A DNA stretch of 64,000 nucleotides, taken from contig CAUVXB020000002.1 of the NCBI GenBank assembly GCA_963555825.3, positions 1,568,001-1,632,000 on the forward strand. The letters run 5' to 3'. Each line of letters starts with the position of its first letter. Within the stretch, counting starts at the first letter, position 1. Shown piece after piece: positions 1-64,000 of this stretch. Source of the DNA: Alphaproteobacteria bacterium (lineage in GTDB: Bacteria > Pseudomonadota > Alphaproteobacteria > JAAXGF01). The notes under the pieces are model-generated. The model did no database searches. It was not told the DNA's origin and worked only from the letters and a program-made list of their open reading frames with translations. The position numbers and the translations under genes were made by a program.

Positions 1-504
1 GAGCGCCTGGTCGGTGCGCTGGACGCAACGCGCGAGGCGTTGGTTTCGGGCGGCGCGCGGCGCGTGCCGATCGCGGTCAAGGTGGCGCCCGATCTCGACG
101 AGCGCGACGCCGAGGACATCGCCGCCGTGGCGCTCGAGACCGGGCTCGACGGGCTGATCGTCGGCAACACGACGCTGGCGCGCGACGGCGTCACCGGCCG
201 CCACCAGGGCGAGGCCGGCGGCCTGAGCGGCCCGCCGCTGTTCGCGCGCTCGACCGAGCTGCTGGCGCGCTTCCACCGGCTCACCCGGGGCCGCGTGCCG
301 CTGATCGGCGTCGGCGGCATCGCCTCGGGCGCCGACGCCTATGCCAAGATCCGCGCCGGCGCGTCGCTGGTCCAGCTCTACACCGCGCTGGTCTATCAGG
401 GGCCGGGCTTGGTCGCGCGCATCAAGGCCGACCTCGCGGAACGGCTCGCCGCCGACGGTTTCGCTCGTGTCGCCGACGCGATCGGCGTCGACGCCGCGCC
501 ATGA
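1..504 (+). CDS. pyrD: Quinone-dependent dihydroorotate dehydrogenase, 3' part (starts before the window)
   Basis: VKVAPDL, GNTT, GGLSG, IGVGGI and [11 protein letters not shown] motifs; TGA overlaps the next ATG. Confidence 0.93.
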
Positions 505-1373
505 CGATCCCGGTGCATGCGGGCGTCGCCGCGCTGGTCGCGCCCTACGACGCGCTGCTGGTCGATCTCTGGGGCGTCATCCACGACGGCGTCGCGCCCT
601 ATCCCGGCGTCGTCGATTGCCTGGCCCGGCTGCGCGACGCCGGCAAGTCCGTCGTCATCCTGTCGAACGCGCCGCGCTTGGCCAAACACGCGGTCGCGCG
701 GCTGCGCGCCATCGGCGTCGAGGACGGGCTGTATGCGCACCTCGTCACCTCGGGCGACGCGACTCGCCAGGCACTCGCCGCGCGAACCGAGCCGTTCTAC
801 ACCGCACTCGGGCGCGGCTTTTACATGCTCGGCAAGCAGGCCGATGCCGACCTGATCGACGGCCTCGACTACCGCTCGGTCGCGGCGCTCTCGGACGCCG
901 AATTCCTGCTCGTCACCGGGCCGACCGAGCAATCGACGCGGCTCGAGGACTACCAGGGCCTGTTGGCCGAGGCGGCCGGTCTCGGTCTGCCGATGATCTG
1001 CGCCAACCCCGACCTCGTCGTCATCCGGGGCGGCGTGCGCGAGCCCTGCGCCGGCGCCTTCGCGGCGCGCTACGCCGAACTCGGCGGGGCGGTGCGCTAC
1101 GAAGGCAAGCCGCACCCGCTGGTCTATGACCTGTGCGACACGGCGCTCGGCGGCCTCGAGCGCAGCCGCGTGCTGGCGGTCGGCGACGGCCTCGCGACCG
1201 ATATTCTGGGCGCCCAACGCGCCGGCATCGACGCGCTGGTCGTGACCGGCGGCCTGCTCGCCGACGCCTGGGGCACGCCGCGCGAGGCGGCGCCCGACCC
1301 CGAACGCCTGGCCGCCGCCTGCGCCGAGGCCGGCGTCACGCCGGTCGCCGCGGTGCCGTCGTTCGTCTGGTAG
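501..1373 (+). CDS. HAD-superfamily subfamily IIA hydrolase (TIGR01459-like)
   Basis: [24 protein letters not shown] and [12 protein letters not shown] motifs. Confidence 0.9.
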
Positions 1374-1385
1374 CGCCGTTGGGCG

Positions 1386-1862
1386 CTAACCGGCGTCGCT
1401 CGTTTGCTCCTCGGCGTGTTTGTACATTTGCTCGAGCACCCTGGCGCGCGCCTCGACATTTCTGCGCGTGGCGGTCCTGTATGCGCTGATCACGGAGGCG
1501 AAATAGATGATCGCGCCAATGAACGAGCTGAGCCAGGAGGCGAGCAGGGCTTCTCCGTGCACGCCGCTCGTGTGAATCGAATAGACGTGGCTGAGGGCGA
1601 AGGGGATGGCGCCGCTGAACCCCAGCACCAGACACAGCACAAGCGCGAGTCCGCCGGCAATGAATTGCCGCAGGTCGAGCTGTCCGGCGCCCGCGACCAT
1701 AATCGCGAGCAGCAGCGCCATGGTCGGCGAGGCGGCCACGGCGCTTTCGAGCCGGACCAACAGCTCGGCGGCGCGCAGCGCCGTCTTCTCCTGCGCGCGG
1801 TCGAGCCCGCGCGCGGAAAGCCCCGACGCCATCGAAGATCGTCCCATACCCGAAGCAGTCAT
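1386..1862 (-). CDS. Hypothetical membrane protein (about 3 TM segments)
   Basis: 158-aa ORF with hydrophobic stretches, AGGA upstream, co-oriented with the TPR gene. Confidence 0.65.
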   Translation of the reverse strand: MTASGMGRSSMASGLSARGLDRAQEKTALRAAELLVRLESAVAASPTMALLLAIMVAGAGQLDLRQFIAGGLALVLCLVLGFSGAIPFALSHVYSIHTSGVHGEALLASWLSSFIGAIIYFASVISAYRTATRRNVEARARVLEQMYKHAEEQTSDAG

Positions 1863-1889
1863 CGCATCCTCCCTGTACGCGTATCGCCG

Positions 1890-3239
1890 TCAGTGCAACG
1901 TGGCCGCCGCCTCCGTGTAGCCGATGCGGGACGCGGGGTCGGCGAAGCCGGCGGCGGCGATGTCGGCGAGCACGATGGCCAGCACGTCGGCGCGGCCGAG
2001 CGCGCGGGCCGAATTGGCGAGCAACAGGAAGAACAGGTCGCGCTGGGCATGGCTGCCACCCATCTGCCACAGCATGCGCCGGACCGGCATCAGGAGATCG
2101 ACGACGCGCGCGTGATCGCCCTTGCGGTGGGCGATCGCCGCCTCGGCCGCGGGGATCGCGGCGACCGTGTAGCGCGGCCCCAGCGTACCTGAATCGGCGG
2201 CGGCGAAGTCGCGCATCGAGGCGAGCAGCGTCTCGGCCTCGTCGAAGCGGCCGGCGGCGGTCAGGATGGCGGCGTAATGCGGGCTGGTGAACGGGCTGGT
2301 GTGGTCGTCGAGGCGCTTGAGCGTGAGTTCGGCGAGCTCGTCCCAACGATCGCCGACTCGCGTGCCGCGCAGCTCGAGCCGGAGCAGCATCGAGGCCCCG
2401 TTCTGCATGTCGATGTAGAGGTCGGGCAACGATTGCGTCAGCGGCAGCTCGCGGTTGCGCACCCAGTTGTCGTAGCAGTCCAGGACGGCGTCGTGCTCGC
2501 CGAGTTCGAGGTGGAACAGGCAGCGGTGCCACCACAGGTGAAAGCTCATCTGGTTGGCGTCGGCCCAGTGGTCCTTGAGGCCGTCGAGCCAGGCGATGCC
2601 CTCGGCGTGGCGGCCCTCCATGATCAAGACATGGGCCACGGCATGGGCGCCCCAGACGTCTTCCGGATCGATCTCGACGGCGCGGCGGGCGAGCCGTTCG
2701 GCCTCGCCGAAACGGTGCGTCTCCTCGAGGTCGAAGGCGCGGCACGAGAGCTGGATGCCGTAGCTCGGGACGGCGTCGCTCCATGCGTCGGCCACGCGGT
2801 TCGAAATATCCGCCGACCAGGCCATCTCGCCGATCCAGAACAGCTCCATCTGGGCGAGCCGCTGGGCCAAGAGGTCGGTCGGATGGAGCCCGAGGATCGC
2901 CTCGTAGCGGGTGACCGATTGGGTGATGCGCCCGGCCGCGGCGTCGTCCAACGCGGCGACGTAGAGCCGCTCGCGTTCGGTCGCGCCGTCCCCGGCGGCG
3001 TGTGCCGCGGCGAGCGAACCCTCGATCATCGGCCGGAACGCGGTCGCCCGTGCGCCGTGCAGCACCAAGCCGTTGACCGCATGGGCCAGCGCGAAGCCCG
3101 CATCGGCCTCGAGCGCCCCCTTGAGGCCCGGCATGACCGCCGCCTTCCAGTGCACGAAGTTGTGGATCGCGCCATCGAGCGCGGCCGCCGCCTCGGCGCT
3201 CCCGGTGGTCATCGCGTACCCGCGCTTGTCGTGGTGCAT
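1890..3239 (-). CDS. Tetratricopeptide repeat protein 38 (TTC38)-like
   Basis: WGAHAVAHV, HLWWH and GGSHAQRD motifs; start set at MHHDKRG because the longer ORF runs into a repeat. Confidence 0.85.
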   Translation of the reverse strand: MHHDKRGYAMTTGSAEAAAALDGAIHNFVHWKAAVMPGLKGALEADAGFALAHAVNGLVLHGARATAFRPMIEGSLAAAHAAGDGATERERLYVAALDDAAAGRITQSVTRYEAILGLHPTDLLAQRLAQMELFWIGEMAWSADISNRVADAWSDAVPSYGIQLSCRAFDLEETHRFGEAERLARRAVEIDPEDVWGAHAVAHVLIMEGRHAEGIAWLDGLKDHWADANQMSFHLWWHRCLFHLELGEHDAVLDCYDNWVRNRELPLTQSLPDLYIDMQNGASMLLRLELRGTRVGDRWDELAELTLKRLDDHTSPFTSPHYAAILTAAGRFDEAETLLASMRDFAAADSGTLGPRYTVAAIPAAEAAIAHRKGDHARVVDLLMPVRRMLWQMGGSHAQRDLFFLLLANSARALGRADVLAIVLADIAAAGFADPASRIGYTEAAATLH

Positions 3240-3365
3240 GCTCAAGCCTCGTCCTCGACGTTCGGTCGCCGGACGATAGCACAGCCGCGTGCGCACTGGC
3301 GTGTTTGGGCTGCGCGGCCCCGACACGGCCGCCTTCGCTAGATCATCGAGCGAGGCTTGGATAGC

Positions 3366-3499
3366 GTCCCGGTTTGAAATTCTGCCGAAACGACACCCGA
3401 AACGTCGGCTCATCAGCGGATCATGTCTGCGTTGCACCCAACGGCGGACCCCGTCGCACGGTCCTCGGTACAGTCGCTCCTGACCCGAAGGAAACATTC
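3366..3499 (+). repeat. Palindromic repeat family A, copy 1
   Basis: Colinear with the reverse complement of 7875-8007; contains ATGTCTGCGTTGCACCCAACGGCGGAC and ends GACCCGAAGGAAACATTC. Confidence 0.75.
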
Positions 3500-3520
3500 G
3501 GGGCTCAACCTAACGCGTGG

Positions 3521-4951
3521 TCAGTTGGCGGCGATCAACTTGTAATAGGTATCCCAGGCCTGAGCCGAATCGAACTCGGCGTAGGCAGCATCGAGCCGTT
3601 GCCGCGAGTCTTCAAGCCGTTGTGCGAGCGCCTTCCGGTCGACGTCCAGCAGACACCCCGCGCGCTTGAGCGGACGGCCGGCGACGAAGACGCTGTCGAC
3701 GTCGCCGCCGTTGGCCTGAAGCACGGCGATCTGCTCGGGCTCGGCGCCCGACATCATGCCAATGCGGTCCGTCGATAACAGTACTACGTCGGCTTGCTTG
3801 CCAGGCGTCAGGCTGCCGATGCGGTCGTCCAGGCGGAGTGCCCGGGCGCCGCCCATGGTGGCGATCTCGAGCATGTCGCGGGCGGTCAGCGCGACGTCGG
3901 TCGGCCCGACGCCCTGGGCGTCCATCGTGCGGGCGCGCGAGCCGCGGCCGACCTTCAGTGTGAACTGCATGTGGCGGAATATGTCGCCCGACAGGCTGCC
4001 GACCGAATCGGCGCCGAGGCCGATCGTCACGCCGTGCTGGATCGCCCGCCAGGTCACTGGATCGGCGCCCTGGCCAAGTTCGCTTTCGGCCGAGACGGCG
4101 ATGCTGACGCCGGTCGCGGCCAGGCGGTCGAGTTCGGTATCGGTGAAGCACTGGCCATGCGAAATCACCAAGTCGGGACCAAGCATGCCATGACGGTCGA
4201 GGCGATCGATGAACCAGGACCCACCGTTAGGCGCCTCCATGCCGGCATGGGTCGTGATCGTCCGGACGCCCAGCTCGCGCGCCAGCCCCAGGTCGTGCTC
4301 TGTGCACGACCAGGGCAGATACTCCAGGTTGCGCGCCGTAACGCCCATGGTGACCAGACCGTCATCGTCCGAGAGCCGGCCGGCGCGAAGCCGCGTGGCT
4401 TCGGTGCGGTGCCAGTCCGTGGTCGGCGACAGGGCTTCCGACAGGGCTTCAGCGGCGATCGCGGTGCCATTTCCGAATTGCGGCGGGCCTCCCAGTCCGT
4501 AGCCAAACACCACCCTGACGCCCGTGGCATCGAGCGCGTCGAGGGCGGCGTCGGCGTGTCCCTCGGCGACGCTGCAGTCAGCGAAGTCGAGCACCGTCGT
4601 CACGCCGGCGTCGAGCGCGTCCAGCGCGCCGGCCAGGGTTGCGATGTGGCGGTCCTCGGCGCTATAGAGCTGGCGTCGGCCCCAGAACGTCTCGACCAGA
4701 TAGCTCGACCAAGTGCCGTCGGAGACGAAACCGCGCAACAGCGTCAACCAGAGGTGCCGGTGGGTGTCGATCAGTCCCGGCATGGCGATCATGCCCTCGC
4801 CATCGATGACCTCGGCGCCGTCCGCGGCAAGCTCAGGGCCGACCGCGGCGATGCGGTCGTCCTCGATCAGGATGTCGGCGCGCGGCAGCGTGCCGAGCGC
4901 GGGATCGACGGTGATGACACAAGCGTCACGGATTAGCATACGTGTCGTCAT
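3521..4951 (-). CDS. Amidohydrolase family protein (MTA/SAH deaminase-like)
   Basis: MPGLIDTHRH metal motif, GLGAD, IGSLTPGKQADVV. Confidence 0.9.
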   Translation of the reverse strand: MTTRMLIRDACVITVDPALGTLPRADILIEDDRIAAVGPELAADGAEVIDGEGMIAMPGLIDTHRHLWLTLLRGFVSDGTWSSYLVETFWGRRQLYSAEDRHIATLAGALDALDAGVTTVLDFADCSVAEGHADAALDALDATGVRVVFGYGLGGPPQFGNGTAIAAEALSEALSPTTDWHRTEATRLRAGRLSDDDGLVTMGVTARNLEYLPWSCTEHDLGLARELGVRTITTHAGMEAPNGGSWFIDRLDRHGMLGPDLVISHGQCFTDTELDRLAATGVSIAVSAESELGQGADPVTWRAIQHGVTIGLGADSVGSLSGDIFRHMQFTLKVGRGSRARTMDAQGVGPTDVALTARDMLEIATMGGARALRLDDRIGSLTPGKQADVVLLSTDRIGMMSGAEPEQIAVLQANGGDVDSVFVAGRPLKRAGCLLDVDRKALAQRLEDSRQRLDAAYAEFDSAQAWDTYYKLIAAN

Positions 4952-5128
4952 GGTTCAGCCCACTTGAGTACGGCAGCAAATCTCCAAACCGACATTCCCC
5001 TGCCGACTCCTCAGAATGCGCACGTCGGCAGCCGAAGATGGCGTCTTGGGGAGTATTGAAACGAGTTTCTGCCCACAGGGTAGAGGATTTGCAGCGAGAC
5101 TTGAATGTCCTGTGTGGATGGCTCCCGC

Positions 5129-5373
5129 GTTGCAAGGACTTTTTTCGGCGTAGCGACCTAGTCAGGTACAGTCTTGTGTCCGGCCTGTTGATGCAGTTTT
5201 GTTGAACCGCTGGCCCTGATGGTATCCGTGGATCGGGTCCCTATCTGCTTAGCGGGCTCGAACACCCAGGACATTGGTCGGGTTGTCCCGATCCCCGGTC
5301 TGACCGGTTCGCCATCACGTCTCGTCGTCCTTGCAATCGTCGAAAGGCGTTGTGCCTTCGAGAGATCAATTCG
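5129..5373 (-). ncRNA. Candidate bridge/seek RNA of the IS1111-type element
   Basis: Segments 5267-5275 and 5243-5249 match the two insertion junctions and flank a GGGTGTTCGAGCCC hairpin; transcript ends unknown. Confidence 0.7.
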
Positions 5374-6408
5374 TCATGCGGTCCCCTCAGTTGCGGGTCG
5401 GTGAGCGCGGTAGGCCTCGCCACGAGTCATGATGACCCAGGCGATCCGCGCGGCCTTGTTGGCCATGGCCACGGCGACCAGCTTGTTGGGCTTGCTTACC
5501 AGCAAGTTGGTGATCCAGGGGTGAACCTCGGGCTTGCGCCGTGCCGATTGAAGCTGTGATGTCATGCCGATCACCAGCAGACGGCGAAGATAGCGGTCCG
5601 CCATCTTGGAGATGCGTCCCATGCGATCCTTGCCGGCGCTGGAATCGGCCTTGGGCGTTAGCCCGAGCGAGGCGGCAAACTGGCGAGCCGATGTGAACCG
5701 GTGCGGATCGGTGACCGAGGCTGCCAGCGCCGAGGCGGTGATGTAACCAATCCCCGGAATGGTCGCGAGCCGTTTGGCCAGGTCGTTGCCGCGGAACCAG
5801 GTCTTGATCTCGCCCTCGATCATGGCGACCCGGGCTTGCAACTCGCGGATCTGCTCGGCCAGGGCAATGACGATCTTGCATGCCAGCGGGGGAATGTCCG
5901 GCACCACTCCTTCGACAAGCTGATCGACGAGCCTCAGCGCGTGATGAATGCCTTTGGCCAGCACGATGCCCAACTCGGCCAGCTGGGACCGGATCATGTT
6001 GACCAGCTGGGTGCGCTGGCCGACCAGCAGATCCCGTGTTCGGTGGAGCGCCAGGACCGATTGCTGCTCGGCCGACTTGATCGCGACGAACCGCATCGTG
6101 GGGCGCGTCACCGCCTCGCAGATCGCCTCCGCATCGGCGGCGTCGGTCTTGCCGCGCTTGACGTATGGTTTGACGTAGATCGGTGGCATCAATTTCACCT
6201 CGTGCCCCAATGCCTGGAGCTCGCGGGACCAGAAGTGGCTCGTGCCGCACGCCTCGATACCGATCAGACACGGTTCCAGCTTGCCGAAGAACGGCATCAT
6301 CTGGCGCCGGCGCAACGATCGGCGGACGATGACCTTGCCGGTGCTGTCAATGCCGTGGACTTGGAAAACGTTCTTGGCCAGATCGAGGCCGACAGTGGTT
6401 ACTTTCAT
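5374..6408 (-). CDS. IS110-family DEDD transposase/recombinase
   Basis: GLDLAKNVFQVHG, IEACG, KTDAADA, IPGIG and GLTP..SSAGK motifs. Confidence 0.95.
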   Translation of the reverse strand: MKVTTVGLDLAKNVFQVHGIDSTGKVIVRRSLRRRQMMPFFGKLEPCLIGIEACGTSHFWSRELQALGHEVKLMPPIYVKPYVKRGKTDAADAEAICEAVTRPTMRFVAIKSAEQQSVLALHRTRDLLVGQRTQLVNMIRSQLAELGIVLAKGIHHALRLVDQLVEGVVPDIPPLACKIVIALAEQIRELQARVAMIEGEIKTWFRGNDLAKRLATIPGIGYITASALAASVTDPHRFTSARQFAASLGLTPKADSSAGKDRMGRISKMADRYLRRLLVIGMTSQLQSARRKPEVHPWITNLLVSKPNKLVAVAMANKAARIAWVIMTRGEAYRAHRPATEGTA

Positions 6409-6490
6409 GGCGGATAGCTCCTCTTGCTCGTGGTTGATAACAACCACCACTTTGGCATCTCGGTGCCGGGAGCGGGAGCCATCCACCCCA

Positions 6491-6563
6491 TCTGCTAGTG
6501 GGGGCAAAGTGAAAGGTGTTTGGCGGCGGCCCCGACTCCTGGTGTCAGCCAATTCTGGACCTT
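6491..6563 (+). repeat. Palindromic repeat family A, copy 2 (its left part AATGTC lies at 5104-5109, split off by the IS)
   Basis: Rejoined site reads AATGTC(C/T)GCTAGTGGGGGCAAAGTGAAAG...GTCAGCCAATTCTGGACCTTC, the same two-unit layout as copy 1. Confidence 0.55.
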
Positions 6564-6641
6564 CACGTCTGGTCGTTAGACTCGCCTAGCCACGTTCCAT
6601 ATACTGCAGCCCACAACCAAAACGTTTCGGGGGAGGTTCTG

Positions 6642-7247
6642 GTGCCGCGACCGGGCATGCTGGTCCATCTCGTTGACGTGGCCAATCTGATCACTCTTGG
6701 CGGCCTCGCGCTTGCTTTCTTCGCCTGCTGGGCGGTCTTGTCGGGACGGCCCTCCTTGGCCATGGCCCTGGCCGCGTCGGCCGTCGTCATCGATAATGTG
6801 GACGGCTGGATGGCGCGGCGGGCAGTGGGGCGAAACCCGGCGCATGAGCATTTCGGGCGGCACTTGGATTGTTATGCGGACTACATCACCAAAGGCTTAT
6901 TTCCCGTCCTGTATCTTTTGACCGCGACCGATTTGCAGCTCGTGTCTGTCCCGGTGGCGCTGATCTACCTGATGGCGATTGCCGTCCGATATAGTTATGA
7001 GTTCGTGCCGGACCGCGCCCATATCGGTCTTTCGCCCGACTACATGATCGCCTTCCTCTGTCTGTTGCAGTTGGCGGCGCCACGAATCGGTTCGGCCTTC
7101 ATTCCCACGCTCATGGCGGGCCTGGTGGGTTTTGCGGCTCTCGCCGTCGCGCCTTTTCCGTCACCGAAGTTGCAGGGCGGGCCCCTCGTCGGTTTTTGCC
7201 TCTTTCTTCTGGTCCTGGCGGCGGTCCTTTTGACCGGCGATCGATAG
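6642..7247 (+). CDS. CDP-alcohol phosphatidyltransferase family protein
   Basis: ANLIT and DNVDGWMARR...FGRHLDCYAD signature; GGAGG before GTG. Confidence 0.85.
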   Translation: MPRPGMLVHLVDVANLITLGGLALAFFACWAVLSGRPSLAMALAASAVVIDNVDGWMARRAVGRNPAHEHFGRHLDCYADYITKGLFPVLYLLTATDLQLVSVPVALIYLMAIAVRYSYEFVPDRAHIGLSPDYMIAFLCLLQLAAPRIGSAFIPTLMAGLVGFAALAVAPFPSPKLQGGPLVGFCLFLLVLAAVLLTGDR

Positions 7248-7404
7248 CCTGCAAGCAGGGTTCGTTCTTTGTCACAGCTCCTTGGTCTTACTTGGAAAAG
7301 GCATCGGTCGGCCGCGTGGACCGACGCTGTAGCATCCGGGGCGTTAGATCGGCGAGCCACGCCGAAGGCACTCGACAGGCGATCATGGCCGCCCATCGAC
7401 TCTG

Positions 7405-7587
7405 CTACGCTTCGGTAAGCCAGCTTCCCCCGTTGCGCCAGGCCTCTTTGGCCTTGCAATGCGGGCAAATGCGCTCACCCGGCCAGTCGCTCATAAACAG
7501 CTCGCGGCACTTCAGGCACCGACGCCGCTCGATCTCGTGCTCGCGTTCGGGCTCTGGCTTCAGTTTGCTTTGACGTCGTGCGAACAT
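7405..7587 (-). CDS. Small putative zinc-finger protein (60 aa)
   Basis: CLKC...ICPHC pair of CxxC motifs. Confidence 0.65.
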   Translation of the reverse strand: MFARRQSKLKPEPEREHEIERRRCLKCRELFMSDWPGERICPHCKAKEAWRNGGSWLTEA

Positions 7588-7616
7588 GCTTATGGAAAGC
7601 GGCTTTCAAATCAGTC

Positions 7617-7784
7617 TCATCCCGAGCGCGTGGTGGCGGTTCCGCAGCGGCGACATTCCACCTTCTGCACTTGGCCACTTGCGCCAAAGGCGCCGACCAC
7701 CTCGATGAGACGGTAGTCGTGGAAGCCCAACCGGCAGAGAAGACGGCCAATCCAGTCGGGCAGCTTGTCGCGGCTTCCTGCCAC
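7617..7784 (-). CDS. Small Cys/His protein (about 55 aa)
   Basis: LLCRLGFH...CRRCG; AAGGA upstream of GTG. Confidence 0.6.
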   Translation of the reverse strand: MAGSRDKLPDWIGRLLCRLGFHDYRLIEVVGAFGASGQVQKVECRRCGTATTRSG

Positions 7785-7874
7785 GATCCGATTCCTTGAA
7801 CACAACCACTGTTAGGGTCCGACGCCCGCGCCGCCCATCCGGTTATCTTAGCACATCGCGCGGCAGGTTTCGCC

Positions 7875-8007
7875 AATGGCCGCCTCGGGTCGACAGCCGG
7901 AGTGCCGACGGCCCCGCGCCAAGGTCTGCCGTTGGGCGCAACGCAGACATGACCCGGCGAAAAGCGGACGTCCTGGGTGTCGGTTCGGCGGGATGCCAAA
8001 CCAGGAC
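7875..8007 (-). repeat. Palindromic repeat family A, copy 3 (inverted relative to copy 1)
   Basis: GGTCTGCCGTTGGGCGCAACGCAGACATGA matches the reverse complement of 3421-3450; similarity extends over ~130 bp. Confidence 0.75.
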
Positions 8008-8081
8008 TCCGGCCGAATTCGGTTGCATTCGCCGGCGTTGGTCGCGAGGATTCGGCCAGTGCAGTTTGCGGGGGTCGGCCC

Positions 8082-8933
8082 ATGACACCGGACGCCGCCG
8101 ATATCGTCGATACCGAGACCTACCCGGTCGATCGGCCGGGCACGCCGCGTTACGCGGCGATGATCGCCGACGTCCGCGCCGAACTCGGCGAGGTCGGCTG
8201 CGCGCCGCTCGCCGGCTTCGTGCGCGCGGACAGGGTCGGCGCGCTCATTGCCGAGGCCGACCGGGTGGCGCCACTGGCGCACCGCTCGTTCAACCGCACC
8301 AATGCCTATTTTTCCGAAGACGACCCGACGCTGCCCGCCAGCCACCCGCTGCGCCGCTTCTATGACCGCTCGAACGCCTTCGTGCCGGCCGACAACTTCG
8401 GCGCCGCGAGCCCCTTGCGCGCGATCTATCAGTGGGCGCCGTTCATGCCGTTCATCCGCGACGCGCTGGGCGGGGCGGAAATCCACCGCTACGCCGATCC
8501 GCTGGCCGATGTCATCATCAACGCGGTCGAGCCGGGCGGCGGCTTCCCCTGGCACTTCGACACTAACGACTACACGGTGACGCTGGCGATCCAGAACGCC
8601 GAGCGCGGCGGCCTGTTCGAATACCGCCCTAACTTGCGGACCGCCGAGGACGAGAACTACGACGGCGTCCAGGCGATCCTCGACGGCGGTCGCGACGGCG
8701 TCCGCTCGCTGGCGCTTCGGCCCGGCGATCTGCAGATCTTCAAGGGGCGCTTCTCGCTGCATCGGGTGTCGCCGACCGAGGGCGCGCGGCCGCGCTACGT
8801 CGGCATCTATTCCTTCGTCGACGCGCCCGGCATGGTCGGCCGCGTCGAGCGCACCCGCCAACTCTACGGCCGCGTCCTGCCGATCCACCGCGACCGCGAT
8901 GCGGCGGCACGCGCCGACGGGCTGCGGGACTGA
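8082..8933 (+). CDS. Fe(II)/2-oxoglutarate oxygenase, BesD/HalD-like family
   Basis: WHFD and LHRVS facial-triad motifs, GGLFEY, PGDLQIFKGR. Confidence 0.75.
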   Translation: MTPDAADIVDTETYPVDRPGTPRYAAMIADVRAELGEVGCAPLAGFVRADRVGALIAEADRVAPLAHRSFNRTNAYFSEDDPTLPASHPLRRFYDRSNAFVPADNFGAASPLRAIYQWAPFMPFIRDALGGAEIHRYADPLADVIINAVEPGGGFPWHFDTNDYTVTLAIQNAERGGLFEYRPNLRTAEDENYDGVQAILDGGRDGVRSLALRPGDLQIFKGRFSLHRVSPTEGARPRYVGIYSFVDAPGMVGRVERTRQLYGRVLPIHRDRDAAARADGLRD

Positions 8934-8941
8934 TTGGTTAC

Positions 8942-9056
8942 GGCCACCTTTACTGCGTAAAGGTGGCCTGCGCTCAATCGCCGCGCATGCTTCCGCCGAA
9001 CGGTCGGCGGCCCGCAGTCGCGGGCTGGAAGGTTTCAATTAGTACGAATCGACTCG
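8942..9056 (-). repeat. Structured intergenic repeat family B, copy 1
   Basis: + strand: hairpin GGCCACCTTTAC-TGC-GTAAAGGTGGCC, then TGCGCTCAATCGCCGCGCATGC and GCCGAACGGTCGGCGGCCCGC. Confidence 0.85.
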
Positions 9057-9065
9057 ATTATGCGC

Positions 9066-9539
9066 TCACAACGCATAATCGACCGGCAGCGCCGTCGTGT
9101 GCTTGATGCGCTCCATGGCGAAGGTCGAGCTGACGTCCGACAGCTCGACGGTGGCGATGAGGCGCTGGTAGATCGCGTCGTAGCCGGCGATGTCGGGCAC
9201 CACGACGCGCATCAGGTAGTCGATGTCGCCGCTCATGCGGTAGAGCTCGACGATCTCGGGGATGGCGGCGACCGCGGCGGCGAACTTCTCGAGCCAGGCG
9301 GCGTTGTGCTGGGCGGTTCTGATGTGGACGAAGACGGTGACGCCGAGGTTGAGCTTGTCGGGGTCCAAGAGCGCGACGCGGCCGGCGATGACGCCCTCGC
9401 GCTCGAGCCGCTGGATGCGCCGCCAACACGGCGTCGTCGACAAGCCGACCCGCTCGGCGATCTCGGCGACCGGCATCGTCGCGTCGCGTTGCAGGCATAT
9501 GAGAATCTTGCGGTCGATCGTATCGAGAGAGGTTTTCAT
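9066..9539 (-). CDS. Lrp/AsnC family regulator (DecR-like)
   Basis: GLSTTPCWRRIQRLE helix-turn-helix; YRMSGDIDY. Confidence 0.93.
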   Translation of the reverse strand: MKTSLDTIDRKILICLQRDATMPVAEIAERVGLSTTPCWRRIQRLEREGVIAGRVALLDPDKLNLGVTVFVHIRTAQHNAAWLEKFAAAVAAIPEIVELYRMSGDIDYLMRVVVPDIAGYDAIYQRLIATVELSDVSSTFAMERIKHTTALPVDYAL

Positions 9540-9559
9540 ATCTTTATTTCAGATATATT

Positions 9560-9574
9560 GAGAATTAATTTCTA
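9560..9574. promoter_or_regulatory. Candidate Lrp-family binding site in a divergent promoter
   Basis: AT-rich near-palindrome AGAATTAATTTCT between the Lrp gene and the divergent small gene. Confidence 0.4.
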
Positions 9575-9638
9575 AATATAGTCCATTCAGAGGTAAATTC
9601 GCAATAAGATTCCGCCGCATCCGGTATATCTTGTGGCC

Positions 9639-9899
9639 ATGATGAAACGCCTGTTCACCGACCACCCCGCCGCCGTCGGCGAGAGCTACACCGAGCATCT
9701 GGGCATGGCCGGCCGCTTCGCCGGCCGCATGCTGCTCGGCGCCGCCGCCTGTCTAGTTCACGCGCTGTTGCCGTTCCTGTTCGTCAAGACCGGCAGCGCG
9801 ATCATCACCGAGCTTCACGGCCGCATGGTGACCAACCGCGACCGCCTAGAGACGGCGCCGGCGGCCGACCGCGACCTGGCGCCCCAGGGCTCCGACTGA
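9639..9899 (+). CDS. DUF6356-like small protein
   Basis: FTDHPAAVGESYTEH...VHALLPFLF pattern. Confidence 0.8.
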   Translation: MMKRLFTDHPAAVGESYTEHLGMAGRFAGRMLLGAAACLVHALLPFLFVKTGSAIITELHGRMVTNRDRLETAPAADRDLAPQGSD

Positions 9900-9988
9900 G
9901 CCGGCGGCCAGTGCTTAACCCCTCGGCACACGACATGCTACGGTAGCGCGCCGGGCCCGTATGCCCGGCGTATCGCGTTCACGGTTGC

Positions 9989-11364
9989 GTGGAGGGTTCC
10001 GTGTCGTTGCGTTTGCCGGTGTGGCTTCGGCTGGCCTTGTTGCCGGCGTTTTATTTCGTGCTTGGCGGTGTCGGTTCCGCGCAGGCGGCCGCCGACGGCG
10101 AGCCAATCTTCAAGGTCCTGCAGTTCTACGGTCTCGGCGCCAAGGAAATCGATGCCAAGACCGAGAGTGTCGACGACGGACTGGCCTTGCCGGGACTCGA
10201 CGACATCAGCGACGCCGACATTCTCGCCAGCGAAGCGTTGCGCAAGGCGATCCGAAAATTTCACGACGACAAGGGGATCAACCGCGGCAAGTGGTCGGTC
10301 ATCAAGGCCGAGATCGAGCGGATCAGGGATATGCGGATTCTCGCGCGCACCGGCAACCGCGTGAACCTGAGGGTCGACTATCGATGGCGGCTGACCGAGT
10401 GGAGCTCACAGGGCGGCCACGACAGCGCCGAAGTCCTGGTCGAGGTGATCCCGAGCTTCTCGAACGAGACCTACGACCGCGAGCGCTATGGCGAGGCGCT
10501 GGCGGTCGAGGATTCCTACTTCGCCGACGTCGCCCGCGAGATCGCCGATCTCGGACTGGCGGCGGGCCACGACGACCGCGAATGCTTCCACAACTATCAT
10601 TCGCCCAATCCCTGCATCGAATCGATCCCGTTGTTCGAGCGCTTCGCCGCGCGACACGGGTTCGAGTTGAGCGTCGATGCCGCCTACATGTTCCAGGCCT
10701 TCGTGCGCGGCGAGTACGGCCGCTCCGACCGGCTCTACGCCCGCGCCAAGGGCTACACGCTGCCAACATATGAGGGCGTCGGCACCGAGGTCGCCGCGCT
10801 TGGCCTGCGCGACCACATGAACGGGGGCGGGGAATTCCCGAATTGCGACTACAACTACTACTCGCCCAATCCCTGTGCCGGCGTTATCCGGCTGTGGCAG
10901 GACTTCGCCGAGCGCCATGGCCTCGGCCTGTCGCGCACCAGCGCCGACATGTTCGAGGCCTATGTCGAGGGCGCTTATCGCCGGGGTGACCGCCTGTACC
11001 GCGCCGCCAAAGGCATCGCCGAGAACGATTACATCGGCCCCGGCGTGGCGGTCATGGGCTCGGCCTCGATCCCTCATTCGACCTCGACCGCGAATGCCGG
11101 CACGACCCGACCTCGCCGAATCGCTGCGTCACCTCGATCGTCGAGCTCGAGGAATTCGCCGCCGAACACGGCCTGCCGCTCGACCGCGACACCGCCGAGA
11201 TCTTCCAGGCCTATATCCGCCACCAGATCCGCAAGGGCGATGAAATGTACGCGCGCGCCAAGGGCATCCCGCTCGAGGCTGTCGGCGACCCGGACTACCA
11301 GCCGTTCGAGCCGCCCGAGCTGATCATCGACATCGTGCCGAGGCGCCGATCACCGGCGCCCTAA
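9989..11364 (+). pseudogene. Secreted Cys-paired repeat protein, paralog 1 (1-nt frameshift near 11058)
   Basis: Signal peptide; GTCATGG-GCTCGGC lacks the C present in paralog 2; the corrected frame ends IIDIVPRRRSPAP* at 11364. Confidence 0.75.
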
Positions 11365-11457
11365 GCGAGACAGATAGCGCCTCTCAGTCTTTGCTAATAT
11401 GGCGTTTCGGATGTCGCTATCCGGCGGTCATGACGTGAGAACGATTGGAATCAACCC

Positions 11458-12843
11458 GTGTCGATACGGCGATCTCGAGGGGTGTGGCGTGTGGCTCGAG
11501 TGGTTCGCCTTGGGGCGTTTTGGCTCGCGCTTGCCTGTCCGCCGGCGGTCGCCGGCATGGACGACGAAGCGGTTTACAAGGTCCTGCAGTTTTACGGCCT
11601 CGGCGGTACGGAGATTGATCCGAAGACGCAAGGCGTCGAAGGTGGCGTGTTCCTACCGGGGATCGACGCGATCAGCGACGAAGAAATCCTCGACAGCAAG
11701 GTTCTTCGCACGGCTATCCGCCGCCATTTCAGGAGCAAGGGCATTGCTCATCGCAAACATCTATACTCGATTAGCGTGATCGAGAAAATTACCGGCGCGA
11801 AGGTGCTCGCGCGCTCGGGGAACCGCGCAAATTTGAAAATCGACTATTATTGGATTGCGATCGATCAGCCTAACGTCAGTGGCCATGACCGCGCCGAGGT
11901 GCTGATCGAGATCATCGCCAACTTCTCGAATGAAGTCTACGAGCGCGAGCGTTACGGCCAGCCGCTGGTGATCGAGGATTCATACTTCCCGGACATCGCC
12001 CGCGAAATCGCGGACCTCGGGCTCGCGGTGGGTCGCGACGATCGCGAATGCGTGCACAACTATCATTCGCCCAACCCCTGCGTCGAATCGATCCCGTTGT
12101 TCGAGCGCTTCGCCGCGCAACACGGTCTGCCGTTGGATGTCGACGCGGCGTACATGTTTCAGGCCTTCGTGCGTGGCGAGTACGGCCGCGCCGACCGGCT
12201 CTACGCCCGCGCCAAGGGCTACACGCTGCCAACATACGAGGGCATCGGCACCGAGGTCGCCGCGCTCGTCCTCGAGGTGTATGCGACACACTCGCAAGAG
12301 AGCGCGCACAAGGAGGGCGGCTGCCAGTTCAACTACTATGACGCCAACCCGTGTCGCGGCGTGATCCCGGTATGGCGGGCGTTCGCCGCGCGCCACGGGC
12401 TCGGCCTCTCGCGCCTCAGCGCCGACTTGTTCCAGGCCTACGCCGACGGCGCCTATCGCCGCGGCGATCGCCTGTACCGCATCGCCAAGGGCATCGCCGC
12501 GCCTGACTACACCGGTCCCGGCGTCGCGGTCATGGCGCTCGGCCTCGACCCGTCCTTCGATCTCGACCGCGAATGCCGGCACGACCCGACCTCGCCCAAT
12601 CGCTGCGTCACCTCGATCGTCGAGCTCGAGGAATTCGCCGCCCAACACGGCCTGCCGCTCGACTTCAATACCGCCCGGGTGTTCCAGGCCTATGTGCGCC
12701 ACGACACGGTCAGGGGCGACAGGCTGTATGCGCGCGCCAAGGGCATCCCGCTCGAGGCTGTCGGCGACCCGGACTACCAACCGTTCGAGCCACCGGAGCT
12801 GATCATCGACATCGTACCGGGCGACGCGAGCACGACACCGTGA
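11458..12843 (+). CDS. Secreted Cys-paired repeat protein, paralog 2
   Basis: Signal peptide; three ~80-aa repeats C..SPNPC..FAA.HGL..DRLY..AKG; start uncertain. Confidence 0.8.
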
Positions 12844-13043
12844 GCGTCGCCGACCACGATCGCCGTCCGGGTGGTTTCGGCGTCCCGGCCAGCCGGTGGC
12901 GCGGCCTGAGCGTGGCCGCCTTTCTGTCGTTCGCGATGCACGCCGCGGCGATCCTGCTGGTTTGGCAATTCGTTCCCTTGCTGAGGGAATTCGAGCCCTA
13001 CGAACCCACGCCGATCCCGGTCGAGATCGTCGTCGCCCAGACC

Positions 13044-13379
<336 letters not shown>

Positions 13380-13689
13380 GTACCAGAGCCCGAATCGGAA
13401 CCTCAGCCGGTCGTCCTGCTCGAGCCGGTGCTGCTCCCCGATCTGGATCCGGTGCTCGATCTGGCGCCCGTGACGGAACCGGCGCTGGTTCCCGAACCGG
13501 AACCCGAGCCCGAACCCGAGCCGCTACCCGAGCCGCCGCCGCCCGAGCCGGAGATCGTCGCGGTGCCGCCACCACCGCCGGGGCCGAAACCGCTGCCGCC
13601 GGCGCCGCCGATCGTCGAGCAACCGGCGCCGCTGCCCGAGCAGCCGCCCGAGCCTCCTGCGCCCGAGCCCGTGGCCGAGGAGCCGCCGC

Positions 13690-15140
13690 GGCGATGTCCC
13701 GCCCAATGTTGAAAAGTGCGAGATAGGCATCGTCTGATCGAGAGGCTACGCGGCCACCTCGATGTCTTCAATGACGGACTTTGCTCCGGCCTTTCTCACC
13801 GCCTCCCGCAGGGCGGCGTCAAGGACGGGGAGCTGGCGGTAGGCCTTGAGGCGGCGGAAGGTCTTTTGCGCCTCCAAGAGGCCGGCGGCGGTCCAACGCA
13901 GCGCCATCTCGGCGTTGCGCCAGCGCTTGACGTTCCGCTGCACCGTCCGGACGGTGCCGATCGCGTTCTCGATGGCGTTGGTGCAAGCCAGCGAGTGTCG
14001 AAGTTGCGGCGGGAGGCCGAGCCGGATCACGGTCAGGATATCGTCCAGGCCCTCCAGGATCGAGCCCGAGACGCCGGGTGCGTCATGCTCCAGACGGCGG
14101 GCGAGGTTGCGCAAGAGCCGTTCGGCCTTGGCCGCGTCGTCCTGCTGCCAGGCCTGCCGCAAGACCTTCCTGACGCCGGCATGGAGGCTCTCGTCCAGCC
14201 GGTCCGTGATGTTGCGCCCCTTGTGCACCTGGCAGCGCTGGAGGGCCGCCGCCCGCCCGAAGGTCCGCCGGATCGCCTTCGAGAGCGCCTTGGCGCCGTC
14301 GACGATGTAGAGCCGAGGCCGTTCGGGATCGAGACCGCGCTCGATCAGGTTGTCGAGCATGGCTTGCACCGTGGCCGCGTTCTCCGTCGCGCCCTCGGCC
14401 AGGCCCAGCACGTGCTTCGCGCCGCCGGTGTCGATGCCGATCGCCGCCACCATCAGGTGATCGCCGACATGGAGCCCGTCGATCTGGAGCACCACGAGAT
14501 CGAGATCGTCGAGCGGGCTCGCCAGCCAGGCCTTCAGCTTGCTTCGCGTCAACGCCACGAAACGGCGCGAGACCGCCGACTTCGAGGTTGCGTCACCCGA
14601 TGCCGCCGGCAGATCGCCGCCCGCATCGTCCGGCAGGCGCACCGCGCGGGCATACTTGCGGGTCGAGACGTTGATCACCATCAGATTCATCGCCCAGGCT
14701 TGCAAGAGTTCGGGTTCCGACAGCAGCTCCCAACTCGGCAGGCTCATCTCCCGACCCGCGAAGTCCCGCACCCGAGGGCGCTCGACCTTCACTTTGCCGC
14801 CGTGGTAGGCGATCTCGCTCCGGGTCGTGCCCCATCGATGGCCCTTGCGCTCGCCCGAGCGGGCGTGGCGCGAACCGCACAAGGCTTCCGCGTCCGCCGA
14901 CATCATCTCGTTCAAAGACTCGAGGCCCGCCAAAAGGCAGAAGCGATCGACGCTCATGCGCAGATCGTCGAAGGCCTCCGGCATCGATGGCAAGAGCCGA
15001 CAGGATGGTTCCGAGGAACGGTCGTTGCGTGTAGTCTTGGTCATGGCGTCGTTCTCCTTGATGGAATCAGCACCCAGAGCCTAGCGGCTCCAGGCGGACG
15101 ACGCCTACTTCAGCTTTTCAACAGAGCCCGGGACATCCCC
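13690..15140 (-). mobile_element. IS256 family element
   Basis: Terminal IRs GGCGATGTCCCGCCCAATGTTGAAAAG / GGGGATGTCCCGGGCTCTGTTGAAAAG; 8-bp TSD GCCGCCGC (13682-13689, 15141-15148). Confidence 0.93.
13746..15044 (-). CDS. IS256 family transposase
   Basis: IDG, VDGAKAL, QRCQVHK and TNAIE motifs. Confidence 0.93.
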   Translation of the reverse strand: MTKTTRNDRSSEPSCRLLPSMPEAFDDLRMSVDRFCLLAGLESLNEMMSADAEALCGSRHARSGERKGHRWGTTRSEIAYHGGKVKVERPRVRDFAGREMSLPSWELLSEPELLQAWAMNLMVINVSTRKYARAVRLPDDAGGDLPAASGDATSKSAVSRRFVALTRSKLKAWLASPLDDLDLVVLQIDGLHVGDHLMVAAIGIDTGGAKHVLGLAEGATENAATVQAMLDNLIERGLDPERPRLYIVDGAKALSKAIRRTFGRAAALQRCQVHKGRNITDRLDESLHAGVRKVLRQAWQQDDAAKAERLLRNLARRLEHDAPGVSGSILEGLDDILTVIRLGLPPQLRHSLACTNAIENAIGTVRTVQRNVKRWRNAEMALRWTAAGLLEAQKTFRRLKAYRQLPVLDAALREAVRKAGAKSVIEDIEVAA

Positions 15141-15709
15141 GCCGCCGCCGCCCGAGCCTGTGACCGAGGAACCGCCACCCGAGGTCGTCGCGGTCGAGCC
15201 CGAGGAGTCCGAAGACGAGATGTCGCCCGCGCTCGCCGCCATCATGGCCGCCGTTCAGGCGCAGATGCTGCCGTGCTGGCAGGACGACCCATCGCGCCGC
15301 GCCACGACGCCGCCGGTGCTGATCGACGTGACGCTCAACCGCAACGGCTCGGTGCGTCGGGCGCAAATCCAGGACCTCGAGAAGCTGCGCGCCGACCCGG
15401 CGATGGGTGGCGTTGCGGAGGCGGCGCGCGGCGCGGTCCTCGCCTGCAGCCCTTTCGACCTGCCGCGCCGCGACTATCGGCTGTGGCAGCAGATGACGTT
15501 GCGCTTTTACCCGCCGTAACGGCGGCGCGCCGGCACGGGATGGCGGCAGTGCCGCGGCGTAACCGCGGCGTGACTTGGGCGCCGCGCCCGCGGGCAGCGC
15601 CATGTCGATCGCGTCGCGCCTCAGCCGACCGTAACGCGTCGGCCGTCGACCGCGACGTCAATAATTTCGTGCCGTCCCTCTGCGTCGGCGGCCGCCATGG
15701 CGGTGGATC

Positions 15710-16129
<420 letters not shown>

Positions 16130-16157
16130 GGTGTTTTCCTTCCCTTATTAATCTTTC

Positions 16158-16293
16158 GGTCATCTTTACTACGTAAAGCTGACCCGCGCTCAATCGCCGC
16201 GCATGCCAATCTTTATCCCACAACGACTGGCCGAACGGTCGGCGGCCCGCGGTCGCGGGCTGGAAGAAGCCGACTGAGATCAATCGGCCGGAT
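16158..16293 (-). repeat. Structured intergenic repeat family B, copy 2
   Basis: Same conserved blocks as copy 1 with an extra internal stem. Confidence 0.85.
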
Positions 16294-16299
16294 TGCACT

Positions 16300-17442
16300 C
16301 TATCCAGCCCTCGCGTCTTCAAGCGCCGCGCCGAGCAGCTTGTGGAACCGGTTGACGCTGGTCTCCCAGGCCGGCGACAGCAGCCCGCCGTCGTCCATCA
16401 CCGGCGAGGCGCGGCCGGCCTGCAGGCGCTCGACGATGCCATGATCCTCGCCATGCACGCGGCGCCACAGCGTGGCCAGCTTGTCGATCTCGTCGGCGCC
16501 GGGCGGGTCGTCGCCGAGGTGATAGATGACGCGCCACTGGCGCGTGCGGTCGGGCGCCTCCGGCACGTTCAGGTGCACGCCGATCTGGTCGGGCGCATAG
16601 TGGCCGAAGACGAAATTGGGGTAGAGCGTGAGGTAGAGCGAGCTCATGTCGAGCGCGTTGGCGAGCGGCGGCCGGTGGTTCTCGGCGCGCTCGGCGTTGA
16701 CATCGATGGCGCAACCGAAACAGGTCCCGCCGTCGATCATGTAATGCTCGCGCAGGGGCTGGCCGGCCGCCGATTGCGCATGCACGACGGGCACGTGGTA
16801 GGGCTCGACGAAGTTCTCGACCAGGAACTTCCAGTTCGCATTGACCGTGCCGAGGTCGAGCTTGACCAGCGGCGTCATCGCCCCTAGGTCGATGCCGCCG
16901 AGCCGGGCGACCAACGGCGCGAGGTGGTCTTCGATCGGCGGCGCCGTGCCGTCCAGGTTGACGAATATCCAGTCATGCCAGACGGCGCAGCGGACCGGCA
17001 CGAGGCCATGGGCGGCGCGATCGAGACCCTCGACATGCGGCACGCGGTAGCCGCCGAAGTGGGGCGTCGCCTTGAGCCGGCCGTCGAGGTCGTAGGTCCA
17101 GGCATGGTAAGGGCAGATCAATGCGGTGAGACCCCGGCACGGCGCGCCGACCACGATGTGGCCGCGGTGGCGGCAGACGTTGTGGAATGCGCGGATGTCG
17201 CCAGCCGCGTTGCGCAGCAGCACGATTGGCTGGCCAGCGGCCGTGACCGGCCGCGCGTCGCCGGTGTCGGCGAGTTCGTGGGCGAAGCCGACGAAGCACC
17301 AGGACGGCGCGAAGACGCGCGCGTACTCGGCGGCAAGCACCGCGCGCTCGGTGTAGGCGCCGCGCGGCAGACCGTGCATCACGCCCCCCGCGTTCTGCTC
17401 GATTCGCGCCGCCGCCGTCATCGTGTCCGCCAATTCCGACAT
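16300..17442 (-). CDS. Rieske non-heme iron oxygenase alpha subunit (choline monooxygenase-like)
   Basis: CRHRG...CPYHAW Rieske motif; ENFVEPYHVPVVH. Confidence 0.9.
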   Translation of the reverse strand: MSELADTMTAAARIEQNAGGVMHGLPRGAYTERAVLAAEYARVFAPSWCFVGFAHELADTGDARPVTAAGQPIVLLRNAAGDIRAFHNVCRHRGHIVVGAPCRGLTALICPYHAWTYDLDGRLKATPHFGGYRVPHVEGLDRAAHGLVPVRCAVWHDWIFVNLDGTAPPIEDHLAPLVARLGGIDLGAMTPLVKLDLGTVNANWKFLVENFVEPYHVPVVHAQSAAGQPLREHYMIDGGTCFGCAIDVNAERAENHRPPLANALDMSSLYLTLYPNFVFGHYAPDQIGVHLNVPEAPDRTRQWRVIYHLGDDPPGADEIDKLATLWRRVHGEDHGIVERLQAGRASPVMDDGGLLSPAWETSVNRFHKLLGAALEDARAG

Positions 17443-17668
17443 CGCCGATCCCCCGCGCAACTGTGCCACCGTGGGGCGTCGCGCGCAAAGCGATTCCGCA
17501 CCGCCGCCCGCGGCCCGAGCAACGGACCCGCGTTACGCGATCAGCCGTACTATAGCGAAAAATCTATTGCAAACGTAGTTTTCTTGCCATATTTTACGAA
17601 TAACACAATAATAATATGGTCGTGATACGTAGTTCGTATTTCTGGCGTGATCTCGGAAATCGCAGGGG

Positions 17669-18217
17669 GTGGCGGTGATCAAGCAGCAGAGGGTCGATCT
17701 GGCCGCGCGGCCGACGGCGGGCGGCGGTGAGGGCGCGCCGCGCTCGGCCGCGCTGGCGTCGCCCTCGGACCACCTCAACCGCGCCATCATCGGCCTCCTG
17801 CAAGAGGACGGCCGGCTGCCCTTCAAGACCATCGCCGAGCGACTCGACGTCTCGGAGGGCACGGTGCGCAACCGGGTCGGCTGGATGAAGCGGGCCGGCA
17901 TGCTGCGCATCGTCGCGGTCGCCGACCCGGCGGCGTTGGACTACCGCGCCGACGCCATGCTGGGCGTCACGGTGGCGCCCGGCGCGACGCCGGCGCGCGT
18001 CGCCGAGCGCCTCGCGGTGCACGGCGAGGTGGTCTACATCCTGTGGGTCGCGGGGCGCTTCGACCTGCTTGTCGAGATCGTCTGCGAATCCGAAGACGAA
18101 TTCCTGAACTTCCTGGCGAACCATTGTTTCGACCAGACCGACATCGGGCGGCTCGAGGTCATGACCGGGCTCGCCATGTACAAGAACCAGTTCCTGCTCA
18201 AGCAGGCGGTTCGCTGA
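17669..18217 (+). CDS. Lrp/AsnC family regulator
   Basis: LQEDGR..IAERLDVSEGTVRNR helix-turn-helix; GRFDLLVE. Confidence 0.9.
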   Translation: MAVIKQQRVDLAARPTAGGGEGAPRSAALASPSDHLNRAIIGLLQEDGRLPFKTIAERLDVSEGTVRNRVGWMKRAGMLRIVAVADPAALDYRADAMLGVTVAPGATPARVAERLAVHGEVVYILWVAGRFDLLVEIVCESEDEFLNFLANHCFDQTDIGRLEVMTGLAMYKNQFLLKQAVR

Positions 18218-18261
18218 GCACGGCACGGCCGGCCACCGGACATCGATAGGAGGGGACCAAG

Positions 18262-19680
18262 ATGAGCACGATCTATCACGAGACCATGGCAGCGGCGATT
18301 CCCGCCGCCGAGCGCGTCGCCGAGGCCAAGGCGATGCTCGTCGAGGCCGGTGTCAAATACGTCATGTCCTGCTGGATCGACCTGCTGGGCATGCCCAAGA
18401 CCAAACCGGTGCCGATCCGCGAGTTCGAGGCGGTCTGCGCCGGCAAGGGGCCGCAGTTCGCCGTCCATTCGATCTCGATGGTGCCCGAATTGGGGCCCGC
18501 CGATTCGGACCAGATCCCGATCCCCGACCTGGACAGTCTGGTGATCTGCCCGTGGGACCGCGCGACCGCCTGGGTGTTCGCCGATCTCTACTGGGAGGGG
18601 GCGCCCTACAACCTGTGCCCGCGGCTCGCGCTCAAGCGCCAGCTCGCCAAGGCGGTGGATTTGGGTTACCGGCCGATGGCCGGCGTCGAGCCCGAGTTCA
18701 TCGCGATGTGCTACGAGGACGGCAACCCGGTCAAGGCGTTCGACGACGATCCGACGATGCCGAACGGCACGACGGCGCGCCGCCAGGCGTGGGGCTACGA
18801 CGTCGAGGCGTCGATCGATTCGATGGACTTCCTCGGCGAGCTGATCGACATTCTCGAGGAACTCGAATGGGACATCCACGACGTCGTCGCCGAGGGTGCC
18901 TATTCGCAGTTCGAGCTCGATTTCGGCTACACCGACATCCTCACCATGGCCGACCGCTTCACCTTCCTGCGCGTGCTGTTGAAGGAGGTCGCCAAGCGCC
19001 ACGGCATGTTCATCACCTACATGCCCAAACCGACGCTGGGCGACTGGCGCTCGGGCGCGCATATCAACTTCAGCATGGAAGACGTGAAGACTGGCGCCAA
19101 TATCTTCGGGGACAACGAGGGCGGTTGGGCGAAAATCGTCGACAATGTGCTCGGCGGGCTGCTGCGCCACGGCGGCGCGCTCGCCGCGATCACCTGCTCG
19201 ACGGTGAATTCGTACAAGGGGCTGGTGTCCAAGGTGCCGGGCTTCGAGGGCGGCGTCTACACCTGGGCGCCGACCCATGTCACCTATGGCTCGAACAACC
19301 GATCCGCCATGCTGCGCCTGCCGCAGAACCGCTACTGCGTCGAGAACCGCGCGGCCGACATGTGCATGAATGCCTATTTCGGCATGGCGATGACGACCGG
19401 CGCCGCGCTCAAGGGCATCGCCGAGAGCCTCGATCCCGGGCCGCCGTTGAACAAGGACCTCTACAGCGTCACGCCCGAAGAGTTCGACGAGCGCGGCATC
19501 CAGCGCCTGCCACGCAACCTGCTCGAGGCGATCGAGATTTTCGACAAGGACGATCTCGCCAAGGATGTGCTCGGCCCGGTCATGCACAACTCCTACAGTC
19601 TCTACAAGCACGACGAATGGCAGCGTTTCGCGGTGGCGATCACCGAGTGGGAGCGCGAGGAGTATCTGCGCTTCTACTAG
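18262..19680 (+). CDS. Glutamine synthetase-family ligase (GlnT/GmaS-like)
   Basis: GVEPEF, QFELDF, MPKP..SGAH, NNRSAMLR and ENR motifs. Confidence 0.88.
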   Translation: MSTIYHETMAAAIPAAERVAEAKAMLVEAGVKYVMSCWIDLLGMPKTKPVPIREFEAVCAGKGPQFAVHSISMVPELGPADSDQIPIPDLDSLVICPWDRATAWVFADLYWEGAPYNLCPRLALKRQLAKAVDLGYRPMAGVEPEFIAMCYEDGNPVKAFDDDPTMPNGTTARRQAWGYDVEASIDSMDFLGELIDILEELEWDIHDVVAEGAYSQFELDFGYTDILTMADRFTFLRVLLKEVAKRHGMFITYMPKPTLGDWRSGAHINFSMEDVKTGANIFGDNEGGWAKIVDNVLGGLLRHGGALAAITCSTVNSYKGLVSKVPGFEGGVYTWAPTHVTYGSNNRSAMLRLPQNRYCVENRAADMCMNAYFGMAMTTGAALKGIAESLDPGPPLNKDLYSVTPEEFDERGIQRLPRNLLEAIEIFDKDDLAKDVLGPVMHNSYSLYKHDEWQRFAVAITEWEREEYLRFY

Positions 19681-19719
19681 GAGGCCATTCGAGTCGGGTC
19701 GATCGAGACGGGGCACGCC

Positions 19720-20730
19720 ATGACCGATTATACCATCTTCGAGGCGGGCGACATCGAGCTGCAATCGGGCGCGCGGCTGTCCGGCGCGAGACTGGTCTAT
19801 GCGACCTACGGCGCGTTGTCGGCGGCGAAGGACAACGCCGTCCTCATGCCGACGTACTACACCGGCGACCACGAGAGCAACGAGGCCTTCTTCGGCGCCG
19901 GCCGGGCGCTCGACCCGGCGCGCCATTTCATCATCTCGATCAACCTGATGGGCAACGGCCTGTCGTCGTCGCCCAGCAACACGCCGGCGCCCGACGACGG
20001 GCCACGGTTCCCCAAGGTCACGCTGTGGGACAACGTGGCGTGCCAGCGCCGCTTGCTGGCCGAGGTCTTCGGCGTCGCGCGCCTCAGGCTGGTCACCGGC
20101 TGGTCGATGGGCGGCTGCCAGTCCTATCAATGGGCCGCCCAGTACCCGGATATGGTCGACGCGATCCTGCCGTTCTGCGCCTCGGCCAAGACTTCGCCGC
20201 ACAACATCGTCTTTTTGGAAGGCGTCAAGGCGGCGCTCTGCGCCGACGGCGACTGGAACGGCGGCGACTACACGGCGCCGCCGCGGGGTGGCCTCAAGGC
20301 CTTCGGCCGGGTCTACGCCGGCTGGGCCTACTCGCAGACCTTCTATCGCGAACGGCTCCACCGGACGCTGGGCTTCGAGACCTTCGAGGACCTGCTGTGT
20401 GACTGGGAGGCCGGCCACCTGACGTGGGACGCCAACGATCTGCTCGCCATGCTGTGGACCTGGCAACACGGCGACATCAGCGCGAACGATCTCTATGGCG
20501 GCGATTTCCCCCGGGCGCTCGGCGCGATCCGAGCCCGCGCCATCGTCATGCCCTGCACCCATGACCTCTATTTCCCGCCCGAGGACAACGCCTACGAGGT
20601 CAGCCGCATGACCAACGCCGAGCTGCGGCCCTTCGATTCGGCATGGGGCCACTTGGTCCCCCGATCGGGCAGCGCCACGGCATTCGACCAGTCCTACGAC
20701 CACGCCGTCGCGGAACTGTTGTCGGCCTGA
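19720..20730 (+). CDS. Alpha/beta hydrolase, homoserine O-acetyltransferase-like
   Basis: YATYG, GNGLSSSPSN, GWSMGG nucleophile elbow, DLYF, WGH. Confidence 0.85.
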   Translation: MTDYTIFEAGDIELQSGARLSGARLVYATYGALSAAKDNAVLMPTYYTGDHESNEAFFGAGRALDPARHFIISINLMGNGLSSSPSNTPAPDDGPRFPKVTLWDNVACQRRLLAEVFGVARLRLVTGWSMGGCQSYQWAAQYPDMVDAILPFCASAKTSPHNIVFLEGVKAALCADGDWNGGDYTAPPRGGLKAFGRVYAGWAYSQTFYRERLHRTLGFETFEDLLCDWEAGHLTWDANDLLAMLWTWQHGDISANDLYGGDFPRALGAIRARAIVMPCTHDLYFPPEDNAYEVSRMTNAELRPFDSAWGHLVPRSGSATAFDQSYDHAVAELLSA

Positions 20731-21310
20731 TGGTCAACGCCCGACCGCGACGCGGCGAAACGGTTTGGATGGTTAACGCCACGTATTCAGACGCTTAACC
20801 CGATTGGGCTAAGGGAAATCCCTAATCTTCATAGGGGGGCGGTGCTAGGTTGTCCGAACATGCCACAGGCGATATAGATCAAAGCCTTCCCGGGCTGGTT
20901 TCCGGGTCTGTGTGTCGGCAACCCGCAATCACGTCGATTGCACTGCAGAAAACGGCTATTCGGGGGAATTCGAACGCAAGAGGTCGTTGGTTTAGGCGAA
21001 GATAACAACTATCACCGTCCGTCATGAGATCGTGGCATCGTCTGCCGCAACCGGCATCGATAAGAGTTAAACAACAAATCGGATTGGCAGCATGGCACGC
21101 GACGCAAACGGACCGGACGAGCCTACGCCAAGCGAGATGACCCCGACGGACATGGATATCGCGGAGAAGACCGTGCAAGCGGTCGGCGAACTCCAGGATG
21201 CCATGGATGCGGCGCTGCTAGCCGGCCTCATCGTTGAGCCGAGCTTTACGCAGGTCGAAAACCGCCTAACACGTTATGGCACGAGGATCAGTTCGTTCAT
21301 ATGTAGTCTA

Positions 21311-22487
21311 ATACCAGTGAGCCTATGAAATCACCTTCATGATCCATGGATAGGCGCAGAGGGTTCGCATACGATCCGGTTCTGCGATGAGGTCGATCCA
21401 TGCTTGGCAACAGGCGTCGATGATGGCCTCGGTGTCGTCGAGGACGCGGAGCGATAGGAAGCGTTCGCGTAGGTAGAGCCAAACCCGCTCGACGGGGTTG
21501 AGTTCGGGACTGTAAGGCGGCAACAGCGCCAAGGTGACGTTGTCGGGGACGGTGAGGGCGCGCTCGTCGTGCCAACCGGCGCCGTCGCACATCATGACGG
21601 CGTGCGCATCCTGGTCCAGGGTATCGGCGAAGTGTGCGAGAAACAGGTCCATGACCTTGGCGTTGACGCTCGGCATCACCAGGGTGACGTCGTCGCCGGT
21701 GTCCGGGCGCACGGCGGAGAAGATGTAGGCCCACTGGTAGCCGATTTGACGCGTCCCGGGGGCACGCTCGCCCCTGCGCCACCACCGGTGACACACCCGG
21801 CCCTTGTTGCCGACGCGCGCTTCATCCTGAAACCACAGCTGTAGGCGCTTGTCGGGATGCGCCGCGGCGGTCGCCTTCAGGATGTCGCGAAGCCCCCTTT
21901 TTTGAAGCGCTCCTGCGCTTCGGCGTCCCTTCGCGGGTGGCTCGGGCGCGCCTTCTGGCGGGAAAATCCCATCCGCCGTAGAACCCGGGTCATGCTCGAG
22001 GGGTGGTAGGTCTTGGCGAAGCGCTCCTCCAGCCAGCGGCACAGATCGGCCCGGGTCCAGGCGCAAACCCCGTCGCGCTCAGGCTCCGGCCCGGCGATGA
22101 TGACCGCCGCCAGCGCCGCTTCCTCGTCTGCCGTCAGCCGCCGCGGCGAGTAGCCCTTTGGACGGTCGTGAAGCCCCTCCAATCCCTTTGCATTGTAACG
22201 AACAACCGCGTCGCGAAGCGTTTGGCGATCCATCCCCGCAAGCCGCGCGGCATCAGCCCGGGGCATCTCCTCCAAAGCATTCGCGATCCCATAGGCCCGC
22301 GCCGCCGCTCGACCGTACGATTCCACGCGAGCCCAGCGCCGAAGCTCCAAAGGCGTCAAATCATCCCGTATCTTGAGTGCTGATCCCATGACATCCCCCA
22401 CATCTGGTGGGAGACCATAGAATCACAATCCGCCATCATCCGCCATCAATGAATATCCCGAGAGTCAATTCAGGCGCTCACTGGTAT
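21311..22487 (-). mobile_element. IS630 family element
   Basis: Terminal IRs ATACCAGTGAGC / GCTCACTGGTAT. Confidence 0.9.
21323..22389 (-). CDS. IS630 transposase, two ORFs joined by a probable programmed frameshift
   Basis: HTH ORF then QDEAR, DGAGWH, LPPYSPELNPVE; slippery AAAAAAGGGGG at 21893-21903. Confidence 0.9.
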
Positions 22488-22573
22488 CAGGGTCTACAGA
22501 AAACTCACCTGATCCCGGTCGCGGCGTTTTCAGGAAATTCCATTGTCCCATGGTCTGGGAAGAGGAATTTGCG

Positions 22574-22741
22574 ATGCTAGGCCAGATGCTCATTGTTTAT
22601 TTCACCAACCGGTCGGGTGCTACCGCGATCGAGTACGGGTTGCTCGCCGCAGCCATGGCGCTGGCGCTCATCGCCTCGGTCTTCGCGCTCGGCGACGAGG
22701 TCGCGGCGCTGTACAACACGATCAAGATCGAGATCGAATAG
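22574..22741 (+). CDS. Flp/Fap family type IVb pilin
   Basis: SGATAIEYGLLAA prepilin motif; AGAGGA ribosome-binding site. Confidence 0.88.
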   Translation: MLGQMLIVYFTNRSGATAIEYGLLAAAMALALIASVFALGDEVAALYNTIKIEIE

Positions 22742-22865
22742 CGCCCCGTTGACCGATGATGCCGGTGTGGCGCGGGACCACCCGCCACGCGCTCAACCTG
22801 GTTCACGGCGCGCGGCCGGTGCCGCCAATCGCTGCCCACGACCGCCCGCATCAGCGCGGCGGTTT

Positions 22866-25175
22866 TTATTTTGACGTCATCGTCCAGATGCCGTCCCAGT
22901 CGTCGCCTGGCGGCGTCTCGCGAAGCTGCGCGCACCGCTCGACGTACATCTTGGATGGGAGGTCGTTCTCGTTGAGGCGCAGCGCGGTCTCGAAGATTGT
23001 GATCGCGTCGTCCCAGCGCTGGGCGCGATACTGTGCCAGCCCCTCACGGAAATGGCCGAGCACTTCGGCCAGATTGGGGAATGTCTCGGCGGTATGGAAG
23101 TCGAGCACTTCGTATACGCCGACCGGCTGCGTCTTGCCCTTGACGACGACGCGGTCGACCTCGCGGCTGCGATAGGTGCCGCGCAGGTTGTCGAATGTGT
23201 TCTCGCTGATCAGGATCTGGGCGCCGTATTGCTTGCACGCGCTCTCGAGCCGCGCCGCGAGGTTAACGCCGTCGCCGATCACCGTGTAGTCCATGCGCTT
23301 GGGCGAACCGATGTTGCCGGACACCACCTCGTCGGTGTTGATGCCGATGCCGATGCCGATCGGCCGCTTGCCGTCGCTGACGCGCCCGCGATTGTACGTA
23401 TTGAGCTCGGACATCATGGCGCAGGCGGTGCGCACCGCGCGGTCGTCGTCGTCGTCGTCGTCGTCGTGGGCGAAGGGGATGCCGAACGCCGCCATGATGG
23501 CGTCGCCGATGAACTTGTCCAGCATGCCGCCCTCTTGCTGGATGCAGTCGACCATGATGGTGAAATATTCGTTGAGCAGGGTGACCGTACCCTGCGCGCC
23601 GAGTTCCTCGGTCAGCGTCGTGAAGCCGCGCACGTCCGAGAAAAGCACTGTGACCGTGCTGCTCAGGCCGCCCAGGAGTTCCTCGCCGCCTTCCAGCAGC
23701 TTGGCCGCGATCGACGGGTCCATGTAGCGCGCCATGGTCGACTTCATGCGCTTTTCGGAGGAGATGTCCTCGATCATGATCATCGAGCCGAGCGTCTCCT
23801 CGTTGACGCTGCGCAGCGGCAGGACGTTCAGGTTGACCGACAGGGTCTCGTCGTCCACGACCATCTCGGCGTCCATGGCGAGGTCGCCCTCGCGGCTCTC
23901 CCGGACACGCTTGACGGTATCGAGGATCCAGGCGTTCGGGCCGGTGAAAAACGCTTCGGCCGGCTGGCCGACGACGTCGGCGGCGAGCACCTTCAACAGA
24001 CGCAAACCGGGGCGGTTGCAGGTGACGATCTTGCCACCCTCGTCCAGGGTAATGACGGTGTTCGACATGCTTTCCAGAATGCTCTCGTTGTAGTTCTTCA
24101 TGTTCTGCACATCGTCGAACAGTTTGGCGTTCTCGAGCGCGATCGAAACCTGGGCGGTGAACGCCTTGAGGCGCGATTCGTCCTCATCGGTGAACGGCCC
24201 GCCGCGCTTGTTCAGCACCTGCGTCACGCCGATCGACTTGCCGTTCTTGTTGACCAGCGGAACGCACAGGATCGAGCGCGTGAAGTAGCCGGTCTGCTTG
24301 TCGAGCGCCGGGTTGAACCGAAGGTCGGCGTATGCGTGTGGGATGTTGATCGTCTTGCCGGTGGTGAACGCGGTGCCGGCGATGCCCATGTGGTTGGGGA
24401 TGCGGATCTGCGTCGTGCCGAGGCCGCCGCCGACCTCCGACCACAGCTCATCGGTCTTTTCGTCGTTGAGGAACAGCGTCGAACGCTCGGCGTCGAGCAT
24501 GCGCGAGACCTCGCCCATGATCTTCTGCAACAGCGCGCCGAGCTGAATTTCCGACGACACCTCCGAGACGACATCGAGGAACTGCAGCTCCTGCGCCCGC
24601 GAACGCTCCATGCGCTCGATCGCCTGGCGACTCTGTAGGGCGCCGGCCGCCTGCGTGGCCATCACCTCGAGCAGTTCTCGATCATTTTCGGTGAATTTAC
24701 CCTTCGTCTTGTTCAGCGTCTGGGCGACGCCAATGATCTCGCCGGCCACGGTCTTTACCGGCACGCATAGAATGCTCTTGGTGACGAAACCGGTCTGTTC
24801 GTCGATCGAGGCGTCGAAATGCTCGTCCTTGTGGGCGTTCTGAACGATGGTGCTCTCGCCGGTCGTGAATACGTGGCCGGCGACGCCACGGGTGTTGAGG
24901 ATGCGGATTTCGCGTTTGAGATGGCCCTGGGCGACGCGCGAGTAAAGCTCGGCCGTCAGGCCGTCGTTGAGGAACAGGCTGGCGCGTTCTGCCCCCGTCG
25001 CTCCGGCGGCGAGGCCGACGAAGGTATTGAGCACGCCATCGAGCGTGCGGTCGGCGGCCACCTTGTGCGACACGTCGAGCAACAGCTCGGCGACGCGCAA
25101 CCGGCCCATGGCGTCGTCCGACGATTGAGCGCGCTTCCCCTTGCCCTCGACCGTTCGCCCGCTGTCATTCGGCAT
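22866..25175 (-). CDS. GAF-GAF-PAS class III adenylate/guanylate cyclase
   Basis: Two GAF domains (TGF/Y.T.SILCVP..NK), PAS, FSDVRGFT, DKFIGDAIMA, YTVIGDGVNLAARLE. Confidence 0.93.
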   Translation of the reverse strand: MPNDSGRTVEGKGKRAQSSDDAMGRLRVAELLLDVSHKVAADRTLDGVLNTFVGLAAGATGAERASLFLNDGLTAELYSRVAQGHLKREIRILNTRGVAGHVFTTGESTIVQNAHKDEHFDASIDEQTGFVTKSILCVPVKTVAGEIIGVAQTLNKTKGKFTENDRELLEVMATQAAGALQSRQAIERMERSRAQELQFLDVVSEVSSEIQLGALLQKIMGEVSRMLDAERSTLFLNDEKTDELWSEVGGGLGTTQIRIPNHMGIAGTAFTTGKTINIPHAYADLRFNPALDKQTGYFTRSILCVPLVNKNGKSIGVTQVLNKRGGPFTDEDESRLKAFTAQVSIALENAKLFDDVQNMKNYNESILESMSNTVITLDEGGKIVTCNRPGLRLLKVLAADVVGQPAEAFFTGPNAWILDTVKRVRESREGDLAMDAEMVVDDETLSVNLNVLPLRSVNEETLGSMIMIEDISSEKRMKSTMARYMDPSIAAKLLEGGEELLGGLSSTVTVLFSDVRGFTTLTEELGAQGTVTLLNEYFTIMVDCIQQEGGMLDKFIGDAIMAAFGIPFAHDDDDDDDDRAVRTACAMMSELNTYNRGRVSDGKRPIGIGIGINTDEVVSGNIGSPKRMDYTVIGDGVNLAARLESACKQYGAQILISENTFDNLRGTYRSREVDRVVVKGKTQPVGVYEVLDFHTAETFPNLAEVLGHFREGLAQYRAQRWDDAITIFETALRLNENDLPSKMYVERCAQLRETPPGDDWDGIWTMTSK

Positions 25176-25523
25176 CGTCCGTCTCCAACTGAGCGCGCAG
25201 CATCGCGATCGTCTGCTGCTGCTGGTTACTTTCATCACGGAAGCCGCGGCGGAGCTGCTGCACGGTGTCGTCGTGCGCAATCTTGCCGCGCTCGATCTCA
25301 TCGCGCAGCGCGCCGATCGCTCCCTTGAGTTGACCGATTTCGTCGTTCGCCTCGGCGACCGAGGTCTGCACGGCCTCGGCGCCGTCATGGCGCATTTGCT
25401 CGAGCTCATCACGCAATGCGTTGATGGCGGCCTTGAGCTGGAGGATTTCACCGTTGGCGTCGGCGACCGTCGCCTGGACGTTCTCGTCGTTCTCGGCGTG
25501 CAACGCCTCGAGCGTGTCGCGTA

Positions 25524-27177
25524 GGGTGTGGGTCTGTTATGGAAAATCTCAGTCATTGATTTAGTGCGTTTTTTGTGTCGAGACGAACGGCCGAAATCGG
25601 CTATTCGTGACAATGGGCCGCTCCAAGGCAGGATTTTGTTACGACGGCAGGGTCGAGCAGGGGAAGGTGGGAACGCTCCGCACCGCCAGAAGCGGTACGA
25701 TGCCGTGTCTCGAAACCCAACATCGGGAGCATTCCCATGGCAGTATCCCCGCCTCCGGCGCCTTCGTCCATCGATCTTTCCGGCCTGCCTCCTCGGGTCG
25801 TCGAGGCGGCCGCCCGGGTGCTCGCACTGTGTCGCGAGGAGCTTCGTTCCGAGCCGCGCCCCGAGGCGCCCGAGGAGGTCGAGTTGCGGGTGCGTGAGGC
25901 CACGAACGAGTTCGCTCGCGATGTCATGGGCGCCGTCATCGAGAACCGGGACGATGGCGCTTCCCGGATCGAGCGGGACGGGCAGAGCTGGTTCCGGGTC
26001 GCGGTGACGCCGAAGACGATCATGACCTCGCTCGGTCCGGTGACCTACCGGCGAGCGCGTTACCGCAGCGGCGCGAGCGGGGCATCGCCGGTGCCGGTCG
26101 ACGAGAGCCTGGGCCTCGTCGACGATTACCTGACGCGGCCGGCGGCCGAGCTCGGTCTGCTGATGATGGGTCACTGCACGGCCCGGGAAGCGGCGGCGTT
26201 CTTTGCGAAGACCGGCGCCATGACGCCGTCGGTGAGCACCCTGCAGCGCCTGACCCTGAGCATGCACGAATGCTGGGAGAGCCTCGGCCCGGAGACGCTG
26301 GGCAGCATCCGTGAGGCCGAGGGCATACCGCAGGACGCGACCACCGCCTCGGTCTCCCTCGACGGCGTCATGGTGCCGCTGAGACCCGGCGAGGACGGTC
26401 GCGCCAAGGCCTCCTGGCGCGAGGCTGCCTGCGGCACGGTCTCCTTCCACGACGCCGAGGGCAAGCGCCTGAAGACCCTCTATCTCGGCCGCATGCCGGA
26501 GAGCGGCAAGCTCACGCTGAAGGCGCAGCTTGCAAGCGAAGTCGCACACATCAGGCGAGCACGCCCCGAGATCGGGATCGTCGCTATCGCCGATGGCGCC
26601 GCCGACAACTGGACCTTCCTGGAGACCCTGTCGCCCGAAACCGAGGTGATCGACTTCTGGCATGCTTGCGAACATCTGCAAACCGCGTCCGACCATGCCG
26701 TGGCGCCCGGCTGGTTCGAGAAGTACCGCGAGATCCTCCGTCACGATCCCCGTGGCGTCGCCAAGGTGATCCGGGCGCTGCGCCACCTTCGCGATGCCGC
26801 CGCTGCGCCGGACCGGGCCGAGACCGAGCGGGAACTCGCCTTCTTCCGCAAGCATCGCCATCGCATGCGCTACCACGCCCTGAAGGAAGAGGGCATCGCC
26901 ATCGGCTCAGGCGTGGTCGAAGCTGCCAACAAGACCCTGGTGACACAGCGCATGAAGCGCTCCGGCATGCGCTGGCGGATCGTCGGCGGACAGGCTGTTC
27001 TGACCTTCCGCGCCCTGATCAAATCCGGCCGCTTCGAGCGGGCATGGAAGGCCCTGATCAGCGCAACCGACACACCGGCCAACGACAACATCAGTCCACG
27101 TGCAGCAGCCATGGCAATCGCTGCCTGAACTCAACGAACCAAGCCGCAGACATCACTGCCATGCGAGACTCGCACCC
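25524..27177 (+). mobile_element. ISKra4 family element
   Basis: IRs GGGTGTGGGTCT / GGGTGCGAGTCT; 8-bp TSD GTCGCGTA (25516-25523, 27178-27185). Confidence 0.88.
25737..27128 (+). CDS. ISKra4 family transposase
   Basis: SLDGVMV, ADGA, IDFWHACEHL, IGSGVVEAANK, RMKRSGMRW. Confidence 0.9.
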   Translation: MAVSPPPAPSSIDLSGLPPRVVEAAARVLALCREELRSEPRPEAPEEVELRVREATNEFARDVMGAVIENRDDGASRIERDGQSWFRVAVTPKTIMTSLGPVTYRRARYRSGASGASPVPVDESLGLVDDYLTRPAAELGLLMMGHCTAREAAAFFAKTGAMTPSVSTLQRLTLSMHECWESLGPETLGSIREAEGIPQDATTASVSLDGVMVPLRPGEDGRAKASWREAACGTVSFHDAEGKRLKTLYLGRMPESGKLTLKAQLASEVAHIRRARPEIGIVAIADGAADNWTFLETLSPETEVIDFWHACEHLQTASDHAVAPGWFEKYREILRHDPRGVAKVIRALRHLRDAAAAPDRAETERELAFFRKHRHRMRYHALKEEGIAIGSGVVEAANKTLVTQRMKRSGMRWRIVGGQAVLTFRALIKSGRFERAWKALISATDTPANDNISPRAAAMAIAA

Positions 27178-27397
27178 GTCGCGTAGCTCACCGATCGTCG
27201 TCTTGAGATGCTGGTTTTCGCTGTTCGCCTCGGCGGTCACCGCCTGAATGCTTCGGTCCTTCTCGAGGCGAAGCTGCTCGAGCGAGTCGCGCAATGCACC
27301 GACGGTGTCCGTCATCTGACGCAGCTCGGTCTGCGCGGCGCGCAGTCCATCTTTGCTGCCGTTCTCCCCCACAGACGTCTGCTCGATCCGCGCCATG

Positions 27398-28591
27398 TCA
27401 ATCGAACCACTGCATGGGCGAAGTGGTGACCAGCTCGGTGCCTTGGTCGGTCACGATGAGGTTCTGTTCGAAGCCCGCGCTGCCGACGCCCGTGCGGGCG
27501 AAGAACGCCTCGATGCCGATCACCATGCCGGCCTCGTAGATATCGTTCTCACTGCCCATTTGCACCGAAACGTAGGGCGGTTCGAAGAACAATCCGTTGC
27601 CGTGCCCGAACAGCGGGAACTTCTCGGCCGCCTGGTCCTTCTCGCCGCCGGCCTCGGCGGTTAGGCGCTCGCCGAGGCGCGCCGTGTCCATGACCGCGAC
27701 GCCGGGGCGGATCGCCTCGATCACCTGTTCGACGATCGACGCCGTCGTCTCGATCAGCTCGCGTTGCGAATTCGACGGCCGCCGGCCGACCACCGCGGTG
27801 CGGCCCGGGTCGAGCCAATAGCCTTGAAACATCGGTCCATAGGCCCAGCCGCGCACCAGCTCGCCGTCCTTCGGCGTCTCGTGGTTGAAGCCGGCCAGCG
27901 GGTCGGCGGTGAAATACCCGATCAACTCGCCGTGGCTGACCGGAATCATGTGGACGTGACCGCCGCCGCGGTACACCTCTCGCGCCGCCTCGCCAGCCGC
28001 CTCGGCCTCCGACTTGCCGGTCAGCAGGCCCTCGATCAGCGCGTCGAGGGCGCGCGTTGCGACGACGCCCGCCTGGCGGACGCAATCGAGTTCGCGCGGG
28101 CTCTTGACCCTGCGCGGCTCGAGCACGAGGTCATCGAGCGGTAGCCATTCGATACCCGGCGTTGCGCTCTCCAACTGGCGCCAGTACTTGAGCGGCAGGA
28201 AATCGGTGCCGACCAAGGCGACGCGGCCCGTCACATTTCGCTCGCGCAGGCTGTCGGCGACCGCCTTGATGGCGTTGCGGCTCCACGCCACCCGGTCGGT
28301 CGCGATCAGATCGGTGCGCGGCCAGGGTTCGTCGGCTTGCAGTTCGGGCGTCTCGCCGGTGCGCAGGATGACGGCCGAGAACGCGCGTGCGTTTGACAGC
28401 GGCGTGTCGTAGCCCTGCCCCGAACTGGTGCCGTAGAAATTGGTCAAATAGAGCACATCGCCGCAACGCTCGTAGCTGCCCCCCGAACGGCCCCAGACCA
28501 CGGCGGTCTCGAAACCCGCCTCGGTCATGCGCCGGTGAACACGCGCCCAGCGATCGTGGTATTCCTCGTCCGGAAAATAGGCCGCGACCAT
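27398..28591 (-). CDS. M24 (Xaa-Pro peptidase/creatinase) family protein
   Basis: VKSPRE, GYWLDPGRT, FGHGNGL, IE...GFE. Confidence 0.85.
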   Translation of the reverse strand: MVAAYFPDEEYHDRWARVHRRMTEAGFETAVVWGRSGGSYERCGDVLYLTNFYGTSSGQGYDTPLSNARAFSAVILRTGETPELQADEPWPRTDLIATDRVAWSRNAIKAVADSLRERNVTGRVALVGTDFLPLKYWRQLESATPGIEWLPLDDLVLEPRRVKSPRELDCVRQAGVVATRALDALIEGLLTGKSEAEAAGEAAREVYRGGGHVHMIPVSHGELIGYFTADPLAGFNHETPKDGELVRGWAYGPMFQGYWLDPGRTAVVGRRPSNSQRELIETTASIVEQVIEAIRPGVAVMDTARLGERLTAEAGGEKDQAAEKFPLFGHGNGLFFEPPYVSVQMGSENDIYEAGMVIGIEAFFARTGVGSAGFEQNLIVTDQGTELVTTSPMQWFD

Positions 28592-28712
28592 GCTCGTCCT
28601 CCCTCGCCGGCGTCGTTCGCAGCGCCGCTTTCGCCGATGCTACCACGCATCGACGGCGAGTTCAGCCCGCGCGCGTCACGACGCGGGTGGTGGCCGTGCC
28701 ATTCCTTTGTGC

Positions 28713-28885
28713 GGTCATCTTTGACTCGCGTAAAGCCGACCTGCGCTCAATCGCCGCGCATGCCGATCTTATGGTCTCAAGCCGATTTTATGGGATCAAG
28801 GTTGGCCGAACGGTCGGCGGCCCGCTTCTTGTCCCAATGAGACTGGCGCGGGTTGGTAAGTCCCAACCGATTCCATTGGTCGGAT
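28713..28885 (-). repeat. Structured intergenic repeat family B, copy 3
   Basis: Same conserved blocks with two longer internal inserts; overlaps the 3' end of the DUF1194 ORF. Confidence 0.85.
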
Positions 28886-29582
28886 TAAATTCTAGCCGGC
28901 CGATGACCGGCCGGTATTCGATCTCGCGCAGCAGTTTCTCGCGGATCGCCCTGCCGAAGTCGTCGATCGTCTCGGCCACCATGACGAAGGCGCCGAAGCC
29001 GCCGATCACCTCGCTTCGGTAATAGGCCGCGAGGTCGGGCTCCTCGCTGAGGATCGCCAAGCCGTTGACCGTGATGCCCTGGGCCGTCGCGGCATGACGC
29101 GCCTGACTGGGCGGCACGCTATGGTATCTGAAGGTCGTCTCGCGGCCGTCGCCCGAAACGTCGATGACCTGGCGCGGGCTGGTCAGGTCGTTGTACTCGA
29201 TCAGGCGCACGCTATAGAGCACGCCGCGGCCGATCCCGGTGCTGCCCTCGATGCGGCGCGGGAACGCCTCGACCAGGCGGGCGAAGGTCTCGGCGGCGGC
29301 CGGGCCGTCCAGCACGTGCCACGGCGTGGCGTCCTTGTAGCCCTCGGATTCGGCCCAGATCGCCACGCTGACGCCGATGCTGGCGGTTGGGCCCGAGCGG
29401 ATCGCCTCGAGCACCTCGGCGTCGCGGAAGGCGGCGGCGATGCCGGCCATCTGAAGCGCGAATTCCTGATCGCTGATCGAGCCCGAGGCGTCGACCGCCA
29501 GCACCAGCTCCAAATCGACCTGCGTTGCCGCGCGCACCGGCGCAACCGGCATCACCGCCGTGACGAGCAGCGCGGCGAGCAG
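28788..29582 (-). CDS. DUF1194 (vWA-like) protein; start uncertain
   Basis: VDLELVLAVDASGSI, IDVSGDG, TVNGLAI. Confidence 0.85.
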   Translation of the reverse strand: MLAALLVTAVMPVAPVRAATQVDLELVLAVDASGSISDQEFALQMAGIAAAFRDAEVLEAIRSGPTASIGVSVAIWAESEGYKDATPWHVLDGPAAAETFARLVEAFPRRIEGSTGIGRGVLYSVRLIEYNDLTSPRQVIDVSGDGRETTFRYHSVPPSQARHAATAQGITVNGLAILSEEPDLAAYYRSEVIGGFGAFVMVAETIDDFGRAIREKLLREIEYRPVIGRLEFNPTNGIGWDLPTRASLIGTRSGPPTVRPTLIP

Positions 29583-29635
29583 CGCGGTCTCCGCTGTAAG
29601 CCGTCGCGCGTGCCGGGAGGCGCGCCGCCCTGGCG

Positions 29636-29950
29636 TTATGACGAACTGCGGGTATATTGACGCGCCGTCATGCAGTTGGTGAAGGCTTCCTGCCGTTCGC
29701 CGAAACGCGCCGGATCGGAGCCGGGCGCCTGCACGCCGAGCGATGAGCTCGTCGTACTGCCGGTGAGCCGGCTGCTGTCGCTGGCCGCCGCCGACATGGT
29801 CATCGCGTCGGCCTGCATGGTGCATTCCGAGACGTCGTTGTCGATCTGCGCCTGGCTGGTGTTCGGCCGGGTCCAGCCGCCGCCCGTCGCGCAAGACGCG
29901 AGAAGCGCCAGGGCGGCGACGGCGGCGAGGTATTGTCGGCATCGGTCCAT
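29636..29950 (-). CDS. Small putative lipoprotein
   Basis: LLASC lipobox; D..EC and CM..R.Y cysteine pair. Confidence 0.75.
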   Translation of the reverse strand: MDRCRQYLAAVAALALLASCATGGGWTRPNTSQAQIDNDVSECTMQADAMTMSAAASDSSRLTGSTTSSSLGVQAPGSDPARFGERQEAFTNCMTARQYTRSSS

Positions 29951-30041
29951 GGGTACCCTTGGTGTTCGGGGTGAGTCTTCGTGGCGCGCCACATCGCCGC
30001 GAATGGTAGACGAAGCCGCCGGTTCTTGGCAAGGCGGCCGC

Positions 30042-30734
30042 CTATCCCGGCTTGTCGAACAGCGGCATGTCCTTGCGGCGCATCGGCACGATCAGAGCGG
30101 CGCCGACGGCGAAGCCGCCGACGTGGGCCCACAACGCGATCTGGCCGGCCTCGTTCGACAACACGAAGAGCTCGAACAGCTGGAGCGCGATCCAGCCGCC
30201 GAGCACGATGTAGGCGGACAGGCGCAGCGGGATCCACTTGATCACCAGGACCAGCACCTTGACCTTGGGATGGAGCATGAGATAGGCGCCGAGCACGCCC
30301 GAGACCGCGCCTGACGCGCCGATCACCGGCGATGCCGAGTCGCCGTTGGCGATGGCGTGCGCGAGGCCGCCGGCGACGCCGCAGACGAGGAAGAAGGCGG
30401 CGAACTTCACATGGCCCATCGAGTCCTCGATGTTGTCGCCGAAGACCCAGAGATAGAGCATATTGCCGATCAGGTGCAGCCAGCCCGAGTGCAGGAACAT
30501 CGAGGTGATCAGCGTCAGCTCGGCCGGCACCATGACCAGCGCCGGCTCGAGTTCGCGGCCGTCGAACAGCACCGCCGGGATCATGCCGAGACCGTAGACC
30601 AATTCGCCGGTCTCGGTCTGGCCCTCGGCAAGCTGCCACAGAAAGGCGACGACGCAGGCCGCGATGATGGTGACCGTGACGAATTGAAACGGGATGATCT
30701 TCAGCGGGTTGGCATCGTGCAGCGGAAGAAACAT
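30042..30734 (-). CDS. Rhomboid family intramembrane serine protease
   Basis: MFLH..WLHLIGNM, GASGA, AHVGGF. Confidence 0.93.
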   Translation of the reverse strand: MFLPLHDANPLKIIPFQFVTVTIIAACVVAFLWQLAEGQTETGELVYGLGMIPAVLFDGRELEPALVMVPAELTLITSMFLHSGWLHLIGNMLYLWVFGDNIEDSMGHVKFAAFFLVCGVAGGLAHAIANGDSASPVIGASGAVSGVLGAYLMLHPKVKVLVLVIKWIPLRLSAYIVLGGWIALQLFELFVLSNEAGQIALWAHVGGFAVGAALIVPMRRKDMPLFDKPG

Positions 30735-30902
30735 CGCTCTGGTCCGGTTGCCGGCGTGCCGCCAAATGATCGGCGCTTTCGGCGCGCCTGTCCAGCGACG
30801 CCCCCCGGGGCGCGATTCCGGTGCTTACGCCGGCCCGCATCGGTCTTATGATGAGCGGCACGGACGGCGCGCATTCGCGCCCGGCCCAGGGAGTGACGCG
30901 CC

Positions 30903-32210
30903 ATGGCCTGCTGCCACTATTACGCGCCGACCGAGGGCGGCGACACAGCGTTCATGGTCGATACCTCGACGATCGTCTTCGGCCCCGGCGTGCTGGCCGA
31001 GGTCGGCGACCATGCCCGCGCGCTCGGTATGCGCCGCGCCGCGCTGTTCACCGACGCGGGCCTCGCCGGGCTCGGCCATGTCGCGATCGTGCGCCGCGCG
31101 CTCGAAGACGCCGGTGTCGACGTCGCGCTCTACGATGCGGTGCGCGTCGAGCCGACCGACGAATCCTTCCTCGCCGCAGCGCGCTTCGCATCGCAAGCCG
31201 GTGTCGACGGCTTCGTCTCGGTCGGCGGCGGCTCGGTCATCGATACCGCAAAGGCGGCCAACCTCTACGCCAGCCACCCGGCCGACTTCCTGACTTACGT
31301 CAACGCGCCGATCGGCGGCGGCCAGCCGGTGCCGGGCCCGCTCAAACCCCATATCGCCTGCCCGACGACCTGCGGCACGGGCAGCGAATGCACCGGCATC
31401 GCGATCTTCGATCTGCTGGCGATGAAGGCCAAGACGGGCATCGTCTCGCGCAGCCTGCGCCCGACGCTCGCGCTGATCGACCCGACGACGACCTATACGC
31501 TGCCGACCGCCGTGGTCGCCGCCAGCGGCTTCGACGTGCTGAGCCACGCGCTCGAATCCTATACCGCGCGGCCCTACACGGCGCGCCCGGTCGATGCCCG
31601 CCCGAGCCTTCGGCCGCAGAGCCAAGGCGCCAACCCGTGGAGCGATAGCGGCTGTCTTGAGGCGCTGCGGCTGACCGGCGAATACCTGGTCCGCGCGGTG
31701 AGCGACGCGGCCGACCGCGAGGCGCGCGACAAGATGATGTACGCCGCGACGCTCGCGGGGCTGGCCTTCGGCAACGCCGGCTGCCACCTGCCGCACGGCA
31801 TGTCGTACTCGGTCTCCGGCCTGGTGCGCGACTTCCGGCCCGACGGCTACCCGCAAGGTGAGCCGATCGTGCCCCACGGCATGTCGGTCATCGTCAACGC
31901 GCCCGCCGTGTTCCGCTTCACGGCGCAAGCCTGCCCCGAGCGTCACCTCGAGGGCGCCGCATGCCTCGGCGCGGACGCGCGCGGCGCCGGTGCGGAAGAC
32001 GCCGGCGAGGTGCTCGCCGGGCGCATCGTCGCGCTGATGCAGGCGGCCCAAGTGCCCAACGGCATCGCCGGCGTCGGCTATACCGAGGCCGACATCCCGG
32101 CGCTCACCGCCGGCGCCTTCCCGCAGAAGCGCCTGCTCGATACCTCGCCGCGCCCGGTCGACGAGGCGGCGCTCGGCGGCATCTACGCCGCCGCCATGCG
32201 GTATTGGTAG
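30903..32210 (+). CDS. Hydroxyacid-oxoacid transhydrogenase (Fe-containing ADH family)
   Basis: [31 protein letters not shown]. Confidence 0.9.
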
Positions 32211-32218
32211 GCAGCGCG

Positions 32219-33343
32219 ATGGCCGACAACGTCGAGCGCTTCGGCTTCGGCCACGCGACGGGCGACGACTGGCACGCGGCGGTCGAGGCCTGTGCGGCCC
32301 AGCTCGAGGCGCCGGCGCGCGCCAATCTCGGATTCGTCTATGTCACCGACACGCTGGCCAGCGAGTTGGGCAAGATCACGGCGTATCTGGTGCAGCACAC
32401 CGGCGTGCGCGACTGGGTCGGCACGACCGGCGTCGGCATCTGCGCGACGGGTCGCGAGTATTTCGACCAGCCGGCGGTCTGCGCCATGGCCGGGACCTTT
32501 CCCGACGGCGCGTTCAGCCTGTTCGACGGCTTCGCCGGCGACGCCATGGCCTTCTTGGCGGAACGCGGCCCATGGGCGGCGCGCGGCGAGGGGCATTTCG
32601 CCGTCGTCCACGCCGACCCACGCGATCCCGAGATGATGCAGCGCGTGCCGGCGCTGGCCGAGGCGGCCGGCTGCTATCTGGTTGGCGGGCTGGCCTCGTC
32701 GCGCGAGACCTACGCCCATGTCGCCGGCGGGCTGACCGACGGCGGCCTCTCGGGCGTGCTGTTCTCGGACGCGGTGCCGGTGGTGACCGCGCTGACCCAG
32801 GGCTGCTCGCCGATCGGCCCGGTGCGCGAGGTCAATTCTTGCCACGCCAACATTGCCATCGAGATCGACGGCCGGCCGGCGCTCGAGGTCTTAAAAGAGG
32901 ACGTCGGCGAGGTGCTGGCCAAGGACCTCGGGCGCATCGGCGGCTATATCTTCGCCGCCTTCCTGGTGGCCGGCTCGGACCGCGCCGATTACATGGTGCG
33001 CAATCTGGTCGGCATCGACGAGGAGCGCGGCCTGGTCGGCATCGGCGCGCCGCTCGCCGAGGGCCAGCGGATCATGTTCTGCCGGCGCGACCGCGAGACC
33101 GCGCGCGCCGATCTGGCGCGCATGCTCGCCGATCTCAAGCGGCGCGCCAAGACGCCGCCAAAGGGCGCGGTCTATTACACCTGCCTGGGGCGCGGGCCGA
33201 ACATGTTCGGCGAGGATTCGGCCGAGCTGGTGGCGATCCGTGACGAGCTCGGCGACGTGCCGCTGGTCGGCTTCTTCTGCAACGGCGAAATCTCGCACGA
33301 CCGCGTTTACGGCTATACTGGGGTGCTGTCGCTGTTTCTCTGA
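32219..33343 (+). CDS. FIST N/C domain protein
   Basis: GGLASS, TQGCSPIG, CLGRG, GFFCNGEI, YGYT. Confidence 0.9.
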   Translation: MADNVERFGFGHATGDDWHAAVEACAAQLEAPARANLGFVYVTDTLASELGKITAYLVQHTGVRDWVGTTGVGICATGREYFDQPAVCAMAGTFPDGAFSLFDGFAGDAMAFLAERGPWAARGEGHFAVVHADPRDPEMMQRVPALAEAAGCYLVGGLASSRETYAHVAGGLTDGGLSGVLFSDAVPVVTALTQGCSPIGPVREVNSCHANIAIEIDGRPALEVLKEDVGEVLAKDLGRIGGYIFAAFLVAGSDRADYMVRNLVGIDEERGLVGIGAPLAEGQRIMFCRRDRETARADLARMLADLKRRAKTPPKGAVYYTCLGRGPNMFGEDSAELVAIRDELGDVPLVGFFCNGEISHDRVYGYTGVLSLFL

Positions 33344-33350
33344 CGCAATA

Positions 33351-33493
33351 TCCGATCGATTGAACTCGGTTGGATTCTTCCAGCCCGCGCCAGTCTTAAT
33401 GGGACAAGCGGGGGGCCGCCGACCGTTCGGCCAGTCCTTGTGGGATTAAGATTGGCATGCGCGGCGATTGAGCGCAGGTCACCATAGGTGACC
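33351..33493 (+). repeat. Structured intergenic repeat family B, copy 4 (reverse complement of copies 1-3)
   Basis: GGCCGCCGACCGTTCGGC and GCATGCGCGGCGATTGAGCGCA; terminal hairpin GGTCACC-ATA-GGTGACC. Confidence 0.85.
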
Positions 33494-33526
33494 GCACCAA
33501 TGAGCAAGACGAGGAGATCGAAATTC

Positions 33527-33976
33527 ATGAGTGACGACAAGGCGCGCGCGATCGGCATCAACCACGTGGGTCTCGAGGTCGGCGACATCGCCGCCGCGCT
33601 CGCGTTTTACGGCCGGCTTTTCGACTTCACCATGCGCAGCCAGAGCGAGACCGACGCGTTCATCGATCTGGGCGATCAGTTCATCGCGCTGTTCAAGGGC
33701 GACGACGACGCGCCCGACGTCGGCCGCCACTTCGGTATGGTGGTCGACGATCCGGGCAAGGTCAGGCGCAAGCTCGAGGAAATGGGCGTCGAGATCATGA
33801 ACGGCCCCGGCGTCGACTTCCACGACCCGTGGGGCAACTACTGGCAGATGGTGACCTACGACAAGATCCAGTTCATCAAGGCGCCGGCGGTGGCGCGCGC
33901 CATGGGCATCGACGACATCGAGAAGACCGAGACGGCCAAGCGCGAGATCGCCGAACGCGGCTTCGCCGAGGACTAG
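33527..33976 (+). CDS. VOC/glyoxalase family protein
   Basis: GINHVGLEV, HFG, DPWGN. Confidence 0.88.
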   Translation: MSDDKARAIGINHVGLEVGDIAAALAFYGRLFDFTMRSQSETDAFIDLGDQFIALFKGDDDAPDVGRHFGMVVDDPGKVRRKLEEMGVEIMNGPGVDFHDPWGNYWQMVTYDKIQFIKAPAVARAMGIDDIEKTETAKREIAERGFAED

Positions 33977-33980
33977 GCTG

Positions 33981-34694
33981 GTGTGCGCCAAGCCGGTCAT
34001 CGGCCTGACATTGGACAGCGAGCAGCCGGGTGGCTACTCGAAGTTTCCCTGGTGCGCGCTGCGCGAGAACTATTTCTCGGCGGTGCGCAACGCCGGCGGC
34101 CTGCCGGTCGCGCTGGCCAACGAGCCCGACGACGCCGAGGCCTATCTCGACCGCATCGAGGGCCTGGTCGTCACCGGGGGCGCCTTCGACGTCGACCCGG
34201 CGCTGTTCGGCGACAACGAGCGCCACGCGACGGTCGTCACCAAGGACAAGCGCACCCGGTTCGAGCTGGCGATCACCCGCGCGGCGGTCAAGCGCGACAT
34301 GCCGGTGCTTGGCATCTGCGGTGGCCAGCAGCTGCTCAACGTCGCGCTCGGCGGCACGCTGGTCCAGCACATCCCCGACGCCATCGCCGGCGCGCTGGCG
34401 CATGAGCAGCCCAACCCGCGCGACGAGCCCGGCCACACCGTGCGCATCGCGCCGGGCACCGTGCTCCACGATATCGTCGGCGCCGCCGAGATGGCGGTCA
34501 ACAGCGCGCATCATCAGGCGGTGCGCGAGGTGGCGCCGGGTCTGGTCGTCGACGCGACCGCCGAGGACGGCGTCATCGAGGGCATCGAGGACCCCAGCCT
34601 GCGCTTCTGCATCGGCGTGCAGTGGCACCCCGAGTTCGAGATCTCGGACGGCGACAAGCGCATCTTCGCCGCCTTCGTGACCGCGGCCTGGTAA
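33981..34694 (+). CDS. Gamma-glutamyl-gamma-aminobutyrate hydrolase family (peptidase C26)
   Basis: LGICGGQQ, NSAHHQAV, GVQWHPE. Confidence 0.92.
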   Translation: MCAKPVIGLTLDSEQPGGYSKFPWCALRENYFSAVRNAGGLPVALANEPDDAEAYLDRIEGLVVTGGAFDVDPALFGDNERHATVVTKDKRTRFELAITRAAVKRDMPVLGICGGQQLLNVALGGTLVQHIPDAIAGALAHEQPNPRDEPGHTVRIAPGTVLHDIVGAAEMAVNSAHHQAVREVAPGLVVDATAEDGVIEGIEDPSLRFCIGVQWHPEFEISDGDKRIFAAFVTAAW

Positions 34695-34711
34695 CGGCGG
34701 GGTCGACCCCC

Positions 34712-35491
34712 ATGAGCGACAAGGGCGAACGCATCGCCAAGCGGCTGGCGAGGGCCGGGCTGTGCTCGCGCCGCGAGGCCGAGCGCTGGATCGCCGCCGG
34801 CCGCGTCACACTCGACGGCGAAAGGCTGACCAGCCCGGCGGTCGACGTGCGCGCAGGCGCCCGCATCACGGTCGACGGCCGGCCACTGCGGGCGGCCGAG
34901 CCGACGCGGCTCTGGCGCTATCACAAGCCGCGCGGCCTGATCTGCGCCGAGCGCGACCCGCGGGGCCGCGCCAGCGTGTTCGACGCATTGCCCGACACCA
35001 TGCCGCGCGTCGTCTCGGTCGGCCGCCTCGACATCGCCTCCGAGGGGCTGTTGCTGCTGACCAACGACGGCGACCTGGCGCGCCGGCTCGAACTGCCGTC
35101 GACCGGCTGGCTGCGCCGCTATCGCGTGCGCGCGTTCGGTCGGGCCAGTGACGAGGCGCTGGCCGCGTTGGCCCGGGGCGTCACCGTCGACGGCATCGCC
35201 TACGGGCGGGTGCAGGCGAGCCTCGATCGGCAGAAGGGCGACAACGCCTGGTTCACGATCGGCTTGCGCGAGGGCAAGAACCGCGAGGTGCGCCGGCTGA
35301 TGGAGCATATGGGGCTGACGGTCAACCGCCTGATCCGCACCGCCTTCGGGCCGTTCCAGCTCGGCAATCTGGCGGCGGGAGCGGTCGCCGAGGTGCCCGC
35401 CAAGGTGCTCGCCGATCAGCTCGGCGCCGCCGCGCCGGCGTCGCCCAAGCCCAAGAAGTCCCACCGCCCCGCCAAGCGCCGCAAGCGCTGA
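34712..35491 (+). CDS. RsuA/RluB-family rRNA pseudouridine synthase
   Basis: S4 domain (GLCSRREAE), VGRLD..SEGLLLLTNDG, EGKNREVRR. Confidence 0.93.
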   Translation: MSDKGERIAKRLARAGLCSRREAERWIAAGRVTLDGERLTSPAVDVRAGARITVDGRPLRAAEPTRLWRYHKPRGLICAERDPRGRASVFDALPDTMPRVVSVGRLDIASEGLLLLTNDGDLARRLELPSTGWLRRYRVRAFGRASDEALAALARGVTVDGIAYGRVQASLDRQKGDNAWFTIGLREGKNREVRRLMEHMGLTVNRLIRTAFGPFQLGNLAAGAVAEVPAKVLADQLGAAAPASPKPKKSHRPAKRRKR

Positions 35492-35497
35492 ACGACC

Positions 35498-35890
35498 ATG
35501 AAATCCGTTCCCGTCGGCATCACGCTGCAAGAGAGCTTCGCGACCAGCGCCGATCAAACCGCCGCCGCGGCCGGCAACGCGGGCGTCGAGGTGATCTCGA
35601 GCGTGGCGCTGATCCTCTATATCGAGGAGGCCTGCTACCACCTCATCGCGCCCTATTACGAAGCCGGCGAGCTGACCGTCGGCACGCGTTTCGCGCTGGA
35701 TCACGTCGGCCCGGCGCTGCCGGGCGACCCGGTCGACGTGGCGGTCGCGGTCGACGCGATCGCGGGCCGGCGCGTCACCTTCGGCGTGACGGTCACGCAG
35801 GACGGCCGCACGGTAATGCATGGCACCCACCAGCGCGCCTTCGTCGACGGCGCCCGCTTCGGCGGCGGCCCGGCCCGGCCCGGCGTATAG
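35498..35890 (+). CDS. FlK-like hotdog thioesterase
   Basis: IEEAC, TVGT...H, GTHQRA. Confidence 0.8.
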   Translation: MKSVPVGITLQESFATSADQTAAAAGNAGVEVISSVALILYIEEACYHLIAPYYEAGELTVGTRFALDHVGPALPGDPVDVAVAVDAIAGRRVTFGVTVTQDGRTVMHGTHQRAFVDGARFGGGPARPGV

Positions 35891-35908
35891 CAAAGCAGGA
35901 GGTTACCA

Positions 35909-36325
35909 ATGGGGCATCAGCGCTTTCGCAAGTTCAACACCAAGGACATGTATCCGGACCAAACGATCGACAACGACATGTGCATGATCGTCAGGTCGGG
36001 GCGCCACGTCTTCCTGCGCGGCCAGACGGGCTTCGACCTGGACGGCAGATTCGTCGGCGCGGGCGACCCGGCGGCCCAGGCCGACCAGGCCATGAAAAAC
36101 GTCAAGGTCTTGTTGGAGGAGGCCGGCGCGACGCTGGCCGACATCTGCAAGATCACCACCTACATCACGGACCGGGCCTATCGCGAGCCGGTCTACAACA
36201 CCGTCGGCCGGCATCTTGCGGGCGTCTTTCCCTGCGGCACCGGGCTGATCGTCAACGGCCTCGCGCTGCCCGAGATGATGATGGAGATCGACGTCGACGC
36301 CATGATCCCGGAAGACCGGGCCTAG
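35909..36325 (+). CDS. RidA family protein
   Basis: FLRGQTG, QADQAMKN, EIDVDA. Confidence 0.88.
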   Translation: MGHQRFRKFNTKDMYPDQTIDNDMCMIVRSGRHVFLRGQTGFDLDGRFVGAGDPAAQADQAMKNVKVLLEEAGATLADICKITTYITDRAYREPVYNTVGRHLAGVFPCGTGLIVNGLALPEMMMEIDVDAMIPEDRA

Positions 36326-36329
36326 CCCC

Positions 36330-37985
36330 GTGCCACGCGCGAACATACCGATCGAGGTCGGCCGCGGCCCGAACCTGCGTTGCCGGGGCTGGCGCCAGGA
36401 AGGCATCTTGCGCATGCTCGAGAACACGCTGGCCAACGGCGAGAGGCCCGAGGAGCTGATCGTCTACGGCGGCTCGGGCCGGGTCGCGCGCAACTGGGAG
36501 TGCTATCACGCCATCGTCGCCGCGCTCGAGACGCTGGAAGACGACCAGACCCTGTTCATTCAGTCGGGCAAGCCGGTCGCGGTGTTCCGCACCCATCCGC
36601 TGGCGCCGCGCGTCTTGACCGCGAACACCAACCTGGTCGGCAAGTGGGCCAACTGGGAGACCTTTCGCGAGCTCGAGGCCAAGGGCCTCATGATGTACGG
36701 CCAGTATACCGCCGGCACCTGGTGCTACATTGGCACCCAGGGCATCCTGCAGGGCACTTACGAAACCTTCGCCGCCTGCGCGCGCGAGCGCTTCGGCGGC
36801 GCTCTCGGCGGTCGGGTCGTGCTGACCGCCGGCTTGGGCGGCATGGGCGGCGCGCAGCCGCTCGCGGTCAAGATGGCGGGCGGCGTGTGCATCGCCGTCG
36901 AGGTCGATCGCGCGAAGGCCGAGCGGCGGCTCGAGGGCGGCTACTGCGACGTAATCTTGCACGACGTCGACGAAGCGCTGGCGGCGGCGCGCGCCGCGGC
37001 CGCGCGGCGCGAGCCGTTGGGCCTGGCGCTGATCGGCAACGCCGCGGCGGTCTTCCCGCGCTTGCTCGAGCAGGGCTTCGAGCCCGACGTGGTGACCGAT
37101 CAGACCTCGGCCCACGACCCGCTGAACGGGTACGTTCCGGTGGACTACAGCCTCGAACAGGCGATCGACGTCCGGGCGCGCGACGCCGAGCGCTACATCG
37201 CCGACTCGACGGCAAGCATGGTCTGCCAGGTCCGGGCCATGCTCGGCTTCCAGGCCCGAGGCGCGGTGGTCTTCGAATACGGCAACAACATCCGCGGCGC
37301 CGCGCGCGACGCCGGCGAGCCGCGCGCCTTCGACATCCAGGGTTTCGTGCCGCTGTTCGTCAGGCCGTCGTTTTGCGTCGGCCGCGGCCCGTTCCGTTGG
37401 GTCTGCCTGTCGGGTGAAGCCGACGACCTGCGGCTGACCGATGCGGCGGTGCTCCGCGAATTCCCCGACGACGCACGGCTGCGGACCTGGATGGACATGG
37501 CGATGGCGCGCGTGCCGATCGAGAACCTGCCGGCGAGAACCTGCTGGCTCGGCCTCGGCGAGCGCGACCATTTCGGCCGCCTGCTCAACGCGATGGTTCG
37601 CTCGGGCGAACTCCAGGGGCCGGTGGCATTGTCGCGCGACCATCTCGACAGCGGCTCGGTCGCGCAGCCGACGCGCGAGACCGAGGCCATGGCGGACGGC
37701 TCCGACGCGATCGCCGATTGGCCGCTGCTGAACGCCATGGGCAACATCGCCAACGGCGCCGATCTGGTCTCGATCCATCAGGGCGCGGGAAGCGGCATGG
37801 GCGGCTCGATCTCGGCCGGCCTGATCGTCATCGCCGACGGCAGCGATGCGGCCGATGCGCGTATCTCGCGCTGCCAGTTCACCGACCCGGCGATCGGCGT
37901 CGTCCGTCACGCCGACGCCGGCTACGCGAGCGCGGACGCCGCCGCCCGGTCCGCCTCGATCATTCGGCCGCTGGGCGGCAAATAA
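36330..37985 (+). CDS. Urocanate hydratase family protein (divergent)
   Basis: ELIVYGG, QSGKPV, GTQGILQGTYETF, GLGGMGGAQ, DQTSAHD, GPFRW, RDHLD. Confidence 0.9.
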   Translation: MPRANIPIEVGRGPNLRCRGWRQEGILRMLENTLANGERPEELIVYGGSGRVARNWECYHAIVAALETLEDDQTLFIQSGKPVAVFRTHPLAPRVLTANTNLVGKWANWETFRELEAKGLMMYGQYTAGTWCYIGTQGILQGTYETFAACARERFGGALGGRVVLTAGLGGMGGAQPLAVKMAGGVCIAVEVDRAKAERRLEGGYCDVILHDVDEALAAARAAAARREPLGLALIGNAAAVFPRLLEQGFEPDVVTDQTSAHDPLNGYVPVDYSLEQAIDVRARDAERYIADSTASMVCQVRAMLGFQARGAVVFEYGNNIRGAARDAGEPRAFDIQGFVPLFVRPSFCVGRGPFRWVCLSGEADDLRLTDAAVLREFPDDARLRTWMDMAMARVPIENLPARTCWLGLGERDHFGRLLNAMVRSGELQGPVALSRDHLDSGSVAQPTRETEAMADGSDAIADWPLLNAMGNIANGADLVSIHQGAGSGMGGSISAGLIVIADGSDAADARISRCQFTDPAIGVVRHADAGYASADAAARSASIIRPLGGK

Positions 37986-38100
37986 CGCCCCTATACAAAG
38001 TGTTCGGGCACAAGGAGCGACGCGGATCGGCACGCCCGCCGCGCGGCTTTCGCTGGCCCGCCGTTTCGGGTAAAATCCGCATAATTCGAGGGAGGCGCGC

Positions 38101-38766
38101 ATGGGCGGTTTCATCGAGGTCGAACTGGCCGACGGCGGTTCGAACCGGGGCTATCTCGCCGAGACCGCCGAGCGCGGCGCGCCGAGCGTCGTCGTCATCC
38201 AAGAATGGTGGGGCCTGCAGGACCAGATCACCGGCATTTGCGACCGGCTCGCCGCGGCCGGCTACCACGCGTTGGCGCCCGATCTCTACGGCGGCGAGGT
38301 GGCGCCCTATCACGACAGCGCCGCCGCCGAGGCGGCGATGAACGCGCTCGACGTCATGGCGGCGACCGAGGGGGCGGTCGCCGGCGCCGCCCGGCGCCTG
38401 GCCGCGAACGGCGCCAAGGTCGGGCTGACCGGCTTTTGTCTCGGCGGGTTGATCACGGTGCTCGGCGCGATCCGTGTGCCGGGCCTCGCCGCCGCGGTCT
38501 GTTTCTACGGCCTGCCGTCGCCCGAGATGGGCGCGCCGGGCGACATCGCGATCCCGTTCCAGGCGCATTTCGCCAACGACGACGACTGGTGCACGCCGGC
38601 CGTGGTCGACGCCTTCGAGGCCGGCCTGGGCGCGGACGCCGAACTCCAGCGCTACGACGCCAAGCACGGCTTCATGAACGAGCAGCAGCCGTCGATCCAC
38701 GACGCCGCGGCGGCAAGTATCGCGGGGCAGCGCATGCTCGATTTCTGGCGCCGCCACCTGGCGTAA
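38101..38766 (+). CDS. Dienelactone hydrolase family protein
   Basis: QEWWGL, GFCLGG, HGF. Confidence 0.9.
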   Translation: MGGFIEVELADGGSNRGYLAETAERGAPSVVVIQEWWGLQDQITGICDRLAAAGYHALAPDLYGGEVAPYHDSAAAEAAMNALDVMAATEGAVAGAARRLAANGAKVGLTGFCLGGLITVLGAIRVPGLAAAVCFYGLPSPEMGAPGDIAIPFQAHFANDDDWCTPAVVDAFEAGLGADAELQRYDAKHGFMNEQQPSIHDAAAASIAGQRMLDFWRRHLA

Positions 38767-38784
38767 CCGGGGAGGCGGCGGACG

Positions 38785-39351
38785 ATGAGGATCATCGCCG
38801 GTCGGCTCCGCGGACGGTCGCTCGCGGCGCCCGCGGGCCTCGATGTCCGCCCGACCGCGGAGCGGGTGCGCGAAGCGCTGTTCAACGTGCTGGCGCACAA
38901 CGACTATGGCCCGGATGACTCGCCGCTACTCCAGGGCGCGCGCGTGATCGACGCCTTCGCCGGCACCGGCGCGCTCGGCTTCGAGGCGCTGTCGCGCGGC
39001 GCCCAACACGTCACCTTCTTCGAGAACGACGCGACGGCGCACCGCGCGCTGCACGCCAACGCGGCGGCGCTCGGCGTGACCGGCGAGATCGCCATCGTGC
39101 CGAGCGACGCGACGCGCCCGGGACCGAGCCTCGGCGCGGCGGCGCTGGCGTTTCTCGACCCGCCGTACGACTCGGGCCTCGCCGCGCCGGCGCTCGCCGC
39201 CTTCGCCGCGGGCGGCTGGCTCGCCGACGGCGCGCTCGCGGTCGTCGAACTCGCCGCCAAGGAGGCCTTTTCGCCGCCGATCGGCTTCGAGACCGTCGAT
39301 GCCCGGCGCTACGGCGCGGCCCGCCTGATCTTCCTGCGCCACGCGCCGTGA
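38785..39351 (+). CDS. rsmD: 16S rRNA m2G966 methyltransferase
   Basis: MRIIAG, RPT..RVREALFN, DAFAGTGALG, FLDPPY. Confidence 0.93.
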   Translation: MRIIAGRLRGRSLAAPAGLDVRPTAERVREALFNVLAHNDYGPDDSPLLQGARVIDAFAGTGALGFEALSRGAQHVTFFENDATAHRALHANAAALGVTGEIAIVPSDATRPGPSLGAAALAFLDPPYDSGLAAPALAAFAAGGWLADGALAVVELAAKEAFSPPIGFETVDARRYGAARLIFLRHAP

Positions 39352-39446
39352 GGCGGCGGCCAACGCGATCGTTACTGGACAGCGGGGCCGGAAGCGACAA
39401 TAACAGCCGAATCGTGAGGCAACCATTGGCTGGCAACGGCAACACG

Positions 39447-40028
39447 ATGGATTTTCGACTGATTCGCCGCCTGATCGTCGACAAGCTATACGACCGCACG
39501 ACCTATGGCGTTGCCGTGGTCGTCGGCACGCTGATCAGCGCCTACGGGCACCTCTTGGTGCCCTGGATTCGCTCGGACGTGAACCCGTTCACGGCCTTTG
39601 CGACCGAATTCGGGCGCACGCCGTTCCTGACGCTGTTTTCGGTCTTCCTGGCCTACGCCTTCCCGTTCTGCGTCGGCATTTATTCGGCCGTCGCGGTGCG
39701 CTATGCGAACCGGCGTATCGAATCGATTGCCGATTTCCCCGAGCGCAAGCCCGACCCGGTGTTCCGCGCCGCGCGCGACGGCCGCCTCGTCGAGGTCGGC
39801 GCCAACACCCAGCGGATGTTCGAGAAGTACCAGATCGATTGCGCGCAGAAGATTCTGGGCGAGCAGCTGTGGGCCGGTATCGTGTTGGACAAGCCGGCCG
39901 ACGGACAGATCAGTGTCTATTTCGAGGCCGAGGGGGCCGAGTATCTGGTCGCCCACGCGCCGGCCGAGGATGGCGCGATCAACGTCTACCTGACCCGCCT
40001 CGCCACGCCCGGCGCCGCCGCCGAATAG
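39447..40028 (+). CDS. Hypothetical membrane protein (two TM segments plus a PAS-like C-terminal part)
   Basis: Two hydrophobic segments followed by FPERKPDPVFR. Confidence 0.65.
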   Translation: MDFRLIRRLIVDKLYDRTTYGVAVVVGTLISAYGHLLVPWIRSDVNPFTAFATEFGRTPFLTLFSVFLAYAFPFCVGIYSAVAVRYANRRIESIADFPERKPDPVFRAARDGRLVEVGANTQRMFEKYQIDCAQKILGEQLWAGIVLDKPADGQISVYFEAEGAEYLVAHAPAEDGAINVYLTRLATPGAAAE

Positions 40029-40356
40029 CAATAAACGTAAGCAGTATATATTTATGGTCACGGACAGGGTCCCGCGGGACGGTCCGTGTGAATACCGAAA
40101 ACATATACTGCTTAGGTTTGTGTTACGGCTCCATTGAGTACGAAAGATTTCGTATCGACATATTACGCTATTGGAGTTGACGGCGAGTCGGACAGCCCCC
40201 ATGTGCGGCAGGGCTGGCGCCTGTTCAACACGACCTCAAAGGCACGAGCGCGCGTTGATGCGGGCCAGAAATCCCTACCCCTTTAGCGGACGCTAGTCCA
40301 AAAGTGACTATCCCGATGGAAAATGACCGGATCAAAGCAACCTCGGAAAAATACTC

Positions 40357-41342
40357 ATGAAAGCGATAGTATACACAAAATACGGACCACCGGATGTTCT
40401 TCAGCTCAAAGAGGTCCAAAAACCGACGCCCAAAGACGATGAAGTCCTGATAAAAATTCATGCTACATCCCTGAATGCCTCGGACTGGGAAATCCTGAGA
40501 GGCAAGCCGGCGTATGCACGCATATTTGGTCTGCTAAAACCAAAAATCAGGATACTCGGATCTGATATAGCGGGAAGGGTTGAAGCGGTTGGCGGAAACG
40601 TCACGCTGTTTCAGCCAGGCGATGACGTGTTCGGTGACACATTCGGGTCTTTTGGCGGTTTTGCCGAGTATGTTTGTGCGCGTGAGGACAAGTTGATGCC
40701 TAAACCGGCTACGATGACTTTTGAGCAAGCTGCGGCCCTGCCGCAAGCCGGCGTCCTTGCCCTACAGGGGCTTCGCGATAAAGGGCAGATTCAGCCGGGA
40801 CAAAAGGTTCTGATTAATGGTGCGGGCGGGAGTTGCGGTACGTTCGCCATACAACTGGCCAAAATGTTCGGCGCCCACGTCACGGGCATAGACCGCACGA
40901 GTAAATTGGACATGATGCGATCGATTGGCGCGGATCATGTCATCGATTACACACGGGAAGATTTCGCCCAAGCCCAAAGTGAGCAGCGCTAGATCTTATT
41001 CTTGATTTTATGGCTTACCGATCGATGTTCGATCACATGCGCGTTTTGGGGCCAACAGGGAGGTGCGTCGTTGTCGGCGGTTCCATGTTCCGAGTTCTCC
41101 AAACCCTATTCTTGGGATCGACAATGTCGATGTTCGGGCGTAAAAAAATGATGATCCTGGATCATCATCAAAACAAAAAGGACATCGGTTTCATGGCAGA
41201 ACTCCATGAATCGGGTAAAGTCATACCTGTTATTGATCGACACTTCCTGTTAAGTGAGGTTCCTGAAGCGCTCCAGTTTCTTGGAGACGGCCTCGCCAAG
41301 GGAAAAGTCGTAATCACTTTGGACCATAGCAACACAATCTAG
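40357..41342 (+). pseudogene. NAD(P)-dependent MDR (quinone oxidoreductase-like), frameshift near 40990
   Basis: MKAIV..YGPPDVL, INGAGG, GADHVIDY, GKVVI; CGCTAGATCTT appears to be R-Y-D-L missing one base; lower GC than flanks. Confidence 0.85.
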
Positions 41343-41406
41343 CAAAGCGCTGCACCCGACCGCTGTGCCAGGGAGCTTCATAGTGACAGGCGAGCTGAAG
41401 CGCTCT
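41337..41406 (+). other. Degenerate attC-like site
   Basis: ATCTAGC-AAAGC-GCTGCACCCGAC...GGCGAGCTGAAGCG overlapping the stop; no intact GTTRRRY. Confidence 0.35.
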
Positions 41407-41639
41407 CCGAAGTCGGGCTACCCGGCGGGCGGATTTTCCGGGTTTGACGTCTATGCGGCTGATGCGGACGGGTATGATTTTACTGTCTGAGCAAATTCCC
41501 ATGACGGTTTGGGCCTATCCGACGGTGCTGAACCACTCCGCGTTGAGAACTCCTCGGCGTAAAGTTCCGTTGAATCGTTCGTTGTGACCGGCAATTATCG
41601 GCGATTAACAGTCCGATTAAGTCTGGAGCCTAAGGTCTT

Positions 41640-42281
41640 CTACTCCGCCGCGCGGGCGGTGTCGTCCGGCGCGCCGACCGTGGCGACGCCGATCATGCTG
41701 TCGCGTGTGACCAAATCGGCCAATTCGGCCTCGCTCATGGCTTCGGTGCCGGCGGGGCGCATCGGCAGCACCAGGTAGCGCATGTCGGCGGTCGAATCGT
41801 GGATGCGGACCTCGATGTCACCGGCCAGGATCGTACCGAACTCGGCGAGCACCGCGCGCGGTTCGTGGACCACGCGCTTGCGGTAGTTCAGGCTCTTGTA
41901 CCAGGCCGGCGGCAGCCCGAGCACCGAGCGCGGATAGCACGAACACAGCGTGCAGACGACGGTATTGTGCACTTGCGCCGTGTTCTCGACGACGACCAGC
42001 TGCGCGCTGGTCACCTCGATGCCGAGCTCGATGGCCGCGGCGCGGCCGTCGGCCAGCAACCGCGCCTTATAGTCGGCATCGAGCCATGCGCGGGTGACCA
42101 TGCGCGCGCCGCCGGCCGGCGAGCGCTGCTCCATCCACTCGATCGCGCGGCGCTCGTCATCGGCCGTGAAGACGCCCTTCTCGATCAACAGTTCGCGCAG
42201 CGCCGTGCCGAGATGGCGGTAGTAGTCGCCCGGTTCCGGATCGTCTGGCCGTGGCGGCGGGTGGTCGTGGTCATGCGCCAT
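41640..42281 (-). CDS. Cobalt-type nitrile hydratase alpha / thiocyanate hydrolase gamma-like subunit
   Basis: VCTLCSCYP, WYKS..YR, DSTADMRYLVLPMRP. Confidence 0.92.
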   Translation of the reverse strand: MAHDHDHPPPRPDDPEPGDYYRHLGTALRELLIEKGVFTADDERRAIEWMEQRSPAGGARMVTRAWLDADYKARLLADGRAAAIELGIEVTSAQLVVVENTAQVHNTVVCTLCSCYPRSVLGLPPAWYKSLNYRKRVVHEPRAVLAEFGTILAGDIEVRIHDSTADMRYLVLPMRPAGTEAMSEAELADLVTRDSMIGVATVGAPDDTARAAE

Positions 42282-42297
42282 GTTGCGTCTCTCCCGG

Positions 42298-42582
42298 TCA
42301 GGCGGGTTCGAGCCAATGCTCGAATATCTCGATTTCGAGCGTGTCGCCGGCGGCCTCGGCGTAATCGGGCCAAATGTCGGTCTGCGCGAGGTGGACCCGG
42401 TAGAGCGTCTGGGACGGCTCGCCGTAACGACCGTAGGCCAGCAGTTCCGGCTCGCCGAAGGCGCCGCAGACACGCTCGATCACGCCCGGTTTGCCGCGCA
42501 CATAGAGCGGCGTGCGGTTGTGTCGGTCCTCGTGGCGATCGACGATGCGCACGCGGTCGCCGACATCGAAACGCGGCGTCAC
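42298..42582 (-). CDS. Nitrile hydratase beta C-terminal (SH3-like) subunit
   Basis: FDVGDRV, HNRTPLYVRGK, EIFEHWLEPA; GTG overlaps the upstream TGA. Confidence 0.85.
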   Translation of the reverse strand: MTPRFDVGDRVRIVDRHEDRHNRTPLYVRGKPGVIERVCGAFGEPELLAYGRYGEPSQTLYRVHLAQTDIWPDYAEAAGDTLEIEIFEHWLEPA

Positions 42583-42914
42583 GGGCTGGGCTCCTCGCGC
42601 GCCGCGACGGCGGCGATGCGGTCGTCGAGTTCCTTCCGGCCGACGACGCCCTTGCCGACCAGCACGCCCGCGATCGAGGCGATCCAACGCTCGTAATAGC
42701 TCATCGTGAGATAGGCGTCGGGCGGCAGCGATTCGATGCCGAGGCGCAGCTCGGCGACATCGAAAATATTGGGGTCGTGACGGCCGACCAGTGTCATCAG
42801 CGCGTCGACGCGTTGCTCCCAGAAGGTCGGGTCGTGCTCGGCGCGGTCGATCGGGCCGCCGGGCAGGCCGCCGACGTCATGCACACCGCGTTCGCCGTCG
42901 TCGTGGATCGTCAT
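42579..42914 (-). CDS. Nitrile hydratase beta N-terminal subunit
   Basis: HDVGG, WEQRVDA, ELRLGIE, SYYERW. Confidence 0.85.
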   Translation of the reverse strand: MTIHDDGERGVHDVGGLPGGPIDRAEHDPTFWEQRVDALMTLVGRHDPNIFDVAELRLGIESLPPDAYLTMSYYERWIASIAGVLVGKGVVGRKELDDRIAAVAAREEPSP

Positions 42915-43034
42915 AGACGAACTGTGGCGCGGTGCGCCCGTGTTGGCAAGCCCGATGCCATACGAATGCATGCTTGCCAGCGGCCCATGCCGGGGCGATC
43001 CTGTCGCGGCACCGCGCGGCCAAGGAGGCGCGAC

Positions 43035-43907
43035 TTGAACATCGAATGCATCGGCGAGGCGAGATACCATCTGGGCGAGGGTCCGCTCTGGGACCCGGTC
43101 GACGGCGTGCTCTATTTCGTCGATTCGTTGGCGCCCGCGGTATTTCGCCACGACCCAACGAGCGGCGCCATTGCGCGCCGCGACCTGCCGGGCGAGACTG
43201 TAGGCTCGCTGGCGCTGCGCGACGCCGGCGGCATGGTGCTGGCGATGGCCGACGGCTTCCACGCCTATGATTTCGAGACCGGCGCGCTCGAGGCCATCGC
43301 CGAGCCCGAGGCGGGCGTCGCCAACACGCGCTTCAACGACGGCAAGGTCGACCGGCGCGGCCGCTTCGTCGCCGGCTCTCTCGAACGCGACTTCGCGGCG
43401 CGCAGCGGTGCGCTCTATCGGCTCGACACCGACCTCTCGGTGAGCCAAATCGAGGACCGCGTGGTTTGCGCCAACGGCCCGTGTTGGAGCCCCGACGGGG
43501 CGACGTTCTACTTCACCGACGGCGGGCGCGCCGAGATCTACGCCTACGACTACGACGGCGCGGCGGGCACCGTCGCCAACCGCCGCGTCTTCGCCGCGGC
43601 GGAGCCGATCGGCGGCCATCCCGACGGCGCGACGGTCGATGCGCAAGGTTTCGTGTGGAGCGCCCTGTTCGGCGGCGCCAAGGTGGCCCGCTTCGCGCCC
43701 GACGGCCGGCTCGATCGCACCGTCGATCTGCCGGCCAAACTGGTCACAAGCGTGATGTTCGGCGGCGCGGACCTCGACTTGCTCTACGTCACCTCGGCGC
43801 GCGGCGACGGCGGCGACGCGCGCGACGACACGCCTGAGGCAGGCGCGCTATTTCGGATCGACGGTCTCGGCGTCGCCGGTCTGCCCGAACCACGCTTCGC
43901 GGGATAG
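43035..43907 (+). CDS. SMP-30/gluconolactonase family protein
   Basis: LGEGPLWD, RFNDG, NGPCWSPD, PDG; AGGAGG before TTG. Confidence 0.92.
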   Translation: MNIECIGEARYHLGEGPLWDPVDGVLYFVDSLAPAVFRHDPTSGAIARRDLPGETVGSLALRDAGGMVLAMADGFHAYDFETGALEAIAEPEAGVANTRFNDGKVDRRGRFVAGSLERDFAARSGALYRLDTDLSVSQIEDRVVCANGPCWSPDGATFYFTDGGRAEIYAYDYDGAAGTVANRRVFAAAEPIGGHPDGATVDAQGFVWSALFGGAKVARFAPDGRLDRTVDLPAKLVTSVMFGGADLDLLYVTSARGDGGDARDDTPEAGALFRIDGLGVAGLPEPRFAG

Positions 43908-43974
43908 AGGAGGCGCGATGCCCGGGACCGCCGCGGTTCGCCGGCCGGGCGCAATGAGATGGTGAGGCTCTCAC

Positions 43975-44529
43975 ATGGCGTTGCTTGGGGTGCTGGCGGG
44001 CGTGACCCTGCTCGGCGTCGTGACTGCCGCGACGGCGGCGGAGCCCGGCTCGGGGCAGGCTGTCGCCGGGCTTCAGGCCTCCCTTCGGGTCGACCGAGCG
44101 CGCGCGTTGATCGGCGGTGAGGGATCGAACCTGAGATTTTTCCTCGCCAATGTAAGCAACCGGCCGATCAAGATTTTCGGCCGCCCGGCGTTCAGGTGGC
44201 CTGGAACCAACTCGCTTGCCACCGTTGGCGTGGCGATCGTCAGCTTGGATGAGACGGCCTATGAACCAACCGAGCAGATATCAGACCTTACGAAGGCGCC
44301 GCGCGCGGAGGAGTTTACTTGGCTGGGGCCGGGCGATACCGTGTCGGCCGGACCGATATCCGTCCAAGGCGCGCGCGGGATCAGACAAGCCGGTCGGTTT
44401 CGCATCACCGCGTCCTACAGCAATCACTTCGTGGATTGGGTGAGCCAAGACGGTACCGTCCACGAAGAACCCGACGTATGGACCGGCACTGTCGTCTCGA
44501 ATGCCGTGACGACCGACATCGAGGAATAG
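43975..44529 (+). CDS. Hypothetical secreted protein
   Basis: Signal peptide (ATAA), beta-rich body, WTGTVVSN end. Confidence 0.7.
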   Translation: MALLGVLAGVTLLGVVTAATAAEPGSGQAVAGLQASLRVDRARALIGGEGSNLRFFLANVSNRPIKIFGRPAFRWPGTNSLATVGVAIVSLDETAYEPTEQISDLTKAPRAEEFTWLGPGDTVSAGPISVQGARGIRQAGRFRITASYSNHFVDWVSQDGTVHEEPDVWTGTVVSNAVTTDIEE

Positions 44530-44572
44530 GCGGCCCGACCGAACCGCGTTTCGCCGGACATGGGAGTAGATC

Positions 44573-45436
44573 GTGACCGACGCCACTCGAGCGAACGACC
44601 CCAACGCCGAGCAGATCGAGTTCTGGAACGGCCCGGCGGCCGAAAAGTGGGTCGACTTCAACGCCGAACTCGACCGCATGCTCGACCCGCTCGGCGATCT
44701 CGCGATGGACCGTGTCGCGCCCGCGCCGAGCGAGCACGCGCTCGACGTCGGCTGCGGCTGCGGCGGCACGACGCTCGAGCTGGCGCGCCGCGTCGCGCCC
44801 ACCGGCGCGGTGACCGGCCTCGACGTCTCCGAACCGATGCTGGCGGTTGCGCGCGGGCGCACCCGGGACGCCGCCGCGCCGGTCCACATCGTCGGCGGCG
44901 ACGCCGAGGTCTGCGAATTGCCCGCCACGACCTTCGATCTCGTCTACTCGCGCTTCGGTGTGATGTTCTTCGCCAACCCGGAGGCCGCCTTCGTCAACAT
45001 CGGCGGCGCGCTCAAGCCGGCCGGCCGGCTCGCCTTTGTCAGCTGGCGGTTGCCTGCCGAGAACCCCTGGGTCACGGTGCCGTTCGAGGCGGCGCGGCCG
45101 CTGTTGCCGAGCTTCGAGCCGCCGGGCCCGAACGAGCCGGGCCAGTTCGCCTTCGCCGATAGCGCGCGGGTCGAGGGCATCCTGGCCGCCGCCGGCTTCA
45201 CCGAGATCCGCTCCGAACCGCATGACGTCATGCTGCGCGTCGGCGACGGCGACCTCGACACCTGCGTCGAGGTTACGCTCAAGCTCGGGCCGGTGTCGCG
45301 CCTTCTGCGCGAGGCCGGCGAGCAAGCCGTACCGCCGGTCGCCGCCGCGATCCGCGAGGCCGTCGCGCCCTACCACACCGGCGAGACGCTCGAGATGATG
45401 TCGGCGGTCTGGGTCGTCAGCGCGCGGCGCGCCTGA
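44573..45436 (+). CDS. Class I SAM-dependent methyltransferase
   Basis: LDVGCGCG, SRFGVMFF, LKPAGRL. Confidence 0.92.
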   Translation: MTDATRANDPNAEQIEFWNGPAAEKWVDFNAELDRMLDPLGDLAMDRVAPAPSEHALDVGCGCGGTTLELARRVAPTGAVTGLDVSEPMLAVARGRTRDAAAPVHIVGGDAEVCELPATTFDLVYSRFGVMFFANPEAAFVNIGGALKPAGRLAFVSWRLPAENPWVTVPFEAARPLLPSFEPPGPNEPGQFAFADSARVEGILAAAGFTEIRSEPHDVMLRVGDGDLDTCVEVTLKLGPVSRLLREAGEQAVPPVAAAIREAVAPYHTGETLEMMSAVWVVSARRA

Positions 45437-45444
45437 GGCCGGCG

Positions 45445-46278
45445 ATGCTGTCCTCTGATCAAGCGCGCCAAACCATCCCGCGTGCGAAGCGCATTCGCAT
45501 CCTGAACGGCACGGCGGCGCTCGCCGTGGCGGTCGCCCTGTTCGCGGCGCCGTTCGATGCACCCGAGAGCTACTATCACTTCACCGATACGCGCGCCATG
45601 CTCGGCGTACCCAACTTCGGCGACGTCGCCTCGAACCTGGCGTTCCTCGCCACCGGCGCCTTGGGGCTTGCTTGGTTATGGTCGGCGGCCGGGCGGGCGC
45701 GATTGACACCACGCGAGCGCGCGCCCTTCGCCATTTTCTTCGCCGGCGTCGTCGCCACCACCTTCGGTTCGGCTTACTTCCATCTGGCGCCGCTGACACC
45801 GGACGGCGGCCCAAACAACTGGGGCATGCTGTGGGACCGGCTGCCGATCACGGTGGCGTTTACCGCCGTCTTCGCCGGCTTCATCGCCGATCGGGTGAGC
45901 GCGCGGGCCGGCGCCGTCGCGCTGCCGCTCGTCATCGCCTTCGGCGTCGCGGCGACGGTCTACTGGTACGTCACCGCCTGGCCCGGCGACCTACGCATCT
46001 ATTCACTCGTCCAGGCCTATCCGGCACTGGCGATCCCGTTGATGTGCTGGCTGTTCCCCGGGCGCCTGACGACCGGCCGCCACGTCGCCGGGCTGCTCGC
46101 CTTCTACGGTCTGGCCAAGGCCTGCGAGGCCTTCGACGGCGAGATATTCGATCTCCTGGGCGGCGCCGTTTCGGGCCACACCCTCAAGCATCTGCTCGCG
46201 GCGGTCAGCGTCTACGTCGTCGTGGCCATGCTGCGCCGCGCGCCGGTCGACAATGAGGCCGGCCGCGCGGCACGGTAG
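45445..46278 (+). CDS. Ceramidase-like (CREST) membrane protein
   Basis: DVASNLAF, GSAYFH, WDRLP, SGHTLKH. Confidence 0.8.
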   Translation: MLSSDQARQTIPRAKRIRILNGTAALAVAVALFAAPFDAPESYYHFTDTRAMLGVPNFGDVASNLAFLATGALGLAWLWSAAGRARLTPRERAPFAIFFAGVVATTFGSAYFHLAPLTPDGGPNNWGMLWDRLPITVAFTAVFAGFIADRVSARAGAVALPLVIAFGVAATVYWYVTAWPGDLRIYSLVQAYPALAIPLMCWLFPGRLTTGRHVAGLLAFYGLAKACEAFDGEIFDLLGGAVSGHTLKHLLAAVSVYVVVAMLRRAPVDNEAGRAAR

Positions 46279-46340
46279 GCGCGTTGGCGACATCGGCCGG
46301 TTCATCGAAGCATCGGGCGTGTGATCGCCGGATGCATGCC

Positions 46341-46404
46341 GGGGTCCGATTGCCGGGCGAAAGCAGGTGCCGGAAACCAGGCGCGCCGATGTCTGGAATT
46401 GAAC
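46341..46404 (+). repeat. Palindromic repeat family A, copy 4 (right arm CGGAGCCGACATT at 48093-48105, split by IS1182)
   Basis: Ungapped hand alignment of 38/62 with 49060-49121; rejoined ATGTCTGGAATTGAACCGGAGCCGACAT. Confidence 0.6.
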
Positions 46405-48088
46405 CAGCCTGTGTGAAAACGTCGATGGTGTTATGATTCTCTCGTGCTTTGGCGGGAGGGTCTGATGAAGCGTTTTGTCGAGGGTGTCGATCGCAGCCAG
46501 GGCACGTTGTTTCCGGAGCGCCGGGAAGACTGGATCGGCGACGACAACCCGGTTCGGGCGATCGACGTCTTCGTCGATGAGCTCGATCTTGGCGGCCTCG
46601 GGTTCGACCGGGTCGAGCCGCTGGCGACCGGCAGGCCGGCCTATCATCCTTGCGATTTGTTGAAGCTCTACATCTACGGCTATCTCAACCGGGTTCAGTC
46701 GAGCCGTCGGCTCGAGAGGGAGGCCGGGCGCAATGTGGAAGTGATGTGGCTGGTCGGCCGGCTGGCGCCGGATCACAAGACGATCGCCGACTTCCGCAAG
46801 GACAACGGCCGTGCGATCCGCAAGGTCTGCGCCCGGTTCGTCGCGCTGTGCCGGCAACTCGGGCTGTTCGCCGAGGCGAGCGTGGCGATCGATGGCTCGA
46901 AGTTCAAGGCGGTCAACAGCCGGGACAGGAACTTCACGCGGGCCAAGATGGCGCGGCGGGTGGCGCAGATCGAGGAGAGCGTTGCGCGCTATCTGGACCA
47001 GTTGGACAGCGCCGACCGGCAAGAGCCGTCGCTGGCGCGCACGACCAAGACGACTCGTCTGGCCGACAAGATCGCGATCCTCAAGGAGGAGATGCGGCGC
47101 CTGAAGGCGCTTGAAGTCGAGCGGCGTGCGAGCCCGGACCAGCAGATCTCTCTGAGCGATCCCGATGCCCGCTCGATGGCGACGAGCGGCCGGGGTTCCG
47201 GCGTGGTCGGCTACAACGTTCAGGCCGCCGTCGACACCAAGCACCACCTGATCGTCGCCCACGAGGTGACCAATCAGGGCACCGACCGCGTCCAGCTCTC
47301 AGCCATGGCGAAGCGGACCAAGGCGGCTCTGGAGACCGACGAGTTGGATGTCGTTGCCGATCGCGGCTACTACAACGGCAAGGAGATTCTGGCCTGCGAT
47401 GAGGCCGGCATCACCGTCACATTGCCTAAGCCGCTGACCTCTGGAGCCAAGGCCAAGGGCCGCTTCGGCAAACAGGACTTCGTCTATCTGGCCGCCGACG
47501 ATGTCTATCGCTGCCCGGCCGGCGAGCGTTTGGTCTACCGCTTCACCAGCCAGGAGAGGGGGCTGAGCATGCGGCGCTACTGGACCAACGCCTGTCAGGG
47601 ATGCGCCATCAAGCATCGCTGCACCACGGCCAAGCAGCGCCGCATCACCCGCTGGCAGCACGAGCATGTTCTCGAGGCCGTCGAGAGGCGGCTCGACGAG
47701 CACCCGGAGGCGATGCGTCGGCGGCGCGAGACGGCCGAGCATCCCTTCGGCACCATCAAGTCCTGGATGGGCGCGACGCATTTCCAGACGAAGACGCTGA
47801 AACGGGTGAGGACCGAGATGGCCCTGCACGTGCTGGCCTACAATCTCAAGCGCGTCATGAACATCACGGGCATCGACCCGCTGATCGCGGCGATGAGGAC
47901 CGCATAGGCCTCTCTGCGCCGCAAATTGCGCCCATATCCGGCCAAATCGCAGCTCACACCGGCGCCAGCCGGCCGACAGGTCCGCACGAGTGGCGAAAAT
48001 CCTTAATCCCGGAATACCCGCCGCGACGGATCATCGAAGCCAAAGACGCGCCGTACAGATCACGCAGCAAACGTTCTTACACAGTCTG
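46405..48088 (+). mobile_element. IS1182 family element
   Basis: IRs CAGCCTGTGTGAAAAC / CAGACTGTGTAAGAAC; 4-bp TSD GAAC. Confidence 0.9.
46465..47907 (+). CDS. IS1182 family transposase
   Basis: GRPAYHP, PDHKTIADFR, IDGSK, GYNVQ, ADRGY, EHPFGTIK. Confidence 0.93.
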   Translation: MKRFVEGVDRSQGTLFPERREDWIGDDNPVRAIDVFVDELDLGGLGFDRVEPLATGRPAYHPCDLLKLYIYGYLNRVQSSRRLEREAGRNVEVMWLVGRLAPDHKTIADFRKDNGRAIRKVCARFVALCRQLGLFAEASVAIDGSKFKAVNSRDRNFTRAKMARRVAQIEESVARYLDQLDSADRQEPSLARTTKTTRLADKIAILKEEMRRLKALEVERRASPDQQISLSDPDARSMATSGRGSGVVGYNVQAAVDTKHHLIVAHEVTNQGTDRVQLSAMAKRTKAALETDELDVVADRGYYNGKEILACDEAGITVTLPKPLTSGAKAKGRFGKQDFVYLAADDVYRCPAGERLVYRFTSQERGLSMRRYWTNACQGCAIKHRCTTAKQRRITRWQHEHVLEAVERRLDEHPEAMRRRRETAEHPFGTIKSWMGATHFQTKTLKRVRTEMALHVLAYNLKRVMNITGIDPLIAAMRTA

Positions 48089-48204
48089 GAACCGGAGCCG
48101 ACATTTAACGTCGCGCGACTGTCGGTGCATAGATGCGCCTCGCCCTGCGGTGTTCGTAACCGACAGTGAAACGGGGTAGTCTATTGGCCATAAGGAGATG
48201 AGCG

Positions 48205-48900
48205 ATGAGACGCCTCGTGCTTGTCGCGGCGCTGGGCCTGTATTTTCCGGGCGTGGCATTCGGGCTGAGCTGCGCGCGGCCGAGCCTGGACGAAACCGCC
48301 ATCGATGCCGCCATCATGATATTCGAGGGGACCGCGGGTCCGAAACGCTCACTCGATCTTCGCGAAAAAGAGGCCGTCCGACTGTACGCCATCGAAGCCA
48401 TATTTGACAGTGCCGAGGACCTGAAGGTCTACGGTTTCACGGTGACGCAGGGCTGGAAAGGAGCGACGACGGGGCAGAGCATCGATGTCCTCTTCAACAG
48501 CTATTGGGGAGACGGTTTTGCCGAGGGCGAAACCTACCTCGTGGTCAGCCCGCGTCAGGTTGGAAATCTCTTCTGGGCGCCGCTTTGCGGCCACACTATC
48601 GATATGAGACACGCCACCGATATCGGCAATCTCGCCATGCTTGAGCGGCTGATCGGTATCGGCCAACACATGAAGGTCGGTATGGAGGACCGCGTCTGCC
48701 GGCGTGCCGAAGACTGCACCTCGGTGCAGACCCACTGCGGCGGGTGCAGCTGCGGCACGCCGGTGGCCACGATAGCGGCCGAACGCTACGAGGCGCGGTT
48801 CGAAAGGCTGTGCGCCGCCATACGAATTGCCGAGCGTTGCGAGATGAATTGCCCGCCTCCCGCGTCATCCTGCACGGCGGGATTTTGCGTGGCCGAGTAA
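48205..48900 (+). CDS. Secreted Cys-rich protein (TIMP/NTR-like N-terminal part plus Cys-rich tail)
   Basis: Signal peptide then LSC; C-terminal CGGCSCG...C...C..GFC. Confidence 0.7.
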   Translation: MRRLVLVAALGLYFPGVAFGLSCARPSLDETAIDAAIMIFEGTAGPKRSLDLREKEAVRLYAIEAIFDSAEDLKVYGFTVTQGWKGATTGQSIDVLFNSYWGDGFAEGETYLVVSPRQVGNLFWAPLCGHTIDMRHATDIGNLAMLERLIGIGQHMKVGMEDRVCRRAEDCTSVQTHCGGCSCGTPVATIAAERYEARFERLCAAIRIAERCEMNCPPPASSCTAGFCVAE

Positions 48901-49059
48901 AAAGCGGCACCCGGCGACGGAGTCGAAACAGCTAGTGCGCTGACGCAGACAGGTGATTCGCCCGATCGACACACGGTGCCGCATGACACCTCCCCCAAAG
49001 CGCCCGCTTGCCGCCCGAAAGCAAAAGCGACAACTCTGAAATTCCGGGCTCGGGCCTCC

Positions 49060-49120
49060 GAGGTCCGCTATCCGCTCGTAATCAGGCGCCGTGCGATTAC
49101 GCCGCCAATGTCCGCATTTG
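49060..49120 (+). repeat. Palindromic repeat family A, copy 5 (cut by an IS1111-type end)
   Basis: GAGGTCCGCT...AATGTCCGCATTT directly followed by the IS left end. Confidence 0.6.
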
Positions 49121-49255
49121 ATGCGGTGGACGGCTCCCGCCTGCCGGCATCTAGATGCCAAAATGGTGGTTTTCATGAACCAAAGGGAAATTAGGAGCCG
49201 TCCTATGAGCAAAGTTATCACGATCGGTGTTGATCTTGCGAAGAACGTATTCCAG
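49119..49255 (+). mobile_element. IS1111-type left-end remnant with the first 17 transposase codons
   Basis: GTGGACGGCTCCCGC (49126-49140) matches the IR of the 5110-6492 element; MSKVITIGVDLAKNVFQ at 49205. Confidence 0.85.
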
Positions 49256-49373
49256 TGAGAACGGCAGAGCAATAATCCCCCACTGAAGCGGCCGGTCGAT
49301 CCGGCTGCGGCGGACCAAAATGGGACCGCGTATAGCCTTCTGTCAGGGTTGCTCTGACTGGAAGGCGGGGGGG

Positions 49374-52230
49374 ATGTATCGGGTGGAGTTGTACGCACGG
49401 GTTCGGCGGGCGTGTCATGTCGAGGGGATGAGCACCCGCGAGGCCTCGCGGGTGTTTGGTGTAGACCGCAAGACGGTCCGTAAGATGCTGTCGTTCTCGG
49501 TGCCGCCAGGGTATCGCCGAAGCGCGCCGCCGAGGCGGCCAAAGCTGGGTCCGTTCACGGGAATCATCGATCGGATCTTGGAAGACGATCGGACCAGCCA
49601 CCGCAAGCAACGGCACACTGCGAAGCGCATCTTCGACCGCCTCCGGGACGAGTACGGTTTCACGGGCGGCTACACCATCGTGAAGGACTACGTTCGTGAG
49701 CAGGGGCTTCGGTCGCGTGAGGTGTTCGTGCCACTCTCCCATTCCCCCGGTCACGCCCAGGCGGACTTCGGCGAAGCGATGGCGGTGATCGGCGGCGCGT
49801 TACGGAAGATCCACTTCCTTGCCTTCGACCTTCCCCACAGTGATGGTTGCTTTGTTGCGGCCTATCCGGCGGAGACGACCGAAGCATTCTGCGATGGCCA
49901 CAACGCGGCGTTTGCCTTCTTCGGCGGCGTCCCCCGATCCATCCTGTACGACAACACCAAGCTGGCGGTTGCCCGGATCCTGGGCGATGGGAAGCGGCAG
50001 CGAACGCGCGTCTTCACGGAGCTTCAGTCCCACTATCTGTTCGAGGACAGGTTCGGCCGGCCGGGCAAGGGCAACGACAAGGGCAAGGTCGAGGGACTGG
50101 TCGGCTTCATCCGGCGGAACTTCCTGGTCCCCGTCCCGCGTGCCGAGAGCTTCGCGGCCCTCAACGATGCTCTCGCCGAACAGTGCCGCCGGCGCCAGGC
50201 GGCGCGGCTGCGGGGCCACAAGATGCTATGAGGCTGAAGGACGCAGCCTCAAGCTCCTTCGATTATTTCAACCTCGATCAGAAGGAGCGACACGATGGCA
50301 CAGTTTCCGGTATCGACCTCCAATGAACACGCTATTTATGCGGCACTGGAGTTGAGCAAGAACAGCTGGCTTTTGGCGATCCAGGCTCCGGGGCGGGGCA
50401 ATCCGAGCTTGCATCCGATCAAGGGCGGCGACGCTGAAGGACTGATGGCCAAGCTGGACGCGGCGCGGGACCGGGTGGTCAAGGTGACGGGTCGAACGCC
50501 GACGATAACGCTGTGCTACGAGGCCGGCTACGACGGCTTCTGGTTGGCGCGGTTCCTCGAGCAGCGCGGCATCGAGTGTCTGGATGGAGCCGGCCAGCTT
50601 GCGGGTCAACCGCCGGGCGCGGCGGGTGAAGACCGCGCATCGATGTCGAGAATATTCTTCATACGCTGATCGCCTGGTGCCGCGGCGAGCGTCATGTCTG
50701 CTCCATGGTGGTGATTCCGAGCGTCGCGGAGGAGGACCTTCGCCGCTCTCATCGGGAACGTGACCGATTGGTCCGCGAGCGAACCGCCCACATCAACCGG
50801 ATCAAGGGTCTGCTATTCGGTCAGGGCATTCGCGGCATCAATGTCAAGGCGCGCTACAAGACCTTGACACCGGCGGCGCTGGTCACCGGAGACGGCCGAC
50901 CCCTGCCGGACCGTCTCGGCCGCGAGATCGCGCGGGAGATCGCGAGACTGGCCCAGGTCCAAGCGCAGATCGTCGAGGTCGAGCGTGAGCGTGATCAAGC
51001 GCCGACACCGTGTGTGGCCACGGAAAGCAAGCGGCCAGCTGCTGCGCTTAAAGGGCCTCGGCCCGGCCTTATCCACGACGCTCGCACGGGAAGTCTATTA
51101 TCGCCAGTTCGCCAATCGCCGACAGGTGGCAAGCTATATCGGGATCACGCCCAGTGCCTATGACAGCGGCGACGGGCGCCGCAGCCAAGGCATCTCCAAG
51201 GCGGGCAATCGGCTGGCACGGGTTGCCATGATCGAAGCCGCATGGCTTTGGGTCCGCCATCAACCCGATAGCGCTCTGACCCAGTGGTTCCATGACCGCA
51301 CCCAAGGTCAGAAGGGGCGCATCAGGCGCGTCATGATCGTCGCAAACTGGCGATCGCGCTTTGGCGGTATCTGGAAACCGGGCTGATCCCGGTGGGTGCT
51401 GTCGTCAAATAGGACTGCGGATCAGCTCAGCGTTCTAACGGGCTTCATTCCCCGATTCGCTTGTTGGCTGGTGTGACCATGTCTCCTTGGTCCCGCGTGC
51501 CGAGAGCTTCGCGGCCCTCAACGATGCTCTCGCCGAACAGTGCCGCCGGCGCCAGGCGGCGCGGCTGCGGGGCCACAAGGAGACCATCGGCGAGCGTCTC
51601 GAGCGGGATCGTCAAGTTCTCTTGCCATTGCCGCCTGCTCCCTATGATGCCTGCGATAAGCGCCCTGGACGGGCGAGTTCGCTGTCGCTGGTGCGTTACC
51701 GCAGCAACGACTATTCCGTGCCCGTGGCCTACGGCCACCGTGAGGTGCTCATCCGGGGCTACGTCGATGAGGTGGTGATCAGCTGCGGGGCCGAGGTGAT
51801 CGCCCGGCACCGCCGGTCCTACGACAGCGAGGACCTGATCTTCGACCCGCTGCATTACCTGCCCTTGATCGAGCAGAAGATCGGCGCCCTCGACCAGGCC
51901 GCGCCATTGGCGGGCTGGGACCTGCCCGAGGCCTTCATCACTCTGCGGCGGCTCCTCGAAGCTCGTATGGGCAAGGCAGGCAAGCGCGAGTACGTCCAGG
52001 TGCTCCGTCTACTGGAGACCTTCCGGCTCGAGGAGGTCGAGGGTGCGGTCGGCGACGCCCTGCGGCTCGGCGCAATCGGCTTTGATGCGGTGAAGCACCT
52101 GGTACTGTGCCGCATCGAGCGGCGGCCGCCCAGGCTCAACCTCGACGTCTATCCGTATCTGCCGCGCGCCCGGGTCGCGATGACGTCCGCCAAGTCGTAC
52201 ATGAGCCTGCTGTCGGGGCTCGGCGCATGA
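49374..52230 (+). pseudogene. istA: IS21 transposase IstA, interrupted at 50222
   Basis: AQADFG, YDN, KGKVE, YSVP; C-terminal part resumes at 51490. Confidence 0.88.
50223..51489 (+). mobile_element. Decayed IS110 family element (frameshifted transposase 50295-51412)
   Basis: ALELSK, CYEAGYDGFW, VKT.RID, GITPSAYDSG and ISKAGN motifs spread over several frames. Confidence 0.85.
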
Positions 52231-52991
52231 CCGACACACCGCAAGTGCTGCTCGCCCACCACCTCAAGACGCTGAAGCTGCCGACCTTCCTGCGCGAGTA
52301 CGACAAGATCGCCCGGCAGTGCGCCTCGGAAGGCGTCGATCACGTCCGCTACCTGTTGAGACTCGCCGAGCTCGAGCTGATCGACCGCGAGCGCCGCATG
52401 GTCGAGCGGCGCATCAAGGCGGCGCGCTTCCCCGTGGTCAAGAGCCTCGACAGCTTCGACTTCAAGGTCATCCCCTCGCTCAACAAGGCGCTGGTCCTGG
52501 AGCTGGCCCGCTGCGAGTACATCGAGCGCCGCGAGAACCTCATCGCGCTCGGCAACAGTGGGACCGGCAAGACCCACATCGCCCTCGGTCTCGGCCTGGC
52601 GGCCTGCCAGAAGGGCCTCTCGGTCGGCTTCATCACCGCCGCCGCGCTGGTCCACGAACTCATCGAGGCCCGCGATGACAAGCAGCTGCTGAGGTTCCAG
52701 AAGAAGCTCGCCACCTACAAGCTTCTGATCGTCGACGAACTCGGCTTCGTGCCGCTGTCGAAGACCGGCGCCGAGCTGTTGTTCGAGGTGTTCAGCCAAC
52801 GCTACGAGCGGGGCTCGACCCTGGTCACCACCAATCTGCCCTTCGACGAATGGACCGAGGTGTTCGGCTCCGAGCGCCTCACCGGCGCGCTCCTCGATCG
52901 CCTCACCCACCACGTCAACATCCTCGAGATGAACGGTGACAGCTACAGGCTCAACCAGAGCCGCAGGCGTCAAACCCCGACTGCTAACTGA
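52227..52991 (+). CDS. istB: IS21 helper ATPase IstB
   Basis: GNSGTGKTH Walker A, LLIVDELG Walker B, ALLDRLTH. Confidence 0.95.
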
Positions 52992-53182
52992 ACCGACCAC
53001 CCAGCCCACGCTTGACCCCGTGGGCCCACAGGTCCCTCCCGCGCGCGCCGCCGCGTCAGCCTGTTGAGGGCACGCCGCGTCGCGCGCGGGGCCCTCCCGT
53101 GGACTACGGGGACAAGCCCGCAGCCGCCAAGCGGTCCCTTCTTACACCGCCGAGGTGGTCCCTTTTTGCTCCGCCATTGACT

Positions 53183-53335
53183 CGCCGCCGGCATCTGCAC
53201 CAGGATCGCGCCGTCGGTTCCGCCCGCCTCGACCAGCAGGACACGGACGTCGGGGTCTTCGGAGAGCCGCGCCGCGACGACGCAGCCGGCCGATCCGGCG
53301 CCCGCCACGATGTAGTCGTATGCCGCCTCGGTCAT
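53183..53335 (-). pseudogene. GMC oxidoreductase (choline dehydrogenase-like) 5' fragment truncated by IS21
   Basis: [33 protein letters not shown], then the IS end. Confidence 0.85.
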
Positions 53336-53373
53336 GATCATTGCTCTTGCGATGAACAGATGTGACATAAAAT

Positions 53374-53390
53374 ATATTGGACGTCCAGCT
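53374..53390. promoter_or_regulatory. Candidate BetI-like operator
   Basis: Palindrome TGGACGTCCA (53378-53387) in an AT-rich divergent promoter; resembles the BetI box ATTGAACGTCCAAT. Confidence 0.55.
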
Positions 53391-53412
53391 TATTTTATGA
53401 TTTCATGCCGCC

Positions 53413-54072
53413 ATGACGACACTTGAGCCCTCCGTGACGCGGCATCGGCGGACGCCGCGCCGGCGCCCGCGTAGCCAGCCCGAGATCAACGCCCAGCGCC
53501 GCATCGAGCTGGTCGAGGGCGCCATCCGTTCGGTCGCGGCTCACGGGCTCGCGGGCACCACGGTACAGACGATCTCGGCGGCGGCCGGCGCCTCGCGCGG
53601 TTTGTTGGCGCACTACTACGGCAGCAAGGGCGCGCTGATGCTGGCGGCGTACCGCCATCTCTGCGACACCATCGCGCAAAGCATGGGCGACGCCGCCCGG
53701 GCCAGCGGCAAGGCCGCTTCGGCCCGGCTCGACGCCATGGTGGTCGCGGTCTTCTCGCCGCCCATCTTCGAGCCGGTCAAGCTCGCCGCCTTCCTGAGCT
53801 TCTGGCACGAGGTACGAACCAATCCCGCCATGGCGGCGATCAACCACGAGCTCTACCGCGACTACCGCGAGGTCGTCGCGCGTCTCTTCGAACGCGCCGC
53901 GGCCGAACGCAACGCCGCCATCGACGGCCGCACCGCGGCGATTGGCCTGATCGCGCTGATCGACGGCTTCTGGGTCGAGCTCACGATCGACCCCGCCGCC
54001 TTTTCCGTCGACCAGGCGCTCGGCGTCTGCCGCACCTATGTCGACCGCTTCCTCGCCACGACGACAAGCTGA
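53413..54072 (+). CDS. TetR family regulator, BetI-like
   Basis: AGASRGLLAHYYGSK helix-turn-helix; ALIDGFW. Confidence 0.88.
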   Translation: MTTLEPSVTRHRRTPRRRPRSQPEINAQRRIELVEGAIRSVAAHGLAGTTVQTISAAAGASRGLLAHYYGSKGALMLAAYRHLCDTIAQSMGDAARASGKAASARLDAMVVAVFSPPIFEPVKLAAFLSFWHEVRTNPAMAAINHELYRDYREVVARLFERAAAERNAAIDGRTAAIGLIALIDGFWVELTIDPAAFSVDQALGVCRTYVDRFLATTTS

Positions 54073-54083
54073 CAGGACAGACC

Positions 54084-54920
54084 ATGGCCACCCGCGACAC
54101 GCTTACCAAACTCGACACGCCGACACTGGTGCCGGCCGCCACCGTGCCCTACGTCATCTGGGGCGACGAGCAGTCGGGCTTCGTCAACGACCTGTTCCAT
54201 ATCATGAGCGACCAGATGGTCGTCGTGACGGTGACCATGCCGCCGGGCGCTTCGTTCTCGTCTTCGGACCGCTTCCGGCCCTATTTCGACACCCATGAAT
54301 GCCTCTACGTGCTGGCCGGCAATTACACCTGCCAGGACCCGACGACCGGCGAGCTGCGCTCGATCGGCGAGGGCGAGATGCTGCTCATGCGCGAGCGGCA
54401 ATGGCATTACGGGCACAATTTCGGCGACAGCGAGCTGCGCCTGCTGGAGGTCATCTGCCCACCCGCCAACGCCGCCGCCCTCGGTGACCATCCGCGCCCC
54501 GAGACGGCCATTCCGTTCGACGCCAAGGCGCTCGCCGACTGGCCGCGTGGCCGTGCCATCGCCCATCACCGCCTGGAAAAGATCGGCCACGACGGTCGGC
54601 TGAACGCTTTGCTTGGCACCGAATGCCCGATCCTGCTCGAGGTGCTCGCCTCGACCGAAAAGGTCGGATTCGCCGTCGCCAGCTTGCGCGCCGGCGCCCG
54701 CAGCGACATCGTCGGCTTCCCCTACGATGTCGTCTACCACGTCGAGGAAGGCGAGCTCTTCGTCTCCGACATCGAGGGCGGCGCTTATTTCCACGCCGCG
54801 GTGGGCGATTGCGTCTTCCTGCCGGCGGACTGCCGCCACCGATTGTTCAACCACACGGCCACGACATGCCGTTTCGACCTCGGCGGCGCCGGCAGCCTCG
54901 ACCGGCATCGGGTCGGCTGA
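54084..54920 (+). CDS. Bicupin domain protein
   Basis: Two cupin motifs (HECLYVLAG..WHYGHN; YHVEEGE..GDCVFLP..HRLFN). Confidence 0.75.
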   Translation: MATRDTLTKLDTPTLVPAATVPYVIWGDEQSGFVNDLFHIMSDQMVVVTVTMPPGASFSSSDRFRPYFDTHECLYVLAGNYTCQDPTTGELRSIGEGEMLLMRERQWHYGHNFGDSELRLLEVICPPANAAALGDHPRPETAIPFDAKALADWPRGRAIAHHRLEKIGHDGRLNALLGTECPILLEVLASTEKVGFAVASLRAGARSDIVGFPYDVVYHVEEGELFVSDIEGGAYFHAAVGDCVFLPADCRHRLFNHTATTCRFDLGGAGSLDRHRVG

Positions 54921-55699
54921 TGGGTGCCACCGCCAGGCTGTTCGATCTGACCGGCAAGTCGGTCATCGTCACCGGCTCGGGCCGCGGCCTGGGCCGGGCC
55001 ATGGCGCGTGGCCTCGCCGAGGCCGGCGCCCGCGTCACGCTATGCGGGCGCAGCGCCGACATCGTCAAGGACGCCGCCGACGAACTGCGCGCCGAGGGTC
55101 ACGAGGCGCTCGACGTCGTCTTCGACGCGCGCGACCGCGCCGACGTCGAGCGGCTGATAGACACCACCGCGGCGGCCTTCGGCGGCCTCGACGTCATGGT
55201 CGTCAATCATGGCATCGGGCGCGCGCAGCGGGCGGAAGACGTCGAGTCCGCCGCATGGAACGAGATGATCGCGATCAACCTGACCAGCGCCTTCACCTGC
55301 GCCCAGCTCGCCGGCCGACGCATGATCGAGCAGGGCCGCGGCGGCTCTATCGTGTTCACCGGCTCGACCGGCAGCCTGGTTGCCTTCGAGGGCCTGACGG
55401 CCTATGGCGCGGCCAAGGCCGGGCTCGACCACGCGGCGCGTCAGCTGGCCGCCGAATGGGGCCGCCACAAGATCCGCGTCAACGTCGTCGCGCCGGGCTA
55501 CATGACGAGCAACATGCGCGACACCGGCGGGCGCTACGACGCCGCCGAACACCTCGCAGGCGTTCTCGCGCTGACGCCGCTCGGCCGCAAGGGCGAACCG
55601 GAGGAGCTGGTCGGCCCGGTCGTGTTCCTCGCCAGCGACGCGTCGAGCTACGTCACCGGGCACGTCATCCCGGTCGACGGCGGCTGGTGCATCCTGTGA
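54920..55699 (+). CDS. SDR family oxidoreductase
   Basis: TGSGRGLG, YGAAK, IRVNVVAPG, VDGG. Confidence 0.92.
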   Translation: MGATARLFDLTGKSVIVTGSGRGLGRAMARGLAEAGARVTLCGRSADIVKDAADELRAEGHEALDVVFDARDRADVERLIDTTAAAFGGLDVMVVNHGIGRAQRAEDVESAAWNEMIAINLTSAFTCAQLAGRRMIEQGRGGSIVFTGSTGSLVAFEGLTAYGAAKAGLDHAARQLAAEWGRHKIRVNVVAPGYMTSNMRDTGGRYDAAEHLAGVLALTPLGRKGEPEELVGPVVFLASDASSYVTGHVIPVDGGWCIL

Positions 55700-56475
55700 C
55701 CGCGGACCCTCGCGTCGACGCGGCGGTCGGCGCGCTGCAAGACGACGGCTACGCGATCGTCGATGGGCTCGCGTCGCCCGAAGTCATGCGCGACATCGCG
55801 ACCGAGTTGCGGCCACATTTCGACGCCGTCGCGCCGGCCGAGCGGGGCAACGCCACCGCGCGCGTCCACAGCCGCGTGCTGGCCGGCGGGCCGGCGCTGC
55901 AGGACCGCATGATCGATCCGGTCGTCACCGGCGTGCTCGACCGCCTGCTCGGTCCCACCTGCGTGCGCTACCAGCTGTCCAGCGTGCAAGGCATCGAGGT
56001 CTTCCCCGGCGCGGCCGACCAGGGCCTCCGCCGCGACGACGACATCTTCCGGCTGCCCCATCCGCACCCGGTGTTCGAGGTCAACGTGATGTGGGCGGTG
56101 ACCGACTTCACGGCCGCGAACGGCGCGACGCGCGTCGTGCCGAACAGCCATCTCTGGCCGACCGGACGGACGCCCGAGCCGGGCGGCGACGTCGTCGCCG
56201 CGATGGCCGCGGGATCGGCGCTGCTGTGGCTCGGCTCGACCTGGCACGGCGCCGGCGCCAACCGGTCCGAGGCGCCGCGCATCGGCTTCTATGCCGGCTA
56301 CTCGCTCGGTTGGCTGCGCCAGGAAGAGATGATGTACCTGGCGTTGCCGCCCGAGGCCGTGCGGCCCATGCCCGAGGCGCTGCAGCGCCTGATCGGCTAT
56401 GAGCTCAAGGGCACCATGACGCTCGGCTGGCTCGACGGCCGCGACCCGCGCGAGGCGCTCGGCCTCGATCGCTGA
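55696..56475 (+). CDS. Phytanoyl-CoA dioxygenase (PhyH) family protein
   Basis: DFTAANGATRVVPNSH, WHGAGANRS, WLRQEE. Confidence 0.88.
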   Translation: MTADPRVDAAVGALQDDGYAIVDGLASPEVMRDIATELRPHFDAVAPAERGNATARVHSRVLAGGPALQDRMIDPVVTGVLDRLLGPTCVRYQLSSVQGIEVFPGAADQGLRRDDDIFRLPHPHPVFEVNVMWAVTDFTAANGATRVVPNSHLWPTGRTPEPGGDVVAAMAAGSALLWLGSTWHGAGANRSEAPRIGFYAGYSLGWLRQEEMMYLALPPEAVRPMPEALQRLIGYELKGTMTLGWLDGRDPREALGLDR

Positions 56476-56587
56476 GCGACGCCGCCTGGCGTCGAATTCC
56501 GCCGCGTTCTCGTCCAATCGTCTCGAGCGCCCTACAATGCACGCCGGCGATCGAGCGTCTCGTGAACCAAGGGTGGCATCGACGATC

Positions 56588-57115
56588 ATGAAAATCATCG
56601 ACCTCACATTGCCTTTGTACACCGGTATGGAGGTCTATCCGGGCGACGCGGCGCCAAGTTTCGAGTTGGTCGAGCGATTCGCCGAGACCGGATGGAACAT
56701 GCGCCGGCTGGAAATCAACGGGCACGACGGGACGCACGTCAACCTGCCGCTGCATGCCACGGCCGCGGGCAAGAATCTGGACGACTATGACCTGGCGACG
56801 TTCATGGGGGAATCGGTGCTCTACGAGTCCGATGCCGACATCAGTCCCGGGGTCGGGTTGATATTCCACGCCACGGATATTTCATGGCGAATCGCCGAGG
56901 CCATCGTCGCAATCGGACCCAGCTTCATCGGTCTGCCGGCGAAGTTCGAGTTCGACATCACAATCGAGCGCTGGCTGCTCGAACGCGACGTCATTTCGTT
57001 TGAACGCCTGATCAACACCGAGCAACTGCCCAAGTCCTTCTACTTCCACGGCGCGCCATTGAAAGTCGTCCATGGCGACGGCAGCCCGGTCCGTGCTTAT
57101 GCGGTCACGAACTAG
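56588..57115 (+). CDS. Cyclase (kynurenine formamidase-like) family protein
   Basis: IIDLT, YPGD, HDGTHV, GDGSPVRA. Confidence 0.85.
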   Translation: MKIIDLTLPLYTGMEVYPGDAAPSFELVERFAETGWNMRRLEINGHDGTHVNLPLHATAAGKNLDDYDLATFMGESVLYESDADISPGVGLIFHATDISWRIAEAIVAIGPSFIGLPAKFEFDITIERWLLERDVISFERLINTEQLPKSFYFHGAPLKVVHGDGSPVRAYAVTN

Positions 57116-57319
57116 GCTGACAAAGCTGTCGTTGGAAGCTGCTTGGGCGGGGCGTCGCAATCCTGAGAACTCTGGCTCGTCCGAGAGTCGTGCGGATGCC
57201 GGGCTGAGAACCAGCGCGATGGGCTAAGTGAACCCGACGCGCGGCAAAAACTTGTGGTTTGCCGCCAAATGGTACGGAGCTATGCTCGACGCGATGAACG
57301 GTCGCGCGAGGTACACGCC

Positions 57320-58519
57320 ATGGCGGCTCTCGGCAGCTTGCTAAAATCCCGCCGGTCGGGTTGGTCCCTCGAGCAACAGTTCTACACCGATCCGGCAATC
57401 TTCACGTCCGACATGGCGCGCGTATTTCGGCGCGGCTGGCTGTTCTCCGGTCACGCCTGCCAGGTGGCGCGGCCGGGCGATTACTTCACCTACGACGTCG
57501 CCGACGACCCCGTGATCATCATTCGCGGCAACGATGGCGAACTCCATGCCTTGTACAACGTCTGCCGGCACCGCGGCTCGCGCATCTGTCTCGCGCCCGC
57601 GGGCCGCGCGACCAGGCTCATCTGTCCGTACCATCAGTGGACCTACGACACCGATGGCACGCTGTTGCACAACACCTGGATGCCGGAGGATTTCGACAAA
57701 TCCGCGTTCGGCCTGGCCAAGGGGCATCTGCGCGACGTCGCCGGGCTGATCTTCGTCAGCCTGGCCGACGACCCGCCCGGGTTCGCCCCGGCGGACGATT
57801 TCACACGGCTGTTGGCGCCCCACGGACTGGAACGCGCGAAGCTGGCCCATTCGATGACCTACGACATTCCCGCAAACTGGAAATTGGTCATCGAGAACCA
57901 GCGCGAATGCTATCACTGCCCGGCCAAACACAAGGGCTACGCCGAGATCCAACTCGACACCGACGTCGACGATGCCGACAAGCGCGCCGCCATTGTGCAA
58001 CGCGAGGCCGAGAGCCGCGGCAAATGGGCGGCGCAGGGACTCGACGTCTCGCTAATCAGTGCGGACTACGCGATGAATGGGCCGTGGTGGCGCGCAAATC
58101 GCACGCCGTTTCGAGCCGGCAACGTCTCGGAGACCAGCGACGGCCAGCCGGTCGCCCCGCTGATGGGCGCGTTCACCGACGCCGACGCCGGCAATGCGCG
58201 CGCCAATACCTATCCGAACTTCTGGCTTCATGGCTCGAGCGACCACGTGCACACCATGCGGGTGACGCCGATCGACGCGTCGACGACACGGATCCAGGCG
58301 GACTGGCTGGTCGACGCGGCTGCCGAGGCGGGCATCGACTACGACGTCTCGCGTCTCATCGAATTTTCCAAACGGGTCAACGACGAAGACCACGTCATCG
58401 TCACCGACCAGGCGAGCGGCGTCGCCTCTTCGCGTTACCGGCCCGGCCCCTACGCGCCGGTGAAGGAGGCGCTGGCCGAGCATTTCGTCACCTGGTACAT
58501 CGAACAGCTGGCGGGGTAG
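57320..58519 (+). CDS. Rieske oxygenase alpha subunit (glycine betaine/stachydrine demethylase-like)
   Basis: CRHRG...CPYHQW; NWKLVIENQRECYHC..H; YRPGPY. Confidence 0.9.
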   Translation: MAALGSLLKSRRSGWSLEQQFYTDPAIFTSDMARVFRRGWLFSGHACQVARPGDYFTYDVADDPVIIIRGNDGELHALYNVCRHRGSRICLAPAGRATRLICPYHQWTYDTDGTLLHNTWMPEDFDKSAFGLAKGHLRDVAGLIFVSLADDPPGFAPADDFTRLLAPHGLERAKLAHSMTYDIPANWKLVIENQRECYHCPAKHKGYAEIQLDTDVDDADKRAAIVQREAESRGKWAAQGLDVSLISADYAMNGPWWRANRTPFRAGNVSETSDGQPVAPLMGAFTDADAGNARANTYPNFWLHGSSDHVHTMRVTPIDASTTRIQADWLVDAAAEAGIDYDVSRLIEFSKRVNDEDHVIVTDQASGVASSRYRPGPYAPVKEALAEHFVTWYIEQLAG

Positions 58520-58545
58520 CGCAGTCTCGACACGGGGCGCCGACG
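58443..58545 (+). repeat. Direct repeat of ~103 bp (Rieske 3' end plus UTR), second copy at 59431-59533
   Basis: About 6 mismatches by hand alignment. Confidence 0.9.
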
Positions 58546-58625
58546 CGCGTGCTGACATGTGGTTGGCGGGCTCGATCGTCGGCTACTTTCGGGCTGCTCC
58601 TTGGAATGAAAGAAATTTGGTTGGA

Positions 58626-59261
58626 TCAGCCGAGATCGGGTTCGGTCGCCTTGAAACTTTCGACCTCATTGAGGGCTGCCCACCAGGCCGCCACGCCTGG
58701 CACCGCCATCAAGCGCTCGGCGTCCGGCGTTAGCGAGACGTAAAAAAGGATCGGCCCCAAAAAGAAATCCGCAAGGCCCGGATTGGCTCCGGCGATCCAA
58801 GGATCATCGCCCTTGATCTCCATCAATAGACCGAGCAGCTTCTCGCTTTCCTTGAGACACGCTGCACGCGCGTCATCATTGGCACCGCCGATGAAATCCG
58901 GAAACAGGTGGTATCCAGCGACACCAACGAGTGCATCGTATCCGTAGCTGTTGATGTGGCTGATTGCCTCGTTCATTCGGGCCCGGTCTTTCGGCGTGTC
59001 GGCAACAGACGACGGCCCGGACAGGGTCTCGTCGAGATAACGGCAGATCGCATCTGTCTCGCGAATCCGAACGCCGTCGATATCCAGGACCGGCACCTTT
59101 CCGAAAGGATGGCGGGCCAAGTGTTCTGGTTGTCTGGGTTCACCGGCAAGCACGTTCACCGGAACCTGCTCGTATTCCACACCTTTTTCCATGAGAACCA
59201 TGCGAACGGTGCGAACATAAGTGGATCCATCGAAGCCGTAGAGGATTGGTTTAACGGTCAT
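58626..59261 (-). CDS. Glutathione S-transferase family protein
   Basis: STYVRTVR, HPFGKVPVL, ETDAICRYL, LAD. Confidence 0.92.
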   Translation of the reverse strand: MTVKPILYGFDGSTYVRTVRMVLMEKGVEYEQVPVNVLAGEPRQPEHLARHPFGKVPVLDIDGVRIRETDAICRYLDETLSGPSSVADTPKDRARMNEAISHINSYGYDALVGVAGYHLFPDFIGGANDDARAACLKESEKLLGLLMEIKGDDPWIAGANPGLADFFLGPILFYVSLTPDAERLMAVPGVAAWWAALNEVESFKATEPDLG

Positions 59262-59357
59262 GCTAACCCCCTTCATCGATCAGTTGCTTACTCGGCATAT
59301 GCTAGTCGCTTCAAGCGTCGACGTGAACCGGCCAATGTTTCGGCAAGCCATCCGATC

Positions 59358-59533
59358 ACGGCCTCGACCCGCGCGAGGCGCTCGATGTCGGGATGCACGA
59401 GCATCCGAAGCGTCGGAACGATCTCCGGTGCCGGCCCCTACGCGCCGGTGAAGGAGGCGCTGGCCGAGCATTTCGTCGCCTGGTACATCGAACAACTGGG
59501 GCGGTAGCGCAGTCTCGACACGGGGGGCTGACG
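59358..59533 (+). repeat. Copies of the PhyH 3' end (59358-59384, matching 56435-56461) and the Rieske 3' end (59431-59533)
   Basis: 26/27 identity for the first copy and about 97/103 for the second, by hand. Confidence 0.85.
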
Positions 59534-59572
59534 TCGAAATTGGCGCGAGCCAAACGCGTGGCCGAGCCGGCC

Positions 59573-60751
59573 TCAGGCATTGCCACCGCCACGCCGCCGC
59601 TTCTGCACATAGCGCGCGACGGCGAGCGGCAGGTAGGCGAGGCAGAAGGCGATGACGACGTAGGGCATGGCCTCGGCGCCCCAGTGCTCCATGGCGGCGC
59701 CCGTGACGGTCGGCCCGCCGACGCTGCCGAGCCCCCAGGTGACGACGAAGACGGCGTTGGCGGCGGCCAGATCGGCGCCCTTGAAGCGGTGGCCCAGCAT
59801 GATCATGCCGATCGTGTAGAAGCCGCCCATGGCGGCGCCCATCACGAGCATGTCGGCCCACAGCAGCACCACGTCGCCGATGACCAACGGCAGCGCCAGG
59901 CAGCCGGCCATGATGACGACGACGCAGCCGATGATCATCAGACGCTGGTCGAGGCGGTCGGCGGCCCAGCCGATCGGCAGCTGGCCGATCACCGAACCGA
60001 TCGTCAGCACCGTCAACAGCGTCACCGAGGCGGTCGCGCCGAGCCCCATGTCGAGCGCGTAGATCGGCAGCAGCGGCAGCAACGAGGAGTCGATCAGGCC
60101 GAACATCATGCCGGCGAACATCAGCATCGGCGCGATGCGCAGGAAGTACCACAGGCGCCCCGACGGGCGGCCCCCGATCGGCGGCACGACGCCGGCGGCC
60201 CACAGCAGCGGCAGCGCGCCGAGGCCGATCATCGTCGCGCCGACGACGAAGGGCAGCCAGCCCTCGATGCCGGTCACGCCGATGATCAGCGGGCCGACCG
60301 CGAAGCCCGCCGACAGGACGAAGGCGTAGAGCCCGATGATGCGGCCGCGCGTCTTCGGCTCGGCGATCTGGTTGACCCAGATGTCGGCGGCGATGAACAG
60401 CACCTCGACGAAGCCGCCCATCAGGAAGCGGATCGGGAACCAAGCGTACACATTGGGGAAAACCGGCAGGAGCAGGATTGTCGCCACCGTGCCGGCGAAG
60501 CAAATCGCCATCAGCCGCACCGTGCCGACGCGCGCCATCAGCCACGGCGTCGCCGGCACGATGACCAGGATGGCGATCGTCTGGCTCGCCGAGGAGAGCC
60601 CGATCAGCCCGCTGTCGACGCCTTGCGCCTCGAGGATCAACGACAACAGCGGCCAGGTCAGCCCGAGCGTCATGGCGATCGACAGCGCCGCCGCCAGGCA
60701 GACGATCAGGCTGCGTCGCCGCTCGGCGGGGGACAGGACGAGCTCGGTCAT
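59573..60751 (-). CDS. MFS transporter
   Basis: About 12 hydrophobic segments; GWAADRLD, RGRIIG. Confidence 0.9.
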   Translation of the reverse strand: MTELVLSPAERRRSLIVCLAAALSIAMTLGLTWPLLSLILEAQGVDSGLIGLSSASQTIAILVIVPATPWLMARVGTVRLMAICFAGTVATILLLPVFPNVYAWFPIRFLMGGFVEVLFIAADIWVNQIAEPKTRGRIIGLYAFVLSAGFAVGPLIIGVTGIEGWLPFVVGATMIGLGALPLLWAAGVVPPIGGRPSGRLWYFLRIAPMLMFAGMMFGLIDSSLLPLLPIYALDMGLGATASVTLLTVLTIGSVIGQLPIGWAADRLDQRLMIIGCVVVIMAGCLALPLVIGDVVLLWADMLVMGAAMGGFYTIGMIMLGHRFKGADLAAANAVFVVTWGLGSVGGPTVTGAAMEHWGAEAMPYVVIAFCLAYLPLAVARYVQKRRRGGGNA

Positions 60752-60769
60752 GGCGACGACGGCGGCCGG

Positions 60770-61480
60770 TCAGTCGCCGAGCGAGAGCGGATTGAAGCTT
60801 GTCTCGCGGTCGTAGACGTCGACGCCGTCGCGCCGCTTGAGGAAGCCGACGACCAGATAGGTCAGCGGCGTCGCGGCGGCCTCGTAGGCGGTCTTGACCA
60901 GCCATTGGGTGACCACGGCGGTGGCCAGCCCCTCGGCGGGGATGATGCCGGCGAAGGCGACGGTCATGAAGACCGTCGAATCGAGGCCCTGGCCGACCAC
61001 CGTCGAGCCGATCGTGCGCGCCCACAGGAAGCGGCCCTCGGTCGCCACCTTCATGCGCGCGAGCACGGCCGAATTGGCGAACTCGCCGACCAGATAGGCG
61101 GCAAACGAGGCAACCAGGATGCGCGGCGCCTGTCCCAGGATGCGTTCGAACGCCGGCTGGCCGTCCCAGAAGCCGGCCGCCGGCAGCACGCCGGCGAGCC
61201 AGATCACGACGACGGCGAGCAGGTTGCAGGCGAAGCCCAGCCAAATGACGCGCCGTGCCTGGCGGAAGCCGTAGACCTCGGTCAGCACGTCGCCGATGAT
61301 ATAGCTGACCGGGAAGACGATGATCGCCGCCGGCAACACCATGCCGGCGACGTCGATCAGCTTGACCGCGACGATGTTGGCGGTGATCAGTGCGGTGACG
61401 AACAGCGCGACGACGGCCACGAACCAGTGCGATAGTCCCGCCGCCGCACCGCGCGGCGCCGTCTCGGATTGCGTTGTCAT
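60770..61480 (-). CDS. Queuosine precursor transporter (YhhQ/VUT family)
   Basis: ANIVAVK, DVLTEVYG, RILVAS, RTIGSTVVGQ..D. Confidence 0.88.
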   Translation of the reverse strand: MTTQSETAPRGAAAGLSHWFVAVVALFVTALITANIVAVKLIDVAGMVLPAAIIVFPVSYIIGDVLTEVYGFRQARRVIWLGFACNLLAVVVIWLAGVLPAAGFWDGQPAFERILGQAPRILVASFAAYLVGEFANSAVLARMKVATEGRFLWARTIGSTVVGQGLDSTVFMTVAFAGIIPAEGLATAVVTQWLVKTAYEAAATPLTYLVVGFLKRRDGVDVYDRETSFNPLSLGD

Positions 61481-61713
61481 GAGCCGTCCCTTCGGTGTGT
61501 CCGTCCGTGTTCTATACCAAGGATCAGCGATAAAGGCCCCTAGAGACGGCTTGCCGCGATGTCGATCGGCTCGGCGCGCGCCAGCAGGGCGGCAAGCATT
61601 ACGATGGCGGCCACACACGCAAAATTGAACGGCCGCAACGTCATCGCCGTCTTGGCGCGCGACGCGGCGCATCCTAGAGTCGGTTGAGACAACAGCCGCA
61701 AAGGACGACCCCG

Positions 61714-62493
61714 ATGGCCATGCTCGCCCGCCGCACTCTCTTGTCTTCGCTCGTCCATGGCTTCGCTGGGCTGCCATTGGCTGCCGTGCTCGCCGACCCA
61801 CGCCTCGCGCGCGCCGCCGCTGCTGGTCTCGAAGGGGTTTCGCTGACGACGCCGAGCGGCGCGAGGGTCGCCGCCGCGCTGGCCGTTCCGGACGCGACGC
61901 CGGCGCCGGCCGTGCTGTTGGTCCACGAATGGTGGGGGCTCAACGACCAGATCAAGTCGGTCGCCGCCGCGCTCGCCGACGAGGGCTACCTGGCGCTCGC
62001 CATCGACCTCTACGACGGCAAGGTGGCGACCGCGCCGGATGTGGCGCGCAGCTACATGCAGCAGGTCAAGCCAAACGAAGCAACCGAGACGCTGGCCGCG
62101 TGGATCGACTGGCTCGAGCGCGACCCGCGTGCGACCGGCAGGATCGGCACCGTCGGTTGGTGCTTCGGCGGCGGCTGGTCGCTCAACGCCTCGCTCGCGC
62201 GGTCCCTCGAGGCGACCGTCGTCTACTACGGCCGGGTCGACAGGACGCCGGACCAGCTTGCGCCGCTGGCGAGCCCCGTACTCGGCCACTTCGCGACGCG
62301 CGACGGTTGGATCACGCCGCGGATGGTCGATGGTTTCGAAAAGGCGATGGACACCGCCGGCAAGGCGTATGAAAGCCATTGGTACGAGGCCGCCCACGGC
62401 TTCGGTAATCCGACCAGCGCGCGCTACGACGCCGCCGACGCCGCGCTCGCCTGGCAGAGAACGTTGGCGTTCTTGAAAAAGAACCTGCAGTGA
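61714..62493 (+). CDS. Dienelactone hydrolase family protein with a possible Tat signal
   Basis: ARRTLL, HEWWGLN, GWCFGGG, HGF. Confidence 0.9.
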   Translation: MAMLARRTLLSSLVHGFAGLPLAAVLADPRLARAAAAGLEGVSLTTPSGARVAAALAVPDATPAPAVLLVHEWWGLNDQIKSVAAALADEGYLALAIDLYDGKVATAPDVARSYMQQVKPNEATETLAAWIDWLERDPRATGRIGTVGWCFGGGWSLNASLARSLEATVVYYGRVDRTPDQLAPLASPVLGHFATRDGWITPRMVDGFEKAMDTAGKAYESHWYEAAHGFGNPTSARYDAADAALAWQRTLAFLKKNLQ

Positions 62494-62560
62494 CAGATGC
62501 CGCACCAATCAGGCCAAGCCGGCCGGTATCTTGTGGTCGGGACCGTTTGGTTGCAACCGT

Positions 62561-63523
62561 CTATCTCGTCGCGAGAAGCTGCAGGCGATCATCCATGAAG
62601 TCGGTCCGCACCTGCAGCCACAGCGGAAGATGATCCGACATTTCGTAGGTGAAGGCTTTTTGATTCTTTGGCCGGTGGCTTGAATTCGGGTAGAGCGCCT
62701 TCCAATCCTGTTTGTAGAAATTCAGCACGCCGCCACTGCCTGAGAACCGGTCCTTGTTCGTCGGACTATGAAGGATCTGATCGTAGTTGTTGCGGCGCGA
62801 TAGGTTGGTGCCGACGACGTTGGATAGTTCTTTAGGGATCTTGAGGCTGCGTCCGTTTCCGGTCAGCGCCTTGAAAGCCTTGTCGTCTAGTTTTGGCACA
62901 TTGAAATCGCCCATCACGATGAAGTCCTTGTCGACGGCCGTTTTCTTGCGCCGGCGCTTCATAACCCATTCGCGGAACGCGCGGAGCGCATTGATTCGAT
63001 CATCGAGGCTGTTGCCCCAACGCATATGGGCGGTCACAACGACGAAATCGAAATTGCCGGCGCGAAAGGACGCCATGTAGGGCGGTCGCCACCAGGTGAA
63101 TTTCGGCACATACTCGCCACCGACTTTCTTGCGTACCGGGTCCGCCTCGGCGGCGAGGCCGGTAAATTCCACCATACGGGTATCGAACAAATACGCGATC
63201 CGTTCGCTGTTGCCGCCGCGATCGCCCGTGAAGTCCGAAAATATGACCTCCCACCGATCGCCCAGCATGTCCATGACCCGCTTCAGGTCCGACAGGTTGT
63301 CGCGCAATTCGGTCAGCGCCACCAGATCGAATTGGTTGAGGATCTCGGCAATGTAATAGATCGAAGCTTCGAGTCGCGGTTTCCGGCCAAATTCGCGAAT
63401 GTTCCAAGTGGCCACGTTAAGCGACTCGTCGAGGGCCGATGAGGGAATTTCGGTCGCATCTATTCGCTTCCTGAGCTCTATCAGTCCCTGCGCGATATGG
63501 GGCGCGGGTTCGCCATAGTGCAT
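62561..63523 (-). CDS. Endonuclease/exonuclease/phosphatase family protein
   Basis: ATWNIR, E, MGDFN, YDQI, SDHLP; lower GC. Confidence 0.9.
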   Translation of the reverse strand: MHYGEPAPHIAQGLIELRKRIDATEIPSSALDESLNVATWNIREFGRKPRLEASIYYIAEILNQFDLVALTELRDNLSDLKRVMDMLGDRWEVIFSDFTGDRGGNSERIAYLFDTRMVEFTGLAAEADPVRKKVGGEYVPKFTWWRPPYMASFRAGNFDFVVVTAHMRWGNSLDDRINALRAFREWVMKRRRKKTAVDKDFIVMGDFNVPKLDDKAFKALTGNGRSLKIPKELSNVVGTNLSRRNNYDQILHSPTNKDRFSGSGGVLNFYKQDWKALYPNSSHRPKNQKAFTYEMSDHLPLWLQVRTDFMDDRLQLLATR

Positions 63524-63557
63524 GGTCGCCTCCCTTTTGTATTGGGGATTACAAAGG

Positions 63558-64000
63558 ATGGTTGACATTTATTTGGCCCGTGGGCAGGATGCGCGGATGT
63601 GGATTCTCGTCATCGCAGGGCTTTCTGTCGCCCCTATTTTCTTGGGGTTTCTGATGGAGCCTTGGCTTCCACTAGGACATTGGGGCTGGGGAGCATTGCT
63701 TTCCCTCTGCTTACTTCCCAGCGCCATCTACTGGCGGAAAAAGATATGGAACAGCGTTCTACAAATATGGCGGCGGACCCAGAAGAAACCGCTAAAAATA
63801 ATTGCAGAAAGCCCGACCACGGGAGAAAGCCCAGCCAACCCTGAAGTCGGCTGGATAAATGAAGAAGAGGCCATAAAATTTCTGGTGGTTTCCTCATTGG
63901 TCCGATGGCGCTTGCCAAACGAAACGATGACCATTGGTGAGGCCCTCTTGCGGAATCGAGGACTCCTCACTTCCCCAACAGTATCTTCGATTCGGGCAAA
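63558..64000 (+). CDS. Hypothetical membrane protein, runs off the window end (absent from the ORF track)
   Basis: Open frame from ATG 63558/63597: MWILVIAGLSVAPIFLGFL...WGALLSLCLLPSAIYWRKK, no stop before 64000. Confidence 0.6.
   Translation, partial: MVDIYLARGQDARMWILVIAGLSVAPIFLGFLMEPWLPLGHWGWGALLSLCLLPSAIYWRKKIWNSVLQIWRRTQKKPLKIIAESPTTGESPANPEVGWINEEEAIKFLVVSSLVRWRLPNETMTIGEALLRNRGLLTSPTVSSIRA

Follow-up and report, generated by a model that had tools for sequence, protein, structure and literature searches.

A repeat that brackets accessory genes in the window analysed here, a 64,000-nt stretch of an alphaproteobacterial genome of 6.04 Mb (G000), very probably forms the long left-type end (LE) of non-autonomous transposons, in which a differently built sister repeat (RE) forms the other end; the units so delimited would be mobile insertion cassettes that descend from IS1-family insertion sequences of a passenger-carrying group. 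Since their terminus flanks IS1-family transposases elsewhere and the transposase gene is absent from G000, these cassettes appear to have been left without their transposase. The kind of element is already known and is not a new recombination system.

Iterated nhmmer searches of G000 returned 30 matches to LE (about 135 nt) and 23 to RE (about 118 nt), which have only their outer 22-26 nt in common, in inverted orientation. The terminal inverted repeat of 22 nt starts GGTAGTG and has the family form GGTAGTGTCTCAGTTTGAAATT. LE copies are intergenic, 75-92% alike and found in other genera too, with outer ends lying 1-143 nt from a gene end, and the genes beside them, ffh and aroQ among them, are unrelated to each other. 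Homology breaks off at an identical position in all copies, and LE ends that are up to 86-92% identical enclose unrelated cargo with sharp inner edges. IS110-type elements sit at one fixed place, the RE inner edge, in 3 of 6 copies of a single type; IS110-type enzymes are RNA-guided recombinases. Contigs of related metagenome bins often break at LE/RE repeats.

Pairing of the two ends was scored as an inverted RE within 15 kb of an LE and compared with random RE placement (2000 trials). An inverted RE lay on the inner side, 0.75-12 kb away, for 16 of 29 LE, against a random expectation of 0.96 on average and 6 at most; the wrong side gave 1, and 13 of the 29 had no RE. Decayed target duplications of 8 bp lie on either side of the LE..RE units. 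With 8-mers taken four bases outside GTGTC, the outer flanks matched at 5.8 of 8 positions on average in 11 units, reaching 8/8 in two, against 3.1 +/- 0.34 (maximum 4.09) for mis-paired flanks in 1813 derangements, and the offset grid displayed a ridge only at offset sums of 8. LE standing alone had no target duplication. Additionally, LE and RE of one unit have diverged together (rho 0.62).

A Pfam survey of all 14 units, covering 27 single-copy ORFs, revealed varied cargo, ranging from RidA-like, AA_synth, Sel1/TPR, GFA and alpha/beta-hydrolase matches, a glyoxalase with a Zn-ADH and methyltransferases to an adenylate cyclase-STAND protein, a LysR-TRAP-PrpD operon and a NACHT-LRR protein. 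None of the 14 units contained a transposase of its own by Pfam, the genes common to several units being those of high-copy insertion sequences only. Base composition changes across LE, GC falling from 67.5% on its outer side to 59.1% on its inner side (n=20; Wilcoxon p=1.2e-4). In a relative, G007, a 1.9-kb LE..RE unit with a GC of 0.46-0.60 lies between two genes in flanks of 0.67-0.76, and the G000 orthologues of these genes are 235 bp apart with no repeat between them, although this filled and empty site, the one comparison that speaks for mobility, is a single case, compared between genera whose intergenic DNA does not align. LE positions are not conserved between genera: of 10 genes next to copies in relatives for which G000 gave a match, none (0/10) lay within 6 kb of an LE.

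The same 22-nt terminus gave 127 matches across 120 metagenome loci; outside it, the next four bases are GGTA in 93 of the 127 and start with GG in about 117. Two complete metagenome copies, L102 and L106, encode a 296-aa DDE transposase with its stop codon inside the terminus, and transposase-bearing copies were also found in the relatives G003 and G018; each of the four is about 3.2 kb long, with its passenger genes lying between left end and transposase. The best NCBIfam match of the ~296-aa enzyme is the IS1 family (transpos_IS1), at 54 bits against a cut-off of 100, its Pfam DDE_Tnp_IS1 score is 22 bits against a cut-off of 24.1, and relatives at 73-79% identity are named 'IS1 family transposase' by their sources. 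A perfect 8-bp duplication surrounds the G018 copy, and no target duplication was found in the other three of the four complete copies inspected (L102, L106, G003). G007 possesses both such a transposase and LE..RE units.

The terminus, with GGnnnTG ends, and its units, with 8-bp duplications, match the IS1-family signature, and GGnnnTG ends are common in IS6/IS26 too. The transposase-bearing copies fit the notion of transporter insertion sequences (tIS), reportedly defined by Siguier et al. in 2009, and may form a subgroup of that type. The IS1-family signature consists of GGnnnTG ends and duplications of 8-9 bp (PMC10425158; PMC6807381), while tIS of the IS1 and IS1595 families are, like the L102, L106, G003 and G018 copies, IS with passengers (PMC3129680, PMC7986276); the units of G000 differ from them in having no transposase. 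The LE subterminal sequence was found at 0 of the 120 metagenome loci and that of RE at 3, in weak or partial form, and no transposase-bearing copy had either. The putative link of the units to an IS1-type enzyme is drawn from the 22-nt terminus and the duplication length. Neither tblastn (E<=1e-3) nor a profile search (0 among 58 scored candidates) returned a homologue of the transposase in G000, so that the units can probably no longer move in this genome; the earlier note had correctly placed the mobilising enzyme outside the window.

Each unit would be ordered as the 22-nt terminal inverted repeat, the LE subterminal part, one to several passenger genes, the RE subterminal part and the inverted 22 nt. 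Acting in trans, a DDE transposase would bind both termini, cut and insert the unit, and repair of the staggered cut would generate the 8-bp target duplication. We infer that the enzyme that moved the units was an IS1-type transposase, and the long subterminal parts of LE and RE would be needed in cis.

Mobile insertion cassettes comprise passengers between IS-type inverted repeats, without a transposase, with target duplications and with mobilisation expected in trans by a related element (PMC3129680, PMC4337579). Examples are MIC231 of Bacillus cereus and the cassettes flanked by TnXax1 repeats in Xanthomonas. The LE..RE units share with them the IS-type inverted repeats, the passengers, the target duplications and the lack of an internal transposase. 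They differ in their putative parent, an IS1-family element rather than IS231 (IS4 family) or Tn3, in their duplications of 8 bp instead of the 5 bp seen in Xanthomonas, in ends that are long (~135 and ~118 nt) and unlike each other inside the shared 22 nt, and in a host genome, G000, without any cognate transposase. Tn3-derived miniature elements were rejected, there being no PF01526 match in G000 and the duplications measuring 8 bp, not 5.

The inverted pair of about 130 bp that the earlier note had pointed out in the window is real (Table 1). An inverted-repeat search returned arms at 3366-3488 and 7885-8007 (123 nt, 74% complementary), MAFFT alignment of 3350-3510(+) with 7865-8025(-) gave a mean column identity of 82%, and both LE matches are far beyond chance. 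The terminus model matches 3358-3405 in copy 1 (E=3e-14) and 8014-7968 in copy 2 (E=2e-8), and both tips are degenerate relative to the family form: the outer terminus at 3360 is GATAGCGTCCCGGTTTGAAATT, beginning GA instead of GG, and that at 8013 is GCCGGAGTCCTGGTTTGGCATC, more degenerate still, with differences at about 9 of 22 positions. The inner edge of copy 1 at 3498 reads ...AAACATT. The cassette array envisaged earlier came down to these two like ends, both facing outward around 4.5 kb, an LE/LE arrangement unique among the 29 LE. No RE was found over 3000-8600 (nhmmer --max, E up to 20), no target duplication at any offset (best 4/8) and, besides the two copies, nothing in the whole window below E=0.69 for LE, 0.074 for RE or 1 for the terminus model. 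An LE/LE pair with degenerate tips and with neither RE nor duplication is a relic, and we read it as what is left of one or two cassettes that can no longer move. The amidohydrolase gene would have belonged to one of them and the CDP-alcohol transferase gene with the two small ORFs to the other, the IS110-family element having inserted later, between the two former cassettes.

Table 1. Features in and around the LE pair, with positions in the window
Feature	Position	Strand	Evidence
Left flanking gene, outside the pair	1890..3300	-	ORF list; high GC3 frame
LE copy 1, long left-type cassette end	3360..3498	+	nhmmer 3366-3496, model positions 3-133, E=2e-34
Amidohydrolase gene, cargo adjoining LE copy 1	3521..4951	-	Pfam Amidohydro_1, E=7.8e-30
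IS110-family insertion sequence	5104..6496	-	Pfam DEDD_Tnp_IS110 + Transposase_20
IS110-family subterminal 15-nt inverted repeats	5114-5128 and 6472-6486		100% inverted repeat
IS110-family transposase CDS	about 5374-6408	-	
CDP-alcohol phosphatidyltransferase gene, cargo on LE copy 2 side	6516..7247	+	Pfam CDP-OH_P_transf, E=4.9e-8
Two small Cys-rich ORFs, cargo nearest LE copy 2	7405-7587 and 7606-7809	-	ORF list
LE copy 2, inverted orientation	7875..8013	-	nhmmer 8008-7876, model positions 2-134, E=2.5e-27
Right flanking gene, HalD-like, outside the pair	8016..8933	+	Pfam HalD, E=3.8e-9

The contents of the pair are heterogeneous. GC differs between its two halves, the amidohydrolase gene (0.66-0.71 in the GC profile) being similar to the genome and the CDP-alcohol phosphatidyltransferase gene standing at 0.59-0.63. 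The small Cys-rich ORFs matched no Pfam family, and their stretch has a 502-nt match, 88% identical, on another contig (C1:2241310-2241811) with no LE there. The IS110-family element, present in five copies of 99-100% identity with unrelated flanks, is a secondary insertion, and it accounts for the third site that had been proposed at 5104-5109 and 6491-6563: AATGTC at 5104-5109 is its first six bases and 6491-6496 its last, and between 4900 and 6700 no match to the LE, RE or terminus models rises above noise (nhmmer --max, E up to 20). The proposed rule for where cargo starts (after GACATT) and stops (before AATGTC) likewise dissolves, mixing the LE inner edge with the IS110 left end, and the stretch at 48205-48900, where a recurrence had been suggested, falls within an open reading frame and has no notable repeat and no family match. 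Outside the pair, the start of the left flanking gene is uncertain because its longest frame (1890-3497) passes through LE; homologues of this gene, 36-43% identical, occur in 5 of the 12 family relatives, and the right flanking gene has paralogues and homologues at 28-42% identity.

Given that LE and RE share their terminal 22 nt, LE/LE is formally a valid end pair, and the outward-facing termini around 4.5 kb could be read as one working composite element (LE-cargo-LE), still mobile, with any two inverted termini as substrate. We consider this unlikely, since the pair has no duplication, both tips are degenerate, no second LE/LE pair exists, the halves are unlike in GC, and G000 has no transposase.

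Simple transposition does not explain why closely related ends with sharp inner edges surround unrelated cargo. It is conceivable, if rather improbable, that LE and RE are docking modules of a cassette-exchange system, in which a site-specific step, possibly of IS110 type, would exchange cargo at the inner edges before an IS1-type transposase moved the loaded cassette. Such a reading, if true, would amount to a two-enzyme, integron-like economy of genes.

The earlier note had taken these sites for recombination or capture sites of a gene-cassette system, and they do bound mobile accessory-gene units, but as long DDE-type transposon ends with a 22-nt terminal inverted repeat and 8-bp duplications. 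A capture system, in which a tyrosine, serine or HUH recombinase acts on folded hairpins like attC, is very unlikely, even though the units look cassette-like, with one or few genes between conserved ends, sharp inner edges and unrelated genes between ends up to ~90% alike. Target duplications of 8 bp are not a product of site-specific recombination, and the ends are terminal inverted repeats common to DDE transposase-bearing elements. The hairpins held up in part: a central one recurs in LE copies (GTCTGCGTTG-loop-CRAC-GCAGAC), but whole-LE folds are no better than shuffles (z -1.10 to +1.10, 8 folds) and the LE alignment has hardly any conserved pairing (RNAalifold -3.8 kcal/mol, 9 pairs). 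Structured RNA was rejected as well, with hardly any conserved pairing and no Rfam match at gathering score in the window; six LE copies gave one chance-level match. G000 has many tyrosine recombinases (38 weak matches) and three Y1_Tnp genes, but two of the latter have no LE within 5 kb and the third, 2.6 kb from a copy, scores only 26 bits. No integron integrase reached the cut-off (TIGR02249, best 79 bits vs 265), in agreement with the earlier view that the sites are not attC. Integron cassettes are alike in their one or few promoter-poor accessory genes, a conserved element of 60-140 nt and diverse cargo; LE..RE units differ in having two unlike ends instead of one attC, which are terminal inverted repeats with 8-bp duplications around the units, in being dispersed rather than arrayed, and in the lack of R boxes, as remarked in the earlier note, and of IntI in G000.

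REP/REPIN sequences are short palindromes rich in GC that flank a Y1 transposase gene present in single copy, and REP/REPIN with RAYT was rejected because no RAYT-type gene lies beside LE and Y1_Tnp genes are distant or weak (26 bits). It is hardly credible that LE serves the host as a structural, regulatory or RNA element, an intergenic repeat like REP/BIME, ERIC or RIME that merely tends to lie near variable DNA. LE and RE are also dispersed intergenic repeats of similar size, numerous, shared among genera and close to gene ends, and IS110-type elements adjoin RE much as IS110/IS1111 relatives insert at REP sequences (PMC1525189, PMC12288879), but LE has no Rfam family, conserved structure or codon pattern, its neighbour genes are unrelated, its positions are non-orthologous between genera, and ordered LE and RE pairs around cargo with target duplications, missing where LE is on its own, are not expected of such repeats.

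As mobile insertion cassettes, the LE..RE units belong to a class that annotation pipelines rarely record, and a single genome of a little-known alphaproteobacterial order has at least 14, whose cargo differs. The units mark arrival points of accessory genes, among them genes for small enzymes and for STAND/NACHT-type proteins as well as a transporter operon, and account for some of the low-GC 'junk' next to ffh, aroQ and other core genes. A hairpin-like dispersed repeat can be resolved by seeking its differently built partner end, and the 22-nt terminus, LE and RE together provide a ready marker for transferred genes in related metagenome bins.

The inverted pair that the earlier note had described in the window is real: an inverted-repeat search of the window returned arms at 3366-3488 and 7885-8007 (123 nt, 74% complementary), and the two copies of this repeat, LE, share 82% mean column identity when aligned with MAFFT. 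Iterated nhmmer searches of the studied genome, G000 (6.04 Mb, 65% GC, two contigs, C1 and C2, with the window at C2:1568001-1632000), gave 30 LE matches of about 135 nt, only two of them in the window, at 3366-3496 (+) and 8008-7876 (-). At maximum sensitivity no further copy in the window fell below E=0.69, and 48205-48900, where the same site had been thought to recur, falls within an open reading frame. LE is present in 8 of the 41 genomes searched, G000 included, the other carriers being 5 of 12 other genomes of the same family and order and two from other families of the class, with identities of up to 89%; in the bins of these relatives, contigs frequently break at LE. Among 185,579 species genomes, an exact LE pattern occurred in two bins only, labelled Proteobacteria and Alphaproteobacteria bacterium, and a plasmid collection held no match.

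The distance from the LE end that starts GTGTC to a gene boundary is 1-143 nt. Beyond the other end, GC is 59.1% vs 67.5% (Wilcoxon p=1.2e-4, n=20) and the DNA is rich in insertion sequences, which pointed to LE as the border of an insertion. When the first 50 nt of LE were made into a model, short inverted copies turned up 1-9 kb inward of several LE, and extending these copies yielded a sister repeat, RE, of about 118 nt with 23 matches in G000, which has the outer 22-26 nt in common with LE and nothing else. On their inner side, 16 of 29 LE have an inverted RE no farther than 15 kb away (14 different RE in all), with one pairing on the wrong side; in 2000 trials with RE placed at random, 0.96 pairs formed on average and never more than 6. 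The resulting LE..RE units measure 0.75 to 12 kb. RE was also considered as a relic of the 3' coding end of a transposase, which the best blastx match (E=0.04) does not support.

Target duplications were sought at ten G000 units and at the unit of a relative, G007. Taken four bases outside GTGTC, the 8-mers of the two sides agree at 8, 6, 5, 6, 6, 3, 8, 6, 6, 3 and 7 of 8 positions (mean 5.8), vs 3.1 +/- 0.34 for mis-paired flanks (maximum 4.09 in 1813 derangements), and in a grid of offsets the sole ridge runs along a combined offset of 8 and is highest at 4 and 4. Thus, the start of the unit precedes GTGTC by four bases, and the unit makes a duplication of 8 bp, which has by now decayed in most copies.

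A filled site in G007 can be set against its empty counterpart in G000. Two G007 genes lie 2,024 bp apart, while the G000 orthologues of the two (78% and 62% identical) lie 235 bp apart without a repeat. The G007 gap, with GC of 0.46-0.60 vs 0.67-0.76 outside, contains LE, one open reading frame and a further repeat that points the opposite way and is RE (83% mean column identity); the encoded DACNV-domain protein may belong to signalling or defence. LE positions are not conserved, since none of the ten genes that flank LE in relatives and have a G000 match has that match within 6 kb of a G000 LE. For the window pair, an empty-site search placed homologues of the flanking genes on different contigs in relatives, at 28-43% identity.

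Positions and contents of the units and of associated elements
Feature	Position	Content or remark
Unit cargo		RidA-like protein; AA_synth protein
Unit cargo		Sel1/TPR proteins
Unit cargo		glyoxalase + zinc alcohol dehydrogenase
Unit cargo		GFA protein; alpha/beta-hydrolase
Unit cargo		methyltransferases; FAD oxidoreductase
Unit cargo		adenylate cyclase-AAA-TPR protein
Unit cargo		LysR-TRAP-PrpD operon
Unit cargo		nitroreductase; KAP NTPase; NACHT-LRR protein
Filled-site cassette	L046 (locus in G007) 10863-12771	ORF with Pfam DACNV sensor domain (E=4e-17), weak diadenylate cyclase (DAC) match
IS110-type right ends at RE inner edge	G000 C2:2452987, 530212, 1067014 (and C2:2722962 / 3616756)	
Transposase-bearing element	L102 7-3270	metagenome contig
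Transposase-bearing element	L106 2331-5629	metagenome contig
IS110-family insertion sequence	window 5104-6496	1,393 bp; Pfam DEDD_Tnp_IS110 and Transposase_20 matches
Exact subterminal inverted repeats of the IS110-family element	window 5114-5128 and 6472-6486	15 nt

The passenger genes of the units are mutually unrelated and occur in both orientations. Only insertion sequences are common to several units, each in 5 to 83 copies (counted at 95% identity or more), and no unit contains a transposase of its own. The insertion-sequence load of G000 is very heavy altogether, with families of 69-72, 83, 36 and 34 copies. Ends that are 86-92% alike surround unrelated cargo, homology ends at one and the same base in all copies, and LE identity and RE identity vary together across units (Spearman 0.62, 45 pairs); transposition alone is no explanation for cargo exchange between conserved ends. 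In 5 of 12 cases, the right end of an IS110-type element directly adjoins the RE inner edge; one duplicated segment accounts for two of these five. A second IS110 type has three of its six elements at one position, the junction of ...CCACCCCAT and TAYACCYGGACTC, and look-alike flanks at the other three. These junctions suggest that IS110-type elements may target cassette ends by sequence guidance.

Two loci illustrate the local arrangement of the ends. At C2:204355-208465, the first of two tandem mttB paralogues (80% identical DNA) has a complete 0.75-kb cassette with the RidA-like gene behind it, and the second has a solo LE; a third paralogue, on C1, has no LE or cassette. At C2:2721526-2725100, ends pile up in the order partial RE (+), IS110 copy, full RE (-), 5'-truncated LE (+), the cassette with glyoxalase and alcohol dehydrogenase, and RE, the terminus of the full RE (-) overlapping the truncated LE (+); this pile-up is partly duplicated, inverted, at C2:3615800-3618200.

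A metagenome scan with a 19-position terminus pattern returned at least 127 matches at no fewer than 120 loci. The four bases outside the pattern are GGTA in 93 of the 127 matches listed and start with GG in about 117, so that the terminus reads GGTAGTGTCTCAGTTTGAAATT. Beyond it the sequences differ, LE matching none and RE 3 of the 120 loci listed. Two among the loci listed, on metagenome contigs L102 and L106, have both termini about 3.2 kb apart and encode a DDE transposase of 296 aa (the longest frame in L106 is 324 aa), whose stop codon lies inside the terminus. Among NCBIfam models, the IS1 family fits it best, at 54 bits vs a cut-off of 100, followed by IS6 at 28 bits; the enzyme has at least 8000 relatives, those at 73-79% identity being called "IS1 family transposase" by their sources, and no match among solved structures. 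The IS1 family is listed with GGnnnTG ends and 8-9 bp duplications (PMC10425158), ends that are common to IS6/IS26 as well (PMC6807381). Of four complete transposase-bearing copies inspected, the one in G018 has a perfect 8-bp duplication, and those in G003, L102 and L106 have none.

No homologue of this transposase was found in G000 by tblastn, and a profile of eight transposases gave 0 matches there. The same profile has matches in seven other genomes (G003 8, G018 7, G029 5, G023 3, G004 1, G008 1, and one full-length copy in G007), and G007 holds both the transposase and LE..RE units. No integron integrase scored above cut-off in G000. Y1_Tnp (IS200/RAYT-type) matches occur in G000 at C2:1867017, C1:1325246 and C2:2727747 (64, 43 and 26 bits), none of the three flanked by LE.

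The third site that the earlier note had placed between the two LE copies dissolves into an IS110-family insertion sequence: its AATGTC arm is the start of the element's left end, and the remainder, on the element's right side, is unrelated DNA. This element has five copies at 99-100% identity on C2, plus fragments on C1; the flanks differ at every one of the five, with no common target seen among them. LE, RE and terminus models gave no match in 4900-6700 even at E up to 20. That the element had inserted into a third LE copy is rejected for the window: the flanks of all five copies lack LE likeness, and no model match adjoins the window copy; elsewhere, IS110-type ends do abut RE.

The window pair is the sole LE/LE pair among 29 LE. 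It lacks an RE, no offset gives a target duplication (4 of 8 at best), and its tips are degenerate (GATAGCG... on the left, GCCGGAG... on the right). GC is 0.66-0.71 in the left half, with the amidohydrolase, and 0.59-0.63 in the right half, with the CDP-alcohol transferase and two small Cys-rich ORFs, dipping to 0.55 beside the IS110 element. We infer from this layout two decayed cassettes lying tail to tail, whose RE ends would have been lost at the site that the IS110 element now occupies; one composite bounded by the two LE is less likely.

Further similarities touch the same region. Window ~7346-7847 (502 nt inside LE copy 2, with the Cys-rich ORFs) has an 88% identical copy at C1:2241310-2241811, which no LE adjoins, the homology beginning 29 nt from the LE inner edge. 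At window 3046-3188, 146 nt of the left flanking gene (residues 47-81; 86% protein identity) recur inside another cassette and its duplicate (C2:2723656-2723799 / 3615919-3616062), a sign of past rearrangement between cassette loci. On the minus strand, frames 1336-3282 and 1890-3497 overlap, only the second having gene-like GC3; as this frame runs through LE, it is uncertain where the left flanking gene truly starts.

Other identities were considered for LE and rejected. A stand-alone MITE is countered by solo LE, which lack a duplication (n=6; at most 3.3 of 8). The first bases resembled a Tn3-family repeat, as miniature Tn3-type elements would have, yet no Tn3 transposase was found in G000 and the duplications are 8 bp. 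A small protein gene is rejected: most copies keep a frame of about 43 codons open, but stops or frameshifts interrupt it in several, and column entropy by codon phase (0.62, 0.72, 0.72) lacks third-position relaxation. Downstream sides of LE share no small ORFs besides insertion sequences and duplicated segments. For a structured RNA or riboswitch, there is no Rfam match and no consensus fold (RNAalifold, -3.8 kcal/mol), and the z-scores of eight single folds lie near 0 (-1.10 to +1.10); of the imperfect hairpins proposed earlier, one central hairpin recurs, while the sites are not notably structured. A regulon element fails on adjoining genes that are unrelated, including ffh, aroQ, a glutamine synthetase homologue and two mttB paralogues.

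The literature searched, which did not include ISfinder or paper supplements, gave no description of the LE/RE family and no paper on ISMhu11. A mobile insertion cassette consists of passenger genes between IS-type inverted repeats, without a transposase and movable by a related element (PMC3129680, PMC4337579), a definition that the LE..RE units appear to fit. Their transposase-bearing relatives are transporter IS in the sense of PMC3129680 and PMC7986276. L102 and L106 likewise carry passenger genes, namely a HigB-like toxin gene, an HTH-peptidase M78 gene and an ORF of no assigned family, which would form an addiction module riding on the IS.
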